Shown: positions 1 to 64,000 of the stretch, piece by piece
How positions within the stretch are numbered: the stretch's first letter is position 1
How the letters are laid out: each line of letters opens with the position of its first letter
From: Escherichia coli
GTDB taxonomy: Bacteria > Pseudomonadota > Gammaproteobacteria > Enterobacterales > Enterobacteriaceae
Assembly (NCBI RefSeq): GCF_001677475.2
Contig: NZ_CP015229.1
Direction: 5' to 3' (one strand)
DNA: 64,000 bases
The notes under the pieces: generated by a model
Told to the model about the DNA's origin: nothing
Seen by the model: the letters and a program-made list of their open reading frames with translations, nothing else
The model's database searches: none
Position numbers and translations under genes: made by a program

Positions 1-1
1 C

Positions 2-517
2 CTGGCGTCGTTACGTAACCAGGTTGCTCTGGTGTCGCAGAATGTCCATCTGTTTAACGATACGGTTGCCAACAACATTGCTTACGCACGGACTGAACAG
101 TACAGCCGTGAGCAAATTGAAGAAGCGGCGCGTATGGCCTACGCCATGGACTTCATCAATAAGATGGATAACGGTCTCGATACAGTGATTGGTGAAAACG
201 GCGTGCTGCTCTCTGGCGGTCAGCGTCAGCGTATTGCCATCGCTCGAGCCTTGTTGCGTGATAGCCCGATTCTGATTCTGGACGAAGCTACCTCGGCGCT
301 GGATACCGAATCTGAACGTGCGATTCAGGCGGCACTGGATGAGTTGCAGAAAAACCGTACCTCTCTGGTGATTGCCCACCGCTTGTCTACCATTGAAAAG
401 GCAGACGAAATCGTGGTCGTCGAGGATGGTGTCATTGTGGAACGCGGTACGCATAACGATTTGCTTGAGCACCGTGGCGTTTACGCGCAACTTCACAAAA
501 TGCAGTTTGGCCAATGA
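2..517 (+). CDS. msbA: Lipid A export ABC transporter MsbA, C-terminal ATPase domain (5' part lies upstream of window)
   Basis: Frame open from window edge; ABC signature LSGGQRQR, Walker [14 protein letters not shown]-loop AHRLST; stop overlaps lpxK start (ATGA). Confidence 0.9.
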
Positions 518-1500
518 TCGAAAAAATCTGGTCTGGTGAATCCCCTTTGTGGCGGCTATTGCTGCCACTCTCCTGGTTGTATGGTCTGGTGAGTGGCGCG
601 ATCCGTCTTTGCTATAAACTAAAACTGAAGCGCGCCTGGCGTGCCCCCGTACCGGTTGTCGTGGTTGGTAATCTCACCGCAGGCGGCAACGGAAAAACCC
701 CGGTCGTTGTCTGGCTGGTGGAACAGTTGCAACAGCGCGGTATTCGCGTGGGGGTCGTATCGCGGGGATATGGTGGTAAGGCTGAATCTTATCCGCTGTT
801 ATTGTCGGCAGATACCACCACAGCACAGGCGGGTGATGAACCCGTGTTGATTTATCAACGCACTGGCGCGCCCGTTGCGGTTTCTCCCGTGCGTTCTGAT
901 GCGGTAAAAGCCATTCTGGCACAACACCCTGATGTGCAGATCATCGTAACCGACGACGGTTTACAGCATTACCGTCTGGTGCGTGATGTGGAAATTGTCG
1001 TTATTGATGGTGTGCGTCGCTTTGGCAATGGTTGGTGGTTGCCGGCGGGGCCAATGCGTGAGCGAGCGGGGCGCTTAAAGTCGGTTGATGCGGTAATCGT
1101 CAACGGCGGTGTCCCCCGCAGCGGTGAAATCCCCATGCATCTGCTGCCGGGTCAGGCGGTGAATTTACGTACCGGTACGCGTTGTGACGTTGCTCAGCTT
1201 GAACATGTAGTGGCGATGGCGGGGATTGGACATCCGCCGCGCTTTTTTGCCACGCTGAAGATGTGCGGCGTACAACCGGAAAAATGTGTACCGCTGGCCG
1301 ATCATCAGTCTTTGAACCATGCGGATGTCAGCGCGTTGGTAAACGCCGGGCAAACGCTGGTAATGACTGAAAAAGATGCGGTGAAATGCCGGGCCTTTGC
1401 CGAAGGAAATTGGTGGTATTTGCCTGTTGACGCACAGCTTTCAGGTGATGAACCAGCGAAACTGCTTGCGCAACTAACCTCGCTGGCTTCTGGCAACTAG
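514..1500 (+). CDS. lpxK: Tetraacyldisaccharide 4'-kinase
   Basis: 328 aa; P-loop [11 protein letters not shown]; translationally coupled to msbA; matches recalled E. coli LpxK. Confidence 0.9.
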
Positions 1501-1536
1501 TTACGCCGCGGCAGCGTTCGATTGATGGAGTCATGA

Positions 1537-2769
1537 ATGTCGCTGCCGCACATCTCCCTTGCTGATGCGCGTAATCTTCACCTTGCCGCGCAAGGCCTGT
1601 TAAACAAACCCCGCCGTCGAGCATCGTTGGAGGATATTCCGGCAACGATCTCCCGCATGTCCTTGCTGCAAATCGATACCATCAATATTGTTGCCCGTAG
1701 CCCATATCTGGTGCTTTTCAGTCGTCTGGGAAATTATCCTGCGCAGTGGCTGGATGAGTCTCTGGCGCGTGGTGAATTAATGGAATACTGGGCGCATGAA
1801 CCCTGCTTTATGCCGCGTAGCGACTTTCGTCTTATTCGCCACCGCATGCTGGCACCTGAAAAAATGGGCTGGAAATACAAAAACGCCTGGATGCAGGAAC
1901 ATGCGGCGGAAATTGCACAGTTAATTCAGCATATTCATGATAAGGGGCCGGTACGTTCAGCCGATTTTGAGCATCCTCGTAAAGGTGCAAGCGGCTGGTG
2001 GGAGTGGAAGCCGCATAAACGGCATCTGGAAGGTTTATTTACAGCCGGGAAAGTGATGGTGATTGAACGGCGCAACTTCCAGCGCGTTTATGATTTAACC
2101 CATCGTGTCATGCCTGACTGGGATGATGAGCGCGATCTCGTTTCGCAAACAGAAGCAGAAATCATCATGCTGGATAACAGTGCGCGTAGCCTGGGCATAT
2201 TCCGCGAACAGTGGCTGGCAGATTACTATCGGCTGAAACGTCCGGCACTGGCGGTTTGGCGCGAAGCGAGGGCTGAACAGCAGCAAATCATTGCTGTGCA
2301 TGTTGAAAAATTGGGCAATCTTTGGCTGCATGCTGATTTGCTGCCGCTACTCGAGCGTGCGCTGGCCGGAAAGCTCACTGCAACGCACAGCGCGGTACTT
2401 TCGCCTTTTGATCCTGTTGTCTGGGATCGCAAACGCGCAGAGCAGCTTTTTGATTTTAGCTACCGGCTGGAGTGCTATACCCCAGCGCCGAAACGCCAGT
2501 ATGGCTATTTTGTTCTGCCGTTATTACATCGTGGGCAATTAGTTGGGCGAATGGATGCCAAAATGCATCGCCAGACAGGCATCCTTGAAGTTATCTCTCT
2601 GTGGTTACAAGAAGGCATTAAACCAACGACAACGCTGCAAAAAGGGTTACGTCAGGCGATTACTGATTTCGCTAACTGGCAGCAGGCAACGCGGGTGACA
2701 TTAGGACGCTGCCCGCAAGGCCTCTTTACTGATTGCCGCACCGGCTGGGAAATAGACCCCGTCGCATAA
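1537..2769 (+). CDS. ycaQ: Winged-helix DNA-binding protein YcaQ (AlkZ-like DNA glycosylase family)
   Basis: 410 aa ORF in conserved position after lpxK; recalled K-12 synteny. Confidence 0.75.
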   Translation: MSLPHISLADARNLHLAAQGLLNKPRRRASLEDIPATISRMSLLQIDTINIVARSPYLVLFSRLGNYPAQWLDESLARGELMEYWAHEPCFMPRSDFRLIRHRMLAPEKMGWKYKNAWMQEHAAEIAQLIQHIHDKGPVRSADFEHPRKGASGWWEWKPHKRHLEGLFTAGKVMVIERRNFQRVYDLTHRVMPDWDDERDLVSQTEAEIIMLDNSARSLGIFREQWLADYYRLKRPALAVWREARAEQQQIIAVHVEKLGNLWLHADLLPLLERALAGKLTATHSAVLSPFDPVVWDRKRAEQLFDFSYRLECYTPAPKRQYGYFVLPLLHRGQLVGRMDAKMHRQTGILEVISLWLQEGIKPTTTLQKGLRQAITDFANWQQATRVTLGRCPQGLFTDCRTGWEIDPVA

Positions 2770-2820
2770 ATGATTATGATAAGATTTATGCATTCATAAC
2801 CCGATCCATCTGGAGGAACT

Positions 2821-3746
<926 letters not shown>

Positions 3747-3899
3747 TTTCACTTCACGACACTCCAGCCAATTTTGGGAGGAGTGTCGTACCGTTACGAT
3801 TTTCCTCAATTTTTCTTTTCAACAATTGATCTCATTCAGGTGACATCTTTTATATTGGCGCTCATTATGAAAGCAGTAGCTTTTATGAGGGTAATCTGA

Positions 3900-4793
3900 A
3901 TGGAACAGCTGCGTGCCGAATTAAGCCATTTACTGGGCGAAAAACTCAGTCGTATTGAGTGCGTCAATGAAAAAGCGGATACGGCGTTGTGGGCTTTGTA
4001 TGACAGCCAGGGAAACCCAATGCCGTTAATGGCAAGAAGCTTTAGTACGCCCGGAAAAGCCCGACAACTGGCATGGAAAACCACCATGCTGGCAAGAAGT
4101 GGGACTGTCCGTATGCCGACTATTTATGGTGTGATGACGCATGAAGAACACCCCGGCCCCGATGTCCTGCTACTGGAGCGGATGCGTGGTGTTTCGGTGG
4201 AGGCACCAGCCCGAACACCAGAACGCTGGGAACAACTCAAAGATCAAATCGTTGAAGCCTTACTGGCCTGGCACCGTCAGGACAGTCGCGGTTGCGTCGG
4301 CGCGGTCGACAATACTCAGGAAAATTTCTGGCCCTCATGGTACCGGCAACATGTTGAAGTGCTATGGACCACGCTCAATCAGTTCAATAACACCGGTCTA
4401 ACGATGCAGGATAAGCGGATCCTGTTTCGTACTCGCGAATGTCTCCCGGCATTATTTGAAGGCTTTAACGACAATTGTGTGCTGATTCACGGTAACTTCT
4501 GTTTACGCAGCATGCTGAAAGATTCGCGCAGCGATCAGTTACTGGCGATGGTCGGGCCGGGACTAATGCTTTGGGCACCGCGAGAATACGAACTGTTCCG
4601 ACTAATGGATAATTCTCTGGCGGAAGATTTGCTCTGGAGTTACCTGCAACGCGCGCCAGTGGCGGAGTCATTCATCTGGCGGCGTTGGTTGTATGTGTTA
4701 TGGGATGAAGTTGCGCAACTGGTTAATACCGGACGATTTAGTCGGCGCAACTTCGATCTGGCATCAAAATCACTCTTGCCGTGGCTCGCCTGA
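3900..4793 (+). CDS. ycbJ: Putative phosphotransferase/kinase-like protein YcbJ
   Basis: 297 aa ORF, conserved position; 3' end overlaps convergent elyC by 24 bp. Confidence 0.7.
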   Translation: MEQLRAELSHLLGEKLSRIECVNEKADTALWALYDSQGNPMPLMARSFSTPGKARQLAWKTTMLARSGTVRMPTIYGVMTHEEHPGPDVLLLERMRGVSVEAPARTPERWEQLKDQIVEALLAWHRQDSRGCVGAVDNTQENFWPSWYRQHVEVLWTTLNQFNNTGLTMQDKRILFRTRECLPALFEGFNDNCVLIHGNFCLRSMLKDSRSDQLLAMVGPGLMLWAPREYELFRLMDNSLAEDLLWSYLQRAPVAESFIWRRWLYVLWDEVAQLVNTGRFSRRNFDLASKSLLPWLA

Positions 4794-5549
4794 CGAACCT
4801 TTTAGCCACTGCCAGATGCGGCCAAGCGTTTCATAGCCAACACGATCGCTATGCATCAACCAAACCGGAGAAGGGATTGCCCGTTCCCACGGATTAAGCG
4901 GCGAGTTGATGGCCAACTGATTCGCCGGGGCTGGCAGCGGATTTAGCCCTTCCTGCTGAAAAAAGATCATCGCCCGCGGCAGATGTGATGCGGAGGTCAC
5001 CAGCAGGAAAGGGGCGTCACCAATTGCCTGTTTCACTGCCGCAGCTTCTTCTTCGGTATCTTTTGGCAAATCCAGAGTGATAATTTGCTCGCGCGGCACG
5101 CCCAGCGATTGCGCAACTCGGGCACCTACTTCGGCTGTACTCACCGTATTGGTTTTTGCTACGCCTCCCGTGAAGATCAGTTTTGATCCCGGATTTTCGC
5201 GCCATAAGCGAATACCTTCATTCAGGCGGGGCAGACTGTTATTGATTAAATTCGAGCTTGGTGCCCACTGCGGGTTCCAGGTATAACCACCTCCGAGCAC
5301 CACGATATAGTCCACTTTTTGCGAATTATTCCATGTCGGATAGGTGCTTTCGATGGGACGCAGCAGGCGGTCGGCTACCGGTTGCAAACTCAATAACAAG
5401 AGTGCCAGCCACCCAATGCTAATAAAAATCTTCCCGGTTTTTTGAAAACGGCTAAACCACAGCAGCGCCAGGCCAGCGCCAATAATCAACAACATCAGCG
5501 GAAGTGGCAGCAACATATTGCCAATCACTTTTTTCAGTGTAAAAAGCAT
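4770..5549 (-). CDS. elyC: Envelope biogenesis factor ElyC (DUF218), N-terminal membrane anchor
   Basis: 259 aa; hydrophobic N-terminus; recalled YcbC/ElyC sequence. Confidence 0.7.
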   Translation of the reverse strand: MLFTLKKVIGNMLLPLPLMLLIIGAGLALLWFSRFQKTGKIFISIGWLALLLLSLQPVADRLLRPIESTYPTWNNSQKVDYIVVLGGGYTWNPQWAPSSNLINNSLPRLNEGIRLWRENPGSKLIFTGGVAKTNTVSTAEVGARVAQSLGVPREQIITLDLPKDTEEEAAAVKQAIGDAPFLLVTSASHLPRAMIFFQQEGLNPLPAPANQLAINSPLNPWERAIPSPVWLMHSDRVGYETLGRIWQWLKGSSGEPRQE

Positions 5550-5684
5550 CCTTTCTGGTTCCTTTTTTAACCATATAGCAAGGGATCGCCAGCGATATTA
5601 CACCAGACGGGTTCATTCTCGCCGTGGCTGTGACAAAATAGCGTCTTTATCAGAAAACGTCTTAGCCAACCGGTGGAGAAAGCA

Positions 5685-6470
5685 ATGCAGGATCGCAATT
5701 TTGATGATATTGCGGAAAAGTTTTCCCGTAACATTTACGGCACCACCAAAGGGCAGCTTCGACAGGCTATTCTGTGGCAGGATCTCGATCGCGTGCTGGC
5801 GGAAATGGGCCCGCAAAAACTGCGTGTGCTGGATGCTGGCGGTGGAGAAGGGCAGACCGCAATCAAAATGGCTGAGCGCGGGCATCAGGTCATTTTATGC
5901 GATCTTTCTGCGCAGATGATCGACCGCGCAAAACAGGCGGCAGAAGCAAAAGGTGTGAGCGACAACATGCAATTTATACATTGCGCCGCTCAGGATGTTG
6001 CTTCGCATTTGGAAACGCCCGTTGATCTGATATTGTTCCATGCGGTGCTCGAGTGGGTGGCCGATCCCCGCAGCGTATTACAGACCCTGTGGTCAGTGTT
6101 GCGTCCAGGCGGTGTGTTGTCGTTAATGTTCTACAATGCGCACGGCTTGCTGATGCATAACATGGTCGCCGGGAATTTTGATTACGTGCAGGCGGGAATG
6201 CCGAAAAAGAAAAAACGGACGCTTTCGCCAGATTATCCACGCGACCCGGCGCAGGTTTATCTGTGGCTGGAAGAAGCTGGTTGGCAAATTATGGGTAAGA
6301 CAGGCGTTCGCGTGTTTCATGATTATCTGCGCGAGAAGCACCAGCAGCGCGACTGCTATGAAGCATTACTTGAATTAGAAACGCGTTATTGCCGTCAGGA
6401 ACCGTATATTACCCTGGGGCGTTATATTCATGTCACCGCGCGCAAACCGCAGAGCAAGGATAAAGTATGA
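5685..6470 (+). CDS. cmoM: SAM-dependent methyltransferase (tRNA cmo5U methyltransferase CmoM/SmtA)
   Basis: ATG at 5685 (track ORF starts at upstream GTG 5673); SAM motif VLDAGGGEG; stop overlaps mukF start. Confidence 0.8.
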
Positions 6471-7789
6471 GTGAATTTTCCCAGACAGTCCCCGAACTGG
6501 TTGCCTGGGCCAGAAAAAATGACTTCTCCATCTCGCTGCCGGTAGACCGACTCTCTTTTCTGCTGGCGGTTGCCACGCTGAACGGCGAGCGTCTGGATGG
6601 TGAGATGAGTGAAGGCGAGCTGGTGGATGCATTCCGCCATGTGAGTGATGCGTTTGAGCAAACCAGCGAAACCATCGGCGTGCGCGCCAACAACGCGATC
6701 AACGACATGGTGCGTCAACGTCTGCTGAACCGCTTTACCAGCGAGCAGGCGGAAGGGAACGCAATTTACCGTCTGACGCCGCTCGGCATCGGCATTACTG
6801 ACTACTACATCCGTCAGCGCGAGTTTTCTACGCTGCGCCTTTCTATGCAGTTGTCGATTGTGGCGGGTGAGCTCAAACGCGCAGCAGATGCCGCCGAAGA
6901 GGGCGGTGATGAATTTCACTGGCACCGTAATGTCTATGCGCCACTGAAATATTCGGTAGCAGAAATTTTTGACAGTATCGACCTGACGCAACGTCTGATG
7001 GACGAACAGCAGCAGCAGGTGAAGGACGATATCGCCCAGTTGCTGAACAAAGACTGGCGGGCGGCGATCTCCAGCTGTGAATTGTTGCTTTCGGAAACTT
7101 CCGGAACGCTGCGTGAATTGCAGGATACGCTGGAAGCGGCAGGCGACAAATTGCAGGCTAATCTGTTGCGCATTCAGGATGCGACGATGACCCATGACGA
7201 TCTGCATTTTGTCGATCGTCTGGTGTTCGATCTGCAGAGCAAACTCGACCGTATTATCAGTTGGGGCCAGCAATCCATAGACTTGTGGATTGGCTACGAC
7301 CGCCACGTACACAAATTTATCCGTACCGCAATCGATATGGATAAAAACCGCGTCTTTGCTCAGCGGTTACGTCAGTCGGTACAAACCTATTTTGATGAGC
7401 CGTGGGCGCTAACTTATGCCAATGCCGATCGTCTGCTGGATATGCGTGACGAAGAGATGGCACTGCGCGATGAAGAAGTGACTGGAGAACTTCCTGAGGA
7501 TCTGGAGTACGAAGAGTTTAACGAGATCCGCGAACAGCTGGCGGCGATCATCGAAGAACAACTCGCCGTGTACAAAACCAGACAAGTGCCGCTGGATCTT
7601 GGTCTGGTGGTACGCGAATATCTGTCACAGTATCCGCGTGCACGTCACTTTGACGTTGCGCGCATTGTTATTGATCAGGCGGTACGTCTTGGCGTAGCGC
7701 AAGCAGATTTCACCGGACTGCCAGCGAAATGGCAGCCGATTAATGATTACGGAGCCAAGGTACAGGCGCATGTCATCGACAAATATTGA
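6467..7789 (+). CDS. mukF: Chromosome partition protein MukF (kleisin)
   Basis: 440 aa; matches recalled MukF N-terminus [18 protein letters not shown]. Confidence 0.9.
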
Positions 7790-8474
7790 ACAAGTGATGC
7801 CGGTTAAGCTGGCGCAGGCGCTGGCGAATCCGTTATTTCCGGCGCTGGATAGCGCCTTACGTTCAGGCCGCCATATTGGCCTCGACGAACTGGATAATCA
7901 TGCATTCCTGATGGATTTTCAGGAATATCTGGAAGAGTTTTACGCGCGTTATAACGTTGAGCTTATTCGTGCACCGGAAGGGTTCTTCTATTTACGCCCA
8001 CGTTCCACCACTCTTATTCCTCGTTCCGTCTTGTCGGAACTGGATATGATGGTCGGGAAAATCCTCTGTTATCTCTATCTCAGCCCGGAACGGCTGGCGA
8101 ATGAGGGGATTTTTACTCAACAGGAACTGTACGACGAACTGCTCACCCTGGCCGATGAAGCGAAACTGCTGAAACTGGTGAACAACCGTTCAACCGGTTC
8201 AGACGTTGACCGGCAGAAGTTGCAGGAGAAAGTACGTTCTTCGCTCAACCGTCTGCGTCGTTTGGGCATGGTGTGGTTTATGGGCCACGACAGCAGCAAG
8301 TTCCGCATTACCGAATCGGTGTTCCGCTTCGGAGCCGATGTGCGTGCTGGCGACGATCCCCGTGAAGCACAGCGTCGCCTGATTCGTGATGGCGAAGCAA
8401 TGCCGATTGAAAATCATCTGCAACTCAACGATGAAACCGAAGAGAGTCAGCCAGATAGCGGAGAGGAAGAATAA
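7770..8474 (+). CDS. mukE: Chromosome partition protein MukE
   Basis: ATG at 7770 (MSSTNIEQ) overlapping mukF 3' end; 234 aa. Confidence 0.85.
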
Positions 8475-11400
8475 TGATTGAACGCGGTAAATTTCGCTCA
8501 CTGACGCTGATTAACTGGAACGGTTTTTTTGCCCGAACTTTTGACCTCGATGAGCTGGTTACGACGCTCTCCGGCGGTAACGGGGCGGGTAAATCCACCA
8601 CCATGGCGGCGTTCGTTACGGCGCTGATCCCCGACCTGACCCTGCTGCATTTCCGTAACACCACGGAAGCCGGGGCCACCAGCGGTTCGCGCGATAAAGG
8701 TCTGCACGGTAAGCTGAAAGCGGGTGTCTGTTATTCGATGCTCGACACCATTAACTCGCGCCACCAGCGCGTGGTGGTCGGTGTGCGTCTGCAACAGGTT
8801 GCCGGACGCGATCGTAAAGTGGATATCAAACCGTTTGCCATTCAGGGACTGCCGATGTCGGTGCAGCCGACACAGCTGGTGACCGAAACTCTGAACGAAC
8901 GCCAGGCGCGCGTGCTGCCGCTTAACGAGCTGAAAGACAAGCTCGAGGCGATGGAAGGCGTGCAGTTTAAACAGTTCAACTCCATTACCGATTACCACTC
9001 GCTGATGTTCGATCTGGGCATCATCGCGCGTCGTCTGCGCTCCGCATCTGACCGTAGCAAATTCTATCGTCTGATCGAAGCTTCGCTGTATGGCGGGATC
9101 TCCAGTGCCATTACCCGTTCTCTGCGCGACTACCTGTTGCCGGAAAACAGCGGAGTGCGTAAAGCGTTCCAGGACATGGAAGCGGCACTGCGTGAAAATC
9201 GCATGACGCTGGAAGCGATTCGTGTCACCCAGTCGGACCGTGACCTGTTTAAGCATCTGATCAGCGAAGCCACCAACTACGTGGCGGCGGACTACATGCG
9301 TCACGCCAACGAGCGCCGTGTCCATCTCGACAAAGCCCTGGAGTTTCGTCGCGAGCTACATACTTCGCGTCAGCAACTGGCGGCTGAGCAGTACAAACAC
9401 GTCGATATGGCGCGTGAGCTGGCAGAGCACAACGGTGCCGAAGGCGATCTGGAAGCGGATTATCAGGCGGCCAGCGATCACCTGAACCTGGTGCAAACCG
9501 CACTGCGTCAGCAGGAGAAGATCGAACGCTACGAAGCGGATCTCGATGAGCTGCAGATCCGTCTGGAAGAGCAAAACGAAGTGGTGGCAGAAGCCATCGA
9601 ACGCCAGGAAGAGAATGAGGCTCGTGCGGAAGCTGCCGAACTGGAAGTGGACGAGCTGAAAAGCCAACTTGCTGACTACCAGCAGGCGCTGGACGTCCAG
9701 CAAACGCGCGCGATCCAGTATAACCAGGCGATTGCTGCGCTTAATCGTGCCAAAGAACTGTGCCATCTGCCGGACTTAACCGCCGACAGCGCCGCCGAAT
9801 GGCTGGAAACCTTCCAGGCGAAAGAGCTGGAAGCGACTGAAAAAATGCTCTCTCTTGAGCAGAAAATGAGCATGGCGCAAACCGCGCACAGCCAGTTTGA
9901 GCAGGCTTATCAGCTGGTGGTGGCAATCAACGGCCCGCTGGCGCGTAACGAGGCGTGGGATGTCGCTCGCGAACTGCTGCGCGAAGGGGTCGATCAGCGT
10001 CACCTGGCAGAGCAGGTTCAGCCGTTGCGGATGCGCTTAAGCGAACTGGAACAGCGTCTGCGCGAACAGCAAGAAGCTGAGCGTCTGCTGGCAGATTTCT
10101 GCAAACGTCAGGGCAAGAATTTTGACATTGACGAGCTGGAAGCTCTGCATCAGGAGCTGGAAGCACGCATTGCCTCTCTTTCCGATAGTGTGTCTAACGC
10201 CCGTGAAGAGCGCATGGCACTGCGCCAGGAGCAGGAACAGCTGCAGTCTCGCATTCAGAGTTTGATGCAGCGTGCACCGGTTTGGCTGGCAGCGCAAAAC
10301 AGCCTCAACCAGTTGAGCGAACAGTGCGGCGAAGAGTTCTCTTCCAGCCAGGATGTCACCGAATATCTGCAACAGTTGCTGGAGCGTGAGCGCGAAGCCA
10401 TTGTTGAACGCGATGAAGTAGGCGCGCGCAAAAACGCCGTCGATGAAGAGATCGAACGTTTAAGCCAGCCAGGTGGTTCTGAAGACCAGCGTTTGAATGC
10501 GCTGGCGGAGCGTTTTGGCGGCGTGCTGCTGTCAGAAATTTATGACGACGTTAGCCTGGAAGATGCGCCGTACTTCTCGGCGCTGTATGGCCCGTCCCGC
10601 CACGCCATCGTGGTGCCAGATCTGTCACAGGTAACCGAACACCTGGAAGGTTTGACCGATTGCCCGGAAGATCTCTATCTGATCGAAGGGGATCCGCAGT
10701 CATTCGATGACAGCGTGTTCAGCGTTGATGAGCTGGAAAAAGCGGTGGTGGTGAAAATCGCCGATCGTCAGTGGCGTTACTCACGTTTTCCGGAAGTGCC
10801 GCTGTTTGGACGCGCGGCGCGCGAAAGCCGCATCGAAAGCCTCCATGCCGAGCGTGAAGTGCTTTCCGAACGCTTCGCCACGCTCTCCTTTGATGTACAG
10901 AAAACCCAGCGTCTGCATCAGGCGTTCAGCCGCTTTATCGGCAGCCATCTGGCGGTGGCGTTTGAGTCTGATCCGGAAGCCGAAATCCGTCAACTGAACA
11001 GCCGTCGCGTCGAACTGGAGCGGGCGTTGAGTAATCATGAAAATGATAACCAGCAGCAGCGTATTCAGTTTGAGCAGGCGAAAGAGGGTGTTACGGCGCT
11101 GAACCGCATTCTGCCGCGTCTCAACCTGTTGGCTGATGATAGCCTGGCAGATCGCGTCGATGAAATCCGCGAACGTCTGGATGAAGCCCAGGAAGCCGCG
11201 CGTTTTGTTCAGCAGTTTGGCAATCAACTGGCGAAACTGGAACCGATCGTTTCGGTATTGCAGAGCGACCCGGAACAGTTCGAACAGTTAAAAGAAGATT
11301 ACGCGTACTCTCAGCAGATGCAGCGCGATGCCCGTCAGCAGGCGTTTGCCCTGACGGAAGTGGTGCAGCGTCGTGCGCACTTTAGCTACTCTGACTCGGC

Positions 11401-12934
11401 AGAAATGCTTAGCGGTAACAGCGATCTCAACGAAAAACTGCGTGAACGTCTGGAACAGGCGGAAGCGGAGCGTACCCGCGCGCGTGAAGCGTTGCGCGGA
11501 CACGCAGCGCAGTTGAGTCAGTACAACCAGGTGCTGGCTTCGCTGAAAAGTTCTTACGACACCAAAAAAGAGCTACTCAACGATCTGCAACGTGAATTGC
11601 AGGATATCGGCGTGCGTGCTGATAGCGGGGCAGAAGAGCGGGCGCGTATTCGCCGTGACGAGTTGCACGCGCAACTGAGCAATAACCGTTCACGCCGCAA
11701 TCAACTGGAAAAAGCGCTTACCTTCTGCGAAGCAGAGATGGACAACCTGACCCGCAAACTGCGCAAGCTGGAGCGGGATTACTTTGAGATGCGCGAGCAG
11801 GTAGTGACCGCGAAAGCGGGCTGGTGTGCAGTCATGCGCATGGTGAAAGATAACGGCGTTGAGCGCCGCTTACACCGTCGTGAGCTGGCTTATCTCTCCG
11901 CTGATGATTTGCGTTCCATGTCGGATAAGGCGTTAGGTGCGCTGCGTCTGGCAGTGGCAGATAACGAACATCTGCGCGATGTGCTGCGCATGTCGGAAGA
12001 TCCAAAACGTCCGGAACGTAAAATTCAGTTCTTCGTGGCGGTTTATCAGCATCTGCGTGAACGTATTCGTCAGGATATTATTCGTACCGATGATCCGGTG
12101 GAAGCTATCGAACAGATGGAGATCGAACTTAGCCGTCTGACCGAAGAGTTAACCTCCCGCGAACAGAAACTGGCGATCAGTTCCCGCAGCGTGGCGAACA
12201 TCATTCGCAAAACCATTCAACGCGAGCAGAACCGTATCCGTATGCTCAACCAGGGCTTGCAGAACGTATCGTTTGGTCAGGTGAACAGCGTGCGCCTCAA
12301 CGTGAACGTGCGTGAAACGCACGCCATGCTGCTGGATGTACTCTCTGAACAGCATGAGCAGCATCAGGATCTGTTTAACAGCAACCGTCTGACCTTCTCG
12401 GAAGCGCTGGCGAAATTGTATCAGCGTCTTAATCCGCAGATTGATATGGGGCAGCGCACGCCGCAGACCATTGGCGAAGAACTGCTGGATTACCGCAACT
12501 ATCTGGAAATGGAAGTTGAGGTTAACCGTGGTTCCGATGGCTGGCTGCGCGCAGAATCTGGCGCTCTGTCGACCGGTGAGGCGATTGGTACCGGTATGTC
12601 GATTCTGGTGATGGTGGTACAAAGCTGGGAAGATGAATCTCGCCGCCTGCGCGGTAAAGATATCTCTCCTTGCCGCCTGCTGTTCCTCGATGAAGCAGCG
12701 CGACTGGATGCTCGTTCTATCGCCACGCTGTTTGAATTGTGTGAACGTTTGCAAATGCAGCTCATCATCGCAGCGCCGGAAAATATCAGTCCGGAAAAAG
12801 GCACCACCTATAAACTGGTGCGTAAAGTCTTCCAGAATACCGAACACGTTCACGTCGTCGGCCTGCGAGGATTTGCGCCGCAACTCCCTGAAACGCTTCC
12901 AGGAAGTGACGAAGCGCCTTCCCAGGCGAGTTAA
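8474..12934 (+). CDS. mukB: Chromosome partition SMC-like ATPase MukB
   Basis: 1486 aa; Walker [10 protein letters not shown]; long coiled-coil middle; Walker B LLFLDEA at C-terminus. Confidence 0.95.
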
Positions 12935-12937
12935 AAT

Positions 12938-12970
12938 GAAGGCGGCAGCAATGCCGCCTTTTCTTTTTCC
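12938..12970 (+). terminator. Rho-independent terminator after mukB
   Basis: Hairpin ggcggca-gcaa-tgccgcc followed by ttttcttttt. Confidence 0.7.
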
Positions 12971-13194
12971 GAAAACTCCGTTTCTGCACTAAAAAAGTGG
13001 CACATTACGGCGCGCTTTTCTTTAAACTTCTTTACATTAGGTTATGTAAAAACGTATCGGCGTTTATATACTGAAGATAAGCCTGATGAGTAACAGGCTT
13101 GCTCGTCATACTTTCGTGAGTATTGGCGTTGTACAGGCAAGTCGTAAAATAACAGCCTGGCTATTCAGAGTATGATAAAAACAGGGGGCAAGGG

Positions 13195-15041
13195 ATGTTG
13201 CTTAATATGATGTGTGGTCGTCGGCTGTCGGCAATCAGTTTGTGCCTGGCCGTAACATTCGCTCCACTGTTCAATGCGCAGGCCGATGAGCCTGAAGTAA
13301 TCCCTGGCGACAGCCCGGTGGCTGTCAGTGAACAGGGCGAGGCACTGCCGCAGGCGCAAGCCACGGCAATTATGGCGGGGATCCAGCCATTGCCTGAAGG
13401 TGCGGCAGAAAAAGCCCGCACGCAAATCGAATCTCAATTACCCGCAGGTTATAAGCCGGTTTATCTTAACCAGCTTCAACTGTTGTATGCCGCACGCGAT
13501 ATGCAACCCATGTGGGAAAACCGTGATGCTGTTAAAGCCTTCCAGCAACAGCTGGCAGAGGTGGCGATTGCCGGTTTCCAGCCGCAGTTTAATAAATGGG
13601 TAGAGTTACTGACCGATCCTGGTGTTAACGGGATGGCACGCGACGTGGTGCTCTCTGATGCAATGATGGGCTATCTCCATTTCATTGCAAATATTCCGGT
13701 CAAAGGCACTCGCTGGCTATATAGCAGTAAACCTTACGCGCTTTCAACGCCGCCGCTCTCGGTGATTAACCAATGGCAACTGGCGCTGGATAAAGGTCAA
13801 TTGCCGACGTTTGTTGCAGGTCTGGCACCGCAGCATCCGCAATATGCAGCGATGCATGAATCGTTACTGGCCTTACTCAGTGACACCAAACCGTGGCCCC
13901 AACTGACCGGCAAAGCAACGTTGCGCCCAGGGCAGTGGAGTAACGACGTACCGGCGTTGCGCGAAATATTGCAACGCACAGGCATGTTGGACGGGGGCCG
14001 AAAATTACGCTGCCTGGCGATGACACGCCAACTGACGCGGTAGTCAGCCCATCCGCTGTTACTGTTGAAACAGCAGAAACTAAGCCGATGGACAAGCAAA
14101 CGACGTCTCGTAGTAAACCTGCGCCTGCCGTTCGTGCTGCCTACGATAATGAACTGGTGGAAGCCGTTAAACGTTTTCAGGCATGGCAAGGATTGGGGGC
14201 AGATGGTGCTATTGGCCCGGCAACGAGGGACTGGTTAAACGTAACGCCCGCCCAGCGTGCAGGCGTGTTGGCACTCAACATCCAGCGATTGCGCTTGCTG
14301 CCAACAGAGCTTTCTACCGGGATCATGGTTAACATTCCGGCCTATTCGCTGGTTTATTATCAGAACGGCAATCAGGTACTGGATTCGCGAGTCATTGTCG
14401 GTCGCCCCGATCGCAAAACGCCGATGATGAGCAGTGCCCTTAACAACGTAGTGGTAAACCCGCCGTGGAACGTACCACCAACTCTGGCACGCAAAGATAT
14501 TCTGCCGAAAGTGCGCAACGATCCGGGATATCTCGAAAGCCATGGCTATACGGTGATGCGCGGCTGGAACAGCAGAGAAGCGATTGACCCATGGCAGGTT
14601 GACTGGTCTACAATCACGGCCTCGAATTTACCGTTCCGCTTCCAGCAGGCTCCAGGCCCACGGAACTCGCTGGGTCGCTATAAATTCAATATGCCGAGTT
14701 CAGAGGCCATTTATTTGCATGACACGCCGAACCACAATCTGTTCAAGCGTGATACACGCGCATTGAGCTCAGGCTGTGTACGAGTGAATAAAGCTTCCGA
14801 TCTGGCGAATATGCTGTTGCAGGATGCAGGCTGGAATGACAAACGTATTTCTGATGCGCTGAAGCAGGGTGATACACGTTACGTCAATATTCGGCAGTCG
14901 ATTCCGGTGAATCTCTACTACCTGACGGCCTTTGTTGGTGCAGATGGTCGTACCCAGTATCGTACAGATATTTACAATTATGATCTGCCTGCGCGATCCA
15001 GCTCGCAAATCGTATCGAAAGCGGAACAATTAATCAGGTAA
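13195..15041 (+). pseudogene. ldtD: L,D-transpeptidase LdtD (YcbB) interrupted by -1 frameshift in a G-run at 13993-13997; fragments 13195-14043 and 14088-15041
   Basis: Two adjacent ORFs in different frames; the second frame is open upstream back across the first ORF's stop and reads the expected continuation; restoring one G gives a 615-aa product; catalytic YkuD domain ([16 protein letters not shown]) lies in the downstream fragment. Confidence 0.8.
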
Positions 15042-15221
15042 ATGAAGTAGTTCGGGGAAATCAGTTGTCGTAATAATTAGCATGATTGGGGGCGATTCTC
15101 TGCAGCCCCCGTCACTGCTGGGGTTGAGTCATCTTGACGTCTGCTTTACGGGCGGTTAAGGTGCCTCTTGTGCGCCAGAAGTGCATATAAACGATAACAT
15201 TGACCTGTAGACTTGATTATC

Positions 15222-15770
15222 ATGGACAAATTCGACGCTAATCGCCGCAAACTGCTGGCGCTTGGTGGCGTTGCACTCGGTGCCGCCATCCTGCCGACCC
15301 CTGCGTTTGCAACACTCTCTACCCCACGCCCGCGCATTTTGACACTCAATAATCTTCATACCGGAGAGTCAATCAAAGCGGAGTTTTTCGATGGCAGAGG
15401 CTATATTCAGGAAGAATTGGCAAAACTTAACCATTTTTTCCGCGATTATCGCGCGAACAAAATAAAGTCCATCGACCCAGGATTGTTCGATCAGTTGTAT
15501 CGCCTGCAAGGGTTATTAGGTACCCGCAAACCGGTGCAACTCATTTCCGGTTATCGTTCCATTGATACCAACAATGAACTACGCGCCCGCAGCCGTGGAG
15601 TAGCGAAGAAAAGCTATCACACGAAAGGGCAGGCGATGGATTTCCATATTGAAGGTATCGCGTTAAGCAATATTCGCAAAGCCGCGTTATCTATGCGCGC
15701 AGGTGGTGTAGGATATTACCCACGTAGTAACTTTGTGCATATTGATACCGGGCCAGCACGGCACTGGTAG
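15222..15770 (+). CDS. mepK: Murein endopeptidase MepK (YcbK), Tat signal peptide
   Basis: ATG at 15222; twin-arginine motif NRRKLLALGG; 182 aa. Confidence 0.8.
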   Translation: MDKFDANRRKLLALGGVALGAAILPTPAFATLSTPRPRILTLNNLHTGESIKAEFFDGRGYIQEELAKLNHFFRDYRANKIKSIDPGLFDQLYRLQGLLGTRKPVQLISGYRSIDTNNELRARSRGVAKKSYHTKGQAMDFHIEGIALSNIRKAALSMRAGGVGYYPRSNFVHIDTGPARHW

Positions 15771-15796
15771 CAATCGCTTAACGAAACAGGGGCAGT

Positions 15797-16444
15797 ATGA
15801 ACTATCGTATTATTCCGGTCACCGCATTCTCCCAGAACTGTTCATTGATCTGGTGTGAACAAACCCGTCTGGCCGCACTGGTCGATCCTGGCGGCGATGC
15901 GGAAAAAATCAAACAGGAAGTTGACGCCAGCGGCCTGACACTGATGCAGATCCTGCTGACGCATGGTCATCTGGACCACGTTGGTGCAGCGACGGAACTG
16001 GCGCAACATTACGGCGTGCCGGTTTTTGGCCCGGAAAAAGAAGATGAGTTCTGGCTGCAAGGCTTGCCTGCGCAAAGTCGTATGTTTGGGCTGGAAGAGT
16101 GCCAGCCGCTGACGCCAGATCGTTGGCTGAACGAAGGCGATACCATCAGCATAGGGAATGTGACTTTACAGGTGTTACATTGCCCTGGGCATACGCCGGG
16201 TCATGTCGTGTTTTTTGATGAGCGGGCAAAGCTGCTGATTTCTGGCGATGTTATTTTCAAAGGCGGAGTAGGGCGCAGTGACTTCCCGCGTGGCGATCAT
16301 AATCAACTGATTTCTTCAATCAAAGATAAATTGCTGCCACTGGGGGATGACGTGACATTTATTCCGGGTCACGGACCATTATCCACACTTGGTTATGAAC
16401 GCCTGCATAATCCCTTCCTGCAAGACGAAATGCCCGTCTGGTAA
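15797..16444 (+). CDS. gloC: Metallo-beta-lactamase-fold hydroxyacylglutathione hydrolase GloC (YcbL)
   Basis: 215 aa; metal-binding THGHLDH motif. Confidence 0.8.
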
Positions 16445-16455
16445 GGCACACATAA

Positions 16456-16487
16456 AAAAGCCCGCTTTTCAGCGGGCTTCATTGTTT
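16456..16487. terminator. Bidirectional hairpin terminator between convergent gloC and aspC
   Basis: aagcccgct-tttc-agcgggctt with A/T runs on both sides. Confidence 0.75.
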
Positions 16488-16494
16488 TTAACGC

Positions 16495-17685
16495 TTACAG
16501 CACTGCCACAATCGCTTCGCACAGCGGAGCCATGTTATCTGGTGTCATCCCGGCCACGTTTACGCGACCAGAAGCAACAGCATACACGCCAAACTCTTCG
16601 CGCAGACGCAGCACTTGTTCTTTTGTCAGGCCACTGAAGGAGAACATGCCGTTCTGTTTGATGATAAAGCTGAAGTCGCGGTTTGCGCCTTTTTCCTGCA
16701 GCGTATTGACGAACAACTGACGCATACGCTGAATACGCTGGCGCATATCAGTCAGCTCTTGTTCCCAAATCGCACGTAACGCATCGTTGCTCAGGATGGT
16801 GGCAACAACAGAAGCGCCGTGTGCTGGTGGGTTAGAGTAGTTAGCGCGAATCGCCGCTTTCATTTGGCTGAATGCGCGATCAACGGTTTCACTGTCGGCA
16901 GCAACCAGAGTACAAGCGCCAACACGCTCGTTGTACAGGCCAAAGTTTTTAGAGTAGGAACTGGCAACAATCAGCTCTTTATGCATAGCCGCGAAAGCGC
17001 GCAGTCCTTCAGCATCTTCTTCCAGACCACGGGCAAAACCCTGGTAAGCGAAGTCAAACAGCGGTAACCAGCCTTTCTCAACGGAGAGTTGTGCCAGTGT
17101 CTGCCATTGTTCCAGCGTAGGGTCGATACCGGTTGGGTTATGGCAGCAGCCATGGAACAGCACTACGTCGCCAGCCTGAGCTTCGTTCAGGCTGTTAATC
17201 AGTGCATCGAAGTCAAGGGTGTGGTTTTCCGCATCATAATAAGCGTATTCACGAACTTCCAGACCTGCAGAGTTAAAGACGCTCTTATGGTTCGGCCAGC
17301 TTGGGTTGCTCACCCACACACGCTTAACGCTGGTATTTTTTGCCAGGAAATCGGCAGCCACGCGTAGTGCGCCAGTGCCACCCGGAGTCTGTGCCGTGCG
17401 AGCACGTTTGTCATTGATCAGGGCGCTACCTTTACCAAACAGCAGTTCCTGAGTGCAGCGACCAAATTCAGGGATGCCGTCAATGCCGAGGTAATTTTTG
17501 GTGGTTTCATTTTCGAGCAGATACTGTTCAGCCTTTTTCACGCTGGTCAGTACCGGGGTTTTGCCCGTCTCATCTTTATAGACACCAATCCCGAGGTTAA
17601 TTTTGCCGGGACGTTCATCGGCACGAAACAGATCGGCCAGGCCCAGAATCGGGTCGGCAGGAGCGGCGGTAATGTTCTCAAACAT
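16495..17685 (-). CDS. aspC: Aspartate aminotransferase
   Basis: 396 aa; PLP-lysine context [14 protein letters not shown]. Confidence 0.95.
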
Positions 17686-17811
17686 GACGAGGTTCCATTA
17701 TGGTTACAGAAGGGAAGTCCGCTATCAGGGTAACGGGAGATTTACAAAATTCCAACTATTACTGATGAAAACGCAGGCTGTTTTTGCAAGACGTGAGATT
17801 GCTCTGGAAGG

Positions 17812-17845
17812 CATAAAAAAAACAGGACCAACGTCCTGTTTTTTC
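17812..17845 (-). terminator. Rho-independent terminator of ompF
   Basis: caggac-caac-gtcctg hairpin with T8 run on minus strand immediately after ompF stop. Confidence 0.8.
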
Positions 17846-17869
17846 GGCATTTAACAAAGAGGTGTGCTA

Positions 17870-18958
17870 TTAGAACTGGTAAACGATACCCACAGCAACG
17901 GTGTCGTCAGAACCTACGCCCAGTTTGTTGTCAGAATCGATCTGGTTGATGATGTAGTCAACATAGGTGGACATGTTTTTGTTGAAGTAGTAGGTTGCGC
18001 CCACTTCAAAGTAGTTCACCAGATCAACATCACCGATACCTTCTACGTCTTTCGCTTTAGATTTGGTGTAAGCGATGGACGGACGCAGACCGAAATCGAA
18101 CTGGTATTGCGCAACTAACAGAACGTCTTGCGTTTTGTTGGCGAAGCCGCTGATGTTTGTAAATTTATTAGTGATCGGCGTAGCGTTACGGGTTTCACCG
18201 TAGTTCGCTGCCAGGTAGATGTTGTTCGCGTCATACTTCAGACCAGTAGCCCACTGTTCAGCTTTTTTACCGTTGCCAAGAAGTTGAGCTTCTTGCAGGT
18301 TGGTACGGTCAGCTGCGCCATAAGCACCAACGATACCAAAGCCTTCGTATTCGTAGCTGATAGAACCGCCAACACCGTCGCCGTTAGAACGGCGTGCAGA
18401 GTCACGCTCGTTTTTACCCAGGTACTGAACAGCGAAGTTCAGGCCATCAACCAGACCAAAGAAGTTGGAGTTACGATAGGTAGCAACGCCGCCAACACGA
18501 CCAACGAAGAAGTCATCGCTGTATGCAGTATCACCACCAAATTCTGGCAGCATATCGGTGTAACCCAGTGCATCATAAACCACACCGTAGTTACGGCCGT
18601 AATCGAAAGAACCAACGTCAGCGTATTTAAGACCCGCGAATGCCAGACGCGTTTTGTTACCAGTTTGAGCGTCAGCGCCTTCAGAGTTGTTACCCTGGAA
18701 GTTATATTCCCACTGACCATAACCGGTCAGATCGGAATTGATTTGAGTTTCCCCTTTAAAACCAAGACGGGCATAGGTCATGTCGCCATTGCCACCGTAA
18801 CTGTTTTCACCGTTACCCTTGGAGAAATAATGCAGACCGACAGCTTTACCGTACAGATCTACTTTGTTGCCATCTTTGTTATAGATTTCTGCAGCGTTTG
18901 CAGTACCTGCTACTAACAGAGCAGGGACGGTCACTGCCAGAATATTGCGCTTCATCAT
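17870..18958 (-). CDS. ompF: Outer membrane porin OmpF
   Basis: 362 aa; signal peptide [22 protein letters not shown]; C-terminal VGIVYQF. Confidence 0.95.
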
Positions 18959-19102
18959 TATTTATTACCCTCATGGTTTTTTTATGACACCTGCCACTGC
19001 CGCCAATAAGTTCTGTCAATAAAAATTTACGGAACTATTGATGAGAGTTTGGTGTCTTTATGTGTCTGCAGGCATCTTTCCATTCAAACTAACGTTTCGC
19101 TA

Positions 19103-19167
19103 CCGTGAAAGTGCTACAAAGATAAAGATTTGGTTTCAGAAAGAAAAAATATGTAACCAAAAGTAAA
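19103..19167 (-). promoter_or_regulatory. ompF promoter-proximal OmpR binding sites (F1-F2-F3 boxes)
   Basis: Minus strand reads TTTACTTTTGGTTACATATTT...TTTCTGAAACCAAATCTTTATCTTTGTAGCACTTTCACGG, matching the recalled OmpR box sequence upstream of ompF; long AT-rich 600-bp upstream region. Confidence 0.7.
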
Positions 19168-19518
19168 AATTAAGGAACTTTGTGAACACCGTCATATTTC
19201 CATAGAGATGTGATGATATTTACAGCAATTTTTATCTATTTATATGATTTCCTTATATTTAAATTAACTAAACGGAAATTTTGTTTCTGATGGAAACTTT
19301 ATCGACCTGGCACAAAATCCTCTTTCAGACATCCAGAATGCCAAAAAATAGTATGAAAATTGTGCTATCAGCTAAGAAAAAACTAATCCGCAATAAGAAT
19401 GCGGGTTATTTTTTGTGCGTAAATGTTGCAATGTAATATTCCGTAACAGGATAATCGTTATGGCGGGGTTGCAAATAGATTGCTTGACTTAACAAACAGA
19501 TAACTTGACAGAAAGGAT

Positions 19519-19545
19519 AAAAAAGAGCCAGCGGGCGCTGGCTCT
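19519..19545 (-). terminator. Rho-independent terminator of asnS
   Basis: agagccagcg / cgctggctct stem followed by T5 on minus strand. Confidence 0.75.
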
Positions 19546-19558
19546 TGAAGACGCTAAA

Positions 19559-20959
19559 TTAGAAGCTGGCGTTACGCGGAGTACGTGGGAACGGAATCAC
19601 ATCACGCACGTTTTGCACACCAGTTACGTAAGCAATCAGGCGTTCAAAACCAAGACCGAAACCTGAATGCGGAACAGTACCGTAGCGACGCAGATCGCGA
19701 TACCACCAGTAATCTTCTTTATTCAGGCCCATTTCCAGCATACGCTCGTCCAGCACGTCCAGACGTTCTTCACGCTGGGAGCCACCAATGATCTCACCGA
19801 TGCCCGGAGCCAGAACGTCCATAGCCGCAACGGTTTTACCGTCTTCGTTAAGGCGCATATAGAACGCTTTAATATCTTTCGGATAGTTTTTAACCACTAC
19901 CGGTGCTTTAAAGTGTTCTTCCGCCAGATAACGCTCATGCTCAGAAGAGAGATCGACTCCCCAGTAAACCGGGTTTTCAAACTTCCTGCCGCAGTTTTCG
20001 AGAATTGTCACTGCGTCGGTATAATCCACCTGCGCGAAATCGGCCTCAATGAAGCGTTCCAGACGTGAAACGGCATCTTTATCTACGCGTTCAGCGAAGA
20101 ATTTCATGTCGTCAGCGCGTTCTTCGAGAACCGCTTTGAAGACATATTTCAGCATGGCTTCAGCCAGACCTGCGATATCGTTCAGGTTAGCAAACGCCAC
20201 TTCCGGCTCCAGCATCCAGAATTCCGCCAGGTGACGGCTGGTGTTGGAGTTTTCAGCACGGAAAGTCGGGCCGAAGGTATAAATTTTGGATAATGCGCAA
20301 GCGTAGGTTTCGCCGTTCAACTGGCCAGATACGGTCAGGAAAGACTCTTTACCAAAGAAGTCTTTGTCGAAATCCACTTTGCCCTGATCGTTACGCGGCA
20401 GGTTTTCCAGATCCAGCGTAGAAACGCGGAACATTTCGCCAGCCCCTTCGGTATCAGACGCAGTAATCAGTGGCGTTGAAACCCAGAAGAATCCCTGCTC
20501 GTTAAAGAAGCGATGCAGCGCCTGCGCCAGCGTATGGCGAACGCGCGCGACGGCACCAATCAGGTTTGTGCGCGGACGCAGGTGAGCGACTTCGCGCAGA
20601 TACTCTATGCTGTGGCGTTTTGCCGCCATCGGGTAAGTGTCTGGATCTTCAACCCAACCAGCAACTTCAACCTTGCTGGCCTGAATTTCAAATTGTTGCC
20701 CCTGGCCCGGCGACGCCACGACTTTACCCGTCACAATGACCGAGCAGCCGGTGGTCAGACGCAGGACGTCTTCATTGTAATTGGGCAGAGAATTATTGAT
20801 GACAGCCTGTACAGGATCAAAGCAGGAACCGTCATAAACGGCGAGGAAGGAGATGCCAGCTTTTGAATCTCGGCGGGTACGTACCCATCCGCGTACGGTG
20901 ACTTCGCTGTCAACGGCTACGCGGCCCTGGAGTACGTCGGCTACAGGCACAACGCTCAT
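19559..20959 (-). CDS. asnS: Asparagine--tRNA ligase
   Basis: ATG at 20959 ([13 protein letters not shown]), 466 aa; class II aaRS motifs ([13 protein letters not shown]). Confidence 0.95.
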
Positions 20960-21093
20960 AATATTCTCTCTGTTAATAGTCGGAAAAAATAAACACTTGT
21001 CCACCCGTAAATGGGGGGATACCTATGTTACCTGGCATCTGCAATCAGACAAGCAGAATTCGCAAATGCAGCGAAAGATTTCGGAATTAAAGG

Positions 21094-21120
21094 TAAAAAA
21101 AGGGAGCCGATTAGCTCCCT
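21094..21120 (-). terminator. Rho-independent terminator of pncB
   Basis: gggagc-taatcg-gctccc hairpin followed by T7 on minus strand. Confidence 0.75.
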
Positions 21121-21127
21121 GATGATA

Positions 21128-22330
21128 TTAACTGGCTTTTTTAATATGCGGAAGGTCGAACGCTTTGCGCAGCGCCCGAACAAACGCTTTATCGTGGCAG
21201 ATAGTTTTGCCAGGGCTGTCAGAAAGTTTCGCCACCGGTTTACCGTTACACTCTACCAACTTAATCACAATATTCAGGGGTTTTACCTGGGGGATATCGC
21301 AGGTCAGGCGAGTCCCAATACCAAAACTTAATTGCACGCGGGAAGAGAAGTGGCGGTATAGCTCAACCGCTTTGCGTAAATCCAGATTGTCAGAGAAAAC
21401 CAGCGTTTTACTCTGTGGATCAATTCCCAGCTTTTTATAATGTGCAATGGCTTTTTCACCCCATTCAACCGGGTCGCCAGAGTCATGACGCAGGCCCTGG
21501 TACCGACTAGCGAACTCGACACCGAAATCACGCAGGAAAGCATCCATAGTGATGCAGTCGGTTAATGCAATGCCAAGTTGGTCGGGATATTCTTCCAGCC
21601 AGGCAGCAAGTGCAGCTCGCTGGCTGTTGGCTAGATCCGGGCTGATTTGCTGATGTGCCTGGAACCATTCGTGTGCCTGTGTTCCCATCGGCGTGAGGGA
21701 AAGCCGACGCGCCAGATCGTAGTTGCTGGTGCCCACGAACCAGGATTCCTGTTGCAGACGCTTAACGATGGTTTCTTGTACTTCGCGAGAAAAACGGCGA
21801 CGGGTGCCAAAATCCATCAGATGGAAGCGCGACATATCAAGGCCGGCGGTTAACGCCGAGAAGTCGACTAATTTGCTTTCCAGCGTGTCGAGGGCTTGCG
21901 CAACGTCGGCCTGCGGTGAGCGATAGCGATGTACCATTTCACTGATAACCGCCAGCAAAGGAACTTCCCAGAGGATGACTTCACGCCACGGGCCGCTTAA
22001 ACGAATATCCAGCTTGCCATTATCGTTGGACACGGTGACTTGTTCCGGGTTAAAGCGGAACTCGCGTAGCCAGTTAAGATAGTCGGCTTTAAAGAAAGGC
22101 AGGACAGAGAGCCACTGATATTCATCATCCTGCAGGCGCAGGTACTGCATCGCCTGAACCTGTTCACGAATAGCATCGGCATAAATACCCAGCAGATCGT
22201 CACCTCGGCAACGAAACTCCGCCGCGACATGCACATCGTAATAGTGATGAAACACGGCTTGCTGCATATGCAACTTATAAGCATCTGTATCCAGCAACGA
22301 GTGCAGAACAGGAGAAGCGAATTGTGTCAT
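21128..22330 (-). CDS. pncB: Nicotinate phosphoribosyltransferase
   Basis: ATG at 22330 ([19 protein letters not shown]), 400 aa. Confidence 0.9.
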
Positions 22331-22595
22331 AGGTGCGCAGTAGCGTCCTCGTACAGGAGCGTTTAGTACAATAAACATCTTCAGGAACTGCTGGAGTATA
22401 CCTTGTTTCGCAATTTATTGAACCCCGATCACACCATATGCCACCTTTCTGGTCGATGGCATTACGCGGTGTATGTTATAAAAATGTAGCAATAAAGGCG
22501 TTTGTACCTGAAAAGATGAAGATTCTGCATAGCGCGATTTACGCAACAGGAATAGACTGAACACCAGACTCTATAAAAGATGCTAAAGGTTATTT

Positions 22596-25208
22596 ATGAC
22601 TCAACAGCCACAAGCCAAATACCGTCACGATTATCGTGCGCCGGATTACCAGATTACTGATATTGACTTGACCTTTGACCTCGACGCGCAAAAGACGGTC
22701 GTTACCGCGGTCAGCCAGGCTGTCCGTCATGGTGCATCAGATGCTCCGCTTCGTCTCAACGGCGAAGACCTCAAACTGGTTTCTGTTCATATTAATGATG
22801 AGCCGTGGACCGCCTGGAAAGAAGAAGAGGGCGCACTGGTCATCAGTAATTTGCCGGAGCATTTTACGCTTAAGATCGTTAATGAAATTAGCCCGGCGGC
22901 GAATACTGCGCTGGAAGGGCTTTATCAGTCAGGCGATGCGCTTTGCACCCAGTGTGAAGCCGAAGGTTTCCGCCACATTACGTATTATCTCGACCGCCCG
23001 GACGTGCTGGCGCGTTTTACCACCAAAATTATTGCCGATAAAACCAAATATCCCTTCCTGCTTTCCAACGGTAACCGCGTTGCGCAAGGCGAACTGGAAA
23101 ACGGACGTCACTGGGTACAGTGGCAGGACCCGTTCCCGAAACCGTGCTACCTGTTTGCGCTGGTGGCAGGCGACTTCGACGTGCTGCGCGACACCTTTAC
23201 CACGCGTTCTGGTCGCGAAGTAGCACTGGAGCTGTTCGTCGATCGCGGCAACCTTGATCGCGCGCCGTGGGCGATGACCTCGCTGAAAAACTCAATGAAA
23301 TGGGATGAAGAGCGCTTCGGCCTGGAGTATGACCTCGACATCTATATGATCGTCGCGGTGGACTTCTTTAATATGGGCGCAATGGAGAATAAAGGTCTGA
23401 ATATCTTTAACTCCAAATATGTGCTGGCCCGTACCGACACCGCCACCGATAAAGATTACCTCGATATTGAGCGTGTTATTGGTCACGAATATTTCCACAA
23501 CTGGACCGGTAACCGTGTGACCTGCCGCGACTGGTTCCAGCTCAGCCTGAAAGAAGGTTTAACCGTCTTCCGCGATCAGGAGTTCAGCTCTGACCTTGGT
23601 TCCCGTGCAGTTAACCGCATCAATAATGTGCGCACCATGCGCGGATTGCAGTTTGCGGAAGACGCCAGCCCGATGGCGCATCCAATCCGCCCGGATATGG
23701 TCATTGAGATGAACAACTTCTACACCCTGACCGTTTACGAGAAGGGCGCGGAAGTGATTCGCATGATCCACACCCTGCTTGGCGAAGAAAACTTCCAGAA
23801 AGGGATGCAGCTCTATTTCGAGCGCCATGATGGCAGCGCGGCAACCTGCGACGACTTTGTTCAGGCGATGGAAGATGCGTCGAATGTCGATCTCTCTCAT
23901 TTCCGCCGTTGGTACAGCCAGTCCGGTACGCCGGTTGTGACCGTCAAAGACGACTATAATCCGGAAACAGAGCAGTACACCCTGACCATCAGCCAGCGCA
24001 CGCCAGCTACGCCGGATCAGGCAGAAAAACAACCGCTGCATATTCCGTTTGCCATCGAACTGTATGATAACGAAGGCAAAGTGATCCCGTTGCAGAAAGG
24101 CGGCCATCCGGTGAATTCCGTGCTGAACGTCACCCAGGCGGAACAGACCTTTGTCTTTGATAATGTCTACTTCCAGCCGGTGCCTGCGCTGCTGTGCGAA
24201 TTCTCTGCGCCAGTGAAACTGGAATATAAGTGGAGCGATCAGCAACTGACCTTCCTGATGCGTCATGCGCGTAATGATTTCTCCCGTTGGGATGCGGCGC
24301 AAAGCCTGCTGGCAACCTACATCAAGCTGAACGTCGCGCGTCATCAGCAAGGTCAGCCGCTGTCTCTGCCAGTGCATGTGGCCGACGCTTTCCGCGCGGT
24401 ACTGCTTGATGAGAAGATTGATCCGGCTCTGGCGGCAGAAATCCTGACGCTGCCTTCCGTCAATGAAATGGCTGAACTGTTCGATATCATCGACCCGATT
24501 GCTATTGCCGAAGTACGCGAAGCACTCACTCGTACTCTGGCGACTGAACTGGCGGATGAGCTGCTGGCTATTTACAACGCGAATTACCAGAGCGAGTACC
24601 GCGTTGAGCATGAAGATATTGCAAAACGCACTCTGCGTAATGCCTGCCTGCGTTTCCTCGCTTTTGGTGAAACGCATCTGGCTGATGTGCTGGTGAGCAA
24701 GCAGTTCCACGAAGCAAACAATATGACTGATGCGCTGGCGGCGCTTTCTGCGGCGGTTGCTGCACAGCTGCCTTGCCGTGACGCGCTGATGCAGGAGTAC
24801 GACGACAAGTGGCATCAGGATGGTCTGGTGATGGATAAATGGTTTATCCTGCAAGCCACCAGCCCGGCGGCGAATGTGCTGGAGACGGTGCGTGGCCTGT
24901 TGCAGCATCGCTCATTTACCATGAGCAACCCGAACCGTATTCGTTCGTTGATTGGTGCGTTTGCGGGCAGCAACCCGGCAGCGTTCCATGCCGAAGATGG
25001 CAGCGGTTACCAGTTCCTGGTGGAAATGCTTACCGACCTCAACAGCCGTAACCCGCAGGTGGCTTCACGCCTGATTGAGCCGCTGATTCGCCTGAAACGT
25101 TACGATGCCAAACGTCAGGAGAAAATGCGCGCGGCGCTGGAGCAGTTGAAAGGGCTGGAAAATCTCTCTGGCGATCTGTACGAGAAGATCACCAAAGCAC
25201 TGGCTTAA
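22596..25208 (+). CDS. pepN: Aminopeptidase N (M1 zinc metallopeptidase)
   Basis: 870 aa; GAMEN motif and HEYFHNWTGN...E zinc-binding motif. Confidence 0.95.
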   Translation: MTQQPQAKYRHDYRAPDYQITDIDLTFDLDAQKTVVTAVSQAVRHGASDAPLRLNGEDLKLVSVHINDEPWTAWKEEEGALVISNLPEHFTLKIVNEISPAANTALEGLYQSGDALCTQCEAEGFRHITYYLDRPDVLARFTTKIIADKTKYPFLLSNGNRVAQGELENGRHWVQWQDPFPKPCYLFALVAGDFDVLRDTFTTRSGREVALELFVDRGNLDRAPWAMTSLKNSMKWDEERFGLEYDLDIYMIVAVDFFNMGAMENKGLNIFNSKYVLARTDTATDKDYLDIERVIGHEYFHNWTGNRVTCRDWFQLSLKEGLTVFRDQEFSSDLGSRAVNRINNVRTMRGLQFAEDASPMAHPIRPDMVIEMNNFYTLTVYEKGAEVIRMIHTLLGEENFQKGMQLYFERHDGSAATCDDFVQAMEDASNVDLSHFRRWYSQSGTPVVTVKDDYNPETEQYTLTISQRTPATPDQAEKQPLHIPFAIELYDNEGKVIPLQKGGHPVNSVLNVTQAEQTFVFDNVYFQPVPALLCEFSAPVKLEYKWSDQQLTFLMRHARNDFSRWDAAQSLLATYIKLNVARHQQGQPLSLPVHVADAFRAVLLDEKIDPALAAEILTLPSVNEMAELFDIIDPIAIAEVREALTRTLATELADELLAIYNANYQSEYRVEHEDIAKRTLRNACLRFLAFGETHLADVLVSKQFHEANNMTDALAALSAAVAAQLPCRDALMQEYDDKWHQDGLVMDKWFILQATSPAANVLETVRGLLQHRSFTMSNPNRIRSLIGAFAGSNPAAFHAEDGSGYQFLVEMLTDLNSRNPQVASRLIEPLIRLKRYDAKRQEKMRAALEQLKGLENLSGDLYEKITKALA

Positions 25209-25249
25209 AAAATAACCGAATGGCGGCAATAGCGCCGCCATTCGGGAAT
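25209..25249. terminator. Bidirectional terminator between convergent pepN and ssuB
   Basis: 12-bp perfect stem ccgaatggcggc / gccgccattcgg. Confidence 0.75.
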
Positions 25250-26017
25250 TTACCCCTGTTTTCTCAGGCGAGTTTCAGATTCACCACGCTGCATCACCCG
25301 TTGCAACACTTCCGCTTCCAGCTCCGCTAATCGCACCGACCCTAACCGGCGCGGACGGGGGATATCCACCGTCAAATCCAGACCAATTTTTCCCTCTTCA
25401 ATTAACAACACCCGGTCAGCCATTGCCACCGCTTCGCTGACATCATGCGTCACCAACAGTACGGTAAAGCCGTGCTCCTGCCAAAGTGACACAATCAAAT
25501 CCTGCATCTCGAGTCGCGTTAAGGCGTCCAGCGCCCCGAGCGGTTCATCAAGCAACAATAAACCCGGTCGATGAATCAACGCTCTTGCCAGCGCCACTCG
25601 CTGTTTCTGCCCGCCTGAAAGTGCGGCAGGCCATTCCCCTGCGCGATTCTCCAGTCCTACTGCAGCCAACGCCCGACGCGCGGCATCGCGCCACTGGCCT
25701 TTAAGGCCTAACCCAACGTTATCAATCACCGATTTCCACGGCAGCAGACGCGCATCCTGAAACATCATTCGCGTGTCTTCCTGAATTTCAGCCAGCGGTG
25801 TGGTGCCCGCTAACACATCGCCAGCGGTTGGCGTTTCCAGACCTGCCAGCAGGCGCAGCAGGGTACTTTTGCCACCACCGCTGCGGCCCACCACCGCCAC
25901 AAACTGACCAGCCGGAATATGTAAATCCAGTTGGTTCAGGACGATATTTTCCGCGTAATGTTTGCTTACTGCATTGAGCAACAATGGTGTGCCCTGGTTC
26001 AGACGAGCAGTATTCAT
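25250..26017 (-). CDS. ssuB: Aliphatic sulfonate ABC transporter ATP-binding protein
   Basis: 255 aa; Walker [10 protein letters not shown], signature LSGGQKQR. Confidence 0.9.
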
Positions 26018-26808
26018 ACAGTGGCCTCCTTCAAATGATAAGCCGGGTTCCAGCGCAACCAGAGGCGCTCTAACAGCTGTGCGCTGACGTCAGCCAGTTT
26101 GCCGAGCAGGGCGTAAAGAATAATGGCGACCACCACCACGTCCGTTTGCAAAAACTCCCGCGCATTCATCGCCAGATAACCAATGCCTGAATTGGCAGAA
26201 ATGGTTTCGGCAACAATCAGCGTCAGCCACATCAGGCCCAACGCAAAACGCACGCCGACCATAATTGAGGGCAGGGCGCCAGGCAGGATCACATGGATAA
26301 ACAGCGGTATGCCGGATAATCCATAGCTACGCGCCATCTCCACCAGCCCGCGATCGATATTACGGATGCCATGCCAGGTGTTGATATAAATGGGGAATAG
26401 CGTACCGAGTGCGACCAGAAAGATTTTTGCGGATTCATCAATGCCAAACCACAAAATCACCAGCGGGATCAGCGCCAGATGCGGCACGTTGCGCAACATC
26501 TGAATTGAGGTATCCAGCAGCCGTTCTCCCCAGCGCGACAGCCCGCTAATCAGTCCCAGAATCAAGCCCAGCGATCCGCCAATTGAAAAGCCAATGAGCG
26601 CCCGCCAGGAGCTGATCGCCAGATGCTGCCACAATTCGCCGCTGGCGGAGAGCGTCCAGAACGCCATCACTACCCCTTCCGGTGAGGGCAAAATACGCGT
26701 CGACAGCCAGCCAACTGAGGAGGCCAGTTGCCACACCGCCACGATGCCCACCGGTAAAAACCAGGGGGCAACGCGCAATAACCACTTTTTCACTGGCGTT
26801 GCCATCAT
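26014..26808 (-). CDS. ssuC: Aliphatic sulfonate ABC transporter permease
   Basis: Multi-span hydrophobic protein; overlaps ssuB start by 4 nt. Confidence 0.85.
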
Positions 26809-26816
26809 TTTGTTCC

Positions 26817-27962
26817 TTAGCTTTGCGCGACTTTACGGGGGATAAAATCATTTGCCACCGCTTCGCCTTGCGGATTCAGCGGCTGCGGCTGGGGAATTTC
26901 CGGGATGGCGACATCCAGATGCGGGAACAGCAATTCGCCAACCCGATACGCTTCTTCCAGATGCGGGTAGCCCGAAAGCACAAAACTGTCGATGCCAAGT
27001 GCAGCGTATTCGTTGATTCGCGCGGCGACCGTCGGACCATCGCCCACCAGCGCCGTCCCGGCACCGCCGCGGACTAAGCCAACGCCCGCCCATAAATTGG
27101 GGCTGATCTCCAGATTGTCGCGCTTGCCGTTATGTAACGCCGCCATCCGCTGTTGTCCTACGGAATCCGTCCGGGCGAATGCGGCCTGTGCTTTGGCGAT
27201 AGTCTCATCATCAAGATGCGAGATTAACCGCTCGGCGGCCTGCCACGCTTCGTCGCTGGTTTCACGAACAATCACATGCAGACGAATACCGAAACGAATT
27301 TTGCGTCCATGCGCGGCAGCTTTCGCCCGCACTTGTTCGATTTTCTCTTTAACCAGTTCCGGCGGTTCGCCCCAGGTAAGGTAGAGATCTACTTGTTCTG
27401 CCGCCAGCTCCTGCGCGACATCTGACGATCCGCCAAAGTAAAGTGGCGGATACGGCTGTTGAATCGCCGGGAAGAGCAGTTTTGCTCCGCGCACATGAAT
27501 ATGTTTACCGTTGAAATCGACGGTTTCTCCCTGCAATAAACGTCGCCAGACCTGGGTAAATTCTGCCGAGGCTTCGTAGCGCTCGCTATGGTCGAGGAAC
27601 ACGCCGTCGCCTGCCAGCTCTTGTGGATCGCTGCCTGTGACCAGGTTAAACAACGCACGTCCATTTGAGAGACGGTCAAGCGTGGCGGCCTGGCGGGCGG
27701 CAACGGTAGGTGAGGTTACGCTGGGACGCAGGGCGACAAGAAACTTCAGCCGCTGCGTCACCGGGATCATCGACGCCGCCACCAGCCACGCATCTTCACA
27801 CGATCGCCCTGTTGGGATCAGCACACCGGTATAGCCCAGACGATCCGCCGCTTGCGCAATTTGTTGCAGATAACCGTGATCAACCGGACGTGAACCTTCT
27901 TCCGTTCCCAGATAGTGCCCGTCACCGTGGGTCGGTAAAAACCAGAACATATTCAGGCTCAT
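26817..27962 (-). CDS. ssuD: FMNH2-dependent alkanesulfonate monooxygenase
   Basis: 381 aa; N-terminus [20 protein letters not shown] typical of luciferase-like monooxygenases. Confidence 0.9.
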
Positions 27963-28918
27963 AATTGTTTTCCTTCCAGTTGAGTGGGCTGCCAGATGCG
28001 CTGGCGAATATCGACTTTTTTCGGCACCAGACGATTTTCATAAAACAGATCTGCCGTTTGCTGCTGTAAGGCGGCAACTTCGGCGTTAACCGGTTTGATG
28101 GTAGTAGGAGGGCGATGATCTAAATAAGAGGCAATCACCGGGGCCGGTAAGCCCATCGTTTTTGCCAGTAAAGCGATGCTTTGCTCGCGCTGGCTGCGGG
28201 TTAACGCATCGGCCTCACTAAAGGTTGCCAGTACGCCCTGAATAAAAGCGCCGTTTTTTTCTGCATACGGACGGGCAGCCAGATAAAACGATCCGGTCTG
28301 ATTGAGATCGGTGCCGTCTTTTAGCACCCGCACGCCGCCCTGTAATAATGCAGCGGAGTAGTAGGGATCCCAGATAGCCCATGCGTCGACGTTACCTTGC
28401 TGGAACGCGGCGCGGGCATCAGCGGGTGTCAGGTAAGTGGGTTGTATATCGGTAAACTTAAGCCCGGCCTGGCGTAGTGCGCGTAGTAAAAGATTGTGCG
28501 AACTGGAACCTTTCTGAAAGGCAACTTTGTGACCTTTAAGATCGGCTACGGTTTTGATCGGGCTGTTTTCTGCCACCAGAATCACTTCGGCTTTGGGCTT
28601 CGGCGGCTCGACGCCCACATATACCAAATCAGCCCCGGCAGCCTGGGCAAAGATTGGCGGAATATCTCCGGTACTGCCGAGATCAATACTGCCAACGTTT
28701 AACGCCTCCAGCATCTGTGGGCCAGCGGGGAACTCCACCCAGGAGATTTTGGTTTGCGGATAGCGTTTTTCCAGTAACTGGTGGCTTTTTGCCAGCACCA
28801 TACCAATACTGCCTTTCTGATAGCCTATACGTAACGCTTCAGGAGAGGATTCTGCAGCAACCGCAATCGTAGAGACGCTAAGTAATCCCGCCAGCGCCAG
28901 TTGAATGATGTTACGCAT
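27959..28918 (-). CDS. ssuA: Aliphatic sulfonate-binding periplasmic protein
   Basis: ATG at 28918 ([15 protein letters not shown] signal peptide); track ORF extends further from an upstream in-frame start. Confidence 0.85.
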
Positions 28919-29486
28919 GGGCATTACCTCGCAGAGACAGAAGATCGGGAACCTGAACATCGCGGCGGTGCAGCGCCTGCCAGAAAGTTTCCAGCGCGGT
29001 ATCAAGACGGGTTTGCAGATTTGGCGTGAACTGCGGCTTGTGGTGGTAATCAATCACCTGTGAGTCATCGGCAAACACGCCGTGCAGGATCTCCTGGGCT
29101 TTCAGCGCACTTAAAACTGGCTTAAGGGCATAATCGACCGCCAGCAGATGGGCCACCGTACCGCCCGTCGCCAGCGGTAGCACCACTTTGCCTTGCAACG
29201 CACGTTCTGGCAGCAGGTCGAGCAGGGTTTTCAGCGCACCGGAATAGGCGGCTTTATACACAGGCGTGGCGACAATCAGCCCATCGGCCTGTTGCAGCTG
29301 TTCGGTGAAGGTTTTGAGTGCCGGACTATCGAAACGAGCATAAAGTAGATCTTCCGGGGCGAAGTTTTGCAGATTCCAGTGATAAACCTCTACATCCAGG
29401 CCATTTAGTTTTTCCCGCGCATATTCCAGCAAGGAGCTGGAACGAGAAGGAAAGCGAGGACTACCCGCCAGGGTGATGACACGCAT
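28911..29486 (-). CDS. ssuE: NAD(P)H-dependent FMN reductase
   Basis: 191 aa; first gene of the ssuEADCB operon; overlaps ssuA start. Confidence 0.85.
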   Translation of the reverse strand: MRVITLAGSPRFPSRSSSLLEYAREKLNGLDVEVYHWNLQNFAPEDLLYARFDSPALKTFTEQLQQADGLIVATPVYKAAYSGALKTLLDLLPERALQGKVVLPLATGGTVAHLLAVDYALKPVLSALKAQEILHGVFADDSQVIDYHHKPQFTPNLQTRLDTALETFWQALHRRDVQVPDLLSLRGNAHA

Positions 29487-29687
29487 ACTCTCTCCTTATA
29501 ACCAATTGTTCTTGTTTTGTTAACATTGATAACAATTCGGTCAGTCTGACAGAGGGCGTCCGCGAGTCGAAATGATTTATCTGAGGAAGAAAAGCCAAAA
29601 AAAGCATAAAAAAAGCGCAATAAGAAAACGTTTGCTATTTATTGCCACAGGTCAATTCCCTTTTGGTCCGAACTCGCACATAATACG

Positions 29688-29722
29688 CCCCCGGTTTGCA
29701 CACCGGGAATCCAGGAGAGTTC
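29688..29722 (+). promoter_or_regulatory. pyrD leader hairpin and Shine-Dalgarno
   Basis: cccgg-tttgcaca-ccggg hairpin immediately 5' of AGGAG SD and pyrD ATG; pyrimidine-dependent leader control is a recalled mechanism, not shown by the sequence. Confidence 0.5.
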
Positions 29723-30733
29723 ATGTACTACCCCTTCGTTCGTAAAGCCCTTTTCCAGCTCGATCCAGAGCGCGCTCATGAGTTTACTTTTCAGCAATTA
29801 CGCCGCATTACCGGAACACCGTTTGAAGCACTGGTGCGGCAGAAAGTGCCTGCGAAACCTGTTAACTGCATGGGCCTGACGTTTAAAAATCCGCTTGGTC
29901 TGGCAGCCGGTCTTGATAAAGACGGGGAGTGCATTGATGCGTTAGGTGCGATGGGATTTGGATCGATCGAGATCGGTACCGTCACGCCACGTCCACAGCC
30001 TGGTAATGACAAGCCGCGTCTCTTTCGTCTGGTAGATGCCGAAGGTTTGATCAACCGTATGGGCTTTAATAATCTTGGCGTTGATAACCTCGTAGAGAAC
30101 GTAAAAAAGGCCCATTATGACGGCGTCCTGGGTATTAACATCGGCAAAAATAAAGATACGCCAGTGGAGCAGGGCAAAGATGACTATCTGATTTGTATGG
30201 AAAAAATCTATGCCTATGCGGGATATATCGCTATCAATATTTCATCGCCAAATACCCCAGGATTACGCACTCTGCAATATGGTGAAGCGCTGGATGATCT
30301 CTTAACTGCGATTAAAAATAAGCAAAATGATTTGCAAGCGATGCACCATAAATATGTGCCGATCGCAGTGAAGATCGCGCCGGATCTTTCTGAAGAAGAA
30401 TTGATCCAGGTTGCCGATAGTTTAGTTCGCCATAATATTGATGGCGTTATTGCAACCAATACCACACTCGATCGTTCTCTGGTTCAGGGAATGAAAAATT
30501 GCGATCAAACCGGTGGCTTAAGTGGTCGTCCGCTTCAGTTAAAAAGCACCGAAATTATTCGCCGCTTGTCACTGGAATTAAACGGTCGCTTACCGATCAT
30601 CGGTGTTGGCGGCATCGACTCGGTTATCGCTGCGCGTGAAAAGATTGCTGCGGGTGCCTCACTGGTGCAAATTTATTCTGGTTTTATTTTTAAAGGTCCG
30701 CCGCTGATTAAAGAAATCGTTACCCATATCTAA
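29723..30733 (+). CDS. pyrD: Dihydroorotate dehydrogenase (quinone)
   Basis: ATG at 29723 ([21 protein letters not shown]), 336 aa. Confidence 0.9.
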
Positions 30734-30765
30734 TTATTTCTTCGAATTCCTCTTTATAAGATAAT

Positions 30766-30798
30766 CAGGGCTTTATTTTCAGCCCTGGTTGTTTTATA
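30766..30798 (+). terminator. Rho-independent terminator after pyrD
   Basis: cagggct-loop-agccctg followed by T-rich run. Confidence 0.6.
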
Positions 30799-30906
30799 TT
30801 CATCGCTGTTGCTTATTTAGACATTTTGTACTTTTATTGTTGAGGTTATTAAGCGAAGCGACAATGGATTGTGTTGCTGCGGTTTTATAGGGTAGGGGAG
30901 AGGCAG

Positions 30907-31449
30907 ATGCGAATTAAACCAGACGATAACTGGCGTTGGTATTACGATGAAGAGCACGATCGAATGATGCTCGATTTAGCCAATGGTATGCTATTTCGCT
31001 CACGTTTTGCGCGCAAAATGTTGACTCCAGATGCCTTTTCTCCCGCAGGCTTTTGCGTTGACGACGCCGCGCTCTATTTCTCATTTGAAGAAAAATGCCG
31101 CGATTTTAATTTATCTAAAGAACAAAAAGCCGAACTGGTGCTTAATGCGCTGGTAGCAATTCGTTATCTCAAACCGCAAATGCCGAAAAGCTGGCATTTT
31201 GTTTCCCATGGTGAAATGTGGGTGCCCATGCCGGGCGATGCGGCCTGCGTTTGGTTGAGCGACACTCACGAGCAAGTCAATTTGCTGGTCGTTGAATCTG
31301 GCGAAAATGCCGCACTATGCCTGCTGGCACAACCCTGCGTTGTTATTGCGGGTCGCGCGATGCAGATGGGCGACGCCATCAAAATCATGAACGACAGGCT
31401 GAAACCGCAGGTTAATGTTGACAGCTTCAGCCTCGAACAGGCAGTCTAA
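30907..31449 (+). CDS. zapC: Cell division protein ZapC
   Basis: ATG at 30907 ([24 protein letters not shown]), 180 aa. Confidence 0.8.
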
Positions 31450-32555
31450 CGTGCCAACTTAAGTGCAGTCTTCGGTACACAGCTACAGCAAAGAATGGTG
31501 CCATCATCGCCCATTGCTGATTTTTTCAGCGGCGTGACTTCGCCTTCTAAAAGCTGAACACGGCAACTTCCACAAATGCCCGCGCGGCAAGAATAAGGGA
31601 TACGAATTCCCTGATTTTCTAATTGCTCCAGCAACACTTGTTGGTTATTTCCACGAAATGCCCGTCCCTGCCAGTCAATATCTACATTTGCGTCCGATTG
31701 TTGCGTGATGTTGGCGGTATCATCAGCGGCAGTTGCGCCGTAAACTTTCGCCGGAGCCGTTGCCAGAATTTCCACCTCATCGCCAACGCGAATCACGCCG
31801 CTATTACGGGCAATTAAATTCTGACCAAAATCGACATCGCCGTTATTCTGGGCAGTGCGGAAAGATTGCAATGTTTTTAATGGTTCGCCTGCCGGATGTT
31901 TTTGCCCTTTTTCTGGGCTGACGGTGGTGAAAATACAGCGGCTACAAGGTTTAACCACATCAAACACCACATCACCAATGCGAATCACTTTCCAGCGATC
32001 TTCTTCCCAGGCGGACGCGCCGGAAACCACCAGATTGGGGCGGAATTGCTCCATTTTTACACTGGCCGGACAACGTTGTTGGAGATCACGTAACGAGGCT
32101 TCGTTAGCAAGAAGGTAAGGATAGCCATCAGCAAATGACAGGGGTACAGTGTTGTGGCGTTTCACGCGCCGCGTCATTTGTGGCCCCACCCAGCGCAACT
32201 GCACTTCGCGGGAGAAAAATCCACTTAGCCATTTGTTGATCGCGTCTGGCGCAATTCGCGCGGTAAAATGTGTGCCCCAAACTTCGGTTGGTGCGTCTTG
32301 TGTGGCGAAATCAGCAAAACGAACATATGCGCTACTGCCATCTGGTGCGGTGAGATGCAAGCCATCATGCACAGGTGAAGGAGTAAACCGTACCATCTGG
32401 GGAAACTGGCGAGCGGTAATAAACGTACCGTCAGGTTCCGTGATCATAAAGATGCGATCGAAGGCCAGACCACTGACATCTGCCAGGGCATGTGTAAGAC
32501 CAATGCCGCGCATCGATTTAACAGGATGAATAAAAAGCCGGGTTAATGTCGCCAC
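31446..32555 (-). CDS. ycbX: MOSC-domain protein with C-terminal 2Fe-2S ferredoxin domain (YcbX)
   Basis: 369 aa; C-terminal cysteine cluster CRAGICGSC; convergent with zapC, stop codons overlap. Confidence 0.8.
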
Positions 32556-32798
32556 GGTGCGGTCCTCAAATGAAAATAAGCCCTCAACTTTATGACATGA
32601 CGCGCTTATTAGCTATAATGCGCAACAATTTTCTTAGCGCCTGTCCCATTAGGCTATTTTATTTGTCAGTTTGGCCCAGGGAAGTGCTCGAAATCCTCAC
32701 GTACTTGTGTACGCTCCGGTTTCTCCGCGCTGTCCATGTCCAGACTGACTGCAACAATTACGCCTACTGCGGTAGGCTCTTAGAGTAAAAGTGACGAT

Positions 32799-34907
32799 AT
32801 GAATTCTCTGTTTGCCAGTACGGCCCGTGGGCTGGAAGAGCTGTTAAAAACTGAACTGGAAAACCTGGGGGCCGTTGAATGCCAGGTGGTTCAGGGTGGG
32901 GTCCATTTCAAGGGCGACACACGGCTTGTTTACCAGAGCCTGATGTGGAGCCGCCTGGCCTCGCGTATTATGTTGCCGCTGGGCGAGTGTAAGGTTTACA
33001 GCGATTTAGACCTCTATCTCGGTGTTCAGGCGATCAACTGGACAGAGATGTTTAATCCTGGCGCGACCTTCGCTGTCCACTTCAGTGGTTTGAATGACAC
33101 CATCCGCAACAGTCAGTACGGTGCGATGAAAGTGAAAGACGCGATTGTCGATGCTTTCACGCGGAAAAATCTGCCGCGTCCAAATGTTGATCGCGATGCG
33201 CCGGATATCCGCGTTAACGTCTGGCTGCATAAAGAAACTGCCAGTATCGCCCTTGATCTCAGTGGTGATGGTTTACATCTGCGTGGCTATCGCGATCGTG
33301 CTGGTATTGCGCCGATCAAAGAAACCCTGGCAGCCGCGATTGTTATGCGATCCGGCTGGCAGCCAGGAACACCGCTGCTCGATCCGATGTGTGGTTCCGG
33401 TACGTTGCTGATTGAAGCGGCGATGCTGGCGACCGATCGCGCACCAGGCTTGCACCGTGGGCGTTGGGGCTTTAGCGGCTGGGCGCAGCATGATGAAGCT
33501 ATCTGGCAGGAAGTGAAAGCGGAAGCGCAAACTCGCGCCCGCAAAGGCCTGGCTGAGTATAGCTCTCATTTTTACGGTTCGGACAGCGACGCACGGGTGA
33601 TTCAACGTGCGCGCACTAACGCCCGTCTTGCGGGGATTGGTGAACTGATCACCTTTGAGGTGAAAGATGTCGCGCAACTGACCAATCCGCTGCCGAAAGG
33701 GCCGTACGGTACAGTGTTGAGTAACCCGCCATACGGTGAACGTCTGGACAGCGAACCGGCGCTGATTGCGCTGCATAGTCTGCTGGGCCGAATCATGAAA
33801 AACCAGTTCGGTGGCTGGAATCTCTCTTTGTTTAGTGCCTCGCCGGATCTGCTCAGCTGCCTGCAGCTGCGTGCAGACAAACAGTACAAGGCGAAAAACG
33901 GCCCGCTGGACTGCGTACAGAAAAATTACCACGTTGCCGAAAGCACACCAGACAGCAAACCGGCAATGGTAGCGGAAGACTACGCCAACCGCCTGCGTAA
34001 GAACCTCAAAAAATTCGAGAAGTGGGCTCGCCAGGAAGGGATTGAATGTTACCGCCTGTATGACGCCGATCTGCCGGAATATAATGTTGCCGTTGACCGT
34101 TATGCCGACTGGGTGGTGGTGCAGGAGTATGCGCCGCCAAAAACTATTGATGCGCACAAAGCGCGTCAGCGTCTGTTCGATATTATCGCTGCAACCATTT
34201 CGGTACTGGGGATTGCGCCAAACAAACTGGTACTGAAAACCCGCGAACGCCAGAAGGGCAAAAACCAGTACCAGAAACTGGGCGAGAAGGGCGAGTTTCT
34301 TGAAGTTACCGAATATAACGCTCACTTGTGGGTGAACCTGACGGATTATCTCGATACTGGTCTGTTCCTCGATCACCGTATCGCCCGCCGTATGCTCGGT
34401 CAGATGAGCAAAGGCAAAGATTTCCTCAACCTGTTCTCTTATACCGGCAGTGCCACCGTGCATGCGGGATTAGGCGGTGCACGCAGCACCACCACCGTGG
34501 ATATGTCACGTACTTATCTGGAGTGGGCAGAACGCAACCTGCGTCTGAATGGCCTAACCGGGCGTGCGCATCGCCTGATTCAGGCCGATTGCCTGGCGTG
34601 GCTGCGTGAGGCAAATGAACAGTTCGATCTGATCTTTATCGATCCGCCAACCTTCTCTAACTCAAAACGAATGGAAGATGCGTTTGATGTTCAGCGCGAT
34701 CATCTGGCGCTGATGAAAGATTTGAAACGTCTGCTGCGTGCAGGCGGGACGATCATGTTCTCGAACAACAAACGTGGCTTCCGTATGGATCTCGACGGCC
34801 TGGCAAAACTGGGACTGAAAGCACAAGAAATTACGCAAAAAACGCTCTCCCAGGATTTCGCCCGTAACCGCCAGATCCACAACTGCTGGCTGATTACCGC
34901 AGCCTGA
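32799..34907 (+). CDS. rlmL: Bifunctional 23S rRNA methyltransferase RlmKL
   Basis: 702 aa; two SAM-MTase motifs (DPMCGSGT and later IDPPTF). Confidence 0.9.
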
Positions 34908-34918
34908 AAGGAATAGTA

Positions 34919-36826
34919 ATGTCATTAATCAGTATGCATGGCGCATGGCTGTCGTTCAGCGACGCGCCGCTTCTCGATAACGCAGAACTGCATATCGAAG
35001 ATAACGAACGTGTTTGTCTGGTGGGCCGCAACGGCGCAGGCAAATCGACGTTAATGAAAATCCTCAACCGTGAACAAGGGCTGGATGACGGTCGCATTAT
35101 TTACGAGCAAGATTTGATTGTAGCTCGTCTGCAACAGGATCCGCCGCGTAACGTTGAGGGGAGTGTTTATGATTTCGTTGCCGAAGGCATTGAAGAACAA
35201 GCGGAATACCTGAAACGCTATCACGATATTTCGCGCCTGGTGATGAACGACCCGAGCGAGAAAAATCTCAACGAACTGGCGAAGGTTCAGGAACAGCTGG
35301 ATCACCACAACCTGTGGCAGCTGGAAAACCGCATCAACGAAGTGCTGGCGCAACTGGGGTTAGATCCTAACGTTGCGCTGTCGTCGCTTTCCGGCGGCTG
35401 GTTGCGTAAAGCGGCATTAGGACGCGCGCTGGTGAGCAATCCGCGCGTATTGCTGCTCGACGAACCGACTAACCACCTGGATATCGAAACCATCGACTGG
35501 CTGGAAGGATTCCTTAAAACCTTCAATGGGACGATAATTTTCATCTCCCACGACCGTTCGTTTATCCGCAATATGGCGACGCGCATTGTTGATCTCGATC
35601 GCGGCAAGCTTGTGACCTATCCTGGGAATTACGACCAGTACCTGCTGGAAAAAGAAGAAGCCCTGCGCGTGGAAGAACTACAAAATGCCGAGTTCGATCG
35701 CAAACTGGCGCAGGAAGAGGTGTGGATCCGCCAGGGGATCAAAGCACGCCGTACCCGTAATGAAGGCCGCGTACGCGCCCTGAAAGCAATGCGTCGCGAG
35801 CGTGGCGAACGTCGCGAAGTGATGGGTACCGCAAAGATGCAGGTGGAAGAGGCCAGCCGTTCCGGTAAGATCGTTTTCGAAATGGAAGACGTTTGCTACC
35901 AGGTCGACGGTAAGCAACTGGTGAAAGATTTTTCGGCCCAGGTTCTACGTGGCGACAAAATTGCCCTGATTGGTCCGAATGGATGCGGCAAAACCACGCT
36001 GCTGAAACTGATGCTCGGTCAGCTTCAGGCGGACAGCGGGCGTATTCACGTTGGCACCAAACTGGAAGTGGCTTATTTCGATCAGCACCGTGCGGAACTG
36101 GATCCCGATAAAACGGTGATGGATAACCTTGCTGAAGGTAAGCAAGAGGTGATGGTTAACGGCAAGCCACGCCATGTTTTGGGCTATTTGCAGGACTTCC
36201 TGTTCCATCCGAAACGGGCGATGACGCCGGTACGTGCGCTTTCTGGCGGTGAGCGTAACCGCTTGTTGTTGGCGCGTTTGTTCCTCAAACCAAGCAACTT
36301 ATTGATTCTTGACGAACCGACCAACGATCTTGATGTTGAAACGCTGGAACTGCTGGAAGAACTGATCGACAGCTACCAGGGCACGGTATTGCTGGTGAGC
36401 CACGATCGTCAGTTTGTCGATAACACCGTTACAGAATGCTGGATCTTCGAAGGCGGCGGTAAAATTGGTCGTTATGTCGGCGGTTATCATGATGCCCGTG
36501 GTCAGCAAGAACAGTATGTGGCGCTCAAACAGCCTGCGGTGAAAAAAATCGAAGAAGCCGCCGCGCCAAAAGCAGAAACTGTAAAACGCAGCAGTAGCAA
36601 ACTAAGCTATAAATTGCAGCGCGAACTGGAGCAGCTACCGCAATTGCTCGAAGATCTGGAGGCGAAGCTGGAAGCCCTACAGACGCAGGTGGCGGATGCT
36701 TCCTTCTTCAGTCAGCCGCATGAGCAGACACAAAAAGTGCTCGCTGATATGGCTGCTGCAGAGCAGGAGCTGGAGCAAGCCTTTGAACGCTGGGAGTATC
36801 TTGAAGCGTTAAAAAATGGTGGCTGA
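34919..36826 (+). CDS. uup: ABC-F family ATPase Uup
   Basis: 635 aa; two Walker A motifs GRNGAGKST and GPNGCGKTT; C-terminal coiled-coil. Confidence 0.9.
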   Translation: MSLISMHGAWLSFSDAPLLDNAELHIEDNERVCLVGRNGAGKSTLMKILNREQGLDDGRIIYEQDLIVARLQQDPPRNVEGSVYDFVAEGIEEQAEYLKRYHDISRLVMNDPSEKNLNELAKVQEQLDHHNLWQLENRINEVLAQLGLDPNVALSSLSGGWLRKAALGRALVSNPRVLLLDEPTNHLDIETIDWLEGFLKTFNGTIIFISHDRSFIRNMATRIVDLDRGKLVTYPGNYDQYLLEKEEALRVEELQNAEFDRKLAQEEVWIRQGIKARRTRNEGRVRALKAMRRERGERREVMGTAKMQVEEASRSGKIVFEMEDVCYQVDGKQLVKDFSAQVLRGDKIALIGPNGCGKTTLLKLMLGQLQADSGRIHVGTKLEVAYFDQHRAELDPDKTVMDNLAEGKQEVMVNGKPRHVLGYLQDFLFHPKRAMTPVRALSGGERNRLLLARLFLKPSNLLILDEPTNDLDVETLELLEELIDSYQGTVLLVSHDRQFVDNTVTECWIFEGGGKIGRYVGGYHDARGQQEQYVALKQPAVKKIEEAAAPKAETVKRSSSKLSYKLQRELEQLPQLLEDLEAKLEALQTQVADASFFSQPHEQTQKVLADMAAAEQELEQAFERWEYLEALKNGG

Positions 36827-36955
36827 TCGCAAAATAGTCGATTTAAACAGAGACAGCTGACAACGGTAAAATTGCCTGATGAATTGGGTTTATCAGGCAT
36901 GAAAACCAACACTTTGTTCGTCATCTGTAAAATAGCGCATCATTAAGGAGTACCA

Positions 36956-38209
36956 ATGTGCGAACATCATCATGCCGCGAAGCACATCCTGTGCTCGCAG
37001 TGTGACATGCTGGTGGCGTTACCGCGCCTTGAGCATGGTCAGAAAGCGGCATGTCCCCGGTGTGGCACAACGTTAACCGTGGCGTGGGATGCCCCTCGGC
37101 AGCGTCCCACCGCCTATGCGTTGGCTGCACTGTTCATGCTGTTGCTGTCCAACTTGTTTCCTTTTGTGAATATGAACGTTGCAGGAGTTACCAGTGAAAT
37201 TACATTACTGGAAATTCCCGGCGTGCTTTTTTCTGAGGACTACGCCAGCCTCGGCACCTTTTTCCTGTTGTTTGTGCAACTGGTTCCCGCGTTTTGTCTG
37301 ATAACCATTCTGTTACTGGTGAATCGCGCGGAATTACCGGTCCGTTTAAAAGAGCAACTGGCACGGGTGCTTTTTCAACTCAAAACCTGGGGAATGGCGG
37401 AGATTTTCCTTGCGGGTGTGCTGGTCAGTTTCGTTAAACTGATGGCCTACGGCAGCATTGGTGTCGGCAGCAGCTTTCTCCCCTGGTGTTTATTTTGTGT
37501 CCTGCAACTGCGCGCCTTTCAGTGCGTTGATCGTCGCTGGTTGTGGGACGATATCGCCCCGATGCCAGAACTGCGCCAGCCGCTAAAACCTGGCGTCACG
37601 GGGATACGTCAGGGGCTGCGTTCTTGCTCCTGTTGTACGGCAATCCTTCCTGCTGATGAACCCGTATGCCCGCGCTGTGGTACTAAAGGGTACGTTCGGC
37701 GTAGAAACAGCCTGCAATGGACACTCGCGCTGCTTGTAACGTCCATCATGCTGTATCTTCCGGCTAATATTTTGCCCATCATGGTGACGGATTTATTAGG
37801 CTCGAAGATGCCATCGACGATTCTCGCTGGGGTCATCCTGTTATGGAGCGAAGGATCTTATCCCGTCGCTGCGGTTATCTTTCTGGCCAGTATTATGGTG
37901 CCAACGTTAAAGATGATCGCCATAGCGTGGTTGTGTTGGGATGCCAAAGGGCATGGCAAGCGCGACAGTGAAAGAATGCATTTGATTTATGAAGTTGTTG
38001 AGTTTGTAGGCCGCTGGTCGATGATTGACGTTTTCGTTATCGCGGTGCTCTCGGCGCTGGTGCGTATGGGAGGTTTAATGAGTATTTATCCGGCAATGGG
38101 TGCATTAATGTTTGCTTTAGTCGTCATAATGACAATGTTTTCTGCTATGACGTTTGACCCGCGTTTGTCGTGGGATCGTCAACCTGAATCAGAGCATGAG
38201 GAGTCCTGA
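36956..38209 (+). CDS. pqiA: Paraquat-inducible membrane protein PqiA
   Basis: 417 aa; paired CxxC zinc-ribbon-like motifs and TM helices. Confidence 0.85.
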   Translation: MCEHHHAAKHILCSQCDMLVALPRLEHGQKAACPRCGTTLTVAWDAPRQRPTAYALAALFMLLLSNLFPFVNMNVAGVTSEITLLEIPGVLFSEDYASLGTFFLLFVQLVPAFCLITILLLVNRAELPVRLKEQLARVLFQLKTWGMAEIFLAGVLVSFVKLMAYGSIGVGSSFLPWCLFCVLQLRAFQCVDRRWLWDDIAPMPELRQPLKPGVTGIRQGLRSCSCCTAILPADEPVCPRCGTKGYVRRRNSLQWTLALLVTSIMLYLPANILPIMVTDLLGSKMPSTILAGVILLWSEGSYPVAAVIFLASIMVPTLKMIAIAWLCWDAKGHGKRDSERMHLIYEVVEFVGRWSMIDVFVIAVLSALVRMGGLMSIYPAMGALMFALVVIMTMFSAMTFDPRLSWDRQPESEHEES

Positions 38210-38213
38210 CAGT

Positions 38214-39854
38214 ATGGAATCTAATAATGGGGAAGCCAAAATCCAGAAAGTGAAGAACTGGTCTCCCGTGTGGATATTTCCTATCGTCACGGCGCTCATT
38301 GGGGCCTGGGTTCTTTTTTATCATTACAGCCATCAGGGGCCGGAAGTGACCCTGATCACCGCGAATGCGGAAGGAATAGAAGGTGGTAAAACCACCATTA
38401 AAAGCCGTAGCGTTGACGTCGGCGTGGTTGAAAGCGCCACACTGGCTGATGATTTGACGCACGTTGAAATCAAAGCGCGGCTGAATTCCGGTATGGAAAA
38501 ATTGCTGCATAAAGATACCGTCTTTTGGGTGGTGAAACCGCAGATTGGTCGAGAAGGGATTAGCGGCCTGGGAACTCTGCTGTCTGGTGTTTATATCGAA
38601 CTGCAGCCAGGCGCGAAAGGCAGCAAAATGGATAAATACGATTTGCTGGACTCACCACCGTTGGCCCCGCCTGATGCGAAAGGTATCCGTGTGATTCTCG
38701 ATAGCAAAAAAGCCGGGCAGCTCTCGCCAGGAGATCCCGTGCTGTTCCGTGGCTATCGGGTAGGTTCGGTTGAAACCAGCACCTTCGATACGCAAAAACG
38801 CAATATCAGCTATCAACTGTTCATCAATGCACCTTATGACCGACTGGTGACCAGCAATGTTCGCTTCTGGAAAGATAGTGGCATTGCGGTTGATTTGACG
38901 TCAGCGGGAATGCGTGTGGAGATGGGCTCATTGACAACGCTGCTTAGTGGCGGTGTCAGCTTTGATGTGCCGGAAGGTCTGGATTTAGGGCAGCCAGTGG
39001 CACCGAAAACAGCTTTCGTTTTGTATGATGATCAGAAGAGCATTCAGGATTCGTTGTATACCGATCACATTGATTATCTGATGTTCTTTAAAGATTCGGT
39101 ACGCGGTCTGCAACCGGGAGCTCCGGTAGAATTCCGGGGTATTCGCCTGGGTACCGTAAGCAAAGTGCCATTCTTTGCGCCGAATATGCGTCAGACATTT
39201 AACGATGATTACCGTATTCCGGTACTGATTCGTATCGAGCCAGAGCGGCTGAAAATGCAGCTTGGCGAAAATGCGGATGTTGTTGAGCACCTTGGCGAAT
39301 TGTTGAAACGTGGTTTACGCGGATCGCTGAAAACCGGAAACCTGGTCACTGGCGCACTGTATGTTGATCTCGATTTCTATCCAAATACGCCTGCAATAAC
39401 CGGTATTCGTGAATTTAATGGTTATCAGATTATCCCGACCGTTAGCGGCGGTCTGGCGCAAATCCAGCAACGACTGATGGAAGCGTTAGATAAGATCAAC
39501 AAACTGCCATTGAATCCGATGATTGAACAGGCAACCAGTACGCTTTCTGAAAGTCAGCGCACAATGAAAAACCTGCAAACGACGCTGGATAGCATGAACA
39601 AGATCCTCGCCAGCCAGTCGATGCAGCAGTTACCGACGGATATGCAGTCAACGTTGCGTGAATTGAATCGCAGTATGCAGGGCTTCCAGCCTGGCTCCGC
39701 AGCCTACAACAAGATGGTGGCGGATATGCAGCGACTTGATCAGGTGTTGCGAGAACTGCAACCGGTGCTGAAAACGCTCAACGAGAAGAGTAACGCGCTG
39801 GTATTTGAAGCGAAGGACAAAAAAGATCCAGAGCCGAAGAGGGCTAAACAATGA
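38214..39854 (+). CDS. pqiB: MCE-domain lipid transport protein PqiB
   Basis: ATG at 38214 (MESNNGEAKIQKVKNWSPVW), 546 aa; track ORF begins further upstream inside pqiA. Confidence 0.85.
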   Translation: MESNNGEAKIQKVKNWSPVWIFPIVTALIGAWVLFYHYSHQGPEVTLITANAEGIEGGKTTIKSRSVDVGVVESATLADDLTHVEIKARLNSGMEKLLHKDTVFWVVKPQIGREGISGLGTLLSGVYIELQPGAKGSKMDKYDLLDSPPLAPPDAKGIRVILDSKKAGQLSPGDPVLFRGYRVGSVETSTFDTQKRNISYQLFINAPYDRLVTSNVRFWKDSGIAVDLTSAGMRVEMGSLTTLLSGGVSFDVPEGLDLGQPVAPKTAFVLYDDQKSIQDSLYTDHIDYLMFFKDSVRGLQPGAPVEFRGIRLGTVSKVPFFAPNMRQTFNDDYRIPVLIRIEPERLKMQLGENADVVEHLGELLKRGLRGSLKTGNLVTGALYVDLDFYPNTPAITGIREFNGYQIIPTVSGGLAQIQQRLMEALDKINKLPLNPMIEQATSTLSESQRTMKNLQTTLDSMNKILASQSMQQLPTDMQSTLRELNRSMQGFQPGSAAYNKMVADMQRLDQVLRELQPVLKTLNEKSNALVFEAKDKKDPEPKRAKQ

Positions 39855-40414
39855 AAAAGTGGCTAGTGACAATTGCAGCACTGTGGCTGGCCGGATGCAG
39901 CTCCGGCGAAATTAATAAAAACTATTACCAGTTACCTGTGGTGCAGAGCGGTACACAAAGTACCGCCAGCCAGGGCAATCGCCTGTTATGGGTAGAGCAG
40001 GTCGCTGTACCTGACTATCTGGCGGGGAATGGTGTGGTTTATCAAACCAGTGATGTGAAGTATGTGATTGCCAACAACAACTTGTGGGCCAGCCCGTTGG
40101 ATCAACAGTTGCGCAACACCCTGGTAGCCAACCTGAGCACGCAACTGCCCGGCTGGGTGGTTGCCTCCCAGCCTCTGGGAAGCGCCCAGGATACGCTCAA
40201 TGTTACCGTAACGGAGTTTAACGGGCGCTATGATGGCAAGGTCATTGTCAGTGGTGAGTGGTTGTTGAACCACCAGGGACAACTGATCAAACGTCCGTTC
40301 CGTCTGGAAGGGGTGCAAACTCAGGATGGTTACGATGAAATGGTTAAAGTGCTGGCCAGTGTCTGGAGTCAGGAAGCCGCTTCTATTGCGCAAGAGATAA
40401 AGCGTCTACCGTAA
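39851..40414 (+). CDS. pqiC: Lipoprotein PqiC (YmbA)
   Basis: Lipobox LAGCSS; overlaps pqiB stop (ATGA). Confidence 0.8.
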   Translation: MKKWLVTIAALWLAGCSSGEINKNYYQLPVVQSGTQSTASQGNRLLWVEQVAVPDYLAGNGVVYQTSDVKYVIANNNLWASPLDQQLRNTLVANLSTQLPGWVVASQPLGSAQDTLNVTVTEFNGRYDGKVIVSGEWLLNHQGQLIKRPFRLEGVQTQDGYDEMVKVLASVWSQEAASIAQEIKRLP

Positions 40415-40435
40415 TCATAAAGATTTGTAAATATA

Positions 40436-40472
40436 ACCGTCTCCGGTATGTTGCCTGAGGCGGTTTTTTTGT
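40436..40472 (+). terminator. Rho-independent terminator after pqiC
   Basis: accgtctc ... gaggcggt stem followed by T7. Confidence 0.7.
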
Positions 40473-40669
40473 TTCTAACTTGCGGAAAAAGTTGTTCCTC
40501 TTCACATTTTTTGTACAACCGACATGCCCGTGTAGCTCACAAATATGACAGTGGCGTGAATTTTGCGCATTGACGGCAGTTATGATTCGCGGTATTGCTT
40601 AACTGTGATTGCACATTTAGTAATCACTGTTTTCTTTTCCACCAGAAACCAGTATGAGGGAAACGAGGC

Positions 40670-40837
40670 ATGAAGAGACAAAAACGAGATCGCCTGGAAC
40701 GGGCACATCAACGTGGTTATCAGGCCGGCATCGCCGGACGCTCAAAAGAAATGTGTCCCTATCAGACGCTGAATCAAAGGTCACAATGGCTGGGAGGCTG
40801 GCGAGAAGCCATGGCGGACAGGGTAGTAATGGCCTGA
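40670..40837 (+). CDS. rmf: Ribosome modulation factor
   Basis: 55-aa ORF MKRQKRDRLERAHQRGYQAGIAGRSKEMCPYQ...RVVMA; below the 60-aa cutoff of the supplied ORF track, which instead lists a different-frame ORF at 40654-40851. Confidence 0.85.
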   Translation: MKRQKRDRLERAHQRGYQAGIAGRSKEMCPYQTLNQRSQWLGGWREAMADRVVMA

Positions 40838-40847
40838 TTCTGTCTCT

Positions 40848-40887
40848 TTAAAAAGAAACCTCCGCATTGCGGAGGTTTCGCCTTTTG
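40848..40887. terminator. Bidirectional terminator between convergent rmf and fabA
   Basis: cctccgc-att-gcggagg hairpin flanked by A and T runs. Confidence 0.75.
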
Positions 40888-40906
40888 ATACTCTGTCTGA
40901 TTATAA

Positions 40907-41425
40907 TCAGAAGGCAGACGTATCCTGGAACAGACCGACTTTCAGGTCGCTGGCGGTATAGATCAGACGACCATCAACCAACACTTCGCCATCTGCCAGA
41001 CCCATAATCAGACGACGATTAACAATGCGTTTAAAGTGAATACGGTAGGTCACTTTTTTCGCTGTCGGCAGTACCTGACCAGTGAATTTCACTTCGCCAA
41101 CGCCCAGCGCGCGGCCTTTACCTTCGCCGCCCAGCCAGCCGAGGTAGAACCCTACCAGCTGCCACATTGCATCCAGGCCCAGGCATCCCGGCATAACCGG
41201 ATCGCCAATGAAGTGGCATCCGAAGAACCACAGATCCGGATTGATATCCAGTTCTGCTTCAACATACCCTTTGTCGAAGTTACCACCCGTTTCGGTCATT
41301 TTGACCACACGGTCCATCATCAGCATGTTCGGTGCTGGCAATTGCGGGCCTTTAGCGCCAAACAGTTCACCGCGACCAGAGGCAAGAAGGTCTTCTTTTG
41401 TATAGGATTCGCGTTTATCTACCAT
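40907..41425 (-). CDS. fabA: 3-hydroxydecanoyl-ACP dehydratase/isomerase
   Basis: ATG at 41425 ([23 protein letters not shown]), 172 aa; active-site region [11 protein letters not shown]. Confidence 0.9.
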
Positions 41426-41493
41426 GTTCTCTGTAAGCCTTATTTTATTGAAGCACGCAGGATAGCTAACACGTGTACGCTGAACAAGTCCGA

Positions 41494-43254
41494 TCAGTTC
41501 GGAATAAACCAGTTCAGCCAACGTAATGGCCATGGAAAACGGTGACGTCCTTCCTGTTGCGATGCTTGCGCGATACGTTCCTGGATGGTTTGCATCAGCG
41601 TCGTTTGGCCTTCGCCATCCCACACCAGATTTAATAATAACGGCAGTGCGTCAGTCACATCGTCTACTGCCCAGATGGTGAATTTGCCTTCTTCTACCGC
41701 TTTCACCAGTTCACTGTGAAGACTTAAATGGCGAACGTTAGCTGTGGGGATAATGACACCTTGTTTCCCGGTTAACTCACGTTGCTGGCAAATAGCAAAG
41801 AAGCCTTCGATTTTCTCATTTAAACCACCGACCGGCTGGGCGCGACCGAACTGATCGACTGAACCTGTGATAGCGATACTCTGATTCACCGGCACATCGG
41901 CGAGGGCGCTTATCAGGGCGCAGAGTTCAGCCATCGAGGCACTATCGCCATCCACTTCACTGTATGACTGCTCAAATGTCAGCGATGCTGAGAAGGGGAT
42001 CTGTTGCTCAAGCTGTAGTTCCGACATCAGGAACGCCTGCATGATCATCATCCCTTTCGCATGGATATTGCCGCCAAGCTCCGCTTTGCGTTCGATGTCG
42101 GTGAATTCACCATCGCCAATATGCACAACGCAGCTAATGCGAGAAGGTTCGCCAAAAGCGCGTGGATGACCCGGAAATTCAATGACCGAAAGGGCGTTAA
42201 TTTGCCCGATGCGTTCGCCTTCGGTTTCAATCAGGATTTGCTCCTGAAGGATCTCATCCTGCATGCGTTCAGCGAGGAAACCTTCACGCCATTCACGCTG
42301 CTGCAGCATTAAGTTTAGCTGCTCGCCGGAGAAGGTGTCGCCATCGCACAGGGAGGCGACCTCTTTACACTGGCGGAGGATCCACTGCGGGCTAAGCGGA
42401 AGTGTTTCTTGTTCACCGGTGTAGCGGGCTGCTTCGCGGATAAGTACCGGCCAGGCATCCGCTCCCGGTGCAGGTAAGTGATTATGTCTTGCGGTCAATG
42501 TTACCCAGCGACACCACTGACTTACTGACTCCGCATCGACAATCTGCAGAGTATCTTCAAATTCGCTATAAATAGCCTGCTCTGAAAGCTCTGGTTCCAT
42601 CTCCTGGAAATCAGCCAATGATTCGCGTTCGCCTACCAGAATGACTTTCAGCTTCAATGGCATCGAAGGCACAGAGACGGGGAGAGGGCGCGACTCATCA
42701 AACGCAACCCAGTCAAAACGCTCGCGGTTAACGATATTTTTCAGCCGCATCCACAGCAGAGGTTGCGCCAGCAGTGTACGCAAAGAGATGATGAGAATAC
42801 CGCCATTTGCCTGATGCACCAGACCTGGCTGCAGGGTAATGTCGCCATTAAACTGGCGCAGGCAGCCAAAGAGTTGTTCCGCTTCTACCCAGTCGGCAGC
42901 GACAACTTGCGTTAAAGTCGCAAAATTATCATCTGCACTCACTGCGTTACGTAAGCGGATGGTGTGCCCGGAAACCTCATAGTGACCGCCCACCAGTTGG
43001 CCTGCATCGCTTTGTAGCGCACGCGCGGCATCGGCAATAAGATTCAGATACTCAGACTCTTCCGGGGCCTTCGCCAGCATAAAAGAGGAGGATGCTCGCG
43101 TATGCAGCAGCTGCTCCAGCGCAAATTGCAGCCGCGGTTGAGTATCACTGAATAAAGGATCGTTTTCGTCAATCAAATGTGGCTGAGCAAATATTTCCTG
43201 ATAGCTATCGGTATCAGGAACCAGGTCACGCCATGCAAGTTTCGTAATGGTCAA
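41494..43254 (-). CDS. ycbZ: Lon-like protease homolog YcbZ (no AAA+ module)
   Basis: 586 aa; Lon S16 proteolytic-domain-like motif DGDSAS near C-terminus. Confidence 0.8.
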
Positions 43255-43439
43255 AGTTGATGTTTTTTAGTCTGTTGTCAAAGCCGCGATTATACCGTAA
43301 CCGGCACTGCAGCACACGTATAAAGCACCGACAATACTCCTGGCATGGGCGTTAAAGCTCACAGGATGGAGATTCTTTTCTTCACTGGCCTAAAAAGCTG
43401 ATATTCTGTAAAGAGTTACACGGTAACATTGAGATCGCT

Positions 43440-43892
43440 ATGAAATATCAACAACTTGAAAATCTTGAAAGCGGTTGGAAATGGAAGTATCTGGTGAAGA
43501 AGCATCGCGAAGGGGAGTTAATCACCCGTTACATAGAAGCCAGTGCCGCCCAGGAAGCCGTCGATGTGTTGCTCTCGCTGGAAAATGAACCCGTGCTGGT
43601 CAATGGCTGGATTGACAAGCATATGAATCCGGAACTGGTCAATCGCATGAAGCAAACCATTCGGGCCAGACGGAAGCGCCATTTTAATGCGGAACACCAG
43701 CATACGCGCAAAAAATCGATCGATCTGGAATTTATTGTCTGGCAACGTCTGGCTGGTCTTGCGCAGCGTCGCGGTAAAACGCTTTCTGAAACGATTGTTC
43801 AGCTGATTGAAGATGCGGAAAACAAAGAGAAATACGCGAATAAAATGTCTTCTTTGAAGCAGGATCTGCAGGCATTGCTGGGTAAGGAATAA
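43440..43892 (+). CDS. matP: Macrodomain Ter protein MatP
   Basis: 150 aa; matches recalled MatP N-terminus [19 protein letters not shown]. Confidence 0.85.
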
Positions 43893-43924
43893 CTGACGAA
43901 AGTCAGTTCAATTTTCTAAAGACG

Positions 43925-43956
43925 AAAAAAAACCCCGCAGCAGCGGGGTTTTTTAC
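43925..43956. terminator. Bidirectional terminator between convergent matP and ompA
   Basis: A8-ccccgc-agca-gcgggg-T6. Confidence 0.85.
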
Positions 43957-43967
43957 CAGACGAGAAC

Positions 43968-45020
43968 TTAAGCCTGCGGCTGAGTTACAACGTCTTTGAT
44001 GCCTTTAACTTCGATCTCTACGCGACGATCCGGAGCCAGGCAGTCGATCAGTGCAGCACGCTGTTTCACGTTGTCACAGGTGTTGCCAGTAACCGGGTTG
44101 GATTCGCCCATACCACGTGCGGAGATCTTGTCTGCCGGGATACCTTTGGAGATCAGGTAATCAACAACAGACTGAGCACGGCGCTCGGACAGACCCTGGT
44201 TGTAAGCGTCAGAACCGATGCGGTCAGTGTAACCCAGAACAACTACGGAACCGTCTTTCGGATCCAGGTTGCTCAGCTGGCTGTACAGCTGATCCAGAGC
44301 AGCCTGACCTTCCGGTTTCAGGGTTGCTTTGTTGAAGGTGAACAGAACGTCAGACTTCAGAGTGAAGTGCTTGGTCTGTACTTCCGGTGCCGGAGCTGGA
44401 GCCGGAGCAACTACTGGAGCTGCTTCGCCCTGACCGAAACGGTAGGAAACACCCAGGCTCAGCATGCCGTTGTCCGGACGAGTACCGATGGTGTGTGCGT
44501 CACCGATGTTGTTGGTCCACTGGTATTCCAGACGGGTAGCGATTTCAGGAGTGATCGCGTACTCAACACCGCCAGCGAAAACCGGAGAAACGCCGGTGTC
44601 GTGGTCTTTAAAAGATGCGCCACCAGGTACGTTAGCCTTGGTGTCTGCACGCCATACCATACCACCCAGACGAGTGTAGATGTCCAGATCGTCAGTGATT
44701 GGGTAACCCAGTTTAGCGGTCAGCTGAACGCCCTGAGCTTTGTATGCGCCGTTGATGTTGTCGCCTTTGTACGGCATACGACCTAACCAGTCGTAACCCA
44801 TTTCAAAGCCAACATACGGGTTAACCTGGTAACCACCAAAAGCACCTGCACCCAGTTGGTTTTCGTGGGTCGGACCATTGTTAGGAATAAAACCAGTGTC
44901 ATGGTACTGGGACCAGCCCAGTTTAGCACCAGTGTACCAGGTGTTATCTTTCGGAGCGGCCTGCGCTACGGTAGCGAAACCAGCCAGTGCCACTGCAATC
45001 GCGATAGCTGTCTTTTTCAT
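43968..45020 (-). CDS. ompA: Outer membrane protein A (variant surface-loop allele)
   Basis: ATG at 45020 ([21 protein letters not shown]); 350 aa versus 346 in recalled K-12 form; APAPAPAP hinge and OmpA C-terminal domain. Confidence 0.9.
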
Positions 45021-45153
45021 TTTTTGCGCCTCGTTATCATCCAAAATACGCCATGAATATCTCCAACGAGATAACACGGTTAAATCCTTCACCGGGGGAT
45101 CTGCTCAATATTAACTCTACCGATATCTTCGGCTTATGCCGAGCACCCCTGGC
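45021..45153 (-). promoter_or_regulatory. ompA 5' untranslated leader (sRNA/Hfq target region)
   Basis: Long untranslated region upstream of ompA ATG; extent taken from recalled K-12 133-nt leader, transcription start not verifiable here. Confidence 0.45.
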
Positions 45154-45376
45154 GATGTAAAGTCTACAACGTAGTTGAAAACTTACAAGTGTGAACTCCG
45201 TCAGGCATATGAAAAAAAAGTCTTGTATAAGGTACGTTTAATCTTTTTTGTCAGCGACAATTTACAGAAGAAAATCGCGGAAACCGCTTCAGACAAGCCT
45301 CTGCAAGGAAAATTAGTCACGACTGAAAGCATTGGCTGGGCGACAAAAAAAGTTCCAGGATTAATCCTAAATTTAC

Positions 45377-45886
45377 TTAATGATACAAATTAGAGTGAAT
45401 TTTTAGCCCGGAAAGTTGTCTCGTTGCGTGAGAGGATGCGCTTACCGGACGCATAATAAACCCCATAGCGTTACCTTCATTTGCCGCATCAACAAGTTCA
45501 GCATGCTCTTCTTCAGTCAAATCATCTGCCAACCAACCGATCACCACACTGTAATTGCCCGTGCGTAAAGCGCGAACCATTGACTCCACGGTGTGGCAAG
45601 GGGAGAGCTGGTTAATCTGCATTACTTTCGTTAAGGGTAGCCCAGATGCCTGAACCCATTCCCGACTCAGTTTTTGTTGCGGTGTTAACCAGAGTTGCCA
45701 GCGCGATTGCTGACCGAGTTGCTGTAACAATGGCAACAGTAGAAGTTGCGTCATCATGGGCTGATCTTCGCGATAGACAACTTCACTGATAAGCCCGGCT
45801 GTAGTGTTTTCCGTAGAGACACGCGCAATTTTACTTGCTGCGGATGAGAACGACGAAGAACGATGTGCATAGCCTGAAGTGTACAT
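45377..45886 (-). CDS. sulA: SOS cell division inhibitor SulA
   Basis: ATG at 45886 ([23 protein letters not shown]), 169 aa. Confidence 0.9.
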
Positions 45887-45908
45887 AATCAATCCAGCCC
45901 CTGTGAGT

Positions 45909-45928
45909 TACTGTATGGATGTACAGTA
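45909..45928 (-). promoter_or_regulatory. LexA operator (SOS box) of sulA
   Basis: Minus strand TACTGTACATCCATACAGTA, fits CTGT-N8-ACAG consensus, 23 bp upstream of sulA ATG. Confidence 0.85.
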
Positions 45929-46104
45929 CATCCAGTGACGACAAAGATCAACCCTATTTTCGGAAAGAGCCTCGCAAATTTTGTCGTTGGTGACGGGAAA
46001 ACATAAATTAATCTTGCCCCTTAAGAATAAGTTGCCTATTTTCGTAGTTAACGGATCCGTTAATGTGAATCATTCTTTTACGTTATGATTTTAAAAGGAA
46101 TTTT

Positions 46105-46734
46105 ATGAAAAGCCTCTCCTATAAGCGGATCTATAAATCACAAGAATACCTGGCAACGTTGGGCACAATTGAATACCGATCATTGTTTGGTAGTTACAGC
46201 CTGACCGTTGACGACACGGTGTTTGCGATGGTTTCTGATGGTGAGTTGTATCTTCGGGCTTGTGAGCAAAGTGCACAGTACTGTGTAAAACATCCGCCTG
46301 TCTGGCTGACATATAAAAAGTGTGGCCGATCCGTTACCCTCAATTACTATCGGGTTGATGAAAGTCTATGGCGAAATCAACTGAAGCTGGTGCGTCTGTC
46401 GAAATATTCTCTCGATGCTGCGCTGAAAGAGAAAAGCACGCGCAATACCCGGGAAAGACTGAAAGATTTGCCCAATATGTCTTTTCATCTGGAAGCGATT
46501 CTCGGGGAGGTGGGGATTAAGGATGTACGGGCGTTACGTATACTTGGGGCAAAAATGTGTTGGTTGCGACTGCGGCAGCAAAACAGTCTGGTGACAGAAA
46601 AGATTCTGTTTATGCTTGAAGGGGCCATTATCGGCATTCATGAAGCTGCGCTCCCGGTGGCACGCCGCCAGGAGCTTGCAGAATGGGCTGACTCTCTTAC
46701 GCCGAAACAGGAGTTTCCTGCGGAACTTGAGTAA
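46105..46734 (+). CDS. sxy: Competence regulator Sxy/TfoX
   Basis: 209 aa; matches recalled Sxy N-terminus MKSLSYKRIYKSQEYLATLG. Confidence 0.85.
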   Translation: MKSLSYKRIYKSQEYLATLGTIEYRSLFGSYSLTVDDTVFAMVSDGELYLRACEQSAQYCVKHPPVWLTYKKCGRSVTLNYYRVDESLWRNQLKLVRLSKYSLDAALKEKSTRNTRERLKDLPNMSFHLEAILGEVGIKDVRALRILGAKMCWLRLRQQNSLVTEKILFMLEGAIIGIHEAALPVARRQELAEWADSLTPKQEFPAELE

Positions 46735-48859
46735 TCTGGCGTTGCAGACGACCAATCTCTGGCAGTAATGCAATCAATAACCCAACTTGTTGTACGACCA
46801 GAGGTTCTTTGCTGTCTGCCCGTGGTTCAAGTTGCTGCATCCGCTGTTTCAGGCCAGCTAATGCCTGATTGACGCGTTCTTCATCAGCAGGTTGATGATG
46901 TAACGCGTCATCAACATAGCAAACTGCGTCATCAAGAAACGCCAGAATTTCAGGATTAGTTAACTGCTCCCGGTGAGCACCGAGGGCTGAGATATAGCTG
47001 GTAAACGTATGGTTAAGGCACAGCAACCGAAACGCGGCCTCACTAATTTGCGGGGTAACGTTCGGCTCGCTGGACATATTTGATACCACCGACGCCAGTT
47101 CAGCATCACGGTTGTGTGCATCGCGGCGGGCAATACGATACGCCAGACGGTTATCACGCCCCTGATGGTATTGCTCCAGTATGGCATCGAGATAGCGACA
47201 GTTGGCCTCGGTGGCGCGTTCGAGCATGCGCGGCAGATTGCGAAACTTCCAGTCAGGCCAGATGTAGCTCACCGCCGCCCACGCAATGGCACAACCAATC
47301 AGCGTATCGATTACGCGAGGTAACGCCACTTCAAAACCTTCACCCAGCAAGTTAAAACAAAGTAGCACCAAAAGTGTGATGAACATCGTTGCATGGGCAT
47401 ATTGCACGTTACGGAAGGCAAAAAAGAGCACGCCGGTAATAACCAGTAGCACCAGCTGCCCTTCCAGTGACGGCACAAACCACAGCACAGGAATGCCAAT
47501 GGCGATACCTACCAGCGTCCCAATAATCCTTAACTTCAGGCGGTGGCGAGTGGCGTTATAGTTTGGCTGGCAGACAAACAAACTTGTCAGCAAGATCCAA
47601 TACCCGTGATGCATTCCGGTTATCTGAATGATGGCGTAGCCGAAGCACAACACCAGCGACATTCTTACCGCATGACGGAAGAGGGCGGATTCCGGCGTGA
47701 AGTGACGGCTAAGACGCAGCCAGATATCACTCAATCCGTGCGGGCTGTCATCAGCGAGCTCATTTTCGTCATTATTATGGGGCAGTGCCTGGGCCTGTTC
47801 TGATTCAATTGTTGCCAGTTGGGCATCAATAGCGCGTAAATTGTTCAGCAAAAATCCCAGTGTTTTGAGTAAATCGGCAGGCGCGCCGTTATCGCGCATC
47901 CGCTCCAGCGCAGCATCAATATGCGTAAAAGCGCGCTCAAAATGCGGATCATGTTGATAAGGCTGGCGCAGCAAAATACAGCGTGACAGTTGCTGGCACG
48001 CCTGGCCCTGCATCGACATCAGCCGCTGAAAACGGAACAGCACGTCGCTGTGGCGAAAATGTTCACGCAATGTTTGATACTGAATATGAGAAGAGCTGGC
48101 ACGCTCGTGAATATCCTGCGCGACGAAGTAATAATGCAGCGTGCGACGCGTTCCCCGTTGACCACGATCGCCACGTAAGCGGGTCAGCAGCGAGAGTTTC
48201 GTCTGATTCAATGTCGCCATCAGCTGACCGTTGGCGAGAGCCAAATCGTACAGCGGTGCCTGGCTTTCATCTTCAATATCAGGATCAAACATGCGCGACT
48301 TGAGCTCAAGATAACGCGCCAGTTGTTCATAGCAACGCGCCAGGTTGTCCTGCAGCGGGCGGACCGGGAACAGCAGATGACCAATAAGTGTCAGGACGTT
48401 GTACCAGACGGCACCGGCCAGCAGATACATCGGCTGCTGATACCAGTGCTCATACAGTGATGTTCCCAACATAGTGTAAATGGCGATCAGCAATGCACCG
48501 AAGGCAATTGTTGCATAGCGTTGACCCAGACCGCCGAGCAAAATGAAGCCGCTGGTAGAGAGCGTTAAGCCAATCGCAAATAGCCAGGGCCAGGGAAACA
48601 GCAATTCTACTGAGGCCGAGGCGATAAAAAAGCAGAACAGCGTAATGATGAGGTTACGCAAACGTCCCGCCAGTCGGTCATCGAGATCGGTCAGCGCCGC
48701 TGCCACCATCCCCAGCGTTAGCGGAATCGTCAGTTTTACATCACCCAGCCACCACGGAAACGCTGTGGTTCCACAAAGCGCAATAAAAATACGCGCGTAA
48801 TACAGCCAGGCGCTGTTCCAGGTATAGCGTTTGAGCAAAGGACTTAGCATAAAGGCCAT
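46697..48859 (-). CDS. yccS: Putative inner membrane efflux/FUSC-family protein YccS
   Basis: 720-aa ORF (alternative ATG at 48850 gives 717 aa); two blocks of TM helices; 3' end overlaps convergent sxy by 38 bp. Confidence 0.8.
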   Translation of the reverse strand: MAFMLSPLLKRYTWNSAWLYYARIFIALCGTTAFPWWLGDVKLTIPLTLGMVAAALTDLDDRLAGRLRNLIITLFCFFIASASVELLFPWPWLFAIGLTLSTSGFILLGGLGQRYATIAFGALLIAIYTMLGTSLYEHWYQQPMYLLAGAVWYNVLTLIGHLLFPVRPLQDNLARCYEQLARYLELKSRMFDPDIEDESQAPLYDLALANGQLMATLNQTKLSLLTRLRGDRGQRGTRRTLHYYFVAQDIHERASSSHIQYQTLREHFRHSDVLFRFQRLMSMQGQACQQLSRCILLRQPYQHDPHFERAFTHIDAALERMRDNGAPADLLKTLGFLLNNLRAIDAQLATIESEQAQALPHNNDENELADDSPHGLSDIWLRLSRHFTPESALFRHAVRMSLVLCFGYAIIQITGMHHGYWILLTSLFVCQPNYNATRHRLKLRIIGTLVGIAIGIPVLWFVPSLEGQLVLLVITGVLFFAFRNVQYAHATMFITLLVLLCFNLLGEGFEVALPRVIDTLIGCAIAWAAVSYIWPDWKFRNLPRMLERATEANCRYLDAILEQYHQGRDNRLAYRIARRDAHNRDAELASVVSNMSSEPNVTPQISEAAFRLLCLNHTFTSYISALGAHREQLTNPEILAFLDDAVCYVDDALHHQPADEERVNQALAGLKQRMQQLEPRADSKEPLVVQQVGLLIALLPEIGRLQRQITQVPQETPVSA

Positions 48860-48868
48860 ATTAGTGGA

Positions 48869-49315
48869 TTATTGGAAACGACGACGTGCATTGGCTTCAC
48901 GCGCAGCTTGCGCTGTTTCTACCGATACCACGCGACGACCAACCGGCCATAGTGCAATAGCGGCAATTTTAAAGTTCGCAATGCCGACAGGAATGCCAAT
49001 GATTGAAATACATTGTGCGATGCCCGTTGCAATGTGCATCAGGCATAACCACCAGCCAAAGAAAATCAGCCAGAAAATATTCAATACCGTACCGCCAGTA
49101 TTTAGCAGCACATTTTTGCCAGCCGGGTTCAGTTCATCGACATGAATAGCTTCATTGCCATAAGGCACCAGAGACAGTTTAGTGATCTCCCAGCAGGATC
49201 GTGTCAGCGGTAAGGTAAAAATCAGCACAATACTGACCAGAGTCGCCAACAGCCAGCCCAGAGTGGTGGCAAATCCGCCAAGCACAAAGTTCAGAATGTT
49301 CAAAACGGTACGCAT
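48869..49315 (-). CDS. yccF: Inner membrane protein YccF (DUF307)
   Basis: 148 aa, highly hydrophobic; 9 bp upstream of yccS. Confidence 0.8.
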   Translation of the reverse strand: MRTVLNILNFVLGGFATTLGWLLATLVSIVLIFTLPLTRSCWEITKLSLVPYGNEAIHVDELNPAGKNVLLNTGGTVLNIFWLIFFGWWLCLMHIATGIAQCISIIGIPVGIANFKIAAIALWPVGRRVVSVETAQAAREANARRRFQ

Positions 49316-49437
49316 AAAACCTCGCTTTACTGTGGTTTTCAGTAATGGGCGGCAATTGTAACGTTTTTTTGGGCTGGAGCACGTTTTCTCTGACGGTTAC
49401 ACTGATAAGAAATCATTTCGTGTGGATCTACAGAGTC

Positions 49438-51492
49438 ATGGAACTGAAAGCGACAACGCTTGGAAAACGTCTGGCACAGCACCCTTACGATCGGGCGGTG
49501 ATCCTCAATGCCGGGATTAAAGTCTCCGGCGATCGCCACGAATACCTTATTCCTTTCAATCAATTACTGGCGATTCACTGTAAGCGCGGTCTGGTATGGG
49601 GCGAGCTGGAATTTGTACTGCCGGGCGAAAAAGTGGTGCGTCTGCACGGTACCGAATGGGGCGAGACGCAGCGTTTTTACCATCATCTTGATGCTCACTG
49701 GCGGCGGTGGAGTAGCGAGATGAGCGAAATTGCATCTGGTGTTTTACAGCAGCAACTGGATTTAATTGCCACGCGCACCGGAGAAAATAAATGGCTGACG
49801 CGTGAGCAAACCTCTGGCGTGCAGCAACAAATCCGCCAGGCTTTGTCGGCGTTGCCGTTGCCGGTTAACCGACTGGAAGAATTCGATAACTGCCGTGAGG
49901 CGTGGCGTAAATGTCAGGCCTGGTTGAAAGATATTGAAAGCGCTCGGTTGCAGCATAATCAGGCGTATACCGAAGCCATGCTTACCGAGTATGCGGATTT
50001 TTTCCGCCAGGTCGAGTCTTCACCGCTGAATCCGGCGCAGGCCCGGGCAGTCGTTAATGGCGAGCATTCTTTGTTAGTGCTGGCTGGTGCAGGAAGCGGA
50101 AAAACGTCGGTGCTGGTGGCCCGTGCAGGCTGGTTGCTGGCGCGTGGTGAAGCGTCCCCTGAGCAAATTTTATTGCTGGCGTTTGGTCGCAAAGCCGCTG
50201 AAGAGATGGACGAGCGTATTCGCGAACGGCTACATACCGAAGACATTACCGCACGCACGTTTCATGCGCTGGCGCTGCATATTATTCAGCAGGGCAGCAA
50301 AAAAGTTCCGATAGTCAGCAAACTGGAAAATGATACCGCTGCCCGTCATGAACTCTTTATTGCTGAGTGGCGCAAGCAATGCAGCGAAAAGAAAGCGCAG
50401 GCGAAGGGCTGGCGGCAATGGCTGACGGAAGAAATGCAGTGGTCAGTGCCAGAAGGTAACTTCTGGGATGATGAAAAATTACAGCGTCGTCTTGCCTCAC
50501 GCCTCGATCGTTGGGTAAGTCTGATGCGGATGCACGGTGGTGCACAGGCAGAAATGATTGCCAGTGCACCCGAAGAGATTCGCGATCTGTTCAGTAAACG
50601 TATCAAGTTGATGGCTCCGTTATTAAAAGCCTGGAAAGGTGCGCTGAAGGCAGAAAACGCTGTCGATTTTTCGGGCCTTATTCACCAGGCGATTGTGATT
50701 CTGGAGAAAGGTCGCTTTATCAGCCCGTGGAAGCATATTCTGGTTGATGAATTTCAGGATATCTCGCCGCAGCGCGCAGCGTTGTTAGCGGCATTACGCA
50801 AGCAAAATAGTCAAACGACGTTGTTCGCTGTTGGTGATGACTGGCAGGCGATTTACCGTTTCAGCGGTGCGCAAATGTCGCTCACCACCGCTTTCCATGA
50901 AAACTTTGGTGAAGGCGATCGCTGTGATTTAGACACGACTTACCGTTTTAACAGTCGTATCGGTGAGGTGGCAAACCGTTTTATTCAGCAGAACCCAGGC
51001 CAGCTGAAAAAGCCGCTAAACAGCTTAACCAATGGAGACAAAAAAGCCGTCACGTTATTGGATGAGAGTCAACTTGACGCTTTGCTGGATAAGCTCTCTG
51101 GTTATGCCAAACCGGAAGAGCGCATTCTGATCCTGGCGCGTTATCATCACATGAGGCCTGCCAGCCTGGAAAAAGCGGCAACACGCTGGCCGAAGTTGCA
51201 AATCGACTTTATGACCATTCATGCCAGCAAAGGGCAACAGGCGGATTACGTCATCATCGTTGGCTTGCAGGAGGGGAGTGATGGTTTTCCGGCTGCGGCG
51301 CGGGAGTCGATTATGGAAGAGGCGCTACTACCCCCGGTTGAGGATTTCCCGGACGCTGAAGAACGGCGGTTAATGTACGTGGCGCTGACCCGGGCACGCC
51401 ATCGGGTATGGGCATTATTTAACAAAGAGAATCCCTCTCCCTTTGTCGAAATACTGAAAAATCTGGATGTGCCGGTGGCGAGAAAACCGTAG
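49438..51492 (+). CDS. helD: DNA helicase IV
   Basis: ATG at 49438 (MELKATTLGKRLAQHPYDRAV), 684 aa; UvrD-type Walker A AGAGSGKTS. Confidence 0.9.
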   Translation: MELKATTLGKRLAQHPYDRAVILNAGIKVSGDRHEYLIPFNQLLAIHCKRGLVWGELEFVLPGEKVVRLHGTEWGETQRFYHHLDAHWRRWSSEMSEIASGVLQQQLDLIATRTGENKWLTREQTSGVQQQIRQALSALPLPVNRLEEFDNCREAWRKCQAWLKDIESARLQHNQAYTEAMLTEYADFFRQVESSPLNPAQARAVVNGEHSLLVLAGAGSGKTSVLVARAGWLLARGEASPEQILLLAFGRKAAEEMDERIRERLHTEDITARTFHALALHIIQQGSKKVPIVSKLENDTAARHELFIAEWRKQCSEKKAQAKGWRQWLTEEMQWSVPEGNFWDDEKLQRRLASRLDRWVSLMRMHGGAQAEMIASAPEEIRDLFSKRIKLMAPLLKAWKGALKAENAVDFSGLIHQAIVILEKGRFISPWKHILVDEFQDISPQRAALLAALRKQNSQTTLFAVGDDWQAIYRFSGAQMSLTTAFHENFGEGDRCDLDTTYRFNSRIGEVANRFIQQNPGQLKKPLNSLTNGDKKAVTLLDESQLDALLDKLSGYAKPEERILILARYHHMRPASLEKAATRWPKLQIDFMTIHASKGQQADYVIIVGLQEGSDGFPAAARESIMEEALLPPVEDFPDAEERRLMYVALTRARHRVWALFNKENPSPFVEILKNLDVPVARKP

Positions 51493-51523
51493 GAAACAGG
51501 TGGCGTTTGCCACCTGTGCAATA

Positions 51524-51982
51524 TTACTTCAGACGGTCCGCGAGATAACGTTGATAATCGGGGATCAGAATATCGACCGCGTCGTTGAAATGCGGTGACT
51601 GGATAATGAAGTCTGCCGTTGCCACGTTGGTGGCGACCGGAATGTTCCATACCGTCGCCAGACGCAGCAAGGCTTTCACGTCAGGATCGTGCGGCACGGC
51701 ATTTAGTGGATCCCAGAAGAAAATCAATACATCAATTTTCCCTTCTGAGATCAATGCGCCAACCTGCTGGTCACCCCCCATTGGGCCACTCAACATCGCG
51801 TTGACGTTCATGCCGGTCGCGCGGGAAATTAAGTTACCGGTAGTGCCTGTTGCATACAGTACGTGTTGTTCCAGTAACGGTTGATGCCGTTCCACCCAGC
51901 TCATCAGCATTTGTTTGCAGTGATCGTGTGCCACCAGCGCAATATGTTTCCGCGCAGGTAAAGTGCGTGTCGTCAGTTCCAT
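51524..51982 (-). CDS. mgsA: Methylglyoxal synthase
   Basis: ATG at 51982 ([23 protein letters not shown]), 152 aa. Confidence 0.9.
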
Positions 51983-52077
51983 AATGTACATCCGTAGTTA
52001 ACTTTCCTACAGATTACTGTAAGCACTTATCGCTGCAAGATAAAGACCGAAAAAGCCTGCGCACAGGCACAAAAATC

Positions 52078-52740
52078 TCAGGAAGATGGTTGTTTTTCCG
52101 CCCATTGCAGAAAAGTATTTCGCGTTTGTGGGTCAGCCAGTTTAAACCAATACTTCAGCCGTTGTTCTGTGAGCACCTGAGACTGCGGTGGAATAGCATC
52201 CAGCTCGGAAACACCCGAAAGCAGCGTACTGTCATCTGCCATCATCGTGGCAAATTGCGGTAGTGAAGCGCGTTTCGCGGATTTGTTATAGCGTTCAACC
52301 TCGACCTCATAATCAATCGTTTTTGCCGTTGAGGTAATGGCGAGAATATCCAGCTTTACCGGAATCGGCGTCGCATCGCCATCCAACAATTCAAGGCGCG
52401 GCGCGGCATCAAAATGGTTAGCTTCCCGCTCATTCTCCAGGCGAGGCAGGCGAAAATTGACCTGGTTGATGAGCTGGGTATTAAAACTGACCACCAGCGG
52501 TGGGGAGATATACAGCCGTTCTTCACTATTGGAAAGATGAATCGTCTTCTCAACGCGAAACACTAACTGATGCGGTCCGTTATCCAGTTCAATGCTGTCC
52601 GCACCGCGCAGCAGAGAGCTGGAAACCTTCTTGCCGTCGAGTACCAGAAGATCGACATCGGTTGAAAGCCGCAGCGTGGTGGCAAAAACGGATACCGGCA
52701 AACATAATGCAATCAAGGTGGTCACGATGCCGGTTTTCAT
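52078..52740 (-). CDS. yccT: Periplasmic protein YccT (UPF0319)
   Basis: 220 aa with N-terminal signal peptide. Confidence 0.8.
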
Positions 52741-52912
52741 AGATAGCTCCTGTCAAAAGACCGCCCGAATAATAATGTGTCAAATTTTTTCTTTAATCAT
52801 ACTTACTAACATATAGACATATTTCCCGCTTTTGCTCTCATTCATTCGTATTAGCTGCATGGTTGGCATGTCGGCTTTGTCGTACACTTTGTTAAACAGT
52901 CTGGAGGAAATA

Positions 52913-53326
52913 ATGAAAGAAACCGATATTGCAGGCATTTTAACGTCCACTCACACCATTGCGCTGGTGGGGGCAAGCGACAAACCCGATCGTCCCAGCT
53001 ATCGCGTGATGAAATATCTACTCGACCAGGGGTATCACGTCATTCCGGTTTCACCAAAAGTTGCCGGCAAAACGCTGCTGGGCCAGCAGGGGTATGGCAC
53101 GCTGGCAGACGTTCCGGAAAAGGTCGATATGGTCGATGTTTTCCGTAATTCAGAAGCAGCGTGGGGCGTGGCGCAGGAAGCGATCGCCATAGGCGCGAAA
53201 ACCCTCTGGATGCAACTGGGGGTGATTAATGAGCAAGCGGCAGTACTGGCACGGGATGCCGGATTAAATGTGGTGATGGATCGCTGCCCGGCTATTGAGA
53301 TCCCTCGCCTGGGCCTGGCCAAATAA
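52913..53326 (+). CDS. yccU: CoA-binding domain protein YccU
   Basis: ATG at 52913 preceded by GGAGG; 137 aa. Confidence 0.8.
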
Positions 53327-53363
53327 AAAATCCCCGGAAGGCTAAAACCTTCCGGGGATTTGT
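53325..53363. terminator. Bidirectional terminator between convergent yccU and hspQ
   Basis: tccccggaagg-ctaaaa-ccttccgggga hairpin flanked by A6 and T-rich runs. Confidence 0.85.
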
Positions 53364-53370
53364 TCAGGGA

Positions 53371-53745
<375 letters not shown>

Positions 53746-54936
53746 TTACATGACGCGACAGGCAAACCCTTTCAGATATAGCCCTTCCGGATAGGTAGCG
53801 ATCACCGGATGATCGGCTGCCTGACGGAACTGCTCTATAAATTGTACATCACGACCGGCATCAATTGCGGCATCCGCGATGATTTTCTGAAATAAATCGC
53901 TGGTCATCAGACCGGAACAGGAGAAAGTCAGGAGAATACCGCCTTCATTCAGCAGCTGAATCGCCAGCATGTTGATATCTTTATAACCACGACACGCGCC
54001 CATCAACTGGCTTTTATTCTCAACAAACTTCGGCGGGTCCATCACGATAACGTCAAATTTTTCACCGCGATCGCGATAGGTACGCAGCAATTTAAAGACA
54101 TCATCACGGACAAACTCAGCCTTGCTCAGATCCAGTTTGTTCAGCTCAACGTTCTGCCGTGCAATATCCAGGGCTTCCTGGGAGGTATCAACGCTGACAA
54201 CCTGGCTGCAACCGCCCATCAGTGCCGATACGGCGAAACCACCGGTATAGGAGAAACAGTTCAGTACGCGTTTATTTTCAACGTAGCGGCGGGTAGCCAG
54301 GCGGCTATCACGCTGATCCAGGTAGTAGCCCGTTTTGTGTCCGTGCTGAATATCCACCAGCAGCTTCATGCCGTGTTCTTCAATCGGCAGCAGGGCAGGC
54401 GGCAACTCGCCGGTGACGGGGCCCTGGGTCAGCTCCATCCCTTCTTTTTTACGTACCGCAACATCGCTGCGATCGTAAATCGCACATTCCGGGTACAGCG
54501 TTTGCAGGGCGCTAATTAATGCCGCGCGCTGATATTCTGCGCCAGCACTCAGTAGTTGCAGTACCAGAAAATTACCGAAACGATCGATAGTAATACCCGG
54601 CAGGCCATCAGATTCTCCGGCGATTAAACGATAGCTGTCGAGGCCATCTTTTTGTGCCAGCCAGTCACGCCATTTTTGCGCTTGTTGCAAACGGCGGGTA
54701 AAAAAAGCAATGTCGATAGACTCAGACGGGTCAAACGTCCAGACGCGCGCCCGGATTTGCGAAGCTGGCGAATAAGCGCCGCGTGCTAACCATTTTCCCT
54801 GATGATCAACAATATCGATGGTTTCACCGAGGCTGGCTTTACCTTCCATGCGGGCAACGGCCCCGGAAAAGACCCACGGATGGCGACGAAGTAATGATTT
54901 TTCGCGCCCTTTGGCTAACACTAAACGTACACTCAT
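53746..54936 (-). CDS. rlmI: 23S rRNA m5C1962 methyltransferase RlmI
   Basis: 396 aa; SAM-dependent MTase motifs (FSYTGGF, DPPKF). Confidence 0.85.
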
Positions 54937-55030
54937 AATTTACTTTTCTGTCGATGCAAAGAAATGGGCGTCATTGTCCGGAGTTTTCCATGGATTTGCA
55001 ACGCGTCCATTAAGGATAAGGAGAGCAGCA

Positions 55031-55309
55031 ATGTCGAAAGTCTGCATAATTGCCTGGGTTTACGGGCGAGTTCAGGGCGTAGGATTTCGCTACACCACGC
55101 AGTACGAAGCGAAAAAACTGGGCTTAACCGGGTATGCCAAAAATCTTGACGATGGCAGCGTGGAAGTGGTTGCCAGCGGTGAAGAAGGGCAGGTGGAAAA
55201 ATTAATGCAGTGGTTAAAAAGTGGCGGCCCGCGTTCTGCGCGTGTAGAACGGGTGCTTAGCGAGCCGCATCATCCCTCGGGGGAATTAACCGATTTTCGT
55301 ATCCGTTAA
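55031..55309 (+). CDS. yccX: Acylphosphatase
   Basis: ATG at 55031; 92 aa; acylphosphatase motif [11 protein letters not shown]. Confidence 0.85.
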
Positions 55310-55635
55310 ATACATTTTACCGGTTTAGGCAGGCCAGCAATTTTGGTGGCTTGCTTTGCCGGACCTTTCGGAAACAGTCGGTATAAATAGCGGCTGTTAC
55401 CTTTTTCTTCGCCAAATTTATTCGCCATCGCTTTTACCAGCATACGAATCGCCGGAGAAGTATTGAATTCCAGATAGAAATCACGCACAAAACGCACCAC
55501 TTCCCAGTGTTCTGGCGACAGCGAAATCCCTTCGTTCTCTGCAATCACCACTGCCAGCGGCTCACTCCACTGGCTGCTTTCTTTGAGATAGCCTTCGGTA
55601 TCCGTTTCTATCTCTTTACCTTCGAAGATCAGCAT
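55306..55635 (-). CDS. tusE: Sulfur relay protein TusE (DsrC-like)
   Basis: ATG at 55635 ([18 protein letters not shown]), 109 aa; C-terminal PKPVKCI. Confidence 0.85.
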
Positions 55636-55725
55636 AATTATTACTACCTTAATCAGACTGGCGGCAGTGTAACAAAAAACAAAGCCCCGCATAAAGCGAG
55701 GCTCGGTAAGTAACCCTGGGCGAGA

Positions 55726-56385
55726 TTAATCGCGGCTGGCGAAGCCCAGAATGCTCAGCAGGCTGACGAAGATGTTGTACAGCGAAACATACAGGCTAAC
55801 CGTGGCACGAATATAGTTCGTTTCACCGCCATGAATGATGTTGCTGGTTTCAAACAAAATAGCGCCAGAGGAGATCAGAATGAAGACCGCGCTGATCGCC
55901 AGATGCAGAGCAGGCAGTTGCAGGAAGATATTCGCAACCATACCAATCAGCACCACCACAATACCCGCCATCAGCATACCGCCGAGGAACGACATATCTT
56001 TGCGGGTGGTCAGCACATATGCAGAGCAGCAGAAGAACACTAACGCCGTTCCGCCCAGTGCCATCGCGATTACGTCACCCATTCCGGCAGACAGATAGGT
56101 ATTCAGAATTGGTCCGAGGATATAACCCAGAAAACCGGTAAAGGCGAATGCGGAGATAATCCCGGTCGGCTTATTCGCCGTTTTATAGGTCAGGAACATC
56201 AAACCATACATACCCACCAGCGTCAGAATCAGACCCGGAGATGGCAGCATCAGCACCGTACTGGCAGTTGCGGTAATCGCCGAAAAGGCCAGCGTCAGGC
56301 TCAGCAGAAAATAGGTATTACGCAGCACCTTATGGGTGCTAAGCAGTGATGTACGGTCATGTGAAGAACTAACAATACGATCCAT
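55726..56385 (-). CDS. yccA: BAX-inhibitor-1 family membrane protein YccA (FtsH modulator)
   Basis: 219 aa, seven hydrophobic segments. Confidence 0.85.
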
Positions 56386-56548
56386 TGAGTCACTCTCTAT
56401 GACAGATGTAATTAATTAAGCAGCATAATGATAATGCGTAAGGGCACCCAGAAGTTTTACCCATCTTTACGCATTTGATCTGGAACAGGTTTAACAGCGG
56501 ATTATCAGGTCATTAAGCAAATATAACGCCCTGAGAATTTCGACAGGC

Positions 56549-56580
56549 AAAAGAAAAAGGGGTTAGCATTTAGCTAACCC
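56549..56580 (-). terminator. Rho-independent terminator of serT, retained next to the displaced tRNA fragment
   Basis: ggggttagc-attta-gctaacccc hairpin followed by T-rich run on minus strand directly 3' of the tRNA CCA end. Confidence 0.75.
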
Positions 56581-56591
56581 CTTATCTTATT

Positions 56592-56651
56592 TGGCGGAAG
56601 CGCAGAGATTCGAACTCTGGAACCCTTTCGGGTCGCCGGTTTTCAAGACCG
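56592..56651 (-). tRNA. serT: Truncated tRNA-Ser(UGA): 3'-terminal 60 nt only (anticodon loop to CCA); attL copy at prophage junction
   Basis: Minus strand reads CGGTCTTGAAAACCGGCGACCCGAAAGGGTTCCAGAGTTCGAATCTCTGCGCTTCCGCCA; the 5' 28 nt of the recalled serT sequence are replaced by AT-rich prophage DNA. Confidence 0.8.
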
Positions 56652-56792
56652 AAGAAAAATAAAGAAAAATCAGTATAATACGCAAAATAGCCGAAAAGTT
56701 AATCAGACTTAACACCAAGAAAAATCAAGATGTTAGGGAGTTATTCAGAGTTAATATACCAGGTCTTTTTGCCAGAAAATTTTCTGGATTGT

Positions 56793-57812
56793 CTACTTAC
56801 TGACCACAAGCGGCAAATCCAGTGTTGGCGTGATTTTGGTTTTACGATCGTAAATCAACACCTGATTTTCTGTTTTGTGTCCACTGAAAATTTGTTTGTC
56901 GCGACTGCTGCCTTCGTAATCTGAAATCCCTTTGGCTTTTATGTCATGGAAGTTGCACCCAAACGGAACGCCGGCTTTTTGCTCGGCTGCACGTTTAGCC
57001 TGATTCCACCAGTTGTTCAGCGTCTTGGCTATTACCTTCCCGCCTTTGGTTGTGTTGATCACATACTCGCATGTGCCGGAAGATACATTTCGGGCTAACT
57101 GGATCGCCGTACGTAATCGCGGAGACCATTCCTTGATTTGTTTAGTGCCAGTCTTGTTTTGCTCAATGTAAATCCCTTTATCCATAATATCCTGCCATTT
57201 CAGCTCGAGTACATCACCGAGCCTTGCCGCACAAAGATAGGATATCTCCATTGCAATACGTAACTGTGGAATTGCTTCCGCATATATTGCTGCATACTGT
57301 TCATCGGTGATGTAAACAGTACGGGCTTTAAGTGTGAATTTTCTGACACCTTTGCATGGATTATTTTTCACATACCCACGCTCATATCCCCATCCGTATA
57401 CACGGCTCAGACTTGCCAGTTCATGGTTTGCCTGGGTCTTGCTCTCAAGTCCTCGCTTATCCATGAAAATTCTTACCTGTTCAATTTTTACATTATCAGC
57501 AAGCACTTTTCCGAATACTGCCAACAATGCCCTTTGATGTTGCCGATAATCTTTTTGGGTTCGGGGGGCCAGTTCTGTAAATGCAGGGGAGTCCATAAAC
57601 ATGTGCCATAATTTAGCTACTGTCATTATGTTGTGGAGTTTTGCTTTTTCCAGCTCATAATTTTGCCAGACTTTAGCTACGCTGGTTTCCCGCACTCTTC
57701 CGAGCCCTATAGTTCTTGTGCTTCCTTCGGGTTTCCATACGTAACTGTAACCGTTCGATCTAACACGCGGTGGTAGTGCATTATCTTTTTTGTTTTTTCT
57801 TGGTCTTCCCAT
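56793..57812 (-). CDS. int: Tyrosine-type site-specific integrase (lambda Int family)
   Basis: 339 aa; C-terminal catalytic region GHKTENQVLIYDRK resembles lambda Int LLGHKSDTMASQY; 3' end faces the att site. Confidence 0.9.
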   Translation of the reverse strand: MGRPRKNKKDNALPPRVRSNGYSYVWKPEGSTRTIGLGRVRETSVAKVWQNYELEKAKLHNIMTVAKLWHMFMDSPAFTELAPRTQKDYRQHQRALLAVFGKVLADNVKIEQVRIFMDKRGLESKTQANHELASLSRVYGWGYERGYVKNNPCKGVRKFTLKARTVYITDEQYAAIYAEAIPQLRIAMEISYLCAARLGDVLELKWQDIMDKGIYIEQNKTGTKQIKEWSPRLRTAIQLARNVSSGTCEYVINTTKGGKVIAKTLNNWWNQAKRAAEQKAGVPFGCNFHDIKAKGISDYEGSSRDKQIFSGHKTENQVLIYDRKTKITPTLDLPLVVSK

Positions 57813-58032
57813 TGTTCAGCGCCTCAAAATCGGGTTCAGCGGAAACCAGCTCAGGTGCTTTTGGCATCGTTGTCAGTCCGTGTGGAATATCCCTGCGAAG
57901 AACTATTGGTTCGTTTTTAGGACCGATTACAAATGGGATGCCGTGCAGCCTTAACTGGTGTTGCTGTTTTGTGTATCGCTCGTATTTCGTGATCTCTTGA
58001 ATCTCTGCTGGCGATAGAGTTAATTCGTACAT
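57781..58032 (-). CDS. xis: Excisionase-like protein (lambda Xis-like)
   Basis: 83 aa, N-terminus MYELTL and basic C-terminal tail KTKKKQKR resemble lambda Xis; overlaps int start by 32 nt. Confidence 0.6.
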   Translation of the reverse strand: MYELTLSPAEIQEITKYERYTKQQHQLRLHGIPFVIGPKNEPIVLRRDIPHGLTTMPKAPELVSAEPDFEALNNGKTKKKQKR

Positions 58033-58098
58033 GTGGTCACGTGCCTTACAGCATGACCGCCGCCAATATAATTCGGAGACGGCGATCAGGGGTGAACA

Positions 58099-60549
58099 TT
58101 AAAAATCAACCGGATTCGGGATCAGTTTTTGCCAGATTGCTGAAACGTATTTTGCCTGGTAACGAGCGTCATCAAGTGCATTATGGCGCTCACCTTCGAA
58201 TGGGATAGCTGTTCTGGCATCGAAGTCTATGGCTTTCCCCAGCTCAACGATTGTGCGTACATCGCGATCGTTGCAGTAGCGCCAAGGGCAGGGGATACCC
58301 TGTCGTTCGTATGAACGGCGTAAAATCACGTTGTCGAAGTTGGCCCCATTACCCCAGACCTGAACAAAAAATTCACCGGAGTTTTCGTCGATAAATTCCC
58401 GCAATTGCAGCAGTGCATCATCTAACGGGATTTCATCGGTCAGAATGGCAGATTGCGCCTCGCGTGATTGCTTAAGCCACCATTTTATGGTGTCACGATT
58501 AATGACTCCGCCAGCAGTTTCCAGATCGATGGTCTTACTAAATTCCGGCCCCATATCTCCGGTTTGCGGATCGAAAAATATTGCACCTATTGAGATAATC
58601 GGGGCATCGGGATTTTTTCCCATGGTTTCAAGGTCGATCATAAGATGGTCACATGACCTGCTTGTGGATGTGATATTGTGATAACCGTTCACCTTAATTA
58701 AGGGATCTGTTGCTTCGCCAGTTTCATTATCGCTGGCGTGATGCTGATTGCCTCCAGTGTTCTCCTTGTGTGGATGTTCAGCGCCTTCCATTTCCTCCGG
58801 ATCATTCTCCTGAGCTTCAACCTGATTCTCTTCATCGAATGTTTCCTGGTATGTTGCGTTTCCCATGACCGCGCCACAGTCAGGACAGTTGCCGCCGCTG
58901 CTCTGACCGCAGACGGTGCAGACTTTTTCCGGTTCCTGTTGCACTACTGGTTCGGATTGTTTCGTTTCTGGTTCGTTTTGTTGCGCATTTGGGCTGTTTT
59001 GTTCCGCTTTCTGGTCGTTCTGTGCCGTTTCTTGCTGGTTCTGGTTCACAGAATCGCGGGTTTCAATCCCCTTCACCCATTTCGGATCATTCGGGTCGCT
59101 AATCCCTGCAACAAATTCACCACGTGATGCAGCGAGCAACTGACTGGCGTCAGGCAGGCTGATATTGGCTGCCTGCATAATTTTGTTTACTTCGTCAGCG
59201 GTAACTTTTACCTGATTAACCGGATCTATCTGTGCCTGAGTATCCAGCGATTGCGTGTCCTGGCGAAGTTCAGTTGTATCCGGCTCCATTGCTTCAGTCG
59301 TTGCCTGTTCATCTGCCATTGCGTCAGACGGTTGTGATTTTTCATCATTATTTTTTTCTTCTTCTGTTTCGCGTTTAGCAGCCAGTTCGCGGTTAACTTC
59401 TTCCTGGATATCTTTTTCCGGTGTATGTCGTGCAGCAGCGAGAGTTTCTTCGGTAGGGTTCTCGTGATCAGTCTCCGTTAAGTGGGCGTTGATATACTCC
59501 TGAAGGCGTCCCGGGTAGAGATAAAGTTCAGGGTGAGCACTTCGGATAAGTGCAAAAATAGCGGCACGGGAATAATCCAGAATACCAGGGGTTGCGCGAA
59601 GTGCTGCGGACCATTCTTTGAACGGACTTTCTTTCTTCCGGACGACTTCTTTTGCGCGACGATAAACGCTGCCCGGAATTTCATAAATATTAAAATCCAT
59701 CGGAAGTGTGGCCGCTGCAATCTCCACATCCAGCGTATCGAAGGTGTGTACTAAATTCGGATTGCGATCGGTTTTGTTCCCGCCGCCAGCATTAGCACCG
59801 GAAGCCGTGCGGATGATGCGTGAAACACGATTCCCCTTCATCCACTCTTTTGTAAGCAGACCGCGATCGGTGTAGTCAGCGCCCAGGTATGCTTCGAAAA
59901 AAGCAGTCATCAGTCCCAGGTCTGAATTGCCAGGATTAGGGAAAACTTTGTCAGTGTCACGAACCAGTTTGTGGAGATCGCGAATTTCCAGCGGTTCGAG
60001 TTGCGCTGCTTTATTTGAGATGGCCAGCGCGGTAACGGCGGGAAGTTTTTCATCCTGTGCGTTATGTAATGCGCGCAGTTCGCCCCGCGAAACGTGAGTG
60101 ATCGGTTTTTCGCTGCCGTGCTGAGCAAGCCAGCGAATGGGAAGTATCTGGCCAGAAACCGGGAGTAGCATATTCTCCTCAATATCAGTCATGTCTTCGC
60201 CGTTGACGTTGGTATTGTCAGTGCTGGCTGGTTTATCCTGAACAGAGGGCGCGATAAATACCATTGTGATACCATCTTCCCCGCCTTTTTCGTATCGGTT
60301 GCAGAATTCGGTATCAAACACACCTTCCGGAGGCAGGTCATTCACAACGGGTAAATGGACGCGGACGGGTTTTTTAAAGTCGTCTTCATCATAATCGTTG
60401 TCATCCATTGCGGTAATACAACGGGAGATGGCAACAGATAATTTTTTTGCTGTGGTCCAGTAAAAACCACCTTTAATTCCCAGGCGTTTTCTGACTTTGT
60501 CATTTTTTGCTTCGCAATATAGCGCAAATTCTTCTTTTTCAGTGCTCAT
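58099..60549 (-). CDS. Large prophage protein: unknown N-terminal domain, acidic/Gln-rich low-complexity linker, CxxC-x9-CxxC zinc ribbon, C-terminal DnaQ-like (DEDDh) 3'-5' exonuclease domain
   Basis: 816 aa; exonuclease motifs IDLETMG (Exo I), WGNGANFDNVIL (Exo II), HNALDDARY (Exo III) in last ~185 aa (about 58102-58656); SD GAGG 7 nt upstream of ATG. Confidence 0.75.
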   Translation of the reverse strand: MSTEKEEFALYCEAKNDKVRKRLGIKGGFYWTTAKKLSVAISRCITAMDDNDYDEDDFKKPVRVHLPVVNDLPPEGVFDTEFCNRYEKGGEDGITMVFIAPSVQDKPASTDNTNVNGEDMTDIEENMLLPVSGQILPIRWLAQHGSEKPITHVSRGELRALHNAQDEKLPAVTALAISNKAAQLEPLEIRDLHKLVRDTDKVFPNPGNSDLGLMTAFFEAYLGADYTDRGLLTKEWMKGNRVSRIIRTASGANAGGGNKTDRNPNLVHTFDTLDVEIAAATLPMDFNIYEIPGSVYRRAKEVVRKKESPFKEWSAALRATPGILDYSRAAIFALIRSAHPELYLYPGRLQEYINAHLTETDHENPTEETLAAARHTPEKDIQEEVNRELAAKRETEEEKNNDEKSQPSDAMADEQATTEAMEPDTTELRQDTQSLDTQAQIDPVNQVKVTADEVNKIMQAANISLPDASQLLAASRGEFVAGISDPNDPKWVKGIETRDSVNQNQQETAQNDQKAEQNSPNAQQNEPETKQSEPVVQQEPEKVCTVCGQSSGGNCPDCGAVMGNATYQETFDEENQVEAQENDPEEMEGAEHPHKENTGGNQHHASDNETGEATDPLIKVNGYHNITSTSRSCDHLMIDLETMGKNPDAPIISIGAIFFDPQTGDMGPEFSKTIDLETAGGVINRDTIKWWLKQSREAQSAILTDEIPLDDALLQLREFIDENSGEFFVQVWGNGANFDNVILRRSYERQGIPCPWRYCNDRDVRTIVELGKAIDFDARTAIPFEGERHNALDDARYQAKYVSAIWQKLIPNPVDF

Positions 60550-60639
60550 TGATAAACCTCATTACAGATTTAAGGGTGAACAAATCCCTGCCATTGCTGG
60601 CATATAAAAATGAAACCGGATATTTATTACTGTGCTGTT

Positions 60640-60831
60640 TTAAAGTCCTGCCGGGACTTCGTTATTATCCATGCGAATAACTTTATCGACCGGATAACAG
60701 TTACCGGGAATTTTTTGTTCTGCTGCGGCAGCCATGCATTCTTTCATTGAACCGTATAAGCCAGTCACCAGCTCAAGAGATTCGCCGGAAACAAGATAAA
60801 CTGTCAGAACGAGTGCAAATGTTGTATTCAT
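60640..60831 (-). CDS. Hypothetical small protein (63 aa) with hydrophobic N-terminal segment
   Basis: ATG preceded by AAGGA SD; start overlaps upstream stop (ATGA); sequence MNTTFALVLTVYLVSG suggests signal/TM segment. Confidence 0.55.
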   Translation of the reverse strand: MNTTFALVLTVYLVSGESLELVTGLYGSMKECMAAAAEQKIPGNCYPVDKVIRMDNNEVPAGL

Positions 60832-61016
60832 TGTTTATATCCTTTTTGCCGCAGGTCCAGACGAGCCAGCATTGAAGGAATGCATACTTCATTTAACAGG
60901 TCCTGCTCGAGTGTTCTCTGCTTAATGGCGTCTTCAATAAATGTTTTGTCTCCGGTGATAACGCCAATTTCGAAACGAAGTTCAGACGTACTGGCATTGC
61001 ATGATAACTTTTCCAT
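60828..61016 (-). CDS. Hypothetical small protein (62 aa)
   Basis: ATG preceded by GAGGA SD at 7-nt spacing; translationally coupled to downstream 63-aa gene. Confidence 0.55.
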   Translation of the reverse strand: MEKLSCNASTSELRFEIGVITGDKTFIEDAIKQRTLEQDLLNEVCIPSMLARLDLRQKGYKQ

Positions 61017-61033
61017 TATCGCGTCCTCAACAA

Positions 61034-61186
61034 TGAATTTTGTGATGCGGTGCCTGGTGCCTCCAGGTGACGTTAACCAGTTAACAATTAACGCCGGAGT
61101 ATTTCACGTTACGCCAGTAAAGGACCGCTTTACTGTTTTAACTGTTCCGCGTGCGCTTAGCCGCATTCACCGCATCACAAAATTCA
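61034..61186. repeat. 19-bp perfect inverted repeat (TGAATTTTGTGATGCGGTG / CACCGCATCACAAAATTCA) flanking a 115-bp hairpin-rich spacer
   Basis: Arms at 61034-61052 and 61168-61186; spacer holds nested hairpins cctgg-tgcct-ccagg, cgttaa...ttaacg and cagtaaag-gaccg-ctttactg; no ORF over 26 aa on the minus strand across 61017-61573. Confidence 0.7.
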
Positions 61187-61573
61187 CTTTAAAAAGGGCG
61201 GACATCAGCCAGCAATGAAAACTGATGCCGCCAAAGGTACCAATCAACATGGAGTGTTGCGGCGGGGTTGTCACTCAGGCGTATGGTCAACCTGACAACC
61301 CGGTGTCACCAGTGGGGGTAAGGAAAACCCCGCCATACTTACCGCCGCGCCATTTCGCGGAGTGCCACAACCGGAAGCGCACGGTCGACGAAAATTTAAC
61401 GACAGGCTATCTATGAACCATAAACCTCGCCGTGCGCTTTCGCGTTATGCCCTGACTTTTCAGGGAAATATCCTTTCAGTAAACTGTCAGTGCCGGATGT
61501 TCACCCGTGTCCGGCGCACGCACTCCACCTCACCCGTGGAGAACCCCTTAATTACCAACCCTCAGGAGAGTGA

Positions 61574-61807
61574 ATGTTAAAATCAACTCTTATTGCTAAA
61601 TGCCTTTATCAAAATCGCATGGTAAGCAGCATTTCAATAGGCGAGTCTGCAGTTAAAAGTATTTTCGAAGAGTTCTTTCCCGGGCATGATTTTAATAAAT
61701 GGAATACCAAATTACCGCCAGCAGTTTCAACGCGTATTCTGAAAGCAACTGAAAGAGCAAGTACAATTCGCGTTAACTATTTCATTAAAGATTTGTGGGA
61801 TCTTTGA
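61574..61807 (+). CDS. Hypothetical AT-rich small protein (77 aa), opposite orientation to neighbours
   Basis: ATG preceded by AGGAGA SD; low GC relative to surroundings; 3' end overlaps convergent 135-aa gene by 23 bp. Confidence 0.45.
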   Translation: MLKSTLIAKCLYQNRMVSSISIGESAVKSIFEEFFPGHDFNKWNTKLPPAVSTRILKATERASTIRVNYFIKDLWDL

Positions 61808-62192
61808 TATCCACAGAGCCTAAAGTATGTGCATATGGATGTGCTATTGTGCGCCCTCGCAGATTTGCATCATTTTCTAAATTCACTGAACGAAACAGGG
61901 CATCAACAAGGCTCTGTACAATGCAAAGGCAATCGAAGACTGTCGCTGTTTCTGTTTTGATTGATGAAAGAACATGGCCATTCACGCAAACAGAAATTAC
62001 CCGTTCATTAACATCGCTTTCCTGCTTTTGATTATCAGAACTATATAGCCCAGAAAAAGCATTGCGCACATTATGAACCATATTATCGATGGTTTCTTTT
62101 TCTACGGTACTCAGGTCAAGAGTCGCCAGTTGAGAACGAACTATATTCGCTGCCATTTCCTGGAATGGTACTGGTAAATCTTTAAATTCCAT
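61785..62192 (-). CDS. Hypothetical protein (135 aa; alternative start at 62204 gives 139 aa)
   Basis: ATG at 62192 with GAGG 6 nt upstream; upstream gene stop TGA lies within the ribosome-binding region, implying coupling; no recognisable motif. Confidence 0.6.
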   Translation of the reverse strand: MEFKDLPVPFQEMAANIVRSQLATLDLSTVEKETIDNMVHNVRNAFSGLYSSDNQKQESDVNERVISVCVNGHVLSSIKTETATVFDCLCIVQSLVDALFRSVNLENDANLRGRTIAHPYAHTLGSVDIKDPTNL

Positions 62193-62207
62193 CGTCAACC
62201 TCATCAG

Positions 62208-62423
62208 TCAGTGGTTTTCAATCTCTCGTGAAACGTTTAATGCCGCGCTTTTTGCCAGAGTGGTAATATCCAGCTCCGCTGACGCCAGTTCTTTAGAGAG
62301 GTGCTCTTTGTTGTTAGCAGCCTGTTTCAGGTCATTAATGGCGCGTATCTTCCCGAACATCCATTCGTAAATTTCATCATCGGTATAGCCTGGTGCGATG
62401 ATGGTGGGTTCTGGTTTCTGCAT
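62208..62423 (-). CDS. Hypothetical protein (71 aa)
   Basis: ATG at 62423 preceded by AAGGAG at 5-nt spacing (track ORF starts at an upstream GTG, 62462); first gene of a two-gene coupled unit. Confidence 0.6.
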   Translation of the reverse strand: MQKPEPTIIAPGYTDDEIYEWMFGKIRAINDLKQAANNKEHLSKELASAELDITTLAKSAALNVSREIENH

Positions 62424-62515
62424 GTCAGCTCCTTGTGGTTCGCATTGCCTGCTTTTAACCACGTCAGGCGAGGTGGTATCCTCTGAGGGGTCTGTTACTC
62501 GAGAGGAAATTGGTT

Positions 62516-62716
62516 ATGAATACAATCAAGTTTTCTTGCCCAGAATGTGGTGGCGAAGTCTTTGACACATCCTTTAAGCCGCAGGGCTCTGACAGTTTCG
62601 CGGGAGCCATCTGCAAAAATTGTGGTCACCTTGTAACTGAAGATGAGTCCTCGCAGTTCGATGACGAAATCGTTGATAATATCTTCGGCGCACTCACCAG
62701 AGATTTCCTGAAGTAA
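62516..62716 (+). CDS. Small zinc-ribbon protein (66 aa)
   Basis: CPEC-x19-CKNC motif; GAGAGGA SD 8 nt upstream of ATG; divergent from the 71-aa gene with 92-bp shared upstream region; fewer rare codons than the overlapping antisense ORF. Confidence 0.5.
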   Translation: MNTIKFSCPECGGEVFDTSFKPQGSDSFAGAICKNCGHLVTEDESSQFDDEIVDNIFGALTRDFLK

Positions 62717-63030
62717 AAGCGCATGCCGTTTAGTTACCGCTCTGATCATTCTTACTTGTCCGGTAATGGCGCTGACATCAGTATAAAGCGCCATTGCTGC
62801 TTCTTTGCCGATCCCAGGATGCCTTCCATTCTGATGTTTGACTTCGCCCACTGAGAAATCCTCTGTTTCCCCTTAACGCCGGGGTAGCGGAACAAAAACC
62901 TGCTGCATAGTTAAAGTTGAACCCTGCCGTCATGTTCTTACGCCTCGGGCTGGCTACTTAACCCCTGACCACTGCCTGGTAACTCGAAGTATTGCCCTGC
63001 GTTTTGTGGGGCGGGGTGGGTTAGTAAAAA

Positions 63031-63052
63031 TAGTTTATACAAAAATAAACTA
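63031..63052. repeat. 22-bp palindrome TAGTTTATACAAAAATAAACTA (candidate operator or structural site)
   Basis: Perfect 8-bp arms around a 6-bp AT core, in the 400-bp non-coding gap between the zinc-ribbon gene and the ParE-like gene. Confidence 0.5.
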
Positions 63053-63116
63053 AACAGTCAATATGCAACTTAACTCTTTGGCGAGGATAACCCCTGTTGA
63101 GAGGGGCTTCGGGGGA

Positions 63117-63404
63117 TTAAGGTGTTACAGGGAACTGTCGGCGGGCGTGAACTACGCTAACAATTTCAATGCCTGAAATTGTCACGCGGTATAGAATTAT
63201 GTAATTGGGGTGAGCAACAATTTCACGCAAACCCGGAACTCTGTCGCTTGGCGGGTATAAATACGGATGCTCAGATAATGGCAGGACGCAAGTCCTTAAG
63301 CGTTTCCACAAACGTTCTGCCGCATCTATATCAAAACGAGCAATATAGCTAGTTATATCATCCAAGTCGGCATCTGCGCTTTCGAGCCATAAAACCGGTA
63401 ACAT
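63117..63404 (-). CDS. parE: ParE/RelE-family toxin
   Basis: 95 aa; family pattern (LPVLWLESADADLDDITSYIA ... PGLREIVAHPNYIILYRVTISGIEIVSVVHARR); start abuts antitoxin stop (TAAATG). Confidence 0.8.
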   Translation of the reverse strand: MLPVLWLESADADLDDITSYIARFDIDAAERLWKRLRTCVLPLSEHPYLYPPSDRVPGLREIVAHPNYIILYRVTISGIEIVSVVHARRQFPVTP

Positions 63405-63596
63405 TTACTGCTTGCTCCGTTCCTTGCGCATGTTAGCAAAGCGTTCAGCCATTCTGCGTTCAACTTCGTCATGTGGGATGGCTGGACGTGGATCAGCAAG
63501 GCTTGCGGCCACTTTTGCACGCAGCCATTCGTTATAACTATTTTCTTGCTCGATGGTTTCAAATTCAGAAACCATTGGTGAAAGGGCTGTGTTCAT
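63405..63596 (-). CDS. Small antitoxin (63 aa), PaaA-like partner of the ParE-like toxin
   Basis: ATG at 63596 with GAGG SD; immediately upstream of toxin; size and position as in recalled three-component paaR-paaA-parE modules. Confidence 0.7.
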   Translation of the reverse strand: MNTALSPMVSEFETIEQENSYNEWLRAKVAASLADPRPAIPHDEVERRMAERFANMRKERSKQ

Positions 63597-63631
63597 GGCG
63601 AACCTCGTTTTGTAAGTGCTGGTAATTCTGC

Positions 63632-64000
63632 CTAGGTAACTTTTTGTTGTGCTGCTAGCCACCTTGCAACTATACGATCCATTGTCTCTTTTTTTTCCTT
63701 CATATCTTTAAGTATTTGCTGTTGATCTTCCTCTGGAAATGCCTCAAATGTTTGAAGTAGCTCCTTTTGCTTAGGAGATATTTTTAATATATCCTGTGTT
63801 TTGTCTTCTTTTTCTTCATTTAATGGTAAGAAAAACCAATGTTGGGGAAAACCCGTTACTTCAGATAGTTTATCTAGATTAGCTGCTGTAGGGCTTGATA
63901 TACCACAAACCCACCTTTGGACGGATTGTTGAGCAATACCAATTCTGCGCGCAAGCTCTGCTTGACTCCAGCCTTTTTCTAATAGAAGCATCTTAATTCT
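63632..64000 (-). CDS. HTH XRE-family transcriptional regulator (PaaR-like), 5' end beyond window
   Basis: Helix-turn-helix signature GWSQAELARRIGIAQQSVQRW; frame open to window edge; 35 bp upstream of the antitoxin gene. Confidence 0.75.
   Translation of the reverse strand, partial: RIKMLLLEKGWSQAELARRIGIAQQSVQRWVCGISSPTAANLDKLSEVTGFPQHWFFLPLNEEKEDKTQDILKISPKQKELLQTFEAFPEEDQQQILKDMKEKKETMDRIVARWLAAQQKVT

Follow-up and report, generated by a model that had tools for sequence, protein, structure and literature searches.

The ldtD locus and its two reading frames

The window, a 64,000-nt stretch of Escherichia coli DNA, carries the ldtD (ycbB) gene on the plus strand at 13195–15041. At 1847 nt, the gene lacks a single base of the 1848 nt that an intact copy has. 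It aligned over its full length with the annotated ldtD genes of complete E. coli genomes at 98.9% identity. Its flanks, mukB (8474–12934) upstream and mepK/ycbK, gloC/ycbL and aspC downstream, follow the order of annotated E. coli chromosomes. Against the NCBIfam LdtD equivalog NF007891 (cutoff 425), the N-terminal and C-terminal fragments scored 449 and 698 bits, respectively, and covered profile positions 1–273 and 300–617. The repaired protein matched the crystal structure of E. coli YcbB (PDB 6NTW) over residues 31–615, with two substitutions, S184A and S229C. The family score, the domain architecture with its His and Cys residues, and the mukB-mepK position all place the gene in the LdtD/YcbB equivalog. 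The scores, the 6NTW match and the mukB-ldtD-mepK-gloC-aspC synteny thus bear out the first-pass annotation, which had named the gene ldtD/ycbB.

The ORF that begins at ATG 13195 extends to 14043 and encodes 282 residues. It reads through Gly267-Gly268, the codons that hold the frameshift site: a run of five G (13993–13997, plus strand) that, according to the sequence and genome 30-mer counts, is contracted from a canonical run of six. Translation then continues into 14 wrong residues and stops at a premature TAG (14041–14043), tail and stop codon spanning 13999–14043 on the same strand. The original ldtD frame resumes at CCG 13998 and is open as far as the normal stop at 15039–15041. This segment (13998–15041, plus strand) comprises codons 269–615 and the stop, and translates as PKITLPGDD... 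to ...AEQLIR. The first start codon in the downstream frame is ATG 14088 (Met299), from which the ORF list gives the longest possible C-terminal ORF (14088–15041, plus strand; 317 aa), a product that has no signal peptide. No Shine-Dalgarno motif was found in the 20 nt upstream of Met299.

Alignments to intact ldtD copies contained exactly one indel in 1848 nt; it falls in the G run, and no second indel compensates for it. The lesion thus has the form of a homopolymer-slippage pseudogene, in which a single-base change in run length, here G6 to G5, is left uncompensated. Insertion of one G gave a gene of 1848 nt encoding 615 residues. The reading of both frames, the repair and the alignments agree with the earlier claims that a frameshift in a G5 homopolymer splits ldtD and that a single inserted G yields a 1848-nt, 615-aa gene.

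A signal peptide was read from the sequence at residues 1–30 (13195–13284, plus strand), followed by DEPEV; the cleavage site is a predicted one, and the 6NTW construct starts at residue 31. According to a Pfam scan of the repaired protein, the Scaffold domain (PF20142, residues 93–224; 13471–13866, plus strand) is kept in the N-terminal product. The PG_binding_1 domain (PF01471, residues 313–348; 14130–14237, plus strand) and the YkuD catalytic domain with His509 and Cys528 (PF03734, residues 376–542; 14319–14819, plus strand) lie in the shifted frame. Cys528, the catalytic nucleophile of LdtD (PMC12729407), is encoded by TGT at 14775–14777, in the downstream frame. The break at codon 268/269 therefore parts the signal peptide and Scaffold domain from PG_binding_1 and YkuD, and these domain coordinates uphold the proposal that the signal peptide is separated from the catalytic domain. 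No single ORF in the window joins the two.

The gene resembles ldtD of E. coli K-12 in locus, synteny, Scaffold/PG_binding_1/YkuD architecture and His509/Cys528. By contrast, K-12 has G6 where the window has G5, which leaves a truncated reading of 282 aa and a catalytic half that is out of frame. Overall, the window gene is ldtD by descent and, as written, is predicted to be non-functional. A functional periplasmic LdtD enzyme would not be expected from this allele, because the catalytic half lacks a signal peptide and Met299 lacks a Shine-Dalgarno motif. On at least 1000 public contigs in which ldtD is broken, the exact 317-aa C-terminal product is listed as a gene of its own, and this fragment has a named record in S. 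sonnei 3226-85.

LdtD is a Cpx-induced L,D-transpeptidase that makes 3-3 (mDAP-mDAP) cross-links; cells with impaired LPS export and the beta-lactam bypass strain M1 cannot do without it (PMC6428754, PMC12729407, PMC9794725). The survival of E. coli with severe LPS-export defects depends on the enzyme (PMC6428754), as does YcbB-mediated beta-lactam bypass (PMC9794725, PMC12729407). Under standard conditions, however, LdtD is dispensable, and 3-3 cross-links are made by LdtE as well (PMC12729407). The first-pass annotation had suggested that loss of LdtD could matter phenotypically. In view of the dispensability of LdtD and the activity of LdtE, that suggestion is somewhat overstated. A real lesion would make the strain a naturally occurring ldtD null, in which the stress-inducible L,D-transpeptidase is gone and LdtE is the sole source of 3-3 cross-links. 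Its relevance would then be restricted to phenotyping of this strain's envelope stress.

The missing base and the age of the lesion

To define the ancestral state of the tract, exact 30-mers spanning it were counted in 5,426 complete E. coli genomes. The G6-bearing 30-mer, GGACGGGGGGCCGAAA, occurred in 3,987 of them, including K-12, BL21 and O157:H7. Its G5 counterpart occurred in two, O145 RM12275-C1 and ATCC 43886. Strain WP4-S18-ESBL-07, the best overall match to the first 25 kb of the window, carries G6, as do all ten intact loci that were retrieved for encoding the identical repaired protein. Strain A30 reads GGGGGACC, a GGGGGA-type allele that differs from the window by a single indel. 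The A30 alignment had first hinted that an A was lost. This was ruled out by the G6 majority and by the identical-protein loci, all of which are G6; GGGGGA is a minority synonymous allele. Because the exact 30-mer counts show G6 to be the majority state, a contraction from G6 to G5 is the most economical reading of the lesion, as the earlier claim of one G missing from the run had it.

An intact LdtD with exactly the sequence of the repaired 615-aa protein is recorded in 5,992 blocks of a public collection. At the nucleotide level, the window gene differed from intact loci encoding the identical protein at 23–30 positions, and all of the differences were synonymous. Twelve substitutions were private to the window gene when it was compared with the ten intact references; all 12 were synonymous in the original frame and 8 lay downstream of the break. 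By a rough estimate, ∼70–75% of random substitutions would be non-synonymous. Under neutrality, the probability that 8 of 8 are synonymous is ∼1e-4 to 1e-5, a rough estimate of our own. Neither an excess of non-synonymous changes nor any lesion besides the G-run indel, the marks of relaxed selection, was found in the window gene. Purifying selection was, on this pattern, maintained on ldtD through essentially the whole private history of the lineage. Because all of the private substitutions are synonymous, including the 8 past the break, the frameshift is either very recent or not real.

The exact 282-aa product was absent among ∼15 billion proteins, with three alternative start codons tried, and a scan of species-representative genomes did not find the G5 junction. 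By these searches, the G5 allele of the window appears to be private, a singleton.

The quality of the surrounding assembly was assessed against the closest references. Positions 1–25000 of the window differed from them by 340 SNPs and 5 indel columns, and positions 25001–50000 by 244 SNPs and no indels. Strain MEW showed zero indels against the window over 25 kb. A second reference, L013, showed four indel columns besides that of ldtD in 25 kb, all intergenic. The ldtD indel alone among the 5 columns across 50 kb lies in a coding sequence. Polarised against other genomes, the other four sites all carry states that are common in E. coli, and the ldtD indel is accordingly the only private one in the 50 kb. 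The first 50 kb contain a single other G6 run, at ∼21012; it has the majority length (5,121 of 5,426 genomes), and none of the 62 homopolymers of at least 6 nt carries a private change. The genes neighbouring ldtD are all intact. Systematic under-calling of homopolymers in the window was ruled out by the common states of the four other indel sites.

Alleles of other strains and the origin of the G5 run

The lesion is of an ordinary type, and an identical one is already annotated in public genomes and so is already known. PGAP annotates ldtD as "frameshifted" in both ATCC 43886 (NZ_CP024256.1) and O145 RM12275-C1 (NZ_CP031341.1), in which, as in the window, the tract is G5 and ldtD is split into 282 + 317 aa. 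The backgrounds differ, however: RM12275-C1 ldtD has 23 differences from that of the window, and the out-of-frame tails of the window, ATCC 43886 and RM12275-C1 vary, reading RKLRC versus RKLRY or RKLLY. The events in the window and in these two strains are therefore independent. The neighbours of ldtD are intact in ATCC 43886, and intact O145:H28 sister strains carry G6. In RM12275-C1, ldtD and gloC are both annotated as frameshifted within 2 kb, and both are intact in sister O145:H28 genomes. This suggests that the RM12275-C1 record holds residual homopolymer errors.

In a wider sample of carriers, N-terminal frameshift alleles occurred on 200, 160, 24, 20, 7, 3 and 1 contigs, counts that are not genome frequencies, as the longest contigs were read first and the sample is biased towards long-read assemblies. 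One allele was a contraction from G5 to G4 on the GGGGGA background. Among carriers with intact neighbours in clean, short-read-type assemblies, G5 was found on at least 3–4 haplotypes with 56–111 differing positions over 5.8 kb, and one G5 haplotype recurred almost unchanged in three independent datasets. Clonal G5 draft lineages (alleles P0016 and P0017; for example, E. coli K71 and STEC_DG131-3) share the tract, the split and the intact neighbours with the window. P0016/P0017-type alleles are present on 160–200 contigs of independent projects and are confirmed to be heritable, whereas the window allele is a singleton.

Many multi-megabase carrier assemblies have mukB, mepK, gloC and aspC also broken into several ORFs. 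Flanks fragmented in this way surround ldtD at loci L004–L008, L010, L011, L030–L032, L034, L036, L040 and L042–L047. Such assemblies look like unpolished long-read homopolymer miscalls, which inflate the apparent number of ldtD pseudogenes. The first-pass annotation had allowed for either a sequencing artefact or slipped-strand variation, and the public data contain both heritable G5 alleles and likely miscalls. The G6 tract of ldtD is best regarded as a hotspot for real mutation and, equally, for error. Because it is truly prone to mutation and is also often miscalled in long-read data, ldtD pseudogene calls need confirmation from the reads before any interpretation.

Two further G5 carriers, L003 and L009 (GCA_002968185.1, CP026814.1), have IS1 and IS4-family transposase genes in place of mukB directly upstream of ldtD, and L003 also has an IS66-family transposase. 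This arrangement shows that IS elements have rearranged a Shigella-like genome. Both loci differ from the window by 28–29 SNPs in ldtD. A literature search for ldtD/ycbB pseudogenes in E. coli or Shigella found no paper. The one related statement it yielded is that ynhG (ldtE) is a pseudogene in Salmonella Typhi (PMC8815878), a case in which an enterobacterial lineage has, likewise, naturally lost one of its two L,D-transpeptidases for 3-3 cross-linking. The S. Typhi case involves a different species and the other of the two paralogues, and the loss there is fixed, in a host-restricted serovar, whereas the window lesion is private and undecayed.

We consider it somewhat probable that the window carries a real ldtD loss-of-function allele, very recent in evolutionary terms, that arose by slippage, the base being presumably missing from the strain's DNA. 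Slipped-strand mispairing during replication would have contracted the G6 of codons 267–268 to G5. Ribosomes would then leave the ldtD frame after Gly268, add the 14 unrelated residues and stop at TAG 14041–14043. The exported product would consist of the signal peptide and scaffold domain only, and the PG-binding and YkuD domains would be left untranslated or, if translation started at Met299, would remain in the cytoplasm for want of a signal peptide. The cell would probably be without LdtD activity, 3-3 cross-linking would fall back on LdtE, and LdtD-dependent rescue under LPS-export stress would be lost, as would the beta-lactam bypass. An ldtD null would be tolerated because LdtD is dispensable under standard conditions (PMC12729407). 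The competing explanation, a substantial possibility if short of probable, is that ldtD is in fact intact in the strain, with a G6 tract, and that one G was under-called when the consensus was built. Many annotated bacterial pseudogenes are assembly artefacts (PMC11017572). An artefact would account for an allele that no second assembly confirms, for a protein that a single base restores to identity with a very common intact LdtD, and for the private substitutions, since a sequencing error would give the same wholly synonymous pattern on both sides of the break. The site is also often shortened in error-ridden long-read assemblies with fragmented mukB, mepK, gloC and aspC, and of just two complete genomes with G5, one (RM12275-C1) has its frameshifted gloC 2 kb away. 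Against an under-called base, the window shows no general error pattern, its four other indel sites being in shared states; its other G6 run was called at the majority length, with no private change in any of the long homopolymers; and other lineages demonstrably carry the same mutation as a real, heritable allele.

Two further readings were considered. The tract might act as a contingency-like locus with reversible, low-rate ON/OFF switching, the genome having been sampled in the OFF state with G5 revertible to G6. We consider this very unlikely. Phase-variable (contingency) genes with homopolymer tracts occur in Neisseria, Haemophilus and Campylobacter, and ldtD resembles them in that poly-G slippage toggles the frame and is reversible in principle. 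At least five ldtD backgrounds have acquired frameshifts at the tract, one of them the G5-to-G4 contraction on the GGGGGA allele, and the remainder of the window gene is intact, so that gain of a single G would restore it fully. By contrast with the contingency genes, the ldtD tract is 6 nt, short for such a locus, and shows no sign of selection for switching. The OFF state (G5) is present in 2 of 5,426 genomes (∼0.04%) against 3,987 with G6, which fits a rare mutation under purifying selection rather than frequent switching, and the synonymous GGGGGA variant interrupts the run, so tract length is not conserved. Neither a long tract nor frequent ON and OFF states among close relatives, the features that define a contingency locus, was found at ldtD. 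It is equally doubtful that the G6 tract is a recurrent, reversible hotspot used by selection to turn LdtD repeatedly off and on, altering, for example, 3-3 muropeptide content or envelope-stress physiology. We regard leaky recoding as extremely improbable. Here, some ribosomes would slip by −1 past the G run but before the TAG, for example with tRNA-Lys on A_AAA at 14001–14004 (CGA AAA), and produce full-length P269R LdtD with some activity. A −1 shift anywhere in 13944–14040 would restore the frame, the A_AAA tetranucleotide permits perfect re-pairing, and tRNA-Lys is slippery, as in dnaX-type frameshifting. The downstream RNA has a slight folding advantage over shuffled sequences (z = −2.0), but the signal is weak, being matched by 8 of 200 shuffles. 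No canonical X_XXY_YYZ heptamer is present, the orthologues are in one continuous frame, so nothing has been selected for recoding, and we estimate spontaneous slippage at such sites at well below 1%. Given the lack of a heptamer, the single-frame orthologues and the weak downstream fold, a programmed −1 frameshift site was not supported.

Other features of the window

Positions 1–50000 of the window are collinear with E. coli, and the top identity to any of the 5,426 complete E. coli genomes is 98.6–99.0%. The best-matching strains are not the same for the two halves of this region. The window appears to come from an E. coli lineage that has rarely been sampled or is a mosaic. No IS elements were found over its first 50 kb. 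A Shigella origin was not supported, given the collinearity with E. coli, the lack of IS elements over 50 kb and the distance of 28–29 ldtD SNPs to the IS-flanked loci L003 and L009.

The genes ssuE and pyrD are adjacent in the window, ∼210 bp apart (29486–29723). The ∼7-kb elfADCG-ycbUVF fimbrial operon, which lies between them in K-12 MG1655, is absent in the window and in strain MEW. A PyrD leader (Rfam RF02373) is located at 29655–29728.

No tRNA genes were detected anywhere in the window; the 3' part alone of a tRNA-Ser gene (serT) lies at ∼56594–56650, downstream of yccA. The serT remnant is followed by a tyrosine integrase gene (56793–57812, minus strand), then by a DUF4224-like ORF and by an exodeoxyribonuclease VIII-like ORF of 816 aa with a long acidic/Gln-rich insert (58099–60549, minus strand). 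A DicA-like repressor is encoded at 63632–63991 on the minus strand. The region 56594–64000 resembles a lambdoid prophage that has inserted into serT, with an intact copy of the tRNA presumably at the far end of the prophage, beyond the window. A gene for a RelB-family antitoxin (63405–63662, minus strand; 84.6 bits against a cutoff of 50) lies directly upstream of one for a RelE/StbE-like toxin (63117–63404, minus strand; 22.4 bits, under the cutoff of 27.9), the two spanning 63117–63662 on that strand. They look like a type II toxin-antitoxin pair within the prophage.

Follow-up and report, generated by a model that had tools for sequence, protein, structure and literature searches.

An uninterrupted ssuE-pyrD spacer in Escherichia coli, most probably the ancestral form of a site at which other strains carry the elf (Ycb) fimbrial operon

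The window analysed here is a stretch of 64,000 nucleotides of Escherichia coli DNA in which two divergent genes, ssuE and pyrD, are separated by a short spacer. The first gene of the ssuEADCB operon, ssuE (28911..29486, minus strand), encodes an NADPH-dependent FMN reductase of 191 aa, whose sequence matches the NCBIfam equivalog NF007859 over residues 1-191 of 191 (359 bits) and is 99% identical to K-12 SsuE (tblastn). On the other side, pyrD (29723..30733, plus strand, ATG start at 29723) encodes a quinone-dependent dihydroorotate dehydrogenase of 336 aa, which matches the equivalog NF003644 over residues 1-336 of 336 (653.5 bits) and is 100% identical to K-12 PyrD (tblastn). The neighbouring genes are ssuA, downstream of ssuE, and zapC, after pyrD. 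The divergent intergenic spacer between the two start codons (29487..29722) is 236 bp long, a separation that a sequence-only reading of the window had pointed out and that the open reading frame coordinates and family assignments confirm; the spacer is complete and, as argued below, most probably represents the unoccupied, ancestral form of the site.

In K-12, this site is occupied by elf, a cryptic, accessory adhesin operon (E. coli laminin-binding fimbriae, ELF / Ycb). The absence of its seven genes between ssuE and pyrD, also claimed in that reading, is borne out by tblastn searches with the K-12 Elf proteins. The ElfC usher has no match in the 64-kb window at E<=1e-10, and the same search detects ElfC in the K-12 reference and in all three of the loci from other species described below that carry the complete operon (L001, L003, L017, and L021). 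Likewise, the chaperones ElfD and YcbF and the subunits ElfA, ElfG, YcbU, and YcbV have zero matches in the 64-kb window at E<=1e-10. At the nucleotide level, comparison of window positions 29540-29640 with K-12 positions 2880-10030 (blastn-short, word size 6) returned only chance matches of at most 13 nt (E>=0.03), with no residual elf DNA among them. The 236-bp spacer also holds no deletion scar in the form of an insertion sequence (IS), a truncated gene, or junction sequence foreign to relatives with an empty site. Outgroup spacers align over all 236 bp, leaving no room for an IS or scar, and the earlier description of the spacer as free of IS, scar, and fimbrial remnants was thus accurate.

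The spacer can be divided into segments with distinct histories and, presumably, distinct functions. The ssuE-proximal block of 68 bp (29487..29554) is highly similar to the occupied K-12-type alleles (~97% identity) and holds the ssuE ribosome-binding region along with the blocks TAACATTGATAACAATT and CAGAG, which are conserved across genera. The adjoining middle segment of 56 bp (29555..29610), with the blocks AAATGATTTAT and AAAAAAGCATAAA, is in register and strongly diverged in occupied alleles, and probably belongs to the region where the ssuE activator binds. We take the left part of the spacer to contain the Cbl/CysB-dependent ssu promoter; van der Ploeg et al. reportedly mapped the ssu promoter and the Cbl site in 1999. 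The next 13 nt, AAAAGCGCAATAA (29611..29623), are uninterrupted in the window and are the counterpart of the putative elf insertion point. Abutting that point is a PUR-box-like 16-mer, AAGAAAACGTTTGCTA (29622..29637, plus strand), the presumed PurR operator of pyrD. It has one mismatch to ANGMAAACGTTTKCNT, a degenerate consensus, and is the sole match to that consensus in the window at two or fewer mismatches, which is not significant alone (1.56 expected by chance). The AAACG[AT]TTGC core of this sequence is present in all but two of the loci examined, and pyrD is known to be repressed by PurR (PMC6245113).

The pyrD-proximal part of the spacer is occupied by the PyrD leader (Rfam RF02373; 29655..29728, plus strand), which includes the -10 region of the pyrD promoter and a 5' hairpin at 29688-29709. 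In cmscan, the full model (1-74) scores 97.9 bits (E 1.4e-17), the gathering score being 47. The hairpin is predicted to fold when the transcript begins with C residues (-11.1 kcal/mol) but not when it begins with G (-3.5 kcal/mol), a difference that matches the published start-site mechanism of pyrD, which is sensitive to CTP/GTP (PMC6524683). A scan of 29400-29800 for consensus sigma-70 promoters returned no promoter-like site; such a scan says nothing about either the pyrD promoter or the ssu promoter, which depends on an activator. The pyrD leader, the PUR-box-like sequence, and the presumed ssu control DNA are all intact in the window. An open reading frame of 71 aa with a TTG start (29405-29620, minus strand) overlaps the ssuE start and the spacer, and one public assembly (L087, 2607-2822) annotates its counterpart as a gene. 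It is almost certainly spurious since it crosses non-coding DNA that is conserved as regulatory blocks.

As the K-12 reference we used the derivative DH1Ec169 (locus L001), in which the start codons of ssuE and pyrD lie 7,255 bp apart, with elfA, elfD, elfC, elfG, ycbU, ycbV, and ycbF between them; the gene order that the sequence-only reading had given for K-12 (ssuE, elfADCG-ycbUVF, pyrD) is correct according to this annotation. Two blocks of homology flank the difference. On the left, window 29300-29554 corresponds to K-12 2659-2913 (250/255 identical), and on the right, window 29624-29900 corresponds to K-12 10001-10278 (271/278 identical). Between these blocks lie 69 bp in the window (29555-29623) and 7,087 bp in K-12, and the 69 bp have no megablast-level K-12 counterpart. 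The two alleles therefore do not differ by a simple 7-kb gap: the window has sequence that K-12 appears to lack. Split matches among E. coli genomes all break at one right-hand position, 29624.

Within K-12, the GC content of elf is 47.4% overall, 42% in elfA, and 27% in the ssuE-elfA spacer, compared with 51-55% in the flanks. No integrase, tRNA, or IS is annotated in the K-12 elf region, which also has no terminal direct or inverted repeats; its long repeats are the paralogues elfD and ycbF. Of the traits of a genomic island, atypical base composition and patchy distribution are present and classical mobility features are absent.

To polarize the difference, we turned to outgroups. A PyrD scan of one genome per GTDB species yielded 390 pyrD loci, 80 of which, all Enterobacteriaceae with flanks of at most 10 kb, were sorted by tblastn with the K-12 proteins. 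At 69 of the 80 loci ssuE and pyrD are adjacent, with spacers of 227-256 bp (mode 247-248) save two of 356 bp. The seven-gene elf-like operon is present at three, namely those of Escherichia sp. E1V33 (L003), Pseudocitrobacter faecalis (L017), and Pseudocitrobacter vendiensis (L021), and one further locus, from a Pseudocitrobacter metagenome-assembled genome (L032), is partial, its contig ending within a ycbF-like gene. The remaining seven lack ssuE in the available sequence. The two spacers of 356 bp (L039 and L053), with ~110 bp more than the usual ~245 bp, come from genomes labelled Citrobacter sp. 18056 and Chryseobacterium sp. 18061; the latter label is evidently wrong or the genome contaminated, because its PyrD is enterobacterial.

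In a MAFFT alignment, the unoccupied spacers are colinear from ssuE to pyrD, and the 69 bp of the window align with the rest, including the conserved blocks AAATGATTTAT and GAAAAAtGCATAA. Identity to the window spacer is 98.7-100% at E. coli empty sites (236 bp; 236/236 in ST2747), 94.5-95.8% in three other Escherichia species (exactly 236 bp), 80-83% in Citrobacter (242-244 bp), and ~73% in Kosakonia, Enterobacter, and Klebsiella (247-249 bp). The length of exactly 236 bp recurs in four other Escherichia lineages. For the 69 bp alone, identity is 91-100% among the empty sites of Escherichia and drops to 58-71% in other genera. Spacer divergence parallels that of ssuE and pyrD. Adjacency in the outgroups, a colinear spacer, and divergence that tracks the flanks together argue that the window spacer is the ancestral unoccupied form.

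At five of the seven loci that lack ssuE (L006 of E. albertii, L014 of S. enterica subsp. arizonae, L040, L071, and L077), an open reading frame of 870 aa starting MTQQPQAKYRHDY lies directly upstream of pyrD (~200-400 bp). We take it to be PepN; as this putative PepN abuts pyrD, the whole ssuEADCB operon would be missing at those five loci. E. albertii has lost ssu and retains the right half of the ancestral spacer beside the PUR-box-like sequence, and this half-spacer marks a deletion endpoint inside the ssuE-pyrD spacer.

The occupied alleles indicate where elf sits. At the right junction, K-12, E1V33, and both Pseudocitrobacter species share the same arrangement: the ycbF stop codon, 10 nt, and then GAAAACGTTTGCG, which is the sequence beginning at window position 29624. 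At the left junction, homology was assessed as fixed-register, ungapped identity in a single pre-chosen register against a sliding null. Over window 29555-29610, K-12 is identical at 23 of 56 positions and E1V33 at 24 of 56, against a null of 14.2 +/- 3.3, and the fraction of null positions reaching these identities is 0.002-0.008. For the same 56 nt, the occupied Pseudocitrobacter alleles share 31-34 positions with the empty alleles of Citrobacter, beyond the null maximum of 28-30. Most gapped local-alignment shuffling tests of the 69 bp against the left ends of the inserts gave no significant result (p 0.006-0.47). In-register homology on the left thus stops at ~29610 and K-12 homology on the right begins at 29624, and the elf insertion point would accordingly fall within window 29611-29623, where the control DNA of ssuE gives way to that of pyrD. 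The left homology being weak (41-43% identity), this places the insertion point to within ~13 nt and does not give an exact breakpoint.

The elf-like operons of the other species occupy 2759-10000 of L003, 2677-10000 of L017, 2807-10000 of L021, and, in part, 1-519 of L032. The Elf proteins of E1V33 and Pseudocitrobacter are 55-86% identical to those of K-12, a greater divergence than that of PyrD and SsuE on either side. The same-site presence of the operon in two non-sister genera is also compatible with an operon of ancient standing that was lost many times by allelic replacement.

Within the species, we surveyed 5426 complete E. coli genomes. The empty junction, represented by a query of 451 bp, is intact in 1352 of them (98.4-99.8% identity among the matches listed) and was also found in several draft assemblies. 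A ssuE-pyrD query of 1.9 kb gives a count of 1354, most of the contiguous matches being ~97.3% identical. K-12 elf DNA is found in 4073 of the 5426 genomes (coverage of at least 80% in 3998), and elfC at an identity of at least 90% in 4036 records, the remainder having only other ushers at 60-80%. The numbers of genomes with the empty junction and with elf DNA add up to 5425, and this equals the number of the 5426 genomes in which anything matched; the two states are therefore complementary, and genomes with an empty site do not carry elf elsewhere. Whether direct adjacency of ssuE and pyrD is a common arrangement, a point raised in the sequence-only reading, can hence largely be answered in the affirmative, as it is found in 1352 of 5426 E. 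coli genomes and in nearly all other genera. One genome, VE-T9 (L091, 3083-4605), has an IS1 and a truncated ycbF pseudogene (the last ~495 bp) between ssuE and pyrD and is a genuine case of secondary elf loss. Other strains show damage to elf of another kind, with IS5 in elfC or IS1A within the operon.

In a comparison of four segments from ssuA to rlmKL, E. coli loci mostly match the window at 96-99% identity (extremes 92.1% and 92.7%), and other Escherichia species do so at 88-96%; these identities place the window within E. coli in the strict sense. Over 25 kb, its closest relatives among complete genomes are the ivory-gull strain MEW and O158:H23 CFIAFB20140388 (98.7%), followed by a swine O139:H1 strain (98.2%), and all three are empty at ssuE-pyrD. 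As these best matches reach only 98.2-98.7% identity over this distance, the window strain is probably not a typical B2 strain. The 25,000 bp of window 17000-41999 span 25,713 bp in MEW (NZ_CM192120.1), in two pieces, which implies that ~700 bp are inserted somewhere in MEW relative to the window.

The two flanks of the spacer differ in their affinities. The ssuA-ssuE segment is 98.3% identical to ST2747 and 96.0% identical to K-12, and ssuE alone is 99.7% identical to ST2747; pyrD, in turn, is 98.9% identical to K-12 and 98.0% identical to ST2747. Among E. coli loci generally, identity to the window is 92.7-98.3% on the ssuA-ssuE side (27962-29486) and mostly 97.6-98.9% in pyrD (29723-30733), with one locus at 92.1%. 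By this measure the window flanks are mosaic, the ssuE side being nearest to ST2747 and pyrD nearest to K-12-type strains, and recombination has thus acted at the ssuE-pyrD locus. In ST2747 (L002, 1-2063), ssuD is cut by an IS3-family element; the ssuD open reading frame of the window (26817-27962) is full length (381 aa).

Most probably, then, the window carries the ancestral, never-interrupted ssuE-pyrD allele, and elf is an old, horizontally acquired insertion elsewhere. The 236 bp would consist of the ssuE upstream control region on the left and, on the right, a PUR-box-like operator, the pyrD promoter, and the leader hairpin that serves start-site switching. The elfADCG-ycbUVF operon of K-12 (~7.0 kb, with a GC content below that of the flanks) would be an old horizontal acquisition that landed at one point between these two control regions, corresponding to window 29611-29623, and would have spread by recombination in the homologous flanks. 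Its current carriers are ~75% of E. coli, one other Escherichia species, and Pseudocitrobacter. The window strain would have undergone no deletion at the site, both flanking genes keeping their native regulatory DNA, and its lineage may have received the empty allele by vertical inheritance, not by import. Of the two alternatives that the sequence-only reading had left standing, the insertion of elf in other lineages is thus supported by adjacency at 69 of 80 outgroup loci and by the colinear spacer, and a clean deletion in this lineage is contradicted by the divergence of the 56 nt.

The main rival to vertical inheritance, which we regard as unlikely, is that the window lineage descends from an elf-bearing ancestor and lost the operon without a scar when recombination across ssuE...pyrD imported an empty allele. 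Such a replacement would agree with the mosaic flanks, with ssuA-ssuE nearer to ST2747 and pyrD nearer to K-12, and with a spacer that is identical to that of ST2747 at all 236 positions even though ST2747 is not among the nearest genomes over 25 kb, which reach 98.7%. The ssu side, moreover, is unusually polymorphic in E. coli (92.7-98.3%), as is typical of recombination around a variable locus. Nothing demands this event, however, and the closest complete genomes over 25 kb are all empty too. Even if it took place, it would change only the lineage's history: whether inherited vertically or re-acquired by recombination, the sequence is the ancestral empty allele.

A clean in-situ deletion, in which illegitimate or short-homology recombination removed the 7-kb elf operon from a K-12-type allele with no remnant, is very improbable and already effectively refuted. 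The absence of remnants, IS, and scar is what such an excision would leave, and an early gapped alignment hinted at a weak similarity of the 69 bp to the 3' end of K-12 ycbF. We considered and rejected the 69 bp as a relic of ycbF: the K-12 stretch in question codes for part of YcbF and shows codon-level conservation with Pseudocitrobacter ycbF, and the outgroup spacers align far better, so that the resemblance is best explained by chance. Against a deletion, the 69 bp are 91-100% identical to the spacers of other Escherichia and colinear with those of Citrobacter, Enterobacter, and Klebsiella, whereas the matching 56 nt of occupied alleles are only 41-43% identical. With these 56 nt diverged in occupied alleles, deletion of elf could not have recreated the window sequence. 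The one documented deletion allele, that of VE-T9, furthermore keeps an IS1 and a ycbF stub. Finally, an assembly artefact, with the operon present in the organism and collapsed or dropped in the assembly, has a negligible probability, as the identical junction occurs in 1352 independently finished genomes, several drafts, and four other Escherichia lineages, and elf is single-copy, non-repetitive DNA of a kind that assemblers do not collapse.

Three features of the locus are mildly new: the location of the insertion point beside the PUR-box-like sequence of pyrD; the use of the same point in Pseudocitrobacter and in a second Escherichia species, where the Elf proteins have diverged further than the flanks; and the strong divergence of the ssuE-side 56 nt between haplotypes. 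They leave room for an old polymorphism maintained by recombination. Tentatively, elf may have entered once, at a single position separating the ssuE activator region from the pyrD PUR box, and passed by recombination in the conserved flanks among Escherichia lineages and Pseudocitrobacter, the two haplotypes persisting across species until the 56 nt had diverged to ~41% identity, and the window may stand for a non-B2 E. coli lineage with the ancestral haplotype. If this were so, the two haplotypes might differ in the control of ssuE by Cbl/CysB.

Wurpel et al. (2013) grouped the chaperone-usher fimbriae of E. coli according to usher phylogeny and locus and found Ycb (= ELF) operons to be associated with phylogroups A, B1, D, and E; the closely related Auf operon was associated with phylogroup B2 and described as mutually exclusive with Ycb (PMC3559732). 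For fimbrial types found at a single locus, the same authors proposed gain by horizontal transfer or homologous recombination, followed by loss or inheritance (PMC3559732). Another paper mentions elfA/elfC with phylogroup B2 and contains no statement on distribution (PMC10304320). With the phylogroup restriction of Ycb, and its absence from B2, on record (PMC3559732), the absence of elf from some E. coli was already known; the empty ssuE-pyrD arrangement is common and published, and the window is one more example of it. For annotation, the strain lacks ELF/Ycb at this locus because its lineage has the unoccupied form, like a quarter of sequenced E. coli, and not through a recent deletion. The locus may be of interest for the recombination-driven turnover of fimbrial loci and for the regulation of sulfonate-sulfur utilisation.

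Compared with known arrangements, the window is closest to other elf-negative E. coli (B2 strains such as the Nissle 1917 derivative SYNB1934, and ST2747), which share the 236-bp spacer and, among the matches listed of the 1352, are 98.4-99.8% identical over 451 bp; the window nevertheless differs from this group in that its identity to even the nearest complete genomes is no more than 98.2-98.7% over 25 kb. The spacers of Citrobacter, Enterobacter, Klebsiella, Kosakonia, and Kluyvera resemble it in gene order, orientation, conserved blocks, PUR-box-like core, promoter, and PyrD leader, and those of the first four genera differ from it by ordinary divergence (73-83% identity). The IS1-mediated deletion allele of VE-T9 likewise has no working elf operon at the site but keeps an IS1 and a ycbF stub, neither of which is found in the window. 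The K-12 elf locus has the same flanking genes, the 68 bp beside ssuE, and 99 bp of the pyrD control region (97-98% identity); unlike the window, it has seven chaperone-usher genes and an upstream region of 27% GC where the window has 69 bp, and the 56 nt adjoining its junction are 41% identical to those of the window.

Follow-up and report, generated by a model that had tools for sequence, protein, structure and literature searches.

The 55-aa rmf gene of an Escherichia coli chromosome and the 65-aa wrong-frame ORF listed in its place

rmf in its pqiC-fabA setting

Ribosome modulation factor (RMF) is a basic protein of 55 residues. It binds 30S near the anti-Shine-Dalgarno region and, together with HPF, makes 70S ribosomes dimerize in stationary phase to inactive 100S particles (PMC8778775, PMC10746276). 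The closest described system for the locus reported here is rmf of E. coli K-12 (b0953, NP_415473.1), an identical gene for which stationary-phase, ppGpp-dependent expression and the formation of 100S ribosomes have been described (PMC8778775, PMC6134199). Transcription proceeds from a single RpoD promoter and starts 58 nt upstream of the initiation codon, the rest of the upstream spacer being regulator-binding DNA (PMC6134199). Work on the polyamine modulon examined two Shine-Dalgarno sequences, SD1 at 11 nt and SD2 at 2 nt upstream of the AUG, both of which were tested by mutation (PMC7177335). Throughout this paper the transcription start, the function of SD1 and SD2, the stability of the mRNA and the function of RMF are taken from the literature.

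How closely does the locus in our window, by which we mean the whole analysed stretch of 64,000 nucleotides of E. coli DNA, resemble this system? The ORF at 40670-40837 on the plus strand, seen in an ORF listing that went down to 20 aa, starts with ATG, encodes 55 aa and begins MKRQKRDRLERAHQRGYQAGIAGRSKEMCPYQTLNQRSQWLGGWREAMADRVVMA / MKRQKRDRLERAHQRGYQAG. Its product shares 55/55 residues (100%) with the PDB chains 6h4n_v and 4v8g_AV, named "Ribosome modulation factor", and is likewise identical at 55/55 positions to the E. coli RMF chains in the ribosome structures 6h58 and 9iot and to K-12 Rmf. It matched Pfam family PF04957 (E 1.7e-22; 79.6 bits, gathering score 27.9) and the NCBIfam equivalog model for RMF, NF011162 (92.1 bits, cutoff 40), and a 417-member cluster named ribosome modulation factor includes the exact 55-aa protein. 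The 701-bp stretch running from pqiC through rmf to fabA was matched in 5425 of 5426 complete E. coli genomes, and all three genes were annotated at the matching stretch in all the E. coli records examined. Family models, identity to the 30S-bound E. coli protein, size and context, and purifying selection all place this ORF with RMF. The first-pass annotation had recognized it as rmf from its letters and had named alignment to Rmf as the check; that alignment, the two family models and the pqiC/fabA synteny uphold the assignment. Identity and synteny are direct observations, and we put at about 0.97 the probability that 40670-40837 (+) is rmf and that the 65-aa ORF overlapping it, considered below, is a non-conserved wrong-frame artefact. 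rmf as found here is a textbook gene, already known, and we claim nothing biologically new about it.

The likeness to K-12 goes beyond the protein. The 5' UTR, the CDS and the 3' UTR with the terminator, 295 nt together, are identical to the window, and so are the neighbors (pqiC upstream, convergent fabA downstream), the two Shine-Dalgarno sequences and the terminator. There is no difference within rmf itself, although the flanking pqiC and fabA genes carry a few substitutions relative to K-12, and the nearest complete E. coli genome is 98.6-99.0% identical to the surrounding window. As regards relatives of the family, the window protein also matches the Rmf/CrpP subfamily model NF041886 (Rmf_CrpP_fam; 51 bits, cutoff 28) but falls below the cutoffs of the phage-type model NF041887 (Rmf_like_phage; 24 vs 40) and of the CrpP model NF033696 (20 vs 55). 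A PHROG of unknown function gave a weak match to it; the gene sits in the chromosomal pqiC-fabA context and not in a mobile element. The features of the locus are listed here in order of position.

39851..40414, plus strand: pqiC, upstream neighbor of rmf (187-aa ORF; annotation of matching E. coli records)
40415..40611, plus strand: upstream part of the pqiC-rmf spacer, with the terminator-like hairpin of pqiC and the rmf promoter/regulator-binding region (GC 36-44%)
40450-40464, plus strand: terminator-like hairpin of pqiC with its T-run (terminator scan)
40612..40669, plus strand: 5' untranslated leader of rmf, its length of about 58 nt set by the published transcription start (GC 41.4%)
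40656..40660, plus strand: SD1 (GAGGG), the distal Shine-Dalgarno sequence of rmf (sequence; PMC7177335)
40665..40668, plus strand: SD2 (GAGG), the proximal Shine-Dalgarno-like sequence (sequence; PMC7177335)
40670..40837, plus strand: rmf CDS, ribosome modulation factor, 55 aa plus TGA stop (PDB identity, Pfam, NCBIfam, E. coli annotation)
40855..40879, both strands: predicted bidirectional intrinsic terminator hairpin of the convergent rmf and fabA genes (11-bp stem, 3-nt loop, flagged on both strands)
40907..41425, minus strand: fabA, convergent downstream neighbor of rmf (annotation of matching E. coli records)

The spacer between pqiC and rmf (40415-40669) measures 255 bp and has a GC content of 41.2%; the window overall has 50.9%, and by GC the spacer ranks in the lowest 4.5% of 255-bp windows. 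The first-pass annotation had described a long AT-rich leader in front of rmf. That the region is long and moderately AT-rich is correct, but the published leader is only 58 nt (PMC6134199), and with a start site at this distance from the ATG most of the spacer must therefore be pqiC terminator and promoter/regulator DNA, not leader. A scan of 40300-41600 for the sigma-70 consensus found no promoter-like site, and consequently the position of the rmf promoter is that of the literature and was not derived from the sequence; the empty scan fits a promoter that is weak and dependent on activators and ppGpp. A terminator-like inverted repeat at 40605-40627 straddles the published start, leaving only its 3' half in the RNA, and was not taken as an RNA hairpin.

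The leader is 100% identical to the window in E. albertii and 78-91% identical in the 13 other genera compared, and the block ATGAGGGAAACGAGGCATG is near-invariant across 65 orthologs. An Rfam scan of 39500-42000 (E <= 1) returned no hit above gathering score, the Pseudomonas-type rmf RNA motif being unmatched. Three leader-like Rfam hits fell on the terminator hairpin with 21-25 bits, where the gathering scores are 50-55, and were set aside as generic hairpin matches.

Putting these elements together, we picture rmf as a single-gene transcription unit that would be expressed from a weak, regulator-dependent promoter with its start about 58 nt upstream of the ATG, and that would be translated by way of an unusually placed pair of Shine-Dalgarno sequences. 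Its transcription would end at a hairpin that would stop the transcript of convergent fabA as well. This hairpin begins 17 nt past the rmf stop and 27 nt past that of fabA, has 7 G-C pairs in its stem of 11, and folds with -20.2 kcal/mol on the plus strand (z -4.6) and -23.7 kcal/mol on the minus strand (z -5.0). When 65 orthologous transcripts were aligned, 8 of the 11 stem pairs were seen to change on both sides in a compensatory manner and 91.8% of cells were paired, versus only 43-54% in a control in which the 3' partners were slid. A terminator common to rmf and fabA had been proposed at the outset, and the hairpin on both strands, its folding z-scores and the compensatory pairs agree with that proposal; we regard the role of the predicted hairpin at 40855-40879 as a shared bidirectional terminator as well supported. 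Its two tails are TTTTT (TTTTTAAAGA) on the fabA side, on the minus strand, and GCCTTTT (GCCTTTTGAT) on the rmf side, on the plus strand. Termination in the rmf direction may be the less efficient of the two, given that on this side GCC intervenes between the stem and a short T-run.

The 65-aa ORF in the +2 frame

Why, then, was so well known a gene missing from the ORF list of this stretch? Under the default setting, which discards ORFs below 60 aa, the sole ORF overlapping the gap between pqiC and fabA (40415-40906) is the following.

40654..40851, plus strand: 65-aa ORF with an ATG start, offset +2 relative to rmf, judged to be a non-coding wrong frame

The rmf ORF shows up only when the cutoff is lowered below this default, and the 65-aa ORF is listed in its place because 60 aa exceeds the 55 aa of Rmf. 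ORF lists made at both cutoffs mechanically reproduce the masking that the first-pass annotation had reported. The lesson for method is that a fixed 60-aa cutoff applied to six frames conceals a well-characterized gene of 55 aa behind a longer ORF in the wrong frame.

Has the same error ever been made outside of our window? The GenBank entry ACT70914.1 (E. coli O157:H7 str. TW14359), labelled 'ribosome modulation factor', is the exact 65-aa wrong-frame product of 40654-40848. So are EFJ93212.1 and EFU50567.1, both HMP E. coli entries called 'hypothetical protein', while EGB79092.1, a further HMP E. coli 'hypothetical protein' of 65 aa, clusters with them at 90% identity. This cluster of alternate-frame proteins has 4 members only, and the three named ones are from E. 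coli. Such entries are database annotation and not protein evidence, and current PGAP/RefSeq calls the 55-aa frame. Since the wrong-frame product has been deposited in GenBank, the masking error has occurred in practice, and rmf mislabelling, that is, the wrong frame under the name of RMF, has entered GenBank at least once.

A different possibility is that the 65-aa ORF is a genuine second gene which overlaps rmf out of frame, with both products being made. The presence of its product in a few GenBank records might be cited in favor of this, although those entries are automatic calls, one of them merely mislabelled RMF. The evidence that bears on the question most directly comes from orthologs. 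A single degenerate DNA pattern for the motif GYQAG..GRS...CPY retrieved 120 rmf loci from reference genomes of the Enterobacterales, Vibrionaceae, Alteromonadales and Aeromonadales, all but two of which gave a complete Rmf of 51-60 aa; of the 64 orthologs compared, 51 had fabA within the locus retrieved. Among 114 unique ortholog CDS, the +2 frame has stops inside rmf in 76 and is stop-free in 38. An open frame is seen in Escherichia, Salmonella diarizonae and certain further genera, but Citrobacter (C. youngae), Enterobacter asburiae and E. quasihormaechei, Kluyvera and Leclercia all have in-frame stops with Rmf intact.

The ATG at -16 is conserved widely: of 64 orthologs whose Rmf has 55 aa, 57 retain it, and it is exactly at this ATG that sequence conservation starts. 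Both facts would suit a second gene, yet the ORF that follows from this ATG varies in length from 11 to 116 aa. The protein it would encode also changes more than Rmf does: the same substitutions in S. diarizonae cause 8 changes in the alternate frame and 3 in Rmf, and K. oxytoca keeps 50/55 residues of Rmf versus 44/65 of the alternate product. Differences of the orthologs from the window are distributed over rmf codon positions 1/2/3 as 424/317/1209, an excess at third positions that reflects purifying selection on the rmf frame. Pfam, NCBIfam and PHROG searches with the 65-aa ORF gave no match, and ACCAGAAACCAGT, the stretch preceding 40654, has neither GGAG nor GAGG nor AGGA, that is, no Shine-Dalgarno-like sequence from which the ORF could be served.

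There remains the frequency of the open frame. When Rmf is recoded at random with synonymous codons, the +2 frame stays stop-free in 10-14% of trials, and an open +2 frame is not remarkable by chance; 38 of 114 is, however, more than independent recoding leads one to expect. This excess is weakened as evidence because the orthologs are related to one another and because the nucleotide-level constraint on rmf freezes the ancestral state. The stops found in orthologs already largely refute a second gene. That the alternate frame is not conserved is a direct observation: its start, stop and openness taken together, and its protein sequence, fail to show the preservation one would look for in an overlapping gene, nor does it have a ribosome-binding site of its own. 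The literature searched for initiation-site or small-protein profiling that mentions rmf yielded nothing about this frame. We infer that translation of the alternate frame yields no functional product, and consider a second gene here to be extremely improbable. With no family match, with stops and variable length in orthologs, and with faster divergence than Rmf, the ORF deserves the epithet "spurious" that it was given on first reading. A 55-aa ORF on the opposite strand (40617-40784, minus) was rejected as well, since no family model matched it and only 25 of 113 orthologs leave its frame free of stops.

Could the ATG at 40654 be used all the same, as the start of a regulatory upstream ORF that overlaps rmf and modulates RMF synthesis, the peptide itself being irrelevant? 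The wide retention of the ATG is compatible with such a use, as is its place at the 5' edge of the near-invariant block, just upstream of which the bases vary. Every ortholog with the -16 ATG ends the frame downstream of the rmf ATG, even the shortest at 11 aa, as the mechanism needs, and the bases upstream of the ATG are A-rich in many species. Against this, the ATG (40654-40656) overlaps SD1 (40656-40660), its G being the first base of that sequence, and SD1, SD2 and the start region explain the block (PMC7177335). No Shine-Dalgarno sequence serves the ATG at 40654, seven orthologs that are without it keep rmf, and the literature we searched reports no such initiation. Moreover, CsrA experiments with leader fusions showed no post-transcriptional effect via the leader (PMC10746276). 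An upstream ORF of this kind therefore seems to us very unlikely. The 65-aa ORF is, in our view, simply the +2 frame of the same DNA, stop-free by chance in Escherichia and opened by an ATG that overlaps SD1.

Conservation of the rmf transcript at the nucleotide level

A side observation made during the ortholog comparison is that the rmf transcript is conserved well beyond the needs of its protein. Four-fold degenerate sites had changed at 0/26 positions of rmf versus 27/90 of fabA in E. albertii, at 1/24 versus 33/92 in Citrobacter youngae and at 4/24 versus 44/89 in Salmonella diarizonae (pairwise comparisons, Fisher p 0.0005-0.005). For E. albertii the leader and CDS of rmf are identical to the window over 226/226 nt, while identity in the flanks is 84% for the 3' end of pqiC, 92% for fabA and 80% for the 3' UTR.

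A synonymous divergence so strongly below that of fabA in close genera is something that an overlapping gene could in principle cause. The distribution of the constraint along the gene argues otherwise. In 64 unique 55-aa orthologs, synonymous sites are near-frozen in codons 2-5 (AAG in 63/64, the rare Arg codon AGA in 64/64) and in codons 42-51 (the rare Arg codon CGA in 55/64, GCC in 63/64, the rare Arg codon AGG in 59/62), but they vary freely in codons 9-41, where they are the first codon positions of the alternate frame. Constraint that is local in this way, and not spread along the ORF, argues against the 65-aa ORF as its cause because an overlapping ORF would act along its whole length.

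What else might hold these segments constant? One candidate is a helix between the two ends of the mRNA, the 3' partner of which is the following.

40841..40850, plus strand: 3'-UTR motif TGTCTCTTTA, which may form a 5'-3' end helix with the start region TGAAGAGACA (40671-40680) through 10 nt of perfect complementarity

The TGTCTCTTTA and TGAAGAGACA segments pair in the whole-mRNA MFE fold, and GTCTCTTTA is unchanged in nearly all of the first 32 alignment rows (Enterobacteriaceae-like), its flanking bases being variable. For 24 Enterobacteriaceae the predicted energy of the duplex is mostly -12 to -13 kcal/mol, and as low as -19.2 kcal/mol where it is longer (p <= 0.023 vs shuffles). On the alignment of 65 orthologs the helix shows no compensatory change, and it fails outside of the Enterobacteriaceae. 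RNAalifold gave only a weak consensus for the 65 full-length mRNAs (-9.55 kcal/mol, with a covariation term of -0.66), and a conserved global fold of the rmf mRNA cannot be claimed. The end helix is put forward here purely as a hypothetical structure.

Published properties of this mRNA are of interest in the same connection. Its half-life is about 24 min, whereas typical mRNAs have half-lives of 2-4 min (Aiso et al. 2005, cited in PMC8778775), it is polyadenylated (PMC5389530), and it is a top ligand of the RNA-binding protein YhgF (PMC10201417). It is conceivable that the rmf transcript is under unusually strong RNA-level selection, with an end helix or a bound factor underlying the stability of the mRNA and masking the start codon until stationary phase. 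We hold this to be doubtful, although it is far from negligible, and if it were so, then the open +2 frame and the conserved ATG could be by-products of that selection or part of the same control element. The hyper-conservation of the mRNA offers, in any case, a modest lead for the study of mRNA stability and translational control of hibernation factors.

Other small genes in the window

The masking of rmf had led the first-pass annotation to warn that other small genes might be missing from the ORF track, especially in the prophage. The warning is sound in principle, but it is only weakly borne out and of little consequence for this window. In the chromosomal part, rmf is the sole annotated CDS of less than 60 aa in the K-12 annotation and the PGAP annotations of the closest genomes, and ycaR is exactly 60 aa long. 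In the prophage part, which extends from about 56653, the gaps between longer ORFs contain six ORFs of 25-59 aa. Only two of these have PHROG matches, which are given below.

61287-61382, minus strand: short prophage ORF matching phrog_8854, of unknown function (E 4.8e-15, partial profile coverage)
62938-63042, minus strand: short prophage ORF matching phrog_19140, of unknown function (E 1.3e-17, partial profile coverage)

Conservation of the rmf transcript

Judged from sequence comparison with E. albertii, Citrobacter youngae and Salmonella diarizonae, the mRNA of rmf, the gene for the 55-aa ribosome modulation factor, is hyper-conserved at the nucleotide level over 40612-40851. The features concerned are the following.

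40612-40669: rmf leader, ~58 nt
40670-40837 (+): rmf coding sequence
40654-40851 (+): 65-aa wrong-frame ORF, offset +2 to rmf and judged non-coding

The E. albertii sequence is identical to that of the window at 226/226 positions across the rmf leader and coding sequence, and the four-fold sites that differ between them number 0/26 in rmf and 27/90 in the neighbouring fabA. The corresponding counts are 1/24 and 33/92 for C. youngae, and 4/24 and 44/89 for S. diarizonae. Within rmf, codons 9-41 vary freely at their synonymous sites, but codons 2-5 and 42-51, which include the rare Arg codons AGA, CGA and AGG, are frozen there.

One candidate structure within this mRNA is a pairing of the start-codon region, TGAAGAGACA (40671-40680), with a perfectly complementary motif in the 3' UTR, TGTCTCTTTA (40841-40850). 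The minimum free energy fold pairs the two segments in a duplex of roughly -13 kcal/mol, and GTCTCTTTA is unchanged, despite variable flanks, in nearly all Enterobacteriaceae-like rows (the first 32 of the 65 orthologous transcripts aligned). The ortholog alignment contained no covariation supporting the helix, which is missing from the orthologs compared outside the Enterobacteriaceae.

At the 5' end of the transcript, an inverted repeat, GTGATTGCACATTTAGTAATCAC (40605-40627), is followed by a T-rich run and had been flagged as terminator-like. The published start of rmf transcription, ~40612 (PMC6134199), falls inside this repeat, which is therefore more likely to be a protein-binding site acting at the DNA level than an RNA hairpin.

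The wrong-frame product in protein databases

The 65-aa wrong-frame product has itself been deposited at NCBI, and its protein cluster includes these entries.

ACT70914.1: E. coli O157:H7 TW14359, labelled 'ribosome modulation factor'
EFJ93212.1 and EFU50567.1: same sequence as ACT70914.1
EGB79092.1: same cluster, hypothetical protein, HMP E. coli genomes

The wrong-frame entry at NCBI is a genuine mis-annotation of rmf.

Genomic setting and the prophage

K-12 carries the elfADCG-ycbUVF fimbrial operon between ssuE and pyrD, whereas the window, like E. coli strain MEW, is without it and has at this place (~29487-29722) only a short spacer bearing the PyrD leader (29655-29728; Rfam RF02373, 97.9 bits). 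Among the 5,426 complete genomes of E. coli compared, the nearest is only 98.6-99.0% identical to the window over 25-kb segments, and in the prophage end (from ~57 kb) the best matches are 87-95% identical. This low identity means, therefore, that the Escherichia/Shigella lineage of the window is unrepresented among those genomes.

ARAGORN detected no tRNA in the whole window. Beside yccA, serT (tRNA-Ser) is present as its 3' 59 nt alone, the fragment ending in prophage DNA just ahead of an integrase gene.

56594-56652 (-): serT fragment
56793-57812 (-): integrase gene
61287-61382 (-): 31-aa prophage ORF, phrog_8854 match, E 4.8e-15
62938-63042 (-): 34-aa prophage ORF, phrog_19140 match, E 1.3e-17

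The prophage is integrated in serT, and the break in this gene is its left junction; an intact copy of the tRNA, if any, would lie at the prophage's far end, beyond the window. Both short ORFs fall under the 60-aa cutoff, the default minimum of the ORF list, and match PHROG families of unknown function. Each spans only part of its PHROG profile, which may reflect truncation of the gene or a wrongly placed ORF start.

Follow-up and report, generated by a model that had tools for sequence, protein, structure and literature searches.

The surface loops of the porin OmpA are described in the literature as the receptor area for bacteriophages and colicins, and natural variation in these loops has been ordered into classes. 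Liao et al. (2017) introduced a scheme based on the four outer loops together with the C-terminal residues 175, 203 and 251 (mature K-12 numbering), and in their tables (PMC5413513) three out of 78 environmental isolates (isolates 6, 117 and 146) carry the combination (III, beta). A study of about 90,000 genomes published in 2025 named the isoform defined by a longer loop 3 'OmpA-long' (PMC12259851), and one of the two nanobody-OmpA crystal structures of the same work is PDB 9FZD. Mosaic, phylogeny-discordant recombination of the OmpA hypervariable regions 1-3 has also been described (bioRxiv 10.1101/2021.09.21.461324). Published work already covers the allele discussed here, how frequent it is, its structure and the effects of its class on recognition by phages and nanobodies. 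Here, we analyzed ompA in a stretch of 64,000 nucleotides of Escherichia coli DNA from contig NZ_CP015229.1 (called the window for simplicity). We consider it very likely that the window carries an ordinary, intact ompA with a natural OmpA-long allele of class (III, beta), that its loop block is old, locally recombined and probably ancestral, and that altered recognition is to be expected.

The ompA gene and its product

The gene order matP-ompA-sulA of the window is the order found in K-12 MG1655, which places the gene at the orthologous locus (Table 1). The predicted product matched the NCBIfam equivalog NF008071 ('porin OmpA') over its full length (residues 1-350) with 674.3 bits at a cut-off of 277. 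Two Pfam domains were detected, OmpA_membrane (PF01389, residues 23-199, E = 1e-79) and the peptidoglycan-binding domain OmpA (PF00691, residues 226-321, E = 9e-24), corresponding to an N-terminal eight-stranded barrel and a C-terminal OmpA-like peptidoglycan-binding domain. The window ompA is an intact, conventional gene.

The apparent length of 350 residues could in principle be an artefact of sequencing or assembly or be caused by a wrong start codon. The choice of the start does matter, given that the mechanical list of open reading frames begins at an upstream GTG and yields 374 residues. However, initiation at the ATG at 45020 gives a canonical signal peptide matching that of K-12, the same coding sequence of 1053 nucleotides is annotated by RefSeq in several genomes, and the four-residue difference is internal to loop 3. 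The gene is moreover 100% identical to ompA of an independent complete genome, which renders an error at the loop codons unlikely. With the canonical signal peptide, the agreement of the RefSeq coding sequences and the internal position of the length difference, we regard the artefact explanation as refuted and its probability as practically nil.

Table 1. Positions of the features discussed in the text, in window coordinates.
Feature	Position	Strand	Details
matP	43440-43892	plus	neighbour of ompA
Intrinsic terminator-like hairpin	43927..43954	minus	just past the ompA stop; 12-bp stem, T run
ompA coding sequence (porin OmpA)	43968..45020	minus	350 codons plus stop; ATG at 45020, stop at 43968
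C-terminal/dimerisation domain replacement N228T	44337..44339	minus	codon 228 ACC = Thr, mature residue 203; K-12 Asn
Loop 4 diagnostic residue	44493..44495	minus	codon 176 His, same as K-12
Hypervariable mosaic segment	44580..44891	minus	codons 44-147, gene nt 130-441, 312 nt
Loop 3 polymorphism	44604..44636	minus	codons 129-139, 11 residues; K-12 SNVYGKN, 7 residues
Loop 2 polymorphism	44754..44762	minus	codons 87-89 DNI, mature residues 66-68; K-12 SVE
Loop 1 polymorphism	44883..44885	minus	codon 46 CCT = Pro, mature residue 25; K-12 Asn (N46P)
Signal peptide	44958..45020	minus	codons 1-21; same as K-12 signal peptide
sulA	45377-45892	minus	neighbour of ompA
Tyrosine integrase	56793-57812	minus	
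RecE/exonuclease VIII plus Rv2179c-like exonuclease	58099-60549	minus	816 aa

Differences from K-12 OmpA

The window OmpA was aligned to the product of MG1655 ompA (NC_000913, 1019013-1020053; 346 residues). A preliminary description of this DNA had predicted a product of 350 rather than 346 residues and had quoted the K-12 loops as FINNNGP, KGSVENGAY and NVYGKNHDTG; both the length difference and the three quoted loops were recovered exactly in the alignment. Loop 1 reads FIPNNGP in the window, and loop 2 reads KGDNINGAY owing to the replacements S87D, V88N and E89I. In loop 3, the K-12 stretch TKSNVYGKNHDTG (TKSNVYG----KNHDTG in the alignment) corresponds to 17 residues in the window, with the replacements S129A, Y132P and N139D and four additional residues, GASF, encoded at 44610-44621 (a difference of 12 nucleotides), which are the four extra residues of loop 3 that had been proposed. 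Loop 4 shows no change. The altered residues sit at the tips of surface loops 1-3 in an otherwise unchanged barrel, as expected from the claim that the changes are extracellular, and the span originally given for them (44600-44890, i.e. gene nt 131-421, codons 44-140) contains all three loop changes. A further replacement, N228T in the periplasmic domain, was absent from the preliminary description.

At the codon level, 17 synonymous and eight non-synonymous differences plus the indel separate the window ompA from that of K-12, and their distribution is strongly uneven. Codons 44-147 hold 14 of the 17 synonymous differences, seven of the eight non-synonymous differences and the 12-nt indel; the clustering is significant for all differing codons (21 out of 25, binomial P = 2.9e-8) as well as for the synonymous differences alone (P = 1.1e-5). 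Within this segment, the nucleotide identity to K-12 is 90.0% with 12 gap columns, as compared to 99.5% in the rest of ompA. When 52 kb aligned to K-12 were divided into 102 bins of 500 bp, the bin 44500-44999 was the most divergent with 41 differences; the median bin has 8, and the 95th percentile lies at about 21. The loop differences exceed the background divergence from K-12. That the differences form a single linked block with many synonymous changes suggests an allelic segment of old age, not recent point mutations in the loops.

Allele class and frequency

In the scheme of Liao et al., the window OmpA displays the residues of outer-loop pattern III (P25, DNI at 66-68, an 11-residue loop 3 and H in loop 4) and of C-terminal pattern beta, namely A175 (codon 200), T203 (codon 228) and G251 (codon 276). 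Pattern II, which equals ompA2 of Power et al. (strain B194) and has N in loop 4, does not apply, as codon 176 of the window encodes His. Loop 3 is four residues longer than in K-12 and carries the motif ANVPGGASF, the hallmark of OmpA-long. Comparison with the known allele groups, which the preliminary description had suggested as a check, thus assigns the window ompA at the sequence level to pattern (III, beta), a member of OmpA-long, one of the two major E. coli isoforms. Between residues 22 and 195, the window OmpA does not differ from chain A of PDB 9FZD, a chain of 177 residues that carries the long loop 3. The ompA2 PCR of Power et al. primes on ANVPGGA, and the window gene would score positive. 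The published classes were also reproduced in eight sampled E. coli genomes: besides (III, beta), (III, delta) and (II, alpha), these comprised a D/DNI/SNVPGGVSTKD form and short forms with SVE, SVQ or SVG.

Public collections list the exact 350-residue protein as 'MULTISPECIES: porin OmpA [Enterobacteriaceae]', with at least 1000 contigs recorded for it; it is RefSeq entry WP_000750418.1 and occurs in strains CFSAN018748, YL3 and MEW. Over all 1053 nucleotides, the window ompA is 100% identical to that of E. coli CFSAN018748. For a census, the 291-nt loop region of the window was searched against 5,426 complete E. coli genomes. It was found at an identity of at least 99% in 1142 genomes and at 95-99% over its full length in 1079 genomes, whereas 3205 genomes fell into the 90-95% range, where sampled matches align over 83-87% of the query and sampled examples are short and K-12-like. 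The long-type loop region is hence present in about 41% of the complete genomes, in agreement with the published long-type frequencies of Power et al. (43%, by PCR) and Liao et al. (41%). The full ompA is at least 99% identical in 423 complete genomes, but this band includes a pattern II allele at 99.0%, so that the exact (III, beta) protein is carried by fewer than 423 and probably by a few hundred complete E. coli genomes. By these counts, the allele is ordinary and common, not rare.

A new mutation specific to this strain, i.e. a recent 12-nt insertion together with point mutations selected here, for instance by phages, would place changes at the loop tips, where laboratory phage-resistant mutants map according to the literature. 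Yet at least 1000 public contigs encode the same protein, an unrelated complete genome carries the identical nucleotide sequence, long-type loops occur in about 41% of complete E. coli genomes as well as in other genera, and fourteen linked synonymous differences are unexpected under recent selection on amino acids. The identical gene elsewhere, the allele frequency and the long loops of other genera refute such a mutation, to which we assign a vanishingly small probability.

Age and inheritance of the loop block

Species-representative genomes were scanned with a degenerate pattern, which yielded 17 ompA loci, and three Salmonella proteins were added from a protein cluster; the scan did not pick up E. 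fergusonii, E. marmotae or E. ruysiae. DNI in loop 2 and the 11-residue loop 3 of the window are shared by E. albertii, Citrobacter amalonaticus and C. sedlakii, while Salmonella subspecies and two Escherichia sp. genomes carry close variants of the long loops, and the three Salmonella proteins agree. With this single degenerate pattern and several Escherichia species not recovered, a short loop 3 was seen in none of the 17 species-representative loci.

The block (nt 130-441) and the rest of the gene were then compared separately. The window ompA is 96.8% identical to that of E. albertii in the block and 97.0% in the rest; the corresponding values are 94.2% and 91.2% for C. sedlakii, 92.9% and 91.2% for S. 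enterica arizonae, and 90.0% (plus the 12-nt gap) and 99.5% for K-12. Against each of the Escherichia, Citrobacter and Salmonella sequences sampled, the block of K-12 reaches 88-91% identity, as opposed to 91-99.5% for the rest of K-12 ompA. Since the window block behaves like the rest of the gene, the K-12 block is the outlier. In this small sample, the long block of the window probably represents the ancestral form and the short-loop block of K-12 the divergent one. The divergence of the K-12 block from all sampled sequences (about 10%) is larger than the distance between Escherichia and Salmonella in the same segment. A more far-reaching idea, which we put forward tentatively and rate at somewhat below even, is an old balanced dimorphism of short and long blocks with the long one ancestral, in which the K-12 block is foreign or very old and is kept at about 60% by phage or immune selection. 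If true, the K-12 allele would be the interesting one and the window would supply the reference state.

A separate question is how the allele reached this lineage. The best identity of the window background to any of the 5,426 complete RefSeq E. coli genomes is 99.0% for 30000-54000 and 98.6% for 4000-28000, with strain MEW, isolated from an ivory gull, as the top match, and the window seems to derive from an under-sampled E. coli lineage. A recent horizontal transfer or recombination of an ompA segment from another E. coli into this lineage would explain why ompA matches that of CFSAN018748 at every nucleotide whereas the flanks diverge by about 1%, in a background at least 1% away from every complete E. 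coli genome, and the published mosaic and phylogeny-discordant OmpA sequences provide a precedent. On the other hand, MEW, the closest background genome, encodes the same OmpA protein, which fits vertical inheritance, and outside the block ompA evolves about three-fold more slowly than the flanks (4 differences in 741 nt versus about 1.8%). CFSAN018748 is in addition the best of 5,426 genomes, so that the lack of any difference carries no significance. Recent transfer is unproven because MEW shares the protein and ompA evolves slowly; we consider it clearly unlikely and prefer vertical inheritance as the simpler reading.

Phage, colicin and nanobody recognition

According to our preferred explanation, the product is the standard eight-stranded beta-barrel with a periplasmic peptidoglycan-binding domain, in which, among the surface loops, only the tips of loops 1-3 differ from K-12; these differences make up a single linked block of about 312 nt. 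On this view, the block is an allelic segment of old age that local recombination has reshuffled. The loops form the surface touched by phage receptor-binding proteins, some colicins and antibodies; the predicted consequence is a spectrum of OmpA-dependent phages and colicins and an antigenicity unlike those of K-12, with the structural role of OmpA unchanged. The preliminary description had pointed to the loops as determinants of phage and colicin reception, in line with the literature.

The most direct published data on natural variants come from Lutz et al. (PMC12032242). Eight natural ECOR OmpA variants were expressed in MG1655 delta-ompA; type-1 Gp38 phages (FL08 and AV119) infected via all eight variants, type-2 Gp38 phages (FL12, FL18 and FL20) via only three out of eight. 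Loop 2a is common to the permissive variants 1, 3 and 4, and E89 is mentioned in this connection. E89 is part of the K-12 motif SVE, and the window has DNI at codons 87-89. By analogy with the permissive variants, which seem to carry the K-12 loop 2, the DNI allele of the window is probably non-permissive for type-2 Gp38 phages. Nb01 and Nb39, two nanobodies in contact with all four loops, are isoform-specific without cross-reaction (PMC12259851), and by the same kind of reasoning the window strain would be recognised by Nb39 and not by Nb01. S. flexneri OmpA is the secondary receptor of phage Sf6, with 'NI' in loop 2 reported to influence Sf6 entry (bioRxiv 10.1101/2021.09.21.461324), and infection by Sf6 is ten-fold lower through K-12 OmpA than through S. 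flexneri OmpA according to the literature. Power et al. (2006), in the form in which later papers cite them, associated ompA2 with reduced phage lysis. By analogy with these systems, the window strain would differ from K-12 in how sensitive it is to those OmpA-dependent phages and colicins whose recognition involves loops 1-3.

The polymorphism might instead have no functional effect on how phages and colicins interact with this strain, the allele being a phylogenetic marker only. Consistent with neutrality, chromosomal history explains most OmpA pattern differences according to Nielsen et al., type-1 Gp38 phages infect via all variants and the affinities of Sf6 for different OmpA barrels are similar. 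It conflicts with the restriction of type-2 Gp38 phages to three out of eight natural variants in an isogenic host, with the strict isoform specificity of nanobody recognition, with the ten-fold lower Sf6 infection through K-12 OmpA and with the concentration of the replacements at the loop tips. We judge neutrality to be rather unlikely, though far from negligible, and retain altered recognition as the expected outcome. OmpA may be hidden beneath O-antigen or capsule, and since many OmpA-dependent phages (type 1 of Lutz et al.) infect via all eight variants, the allele may make no practical difference to many phages.

Genomic context of the window

Over 4000-54000, the identity of the window to K-12 is about 98.1-98.4%, and no IS insertions relative to K-12 were observed over 52 kb. 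The K-12 fimbrial operon elfADCG-ycbUVF (NC_000913, 997574-1004668, about 7.1 kb) is absent from the window at 29548-29624, where about 75 bp join ssuE and pyrD. Collinearity with K-12 and CFSAN018748 stops inside the tRNA-Ser gene serT; the region beyond it (56651-64000) encodes the integrase and the exonuclease of Table 1, and ARAGORN detected no intact tRNA in 56000-64000. This region represents the edge of a prophage inserted at serT; its best match in E. coli covers 71% of the stretch at an identity of only 93%. Outside the window, the public record NZ_CP097216.1 (4,668 bp, labelled as a plasmid of E. coli BE311) contains a fragment annotated as 'outer membrane beta-barrel protein' with an identity of about 91% to nt 199-554 of ompA, which may reflect either a contaminant contig or a piece of foreign ompA.

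Comparison with described OmpA proteins

The allele carries little weight as a discovery, but it is of practical use for work on this strain. Expectations based on K-12 for OmpA-dependent phages (e.g. T-even phages with type-2 Gp38), colicins and antibodies need not transfer, the nanobody of choice would be Nb39 rather than Nb01, and K-12 does not represent the typical state of the OmpA surface protein.

K-12 OmpA is (I, alpha) and OmpA-short (PDB 1BXW, 1QJP and 9FZC). It shares with the window OmpA the signal peptide, all beta-strands, loop 4, the linker and the matP-ompA-sulA locus, and differs from it by eight replacements, by four residues in the length of loop 3 and by an identity of 90.0% in the 312-nt block. 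The ompA2 allele of Power et al. (2006) from the bird isolate B194, i.e. Liao pattern II, has the same loops 1-3 as the window, but its loop 4 contains Asn, and residue 161 is Leu in the two genomes sampled, C11 and SCU-113; the window has His and Met161 at these positions. Loops 1-3 are likewise the same in S. flexneri OmpA (sampled protein P0015), which differs by Asn in loop 4, Leu161, N203, one Ala-Pro repeat fewer in the linker and a length of 348 residues. [quoted passage not shown] The closest described counterpart is the (III, beta) class of Liao et al. (PMC5413513, PMC9560509), with which the window OmpA shares all seven diagnostic positions, the likeness being judged at these positions only.

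Follow-up and report, generated by a model that had tools for sequence, protein, structure and literature searches.

The analysed window, a stretch of 64,000 nucleotides of the Escherichia coli chromosome, runs from msbA to past serT and corresponds to approximately 967.8-1031.7 kb of the K-12 chromosome. The elf operon of K-12 is missing from this window, and a prophage begins after serT. Four pairs of convergent genes in the window overlap tail to tail by 38, 24, 4, and 4 bp, each stop codon being located inside the reading frame of the partner gene. The longest overlap (46697-46734, both strands) is shared by sxy and yccS and is seen in the ORF lists and in the raw sequence; it is identical in K-12. 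The sxy gene (46105-46734, plus strand; stop codon TAA), annotated in K-12 and by PGAP, encodes a protein with the Pfam domains TfoX_N (residues 14-106) and TfoX_C (residues 116-194), and yccS (46697-48859, minus strand; stop codon TAA) encodes a FUSC-like putative transporter of 720 aa with a FUSC-like Pfam match. The latter gene is the second in the yccF-yccS operon (Conway 2014, PMC4161252). The ycbJ (3900-4793, plus strand) and elyC (4770-5549, minus strand) genes, both taken from the ORF list and the K-12 annotation, overlap by 24 bp at 4770-4793. The zapC gene (30907-31449, plus strand; stop codon TAA; start from the K-12 gene length) and ycbX (31446-32555, minus strand; stop codon TAG) share 4 bp at 31446-31449, where their stop codons interlock in the sequence CTAA. 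Finally, yccX (55031-55309, plus strand; start from the K-12 gene length) and tusE (55306-55635, minus strand; ORF list and K-12 annotation) share 4 bp on both strands at 55306-55309.

A sequence-only reading of this window had listed the first three of these pairs; yccX/tusE, the fourth, was absent from it. The coordinates that it gave for sxy/yccS (38 bp), ycbJ/elyC (24 bp), and zapC/ycbX (31446-31449) agree with the ORF lists and the raw sequence, and its gene names are right, the same genes having the same ends in the RefSeq entry of K-12 MG1655. That reading would have lost its ground if the annotated ends had differed so as to abolish the overlap; the reference annotation gives identical overlaps. 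All four overlaps are present in MG1655, where all eight genes are annotated, and a closely related PGAP-annotated strain also carries the sxy/yccS, zapC/ycbX, and yccX/tusE overlaps in its annotation. A 201-bp segment covering the sxy/yccS junction was found in 5425 of 5426 complete E. coli genomes, with both genes annotated across the junction in all matches listed. The start codons of two genes are ambiguous (the yccS product has 720 aa in the window and 717 aa with the K-12 start, the zapC product either 180 or 192 aa), which is irrelevant to the overlaps because stop codons are unambiguous and fix the 3' ends of the reading frames. Both Sxy and YccS have Pfam domains and homologues across Enterobacteriaceae and are thus products of real genes on opposite strands.

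Alignment of homologues shows that conservation of Sxy extends to W194, the end of the TfoX_C domain, and that the final 15 residues (195-209) are variable in sequence, in homologues of 201-209 aa. In YccS, conservation ends with the motif LLPEIxRLQxQ(I/V), and the next 2-14 residues vary between species. The 38-bp overlap is therefore located wholly within the non-conserved C-terminal tails of both proteins. The variable stretch between the last conserved residue of Sxy, W194, and the last conserved isoleucine of YccS (RLQRQI) comprises 46 nt (46687-46732, both strands) and is translated in both directions, into residues 195-209 of Sxy and the last 11 aa of YccS. The smallest C-terminal truncation in the abstract of a preprint on E. 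coli Sxy removes 37 aa and does not bear on the last 15 residues. In the nucleotide alignment, we observed no conservation in the 46-nt stretch between the cores. The E. coli overlap together with this stretch has no significant RNA structure (z of about 0), and the mean fold z of the inter-core stretch across 70 species is only -0.5. A hairpin or terminator within the overlap itself was rejected on the grounds of this z score in E. coli and the lack of sequence conservation across species.

The sxy/yccS locus was fetched from 80 Enterobacteriaceae species, in 72 of which both stop codons could be placed. The genes overlap in 69 of these 72 species, by 4, 7, 11, 14, 16, 20, 23, 32, 35, 38, 41, 44, 47, or 80 bp; the overlap does not exceed 47 bp in 66 of the 72 species, and the three species without an overlap have a distance of 0 bp, a gap of 11 nt, and a gap of 249 nt, respectively. 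The distance between the conserved cores of the two proteins is much more uniform, amounting to 46 nt in 45 species and to 36-47 nt in 71 of the 72. Among relatives further removed, with 43-47% Sxy identity, the gene order sulA-sxy-yccS-yccF-helD is mostly retained, and the two genes either overlap at the junction, by 4 or 26 bp, or are separated by 2 nt. As judged from these comparisons of genomic sequences, the spacer-less arrangement is old, as it occurs throughout the set of Enterobacteriaceae species and also in the relatives further removed. The same data bear on the explanation that one of the two frames ends earlier than annotated and that there is no true coding overlap. The tails are unconserved and lie outside the Pfam domains, as this explanation would predict; nevertheless, we regard it as extremely unlikely, given that the end of an ORF is fixed by the first in-frame stop codon and the two frames are open to 46734 and 46697, that curated K-12 and PGAP annotations agree on these ends, and that the same overlap recurs in 69 of 72 species.

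To derive the chance expectation for the overlap, the conserved cores of the E. coli genes were kept fixed and the 46 nt between them were shuffled or randomised in 20,000 trials. Of these trials, 85% yielded an overlap, the median length being about 90 bp; thus, the sxy/yccS overlap is what chance predicts at this spacing, and the overlaps observed are shorter than the random-spacer expectation. The non-random feature of the junction is the very short and stable spacing between the two cores. The positions of the stop codons drift, which argues that the length of the overlap is not selected. What selection appears to maintain is the placement of both stop codons within the inter-core stretch, with neither frame entering the conserved core of the partner.

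The window contains ten convergent junctions, six with a gap and four with an overlap, and the two groups differ in their terminators. The terminator scan revealed strong hairpins at five of the six gapped junctions, with gaps of 41-75 bp, namely gloC/aspC (50-bp gap, hairpin at 16457-16480), pepN/ssuB (41-bp gap, 25216-25245), rmf/fabA (69-bp gap, 40855-40879), matP/ompA (75-bp gap, 43927-43954), and yccU/hspQ (44-bp gap, 53328-53361); several of these hairpins scored on both strands. No strong hairpin was detected by the scan at the sixth gapped junction, helD/mgsA (31-bp gap), or at any of the four overlapping junctions, ycbJ/elyC (24 bp), zapC/ycbX (4 bp), sxy/yccS (38 bp), and yccX/tusE (4 bp), and none of the latter four has a canonical intrinsic terminator consisting of a hairpin and a U-tract. 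This contrast, by which hairpin terminators mark gapped but not overlapping convergent junctions, is an addition to the sequence-only reading, which had stated that there is no room for a terminator between sxy and yccS. The statement holds in so far as the junction has no canonical terminator, but it overlooked the conserved hairpin described below, which is embedded in sxy 21 nt beyond the end of yccS. In the absence of intergenic space or a terminator, each mRNA must carry sequence antisense to its partner, and since no intergenic terminator is possible, the signals that end the transcripts sit inside the partner gene.

Published transcriptomic data agree with the claim that the sxy and yccS transcripts extend into each other, which the lack of intergenic space already implies. 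In total RNA-seq, the ratio of antisense to sense reads is 30% for sxy, 33% for yccS, 55% for ycbX, 35% for elyC, and 15% for ycbJ, as compared to 1-3% for kdsB, mukF, uup, and yccF. Antisense reads of 30-55% on sxy, yccS, ycbX, and elyC show that transcripts of the convergent genes overlap in vivo, which was the subject of the proposed strand-specific check. The antisense reads over yccS stop short of yccF. Capture with p19 yielded RNase III-type duplexes in yccS at low counts, at distances of 528 and 1420 nt beyond the end of sxy. The fading of antisense reads before yccF and the duplexes in yccS fit a long sxy read-through that decays within yccS. Both sxy and yccS are weakly expressed (16-63 RPM in total RNA). 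Conway 2014 (PMC4161252) described sxy and yccF-yccS as converging operons and found 276 of the 370 convergent operons to have complementary 3' ends. ExcludonFinder (NAR 2025, PMC12288877) includes all four pairs among the "convergent excludons" of MG1655, which are pairs with overlapping transcription units in 50% or more of 58 MG1655 transcriptomes. Thus, the overlaps are already known, both from the K-12 reference annotation and as published overlapping convergent transcription units.

The excludon listing raises the possibility that the overlap is kept because yccFS and sxy transcription exclude each other, through colliding polymerases, through RNase III cutting the sense-antisense duplex, or through both, which would add an extra control layer on the competence regulator Sxy. 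Several observations favour such a role: sxy/yccS belongs to the MG1655 excludome, and excludon pairs as a class show higher synteny and less co-expression in single cells (PMC12288877); the junction lacks a spacer across Enterobacteriaceae and beyond; antisense reads on both genes reach about 30% of sense reads; and paired duplexes of the RNase III type have been captured within yccS. Antisense interference by either of these two routes is implied by the term excludon and may occur. On the other hand, overlapping coding sequences make any co-expression score as an excludon by definition, the length and sequence of the overlap vary freely, from -11 to +80 bp, and an overlap is what chance predicts at a 46-nt spacing. 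With both genes expressed at the low level given above, collisions would be rare. No duplex labelled sxy occurs among the matches listed from Table S3 of the p19 data, and the two yccS duplexes are far from the 38-bp overlap; moreover, the p19 data are unusable for validating convergent excludons according to the ExcludonFinder authors (PMC12288877). The E. coli Sxy preprint consulted makes no mention of yccS or of antisense control, and in the literature searched we found no pair-specific evidence of one gene repressing its partner. We therefore consider functional exclusion, and likewise its action by collision or RNase III on the level of Sxy, to be unlikely; the variable length, the chance expectation, and the weak expression argue against a selected regulatory role for the sxy/yccS overlap. 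As a counterpoint, the persistence of a tight junction throughout the family and the synteny of excludons are compatible with selection for coupling.

The hairpin overlooked before is GC-rich, with a 10-bp stem, and occupies the sxy codons A182-L191 (46650-46675, considered here on the minus strand). Its arms, at 46650-46659 and 46666-46675, are GCTCCCGGTG and CGCCAGGAGC, with GCACGC as the 6-nt loop between them. On the minus strand, the hairpin begins 21 nt after the yccS stop codon; it has a folding energy of about -22 kcal/mol on either strand, with a fold z of about -2.6. Its 3' tail is GCAGCUUCAUG on the minus strand and UUGCAGAAUGG on the plus strand, neither of which is a U-rich tract, so it is not a canonical intrinsic terminator; the terminator scan makes no call on it. 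A scan of 45300-49500 with Rfam covariance models gave no meaningful match, only a chance snoRNA match (E = 0.82). The exact hairpin motif is present in 64 of the 80 species loci, at this site alone, and occurs once in the 64-kb window, and an origin from a REP-like repeated element was rejected for these reasons.

Comparison of 63 distinct sequences revealed that the stem is paired in 86.5% of cells, as compared to 27-57% with slid partners. Compensatory double changes were observed in 13 stem cells, a count reached by 0 of 500 shuffles, and the outer stem pair shows an association between A:T and G:C variants (Fisher p = 2e-4, with phylogeny not corrected for). In Kluyvera intermedia, a P184L change (CCG to CTG) at an otherwise near-invariant proline restores a stem pair. 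Elsewhere in sxy, the synonymous sites of Leu, Arg, and Pro codons are saturated (1.5-2.4 bits), whereas several codons of the stem are frozen, including Leu183 CTC (96%, a rare codon), Pro184 CCG (99%), Arg188 CGC (92%), and Glu190 GAG (94%). The covariation itself is modest, the covariation term of RNAalifold being about 0 and most stem columns being invariant, so the case for the hairpin rests mainly on the frozen rare codons and on a bias between the strands. On the minus strand 94.9% of the hairpin cells are paired, versus 86.5% on the plus strand, and at least 9 of the 10 stem pairs are kept in 58 of 63 sequences on the minus strand versus 46 of 63 on the plus strand. Most departures from the stem are C.A or A.C mismatches on the plus strand that correspond to G.U wobble pairs on the minus strand, the usual sign that the RNA under selection is the yccFS transcript. 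In the two species where sxy and yccS are separated, canonical hairpins are present in the gap and the sxy-internal hairpin has decayed. Of four distant relatives, one carries another hairpin in this part of sxy, perfectly paired over at least 12 bp; in the other three, no hairpin was found there. Judging from these sequence comparisons, we propose that the yccFS mRNA probably ends at the sxy-internal hairpin, which would act as its 3' stem-loop or terminator. It is also the only element at this locus that looks new and worth an experiment.

The nucleotide composition downstream of the stop codons gives a mixed picture with regard to Rho-dependent termination. In the direction of yccS transcription, the composition profile shows that the sxy-internal hairpin is followed by a C-rich and G-poor rut-like tract (46496-46646, minus strand; C 0.28-0.39, G 0.12-0.19) in the RNA that runs from yccS into antisense sxy; this tract may play a role in Rho loading. 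C-rich, G-poor RNA past the stop codon was likewise observed for tusE and elyC and in part for zapC. The RNA downstream of the sxy stop codon has no excess of C over G in the composition profile (C/G = 0.99). A stable hairpin is located inside yccS, 136 nt past the sxy stop codon (46871-46910, plus strand; -20.6 kcal/mol, no U-tract, empirical p = 0.036), but it is not conserved outside Escherichia, and the last 70 codons of yccS contain no frozen synonymous sites or conserved nucleotide element. We therefore rejected a conserved yccS element that ends sxy transcripts. Exceptionally stable 40-nt hairpins closely follow the stop codons of yccS (p = 0.018), yccX (p = 0.016), sxy (p = 0.036), and ycbX (p = 0.076), and the eight read-through directions of the four pairs give a combined p = 0.005 against a window-wide null.

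A mapped 3' end is available for zapC. The region where zapC transcripts end inside ycbX corresponds to 31499-31602 (plus strand), as mapped from the zapC stop codon using Adams et al. 2021 (PMC7815308). In that study, the Term-seq 3' end of zapC is at K-12 position 1006586, 92 nt inside ycbX, and the bicyclomycin-sensitive (Rho-dependent) region of zapC read-through into ycbX peaks at 1006647, with a Rho score of 7.2 and p = 1e-24. In the window, the 3' end corresponds to approximately 31541, immediately past a small hairpin, and the peak to approximately 31602. The tables of the same study contain no 3' end or Rho entry for sxy/yccFS (K-12 1021500-1022099), and the SMRT-Cappable-seq supplements contain no 3'-end entries for sxy or yccFS. 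The proposed check by 3'-end mapping is thus borne out in published data by zapC, which ends inside ycbX.

A further explanation for the sxy-internal hairpin is that it serves as a bidirectional terminator of the collision type, which pauses both polymerases so that head-on collisions end both transcripts. The hairpin is indeed GC-rich, devoid of a U-tract, and located where convergent transcription meets, in agreement with the class of Ju et al. 2019, which a later preprint (bioRxiv 10.1101/2022.10.23.513370) describes as Rho-independent and as different from intrinsic terminators. We nonetheless consider this very unlikely. The sxy stop codon comes 59 nt after the hairpin and would be missing from sxy mRNAs that end there, and the strand bias (94.9% versus 86.5% paired) indicates that the hairpin is used only on the yccS strand. 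There are no 3' ends of sxy or yccFS in the tables of Adams et al. 2021 (PMC7815308), and the preprint plots convergent pairs with high and low expression apart for termination efficiency, both genes considered here being weakly expressed. As described there, the class of Ju et al. 2019 resembles five of the six gapped junctions in the window, each with a single strong hairpin, and differs from the four overlapping junctions, which have no intergenic hairpin. Being upstream of the sxy stop codon and biased between strands, the sxy hairpin can serve the yccS direction only.

Taken together, these observations make it probable that the four cases are ordinary, catalogued overlaps of real genes that have lost their spacers and whose transcript ends have been displaced into the partner. 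Tail-to-tail overlaps of this kind are best explained as a neutral consequence of lost intergenic spacers: in sxy/yccS, both frames run on into a short unconstrained stretch until they meet a stop codon, and as a result dispensable C-terminal tails overlap. This neutral account, in which cores about 46 nt apart yield an overlap by chance alone, is a further addition to the sequence-only reading. At the RNA level, the yccFS mRNA would continue 21 nt past its stop codon into the hairpin embedded in sxy and then into the C-rich tract. Its transcription may be terminated by Rho within antisense sxy, the 3' end being trimmed back to the stem-loop and protected by it; alternatively, the hairpin may assist termination itself. 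Transcripts of sxy would run into yccS and most likely be ended by Rho, and those of zapC run into ycbX and are ended by Rho, as experiments have demonstrated (Adams et al. 2021, PMC7815308). Complementary 3' ends are an unavoidable by-product of such an arrangement, and antisense or collision effects, if there are any, are probably small for genes expressed this weakly.

The four pairs can be compared with several known systems. The MG1655 convergent excludons (PMC12288877) and the operons of Conway 2014 (PMC4161252) are classed by transcript overlap only. Here, in contrast, the coding sequences themselves overlap, so the overlap of transcripts is unavoidable and does not result from a leaky terminator, and mutual exclusion of these pairs remains putative. 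The dnaQ-rnh and ilvA-ilvY pairs, cited in Conway 2014 (PMC4161252), likewise have tail-to-tail coding ends. Prokaryotic overlaps with shared stop codons are similar to zapC/ycbX, as complementary stop codons interlock in the 4-bp cases; the overlaps of 38 and 24 bp are longer than this class but otherwise show nothing distinctive. The termination of zapC inside ycbX fits the Rho-dependent antisense read-through reported by Adams et al. 2021 (PMC7815308), where many "antisense" Rho regions are found downstream of convergent genes.

The sxy-internal hairpin has its own closest parallel. After the yccS stop codon, a hairpin precedes a C-rich tract, an arrangement that fits a model of trimmed stem-loops. 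Dar and Sorek reportedly found in 2018 that Rho-dependent 3' ends are trimmed back to such a structure. The sxy stem-loop differs from those cases in being embedded in a coding sequence, with its synonymous sites frozen across the family.

More tentatively, the hairpin at 46650-46675 could be an undescribed dual-use element, a 3' stem-loop or terminator of yccFS written in sxy codons, through which yccFS transcription truncates the sxy mRNA; we think this improbable but give it here for its consequences. If it is true, at least the last 85 nt of sxy would be obligatorily double-stranded with yccFS RNA, or polymerases would pause at the hairpin; in either case, yccFS transcription could cause the sxy mRNA to be cut or truncated before its stop codon and so contribute to the silence of Sxy, and the cost to sxy would be the frozen rare codons. 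We know of no natural condition that induces Sxy in E. coli. If the hairpin is the 3' end of yccFS, it would provide a clean example of a transcript-end signal within the protein-coding sequence of a neighbouring gene, and it would create a physical connection between a transporter operon and the competence regulator of E. coli, whose silence has long called for an explanation.

At the convergent pair of sxy (46105-46734, + strand) and yccS (46697-48859, - strand), the candidate 3'-end stem-loop of the yccFS mRNA is a conserved, GC-rich hairpin (46650-46675, - strand), which lies within sxy codons 182-191, with the yccS stop codon 21 nt before it. It contains frozen rare codons and shows some covariation, and the - strand is favoured by wobble pairs; the stem-loop lacks a U-tract and has no entry in Rfam. 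Among relatives, the sxy-yccS locus L089, whose Sxy is a distant homologue (43% identity), has a hairpin unlike the E. coli one in the corresponding stretch of sxy, perfectly paired over at least 12 bp (TCTGGCCAGCAC-CAGGAA-GTGCTGGCCAGA, L089 coordinates 4523-4552). In the UBA5654 locus (L054), the internal sxy hairpin has decayed, sxy and yccS are separated by 249 nt, and the gap contains two strong hairpins (L054 coordinates 4640-4860).

At the other end of sxy, synonymous sites are likewise frozen in several 5' codons (46108-46146) when 72 species are compared, namely K2 AAA (90%), Y6 TAT (89%), Y10 TAT (98%), and E14 GAA (100%), which may reflect 5' mRNA structure or a constraint on the initiation region. 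These codons recall the 5' RNA structure described for sxy of Haemophilus influenzae (PMC2248739).

Over sxy-yccS (45900-49000), an identity to the window of at least 99% is reached by only 217 of the 5426 complete E. coli genomes; most show 95-99%, and the top match is a soil/drain isolate. The source strain thus belongs to a less-sampled lineage. At ~29490-29700, the window lacks the seven-gene elf/ycb fimbrial operon elfADCG-ycbUVF (~7 kb), which both K-12 and strain VCSW5 carry between ssuE and pyrD. Directly after tRNA-Ser (serT), where the hya operon comes next in K-12, the window departs from that genome (56592-64000): a phage-type integrase is encoded at 56793-57812 and a RecE/exonuclease VIII-like protein at 58099-60549; thus, a prophage is integrated at serT.

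The gap between the convergent genes gloC and aspC (16444-16495) measures 50 bp here, 49 bp in VCSW5, and 221 bp in K-12, which therefore has an additional insert of ~170 bp, possibly a REP-type element, beside the bidirectional hairpin. The 31-bp helD/mgsA gap (51492-51524) is the only gapped convergent junction in the window with no predicted hairpin. Since a Rho-dependent region antisense to mgsA was reported at K-12 position 1026889 (Adams et al.), helD transcription appears to end via Rho within mgsA.

Hairpins past stop codons were also identified in two other overlapping convergent pairs. In yccX/tusE, a hairpin inside tusE (55322-55361, + strand; -22.6 kcal/mol), preceded by the yccX stop codon 12 nt before it, is very stable: only 0.06% of 40-nt windows rank as high (empirical p = 0.016). 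In zapC/ycbX, a hairpin of -19.4 kcal/mol (31395-31434) is located 11 nt beyond the ycbX stop codon. Transcript-end hairpins hidden in the partner gene may be a general feature of overlapping pairs.

Follow-up and report, generated by a model that had tools for sequence, protein, structure and literature searches.

The window, by which we mean the whole 64-kb stretch of Escherichia coli DNA analyzed here, passes from chromosomal into phage-related sequence beside yccA, the gene for a modulator of FtsH (55726–56385, minus strand; NCBIfam equivalog NF007765, with a score of 455.8 bits and a cut-off of 353). The chromosomal flank gave a 98.3% match to K-12 from 55467 to base 56651, where the similarity ends exactly, and the spacing between yccA and the 3' end of serT is the same as in K-12. 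Next to yccA lies the native intrinsic terminator of serT (56557–56583, minus strand), which consists of an 11-bp stem, a 5-nt loop, and a T run, is identical in sequence to its K-12 counterpart, and folds with an energy of -21.6 kcal/mol (z = -5.0). Beyond it comes the displaced 3'-terminal 60-nt part of the tRNA-Ser(UGA) gene serT (56592–56651, minus strand), which reads CGGTCTTGAAAACCGGCGACCCGAAAGGGTTCCAGAGTTCGAATCTCTGCGCTTCCGCCA on the minus strand, starting at the second anticodon-stem base and finishing with CCA. All 60 nucleotides of this fragment are identical to positions 29–88 of K-12 serT, without a single mutation, although it does not constitute a functional tRNA. ARAGORN, which calls tRNA-Ser(tga) at the equivalent K-12 position, found no complete tRNA across the whole 64-kb window. 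The initial annotation had recognized from the sequence both a lone 3' 60-nt part of tRNA-Ser(UGA) and a retained serT terminator; both are borne out by the comparison with K-12, and the full-length serT whose immediate vicinity would have spoken against that reading is absent. An Rfam scan of 55500–58500 (E ≤ 1) returned two chance matches below threshold, the terminator hairpin accounting for one, and left the tRNA fragment unmatched.

To the right of the fragment, the 141 bp between 56652 and 56792 have a G+C content of 29.8%, compared to 51.5% in the chromosomal part, in agreement with the foreign AT-rich DNA proposed at this position. The adjoining int gene (56793–57812, minus strand) has its stop codon on the fragment side, so that its 3' end points toward the tRNA fragment as originally described. 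It encodes a lambda-family heterobivalent tyrosine integrase of 339 aa, assigned by phmmer, PHROG, and Pfam. The protein aligns with lambda Int (PDB 1z1b_A) over query residues 1–318 (phmmer E = 4.9e-18), matches the PHROG integrase families, and has a weak match to Pfam Phage_integrase (PF00589, E = 3.6e-08); its N-terminal residues 1–60 align, at the sequence level only, with the arm-binding region of lambda Int (MGR...LPP...NGY...GLGR). The int–xis pair is completed by an excisionase (recombination directionality factor) gene of 83 codons (57781–58032, minus strand; phrog_1266 excisionase, E = 6.5e-23), which overlaps the start of int by 32 nt and whose product RefSeq lists as a DUF4224 protein in relatives. 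The first early-left gene after xis encodes a RecE-like exonuclease VIII (58099–60549, minus strand), supported by PHROG exonuclease families and by NCBIfam NF007259 (E = 6.6e-263, below the equivalog cut-off). The open reading frames downstream of the exonuclease gene, up to 63991, all match PHROG families, the last one specifying a repressor-like HTH protein (63632–63991). Since phage-family genes are found throughout, the DNA to the right of 56651 represents the early-left arm of a lambdoid prophage. The portion in view amounts to 7.3 kb of the 64-kb window, and neither stx nor other cargo genes are visible within these 7.3 kb.

We further assessed the junction by comparing the four forms of the attachment site, using K-12 (L002) for attB, phage Evi (LR597642; L003) for attP, the window together with the relative NZ_CP182374 (L001) for attL, and the latter genome for attR. 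Evi matches window positions 56592–58032, that is, the fragment, the arm, int, and xis, at 96.3% identity, although its int is annotated as a shorter gene of 888 bp. Its uninterrupted attP (L003 2880–3210) carries the same 60-nt serT segment in the order distal arm, hairpin with T run (-20.7 kcal/mol, z = -4.1), serT segment, AT-rich arm with a 16-bp palindrome (the same as that of the window), and int. NZ_CP182374 possesses the same yccA–fragment–int–xis junction as the window. At the far end of its 47-kb prophage, a distal arm and hairpin of the Evi type precede an intact serT and then hyaA; the intact 88-nt tRNA-Ser(tga) beside hyaA (L001 48329–48416) was confirmed by ARAGORN, and the phage-type terminator sits 3' of it. 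This phage-borne terminator at the rebuilt serT is of the AAGGGGTTACCAAATGGTAGCCCCTT type and resembles the native one, the stems differing by paired changes (GGGGTTAGC...GCTAACCCC against GGGGCTACC...GGTAACCCC on the plus strand).

[quoted passage not shown] The attL form equals attB on its left and attP on its right, and attR shows the reverse. The four forms fit one reciprocal crossover inside the 65-bp block, a textbook result, and by sequence comparison the crossover must lie somewhere within 56587–56651. A finer placement from polymorphisms within the block (CGGACTT in L008, CGATCTTG in L083, and a change in the variable arm in L020) was rejected, as phage-derived differences are not separable from later mutations. 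Based on these results, we conclude with high confidence that window positions 56557–58032 are the junction where a lambdoid prophage, inserted into serT by Int-mediated site-specific recombination, meets the chromosome on its int side (attL in the nomenclature of lambda). The earlier reading of the arrangement as attL is thus consistent with all of attB, attP, attL, and attR.

The comparison suggests the following course of integration. The attP of the phage contains the same 60 nt that end serT, plus the 5 nt downstream, and this copy is flanked on one side by the phage terminator hairpin and three tandem TATACCAAG repeats and on the other side by the 141-bp AT-rich arm leading to the int stop codon. 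Recombination in the 65-bp block splits the chromosomal serT and duplicates the block. The 5' part of serT would then be joined to the phage-borne 3' part and terminator, yielding a full-length serT at the far junction beside hyaA. The original 3' 60 nt and the native terminator are left between yccA and int without function, which is the state seen in the window. The rebuilt serT next to hyaA was observed in relatives, beyond what the window covers. Because serT is the single gene for tRNA-Ser(UGA), the phage would have to restore it. The identity block begins one base inside the anticodon stem, which is the usual pattern for crossover in the anticodon loop. The exchange therefore probably takes place in the anticodon loop, whose flanking stem supplies the usual dyad; such sites reportedly form the anticodon-loop class in the 2002 classification by K. 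P. Williams. The heterobivalent Int would bind core sites in the serT block as well as TATACCAAG-type arm sites, and excision would need Int, the product of the neighboring xis gene, and probably DNA-bending proteins of the host.

The origin and the present state of the element were weighed against two other readings. Only a fragment of serT is present, and this bare fact would also be compatible with a decayed tRNA pseudogene or a deletion of the 5' part of serT that had nothing to do with phage integration. The break falls, however, exactly where the identity between Evi attP and K-12 attB ends, the adjoining arm is collinear with that of Evi attP, and the reciprocal junction exists in a related genome; the four-way att comparison thereby rules out a non-phage origin, to which we assign a negligible probability. 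A different question is whether the junction, though genuine, is part of a prophage that has been rearranged or is defective and whose intact-serT partner site no longer lies at the far end of the element, for instance after inversion between two homologous prophages, within a tandem prophage array, or after an internal deletion, so that clean excision would not occur. Such cases are found among the relatives. In STEC711, which is 99.4% identical over window positions 56300–58100, a Stx2k-converting prophage occupies the yccA–int–xis junction, but its far end abuts partial ompW and yciE rather than hyaA. This indicates an exchange between two prophages, and therefore a prophage does not always carry the partner site at its own far end. 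A truncated core, ending after CGGTCT and fused to a DUF1737 prophage gene, occurs in L070-type contigs as well as in 13 complete genomes, with O103 str. RM8385 among the eight that were listed. Tandem prophages at serT have also been described (PMC10132054), and attP-like junctions occur within the longer contigs of L022 and L073. For the prophage in the window, on the other hand, int and xis are both intact, an Int of identical sequence is encoded at 17 IMG/VR loci, the 60-nt fragment is free of mutations, the visible 7.3 kb show the normal early-left gene order, and for 24 of the 25 genomes listed as junction matches a second match is present in the same record. Rearrangement of this prophage consequently appears rather unlikely to us, its documented occurrence in relatives notwithstanding. 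For the preferred reading of a serT-integrated lambdoid prophage, inside which the window ends, we infer that the element is likely intact and excisable in this genome.

Within the int-proximal arm of attP (56652–56792), which is collinear with the attP of Evi, we searched for candidate binding sites of Int and IHF. Only about 15 of the 80 IMG/VR relatives gave arm sequence, because most contigs end at the int stop codon. Two of the relatives (L077 and L079, 76–78% identity) have no serT segment downstream and seem to use other integration sites, and thus were unusable for footprinting. The mean column identity across nine related arms is 90%, and Evi differs from the window by five substitutions in the 141 bp, one of which falls inside a repeat that reads TATACCAAG in Evi and TATACCAGG in the window. 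This repeat (56755–56763, plus strand), which has the form TATACCAAG in most relatives, was singled out by motif enrichment and conservation as a candidate arm-type site of Int. Eight of its nine positions are invariant over the nine arms, the eighth position being either A or G. In Evi, the motif TATACCAAG with at most one mismatch has six matches in 7.4 kb (L003), compared to 1.05 expected, and five of the six lie in attP. The distal arm of Evi holds three tandem direct copies (TATACCAAT, TATACCAAG, and TATACCAAG, with start-to-start distances of 12 and 11 bp) as well as an inverted copy that overlaps the first two of them, and the proximal arm holds one or two; these repeats, present in both arms of attP, are invariant or nearly so in the relatives.

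A weaker candidate arm-type site, AACACCAAG (56711–56719, plus strand), was derived from the repeat family D6 (TTAACACCAAGA against TTTATACCAAGA) and is largely conserved in the arm alignment. Between the two candidates lies AATCAAGATGTTA (56723–56735, plus strand), a match to the IHF consensus WATCAANNNNTTR that we regard as weak evidence. In Evi, the consensus is found at the equivalent site and once more in the distal arm, against 0.34 matches expected in 7.4 kb. Exact agreement with the consensus is missing in L022, L046, and L051, although its part TGATTTTTCT is invariant. Int may bind at AACACCAAG and at the TATACCAAG-type candidate repeats. Together with the distal copies, AACACCAAG and TATACCAGG would form a 2 + 3 layout that is reminiscent of the P1, P2 and P'1–P'3 sites of lambda.

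The 16-bp perfect palindrome CCAGAAAATTTTCTGG (56772–56787), located 5 nt beyond the int stop codon and 8 nt from the outermost TATACCAGG repeat, had been tentatively proposed in the initial annotation as an Int or IHF arm site or a structure at the end of the transcript. Its presence just past the int stop is confirmed, but the proposed functions are unsupported in view of the commonness of such palindromes, the weak fold, and the broken dyad in relatives. The window contains three perfect palindromes of this length, compared to 1.28 ± 1.0 expected from first-order Markov simulations of the window, the other two being located at 40896 and 46048 in the chromosomal part. At the RNA level, folding gives a hairpin of 6 bp with an energy of -6.2 kcal/mol (z = -1.5), and 18 of 200 shuffled sequences fold equally well. 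An intrinsic terminator was rejected given this weak hairpin, the absence of a U tract in both directions, and a terminator scan that made no call. An IHF site was rejected likewise, as the matches to WATCAANNNNTTR in the equivalent region of Evi are found elsewhere, at the counterpart of 56723–56735 and in the distal arm; nor does the palindrome fit the arm repeat.

Across the nine related arms, the palindrome varies at 6 of its 16 positions. The variants are TCAGAAAATTTTCTGG in L036, CCAGAAAAATTTCTGG in L073, TCAGGAAATTTTCTGG in L046 and L051, and TCAGAAAATCTTTTCG in L022, each of which breaks the dyad on one side only; they contain one to four symmetry-breaking substitutions, none of them compensated, which led us to reject a conserved dyad. 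A role in the integration module, as the site of a dimeric protein (Int, IHF, Fis, or a regulator) or as a structure ending or stabilizing the int transcript, would be in keeping with the position of the palindrome, with its perfect form in the window, Evi, L008, L040, L044, and L052, and with the fact that only 11% of the simulations at the size of the prophage part yield a 16-bp palindrome. Against this, the stretch is conserved no better than the rest of the arm, in addition to its commonness in the window and its uncompensated changes, and we consider such a role improbable. The palindrome is most likely incidental. The TATACCAAG-type repeats appear to be better candidates for arm sites of Int than the adjacent palindrome: the repeat in the proximal arm, which is CTTGGTATA on the minus strand and hence TATACCAAG on the plus strand, is nearly invariant, unlike its neighbor.

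The resulting att anatomy was compared with that of lambda and of other phages and elements that integrate into tRNA genes. As in lambda, int directly adjoins attP and is overlapped at its upstream end by xis, and the alignment of the two Int proteins is almost full-length, the N-terminal arm-binding region included. The candidate arm repeats also number 2 + 3, with the IHF-like site between the two proximal copies. In contrast to lambda, whose core is 15 bp long and lies in an intergenic site, the phage in the window targets a tRNA gene with a 65-bp identity block, and its three tandem repeats are placed on the arm away from int, whereas those of lambda are on the int side. Integration into a tRNA gene with duplication of its 3' end is known for P4 at leuX and P22 at thrW. 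Like these integrators, the phage carries the 3' part of the tRNA gene, starting in the anticodon stem and reaching CCA; it restores the gene, and the displaced fragment persists as a direct repeat. It differs from the P4/P22 type in that int adjoins the displaced fragment rather than the rebuilt tRNA gene, and in that the phage supplies its own terminator for the rebuilt gene.

The distribution of the junction was analyzed in complete E. coli genomes. The junction, defined as at least 80% of window positions 56300–58100, was found in 745 of 5426 genomes (approximately 14%), the best match being 99.5% identical. A 14-kb query gave best joined matches of only 92–96% identity over 83–86% of its length, because the prophage is mosaic. 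The chromosomal site is the same as that of previously described prophages at yccA, namely Sp4 of O157:H7 and the Stx2k, Stx2e, and Stx2a phages (PMC9431244, PMC8065619), and the Stx2k prophage of STEC711 has the same int–xis–exonuclease module next to yccA. Likewise, prophages at serT, in some cases in tandem, have been described (PMC10132054, PMC8767318, PMC10673567), the tandem ones being named serT_1-3 in one of these studies (PMC10132054). A literature search for a link between Sp4 and serT in Sakai returned nothing relevant. Given the site in the literature and the 745 genomes, the initial annotation correctly read an arrangement that was already known; the serT junction next to yccA is a described phage landing site, and the finding is correct but ordinary.

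The junction marks the left boundary of a prophage at an E. coli site that is also known for Shiga-toxin phages, which is of little import beyond annotation. The exact boundary helps to delimit the prophage, with the shared block at 56587–56651 and the phage arm from 56652 onward, and it predicts the location of the intact serT. The att anatomy, comprising the 65-bp block, the phage-borne replacement terminator, and the TATACCAAG repeats, could serve for typing of phages that use the serT site. The sole point that a specialist in recombinases might pursue is a lysine-for-arginine variant of the integrase.

The catalytic residues R197, K220, H289, H312, and Y321 are present in Int, but, unlike lambda Int, the protein has a lysine (Lys292) at the position of the catalytic Arg311 (FHDIKAKG versus FHELRSLS). 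The second catalytic arginine has been reported to be as conserved as the catalytic tyrosine, with few natural substitutions by lysine, and the R292K mutant of Cre is active, although ligation is impaired and the covalent intermediate accumulates (Gibb et al., 2010; PMC2943603). In an alignment of Int with 117 full-length representatives of 50%-identity clusters, the column equivalent to Arg311 is occupied by lysine in 90 and by arginine in 26 of the 118 sequences, and the other catalytic columns are nearly invariant. The lysine-type Int evidently works, because correct attL and attR products are abundant. We judge the chances to be about even that the Int of this very common group of serT-targeting phages, and most of its closest family, naturally function with lysine in place of the second catalytic arginine (lambda R311, Cre R292). 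If so, the clade must have a compensating arrangement of the active site or a shifted balance between cleavage and ligation.

Directly 3' of its serT segment, phage Evi (LR597642) carries a terminator hairpin (positions 2966-2994) that is similar to the native serT terminator, with paired changes in the stem; the same was found in the related genome NZ_CP182374 (L001, 48297-48323). On integration, the phage-carried hairpin takes over as terminator for the rebuilt serT. The IMG/VR relative L044 has a hybrid version of the terminator, whose identity with the chromosome reaches further.

Point substitutions are present in some of the displaced serT fragments, namely those of the IMG/VR relatives L008 (CGGACTT, at about 2665), L020 (GACTCGAAA, at about 2685), and L083 (CAAGATCG, at about 1930-1990). 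These changes fit, as expected, either a copy released from selection or polymorphic phage copies. In L083, the fragment lies the other way round with respect to a partial int homologue. A cut serT core, fused to a DUF1737 prophage gene, was found in another relative, L070 (2660-2792), and in 13 complete E. coli genomes (eight of them listed, including O103 str. RM8385), the break falling after CGGTCT within the anticodon loop. A single genome can have as many as 14 copies of the DUF1737 gene joined to the cut core. The L070-type core is a rearranged att remnant.

In E. coli STEC711 (NZ_CP041416, 2815000-2863000; L084 and L085), an Stx2k prophage is entered from the same yccA-int-xis junction, and its opposite end adjoins yciE and a partial ompW rather than serT-hyaA, which suggests an inversion or an exchange between a serT prophage and an ompW prophage. 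In this genome, the search reported a single match to the query.

Codon 292 of int (window 56937-56939, minus strand) encodes Lys at the position where tyrosine recombinases carry the second catalytic Arg, aligning with R311 of lambda Int and R292 of Cre. In an alignment of the query and 117 full-length cluster representatives, this column contained Lys in 90 of the 118 sequences and Arg in 26. A natural Lys at this position of tyrosine recombinases is described as rare in the literature (PMC2943603).

The integrase-proximal arm contains a 19-nt direct repeat, AAGAAAAATCAGTATAATA (56662-56680) and AAGAAAAATCAAGATGTTA (56717-56735), with a spacing of 55 bp. Across nine relatives, the copy at 56717-56735 has an invariant TGATTTTTCT core (minus strand), and only TGATTTT is kept in the 56662-56680 copy. 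Both copies may be sites for Xis or IHF. The chromosomal part of the window contains two further perfect 16-bp palindromes, TCTGATTATAATCAGA (40896-40911) and TAACGGATCCGTTA (46048-46063, extending to GTTAACGGATCCGTTAAC), which served solely to gauge chance occurrence of the palindrome just past the int stop codon (56772-56787).

Follow-up and report, generated by a model that had tools for sequence, protein, structure and literature searches.

In the 64,000-nucleotide stretch of Escherichia coli DNA that we analyzed, referred to here as the window, two small genes overlap on the minus strand and are followed by a large exonuclease gene on the same strand. The first-pass annotation of this DNA had predicted 2 ORFs of 62 and 63 amino acids, a strong Shine-Dalgarno (SD) sequence in front of each of them, and a distance of 90 bp to the gene for an 816-aa exonuclease. 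All these elements were found, with both ORFs at exactly the positions it had given. The features of the gene pair and its immediate surroundings are:

61028-61024, minus strand: SD of dicB, GAGGA, 7 nt before the ATG, read from the sequence
61016..60828, minus strand: dicB, encoding the 62-aa cell-division inhibitor DicB, a diverged allele
60844-60840, minus strand: SD of ydfD, AAGGA, 8 nt before the ATG, within the last codons of dicB
60831-60828, minus strand: ATGA stop/start overlap of dicB and ydfD, four shared bases
60831..60640, minus strand: ydfD-like gene, encoding a 63-aa DUF1482 protein homologous to the K-12 lysis protein YdfD
60550..60639, minus strand: spacer of 90 bp separating ydfD from the exonuclease gene, 89% identity with K-12
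60549..58099, minus strand: exonuclease gene, 816 aa, with a RecE/YdfE-type N-terminal region and a C-terminal DEDDh 3'-5' exonuclease domain

The statement in the first-pass annotation that nothing in the sequences identifies the 2 small products did not hold, because both match curated families and both are annotated in RefSeq. The homology search that it had proposed placed the 62-aa protein in Pfam PF05358 (E 4.8e-37) and, over its full length, in NCBIfam NF049927 (117.4 bits with a cut-off of 100, aligned 1-62/62), and BLASTP aligned it to K-12 DicB with 53% identity and no gaps. In a locus that is 99.6% identical in DNA, the homolog carries the RefSeq name 'dicB'. The 63-aa protein matched Pfam PF07358 (DUF1482; E 1.3e-20, residues 5-61) and phrog_1092 (E 5e-35, aligned 1-63/63), and its alignment with K-12 YdfD, also without gaps, showed 65% identity. 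NCBI already lists an identical 63-aa protein (P0001), seen on 133 contigs, under the name 'DUF1482 family protein'; the sources use for DUF1482 also the name YebW, which is that of a paralog. By sequence, the 2 ORFs are members of the DicB and the YdfD/DUF1482 families, respectively. A PDB sequence search with both small proteins found no solved relatives of either. In K-12, DicB recruits MinC to midcell by binding it, so preventing Z-ring formation, and through the same interaction with MinC it inhibits ManYZ, so that resistance to phages injecting via ManYZ, lambda among them, rises approximately 100-fold (PMC6832061). K-12 YdfD lyses cells when expressed alone, and co-expression of DicB or SulA prevents this lysis (PMC8835842). 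From these K-12 experiments we infer, by homology, the functions of the allele in the window.

ORFs of approximately 60 aa are frequent by chance, as 73 ORFs with 30 aa or more overlap the 6 kb around the pair. That the 2 ORFs are real genes is indicated not by their presence as such but by their homology, by dN/dS values below 1 in comparison with diverged alleles, and by conserved synteny. The anatomy of the junction is also conserved. The stretch TTGAGGACGCGATAATG at the SD of dicB has identical letters in K-12, and AAAAGGAT directly precedes the ydfD start in all 7 junctions displayed. The stop/start overlap described in the first-pass annotation is formed by bases common to both ORFs and is kept in 6 of these 7 junctions, and in phage PPompW according to the annotated coordinates; the exception is strain 52F4 (L006), where the dicB stop precedes the ydfD ATG by 2 nt. 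This layout fits translational coupling. Placing the ydfD SD inside dicB and overlapping the genes by 4 nt would tie YdfD synthesis to DicB synthesis, so that the lytic protein would normally be made together with its suppressor. dicB and ydfD have been reported as overlapping genes in one operon (PMC8835842).

Of 5426 complete E. coli genomes, 4741 were matched in a megablast search with positions 60550-61300; the median copy number was 2 per genome, and the best match was 99.6% identical. In matches that cover both genes, the annotations are 'dicB' together with 'DUF1482 family protein' or 'ydfD'. The order dicB, ydfD, exonuclease, xis, int was present in all 7 annotated loci inspected (K-12 Qin, strains MFDS1019527, SX23, NRZ14408, and 52F4, and phages Tritos and PPompW) and in 8 of the 8 contigs carrying the identical YdfD protein, giving 15 of 15 related loci with the recurring order. 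In one of these contigs (L015) the exonuclease gene is absent from the gene list and the interval is unchanged. The first-pass annotation had named homologs that always occur apart from the exonuclease gene as evidence against its reading; in the inspected loci they always lay next to it (L015 with the unlisted gene and the same interval). Because the integrases, repressors, and promoter-proximal genes differ among these prophages, the dicB-ydfD block is kept across phage mosaics.

Comparison of positions 60550-61320 with K-12 Qin (L002) showed nucleotide identities of 72% for the dicB coding sequence and 78% for that of ydfD, with 89% for the spacer and 96-99% for the arms of the leader upstream of dicB. 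The differences in dicB fall on the 3 codon positions as 16/20/16, with no third-position excess. Against diverged alleles, dN/dS was 0.32-0.69 for dicB, the value of 0.69 being that obtained with K-12, and 0.35-0.41 for ydfD, indicating that both genes behave as constrained coding sequences, dicB weakly so. The dicB allele of the window is a minority allele (of 4867 matching records, approximately 630 reach 90% identity) and is also present in an O157:H7 genome. The divergence of the coding parts between conserved RNA elements would fit cassette-like exchange, or relaxed or diversifying selection on DicB. A further step would be to regard dicB-ydfD as an exchangeable cassette under diversifying selection, with alleles of different exclusion or lysis specificities, which we consider highly improbable; if true, the alleles might target phages with other inner-membrane entry routes, or MinC/ManYZ variants, and a co-translated pair of suppressor and lysin could also serve lysogens as a division-gated suicide device.

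Because DicB and YdfD share only 53% and 65% identity with the K-12 proteins on which experiments were done, and the dicB differences are even over the codon positions, function could have shifted. The pair could consist of genuine family members that are drifting and have lost or changed the K-12 activities of MinC binding and lysis, as suggested by the 53% identity to K-12 DicB, by the equal frequency of substitutions at the 3 codon positions with dN/dS of 0.69 against K-12, and by the minority status of the allele (approximately 630 of 4867 records). However, both ORFs are intact, with exact family lengths and no indels, and dN/dS was below 1 in every comparison with appreciable divergence. 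The 26 DicB positions that are invariant across five diverged alleles and the 16 YdfD positions that are invariant across 27 family members are all retained, the identical YdfD protein occurs on 133 contigs, and SD and overlap are conserved. Loss or change of the K-12 activities is thus distinctly unlikely, and we continue to read the pair as a dicB-ydfD allele with K-12-like functions.

The region upstream of dicB contains 2 RNA elements:

61245..61196, minus strand: DicF sRNA variant (hairpin and U-tract; Rfam RF00039), 180 nt upstream of dicB
61186..61033, minus strand: structured leader of approximately 150 nt between dicF and dicB, fold z = -5.6

The DicF copy aligned to the full Rfam RF00039 model (1-52) with 44.1 bits (E 3e-7), short of the gathering score of 48. 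The terminator hairpin is kept and its position is syntenic with that of the DicF of phage Tritos, the only one of the 7 loci in which DicF is explicitly annotated; K-12 aligns through the dicF region. The 5' end of DicF reads GAUUGGUACC here and UUUCUGGUGACG in K-12, and the loop differs too. In K-12, DicF pairs through its 5' end with xylR and through its 3' end with ftsZ and pykA. Because the 5' end, which pairs with xylR in K-12, differs, the target range of this copy may differ from that of K-12 DicF. A conserved stem-loop, GGGUUGUCA...UGACAACCC, was observed at 61265-61301 (minus strand), 20-56 nt upstream of DicF, within a stretch (61246-61310) that is 86% identical to K-12; it does not coincide with the RNase III site mapped for the 190-nt species.

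The leader is closed by a helix of approximately 21 bp that stops 4 nt short of the dicB SD, and in contrast to its arms, its interior is 55% identical to K-12. In a consensus fold over 7 loci, the changes in the helix were mostly wobble-compatible, and compensatory changes were found at 1 pair of 63, the helix being too invariant for covariation. The helix is therefore conserved, but covariation does not prove its structure. The leader also gave a sub-threshold match to Rfam STnc100 (38 bits, gathering score 47). An extended fold shows weak pairing between the DicF U-tract and the dicB SD, and the leader structure may control dicB translation. Cleavage by RNase III makes the 3' end of the 72-nt DicF (PMC5069750); judging from this published cut, the site probably lies in the 5' arm of the leader helix.

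Outward from this block, the window contains the following genes:

63991..63632, minus strand: DicA-like HTH repressor/regulator, near the window end
63596..63405 (probable coordinates), minus strand: PaaA2/RelB-type antitoxin of 63 aa, toxin-antitoxin module
63404..63117, minus strand: ParE/RelE-type toxin, toxin-antitoxin module
61785..62851, minus strand: three promoter-proximal ORFs (118, 84, and 139 aa) in the place of K-12 ydfA/B/C
58032..57781: excisionase-like gene of 83 aa, overlapping the integrase gene; DUF4224 in matching loci
57812..56793: tyrosine integrase of 339 aa, prophage end
56385..55726: host gene yccA, beyond the integrase at the prophage end

The 118-, 84-, and 139-aa ORFs matched PHROGs 21318, 1744, and 1363, all of unknown function, and had no match in an NCBIfam search. 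ARAGORN found no tRNA gene as attachment site between 55000 and 58000. We also observed that the toxin-antitoxin module separates the repressor-like HTH gene from the early-left operon (63117-63991, minus strand); together with the HTH gene it forms a trio that resembles the three-component PaaR-PaaA-ParE systems of O157:H7 prophages. Because the toxin-antitoxin genes and the DicA-like repressor lie upstream, and the xis-like gene, the integrase, and yccA downstream, the region corresponds to a lambdoid early-left arm. Our main reading, to which we assign a probability of about 0.9, is that the locus is the 'dicBF' early-left operon of a lambdoid (Qin-like) E. coli prophage integrated next to yccA, and that its dicB-ydfD pair has K-12-like functions. 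The operon structure, its processing by RNase III/E, and its occurrence in many prophages have been described (PMC10448788, PMC5069750).

In such an operon, transcription would proceed leftward from a repressor-controlled promoter through the three ORFs, DicF, the leader, dicB, ydfD, the exonuclease gene, xis, and int. This gene order is the one found by synteny, and we infer a single transcript. As long as the repressor is active, the early genes would be mostly silent. Upon derepression, the 62-aa DicB would bind MinC and take it to the septum, blocking the Z-ring and division. Via the same interaction with MinC, it would inhibit the ManYZ inner-membrane channel and thereby block the entry of lambda-type phage DNA, a kind of superinfection exclusion. 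Translation from the overlapping ATGA start would yield the 63-aa YdfD, and this protein would cause lysis that needs ongoing division, with the reported binding of IspG of the MEP pathway; the co-produced DicB would suppress this lysis.

How YdfD would act was considered separately. The hydrophobic N-terminal segment that the first-pass annotation had seen in the 63-aa product spans approximately residues 4-16, where the Kyte-Doolittle mean over 11 residues peaks at 2.35. This segment of approximately 13 residues is followed by V-S-G and then E, and in no family member is it preceded by a basic residue. The EQKIPGNCYP motif of the conserved core is present, the region between the segment and this core (residues 17-30) is the most variable one, and cysteines C32 and C45, both in the soluble part, are invariant. 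In one study, YdfD was found to bind IspG and to block the MEP isoprenoid pathway, as supported by pull-down, FRET in cells, and metabolic evidence, and the contact with IspG was mapped to YdfD residues 1-28 (PMC8835842). This mechanism is somewhat at odds with the hydrophobic N-terminus and the invariant cysteine pair. A short hydrophobic N-terminus without a preceding basic residue, together with two invariant cysteines, would sit more naturally with action in the membrane or periplasm than with cytoplasmic IspG. YdfD could accordingly be anchored in the membrane or exported, and its target could be the envelope at the division site, attacked from within the membrane or periplasm, instead of cytoplasmic IspG. 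C32 and C45 could then form a periplasmic disulfide, and the strict dependence of YdfD lysis on ongoing cell division, as it is given in PMC8835842 with reference to Masuda 2016, would be in line with such a site of action. Moreover, residues 1-28, to which the IspG contact was mapped (PMC8835842), coincide with the hydrophobic part of the protein, which in our view can be sticky in pull-downs. Nevertheless, the pull-down, the FRET in cells, and the metabolic data favour IspG (PMC8835842), and we regard action from the envelope side as unlikely, although deserving some weight.

In the exonuclease, Pfam searches detected Exonuc_VIII at residues 57-187 (E 3e-26) and Rv2179c-like at residues 635-806 (E 4.7e-67), and the NCBIfam exoVIII model aligned to residues 1-619 only, with a score below the cut-off. 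The N-terminal part corresponds to the non-catalytic region of RecE/exonuclease VIII. No gene for a RecT/Bet-type annealase adjoins the exonuclease gene, and there is no separate ORF between it and the excisionase-like gene. Folding of the 90-nt spacer that precedes the gene revealed no structure beyond chance (z = -0.19), and its sole terminator-like feature is a weak 5-bp hairpin (60602..60589). A consensus scan for promoters and terminators over 60300-64000 gave counts equal to the shuffled expectation and was uninformative on internal promoters or a terminator after ydfD. The K-12 operon is defined as ydfABC-dicF-dicB-ydfDE, ydfE being a truncated exonuclease, and Northern blots in K-12 detected a ydfABC-dicFB-ydfD transcript and none reaching ydfE (PMC10448788). 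Because these Northern blots lack a transcript into ydfE, the evidence for co-transcription of the pair with the exonuclease gene is synteny. The earlier suggestion of a three-gene operon is thus borne out as far as the common strand and the constant adjacency of the genes are concerned, but not by transcripts in K-12.

The first-pass annotation had further compared a small membrane protein next to a nuclease with abortive-infection and superinfection-exclusion modules. In such a module, the small hydrophobic protein would sense or gate and the nuclease would execute. The genes are indeed on the same strand and always adjacent, the 63-aa protein has a hydrophobic N-terminus, and the neighbouring DicB has real phage-exclusion activity (PMC6832061). 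However, in a scan of PADLOC-DB 2.0, DicB, YdfD, and the exonuclease had no match at E <= 0.01; among six neighbours also scanned, the repressor-like protein gave generic HTH matches only. The exonuclease, composed of a RecE-type N-terminal region and a DEDDh domain, is located between the small early genes and xis-int of a lambdoid early-left operon. Besides, the exclusion phenotype of K-12 maps to dicB, with a minimal effect of ydfD deletion (PMC6832061), and it was seen where only a truncated exonuclease pseudogene is present. The proposal was dropped with the empty PADLOC scan of the three genes of interest, and we find such a gated nuclease scarcely credible here. What stands of the proposed superinfection exclusion is its link to DicB (PMC6832061), whereas the combination of membrane protein and nuclease as an abortive-infection module is unsupported. 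The phage-exclusion activity known for the module is that of DicB only. We therefore retain the reading of the locus as a prophage early-left operon.

The useful outcome of this analysis is a correct label for the locus, namely the dicF-dicB-ydfD-exonuclease early-left arm of a lambdoid prophage, DicB being a protein known to inhibit division and to confer resistance to ManYZ-dependent phages. Other prophage division inhibitors are Kil of lambda and KilR of Rac. Like DicB, the lambda Kil-type inhibitors are small proteins from a repressor-controlled early-left operon that block FtsZ-ring formation on induction, and in phage Evi a protein annotated 'Kil' lies under a partial match to the window region. 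Unlike them, DicB acts via MinC and not directly on FtsZ/ZipA (PMC6832061), and the likeness is a functional one for which we claim no sequence relationship. With respect to the Qin cryptic prophage of E. coli K-12, the pair, the overlap, the operon, and the functions of both K-12 homologs have already been published, and a near-identical locus is annotated in RefSeq; the window copy is a further copy, with a minority allele, of this published and widely annotated module. The dicB gene resembles that of Qin in its 62 aa, its full-length family match, its position after dicF and the conserved leader, and the 4 nt shared with the gene that follows, and differs from it in that the proteins share 53% identity. 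Likewise, ydfD shares with its Qin counterpart the 63 aa, the hydrophobic N-terminus, the EQKIPGNCYP motif, the two invariant cysteines, and a start that overlaps the dicB stop, and differs in 65% protein identity with residues 17-30 as the most variable part. Finally, Qin retains ydfE as an IS2-truncated remnant (a pseudogene) of the 816-aa exonuclease gene, whereas the apparently intact early-left arm in the window has xis, int, and the complete, full-length version of this gene.
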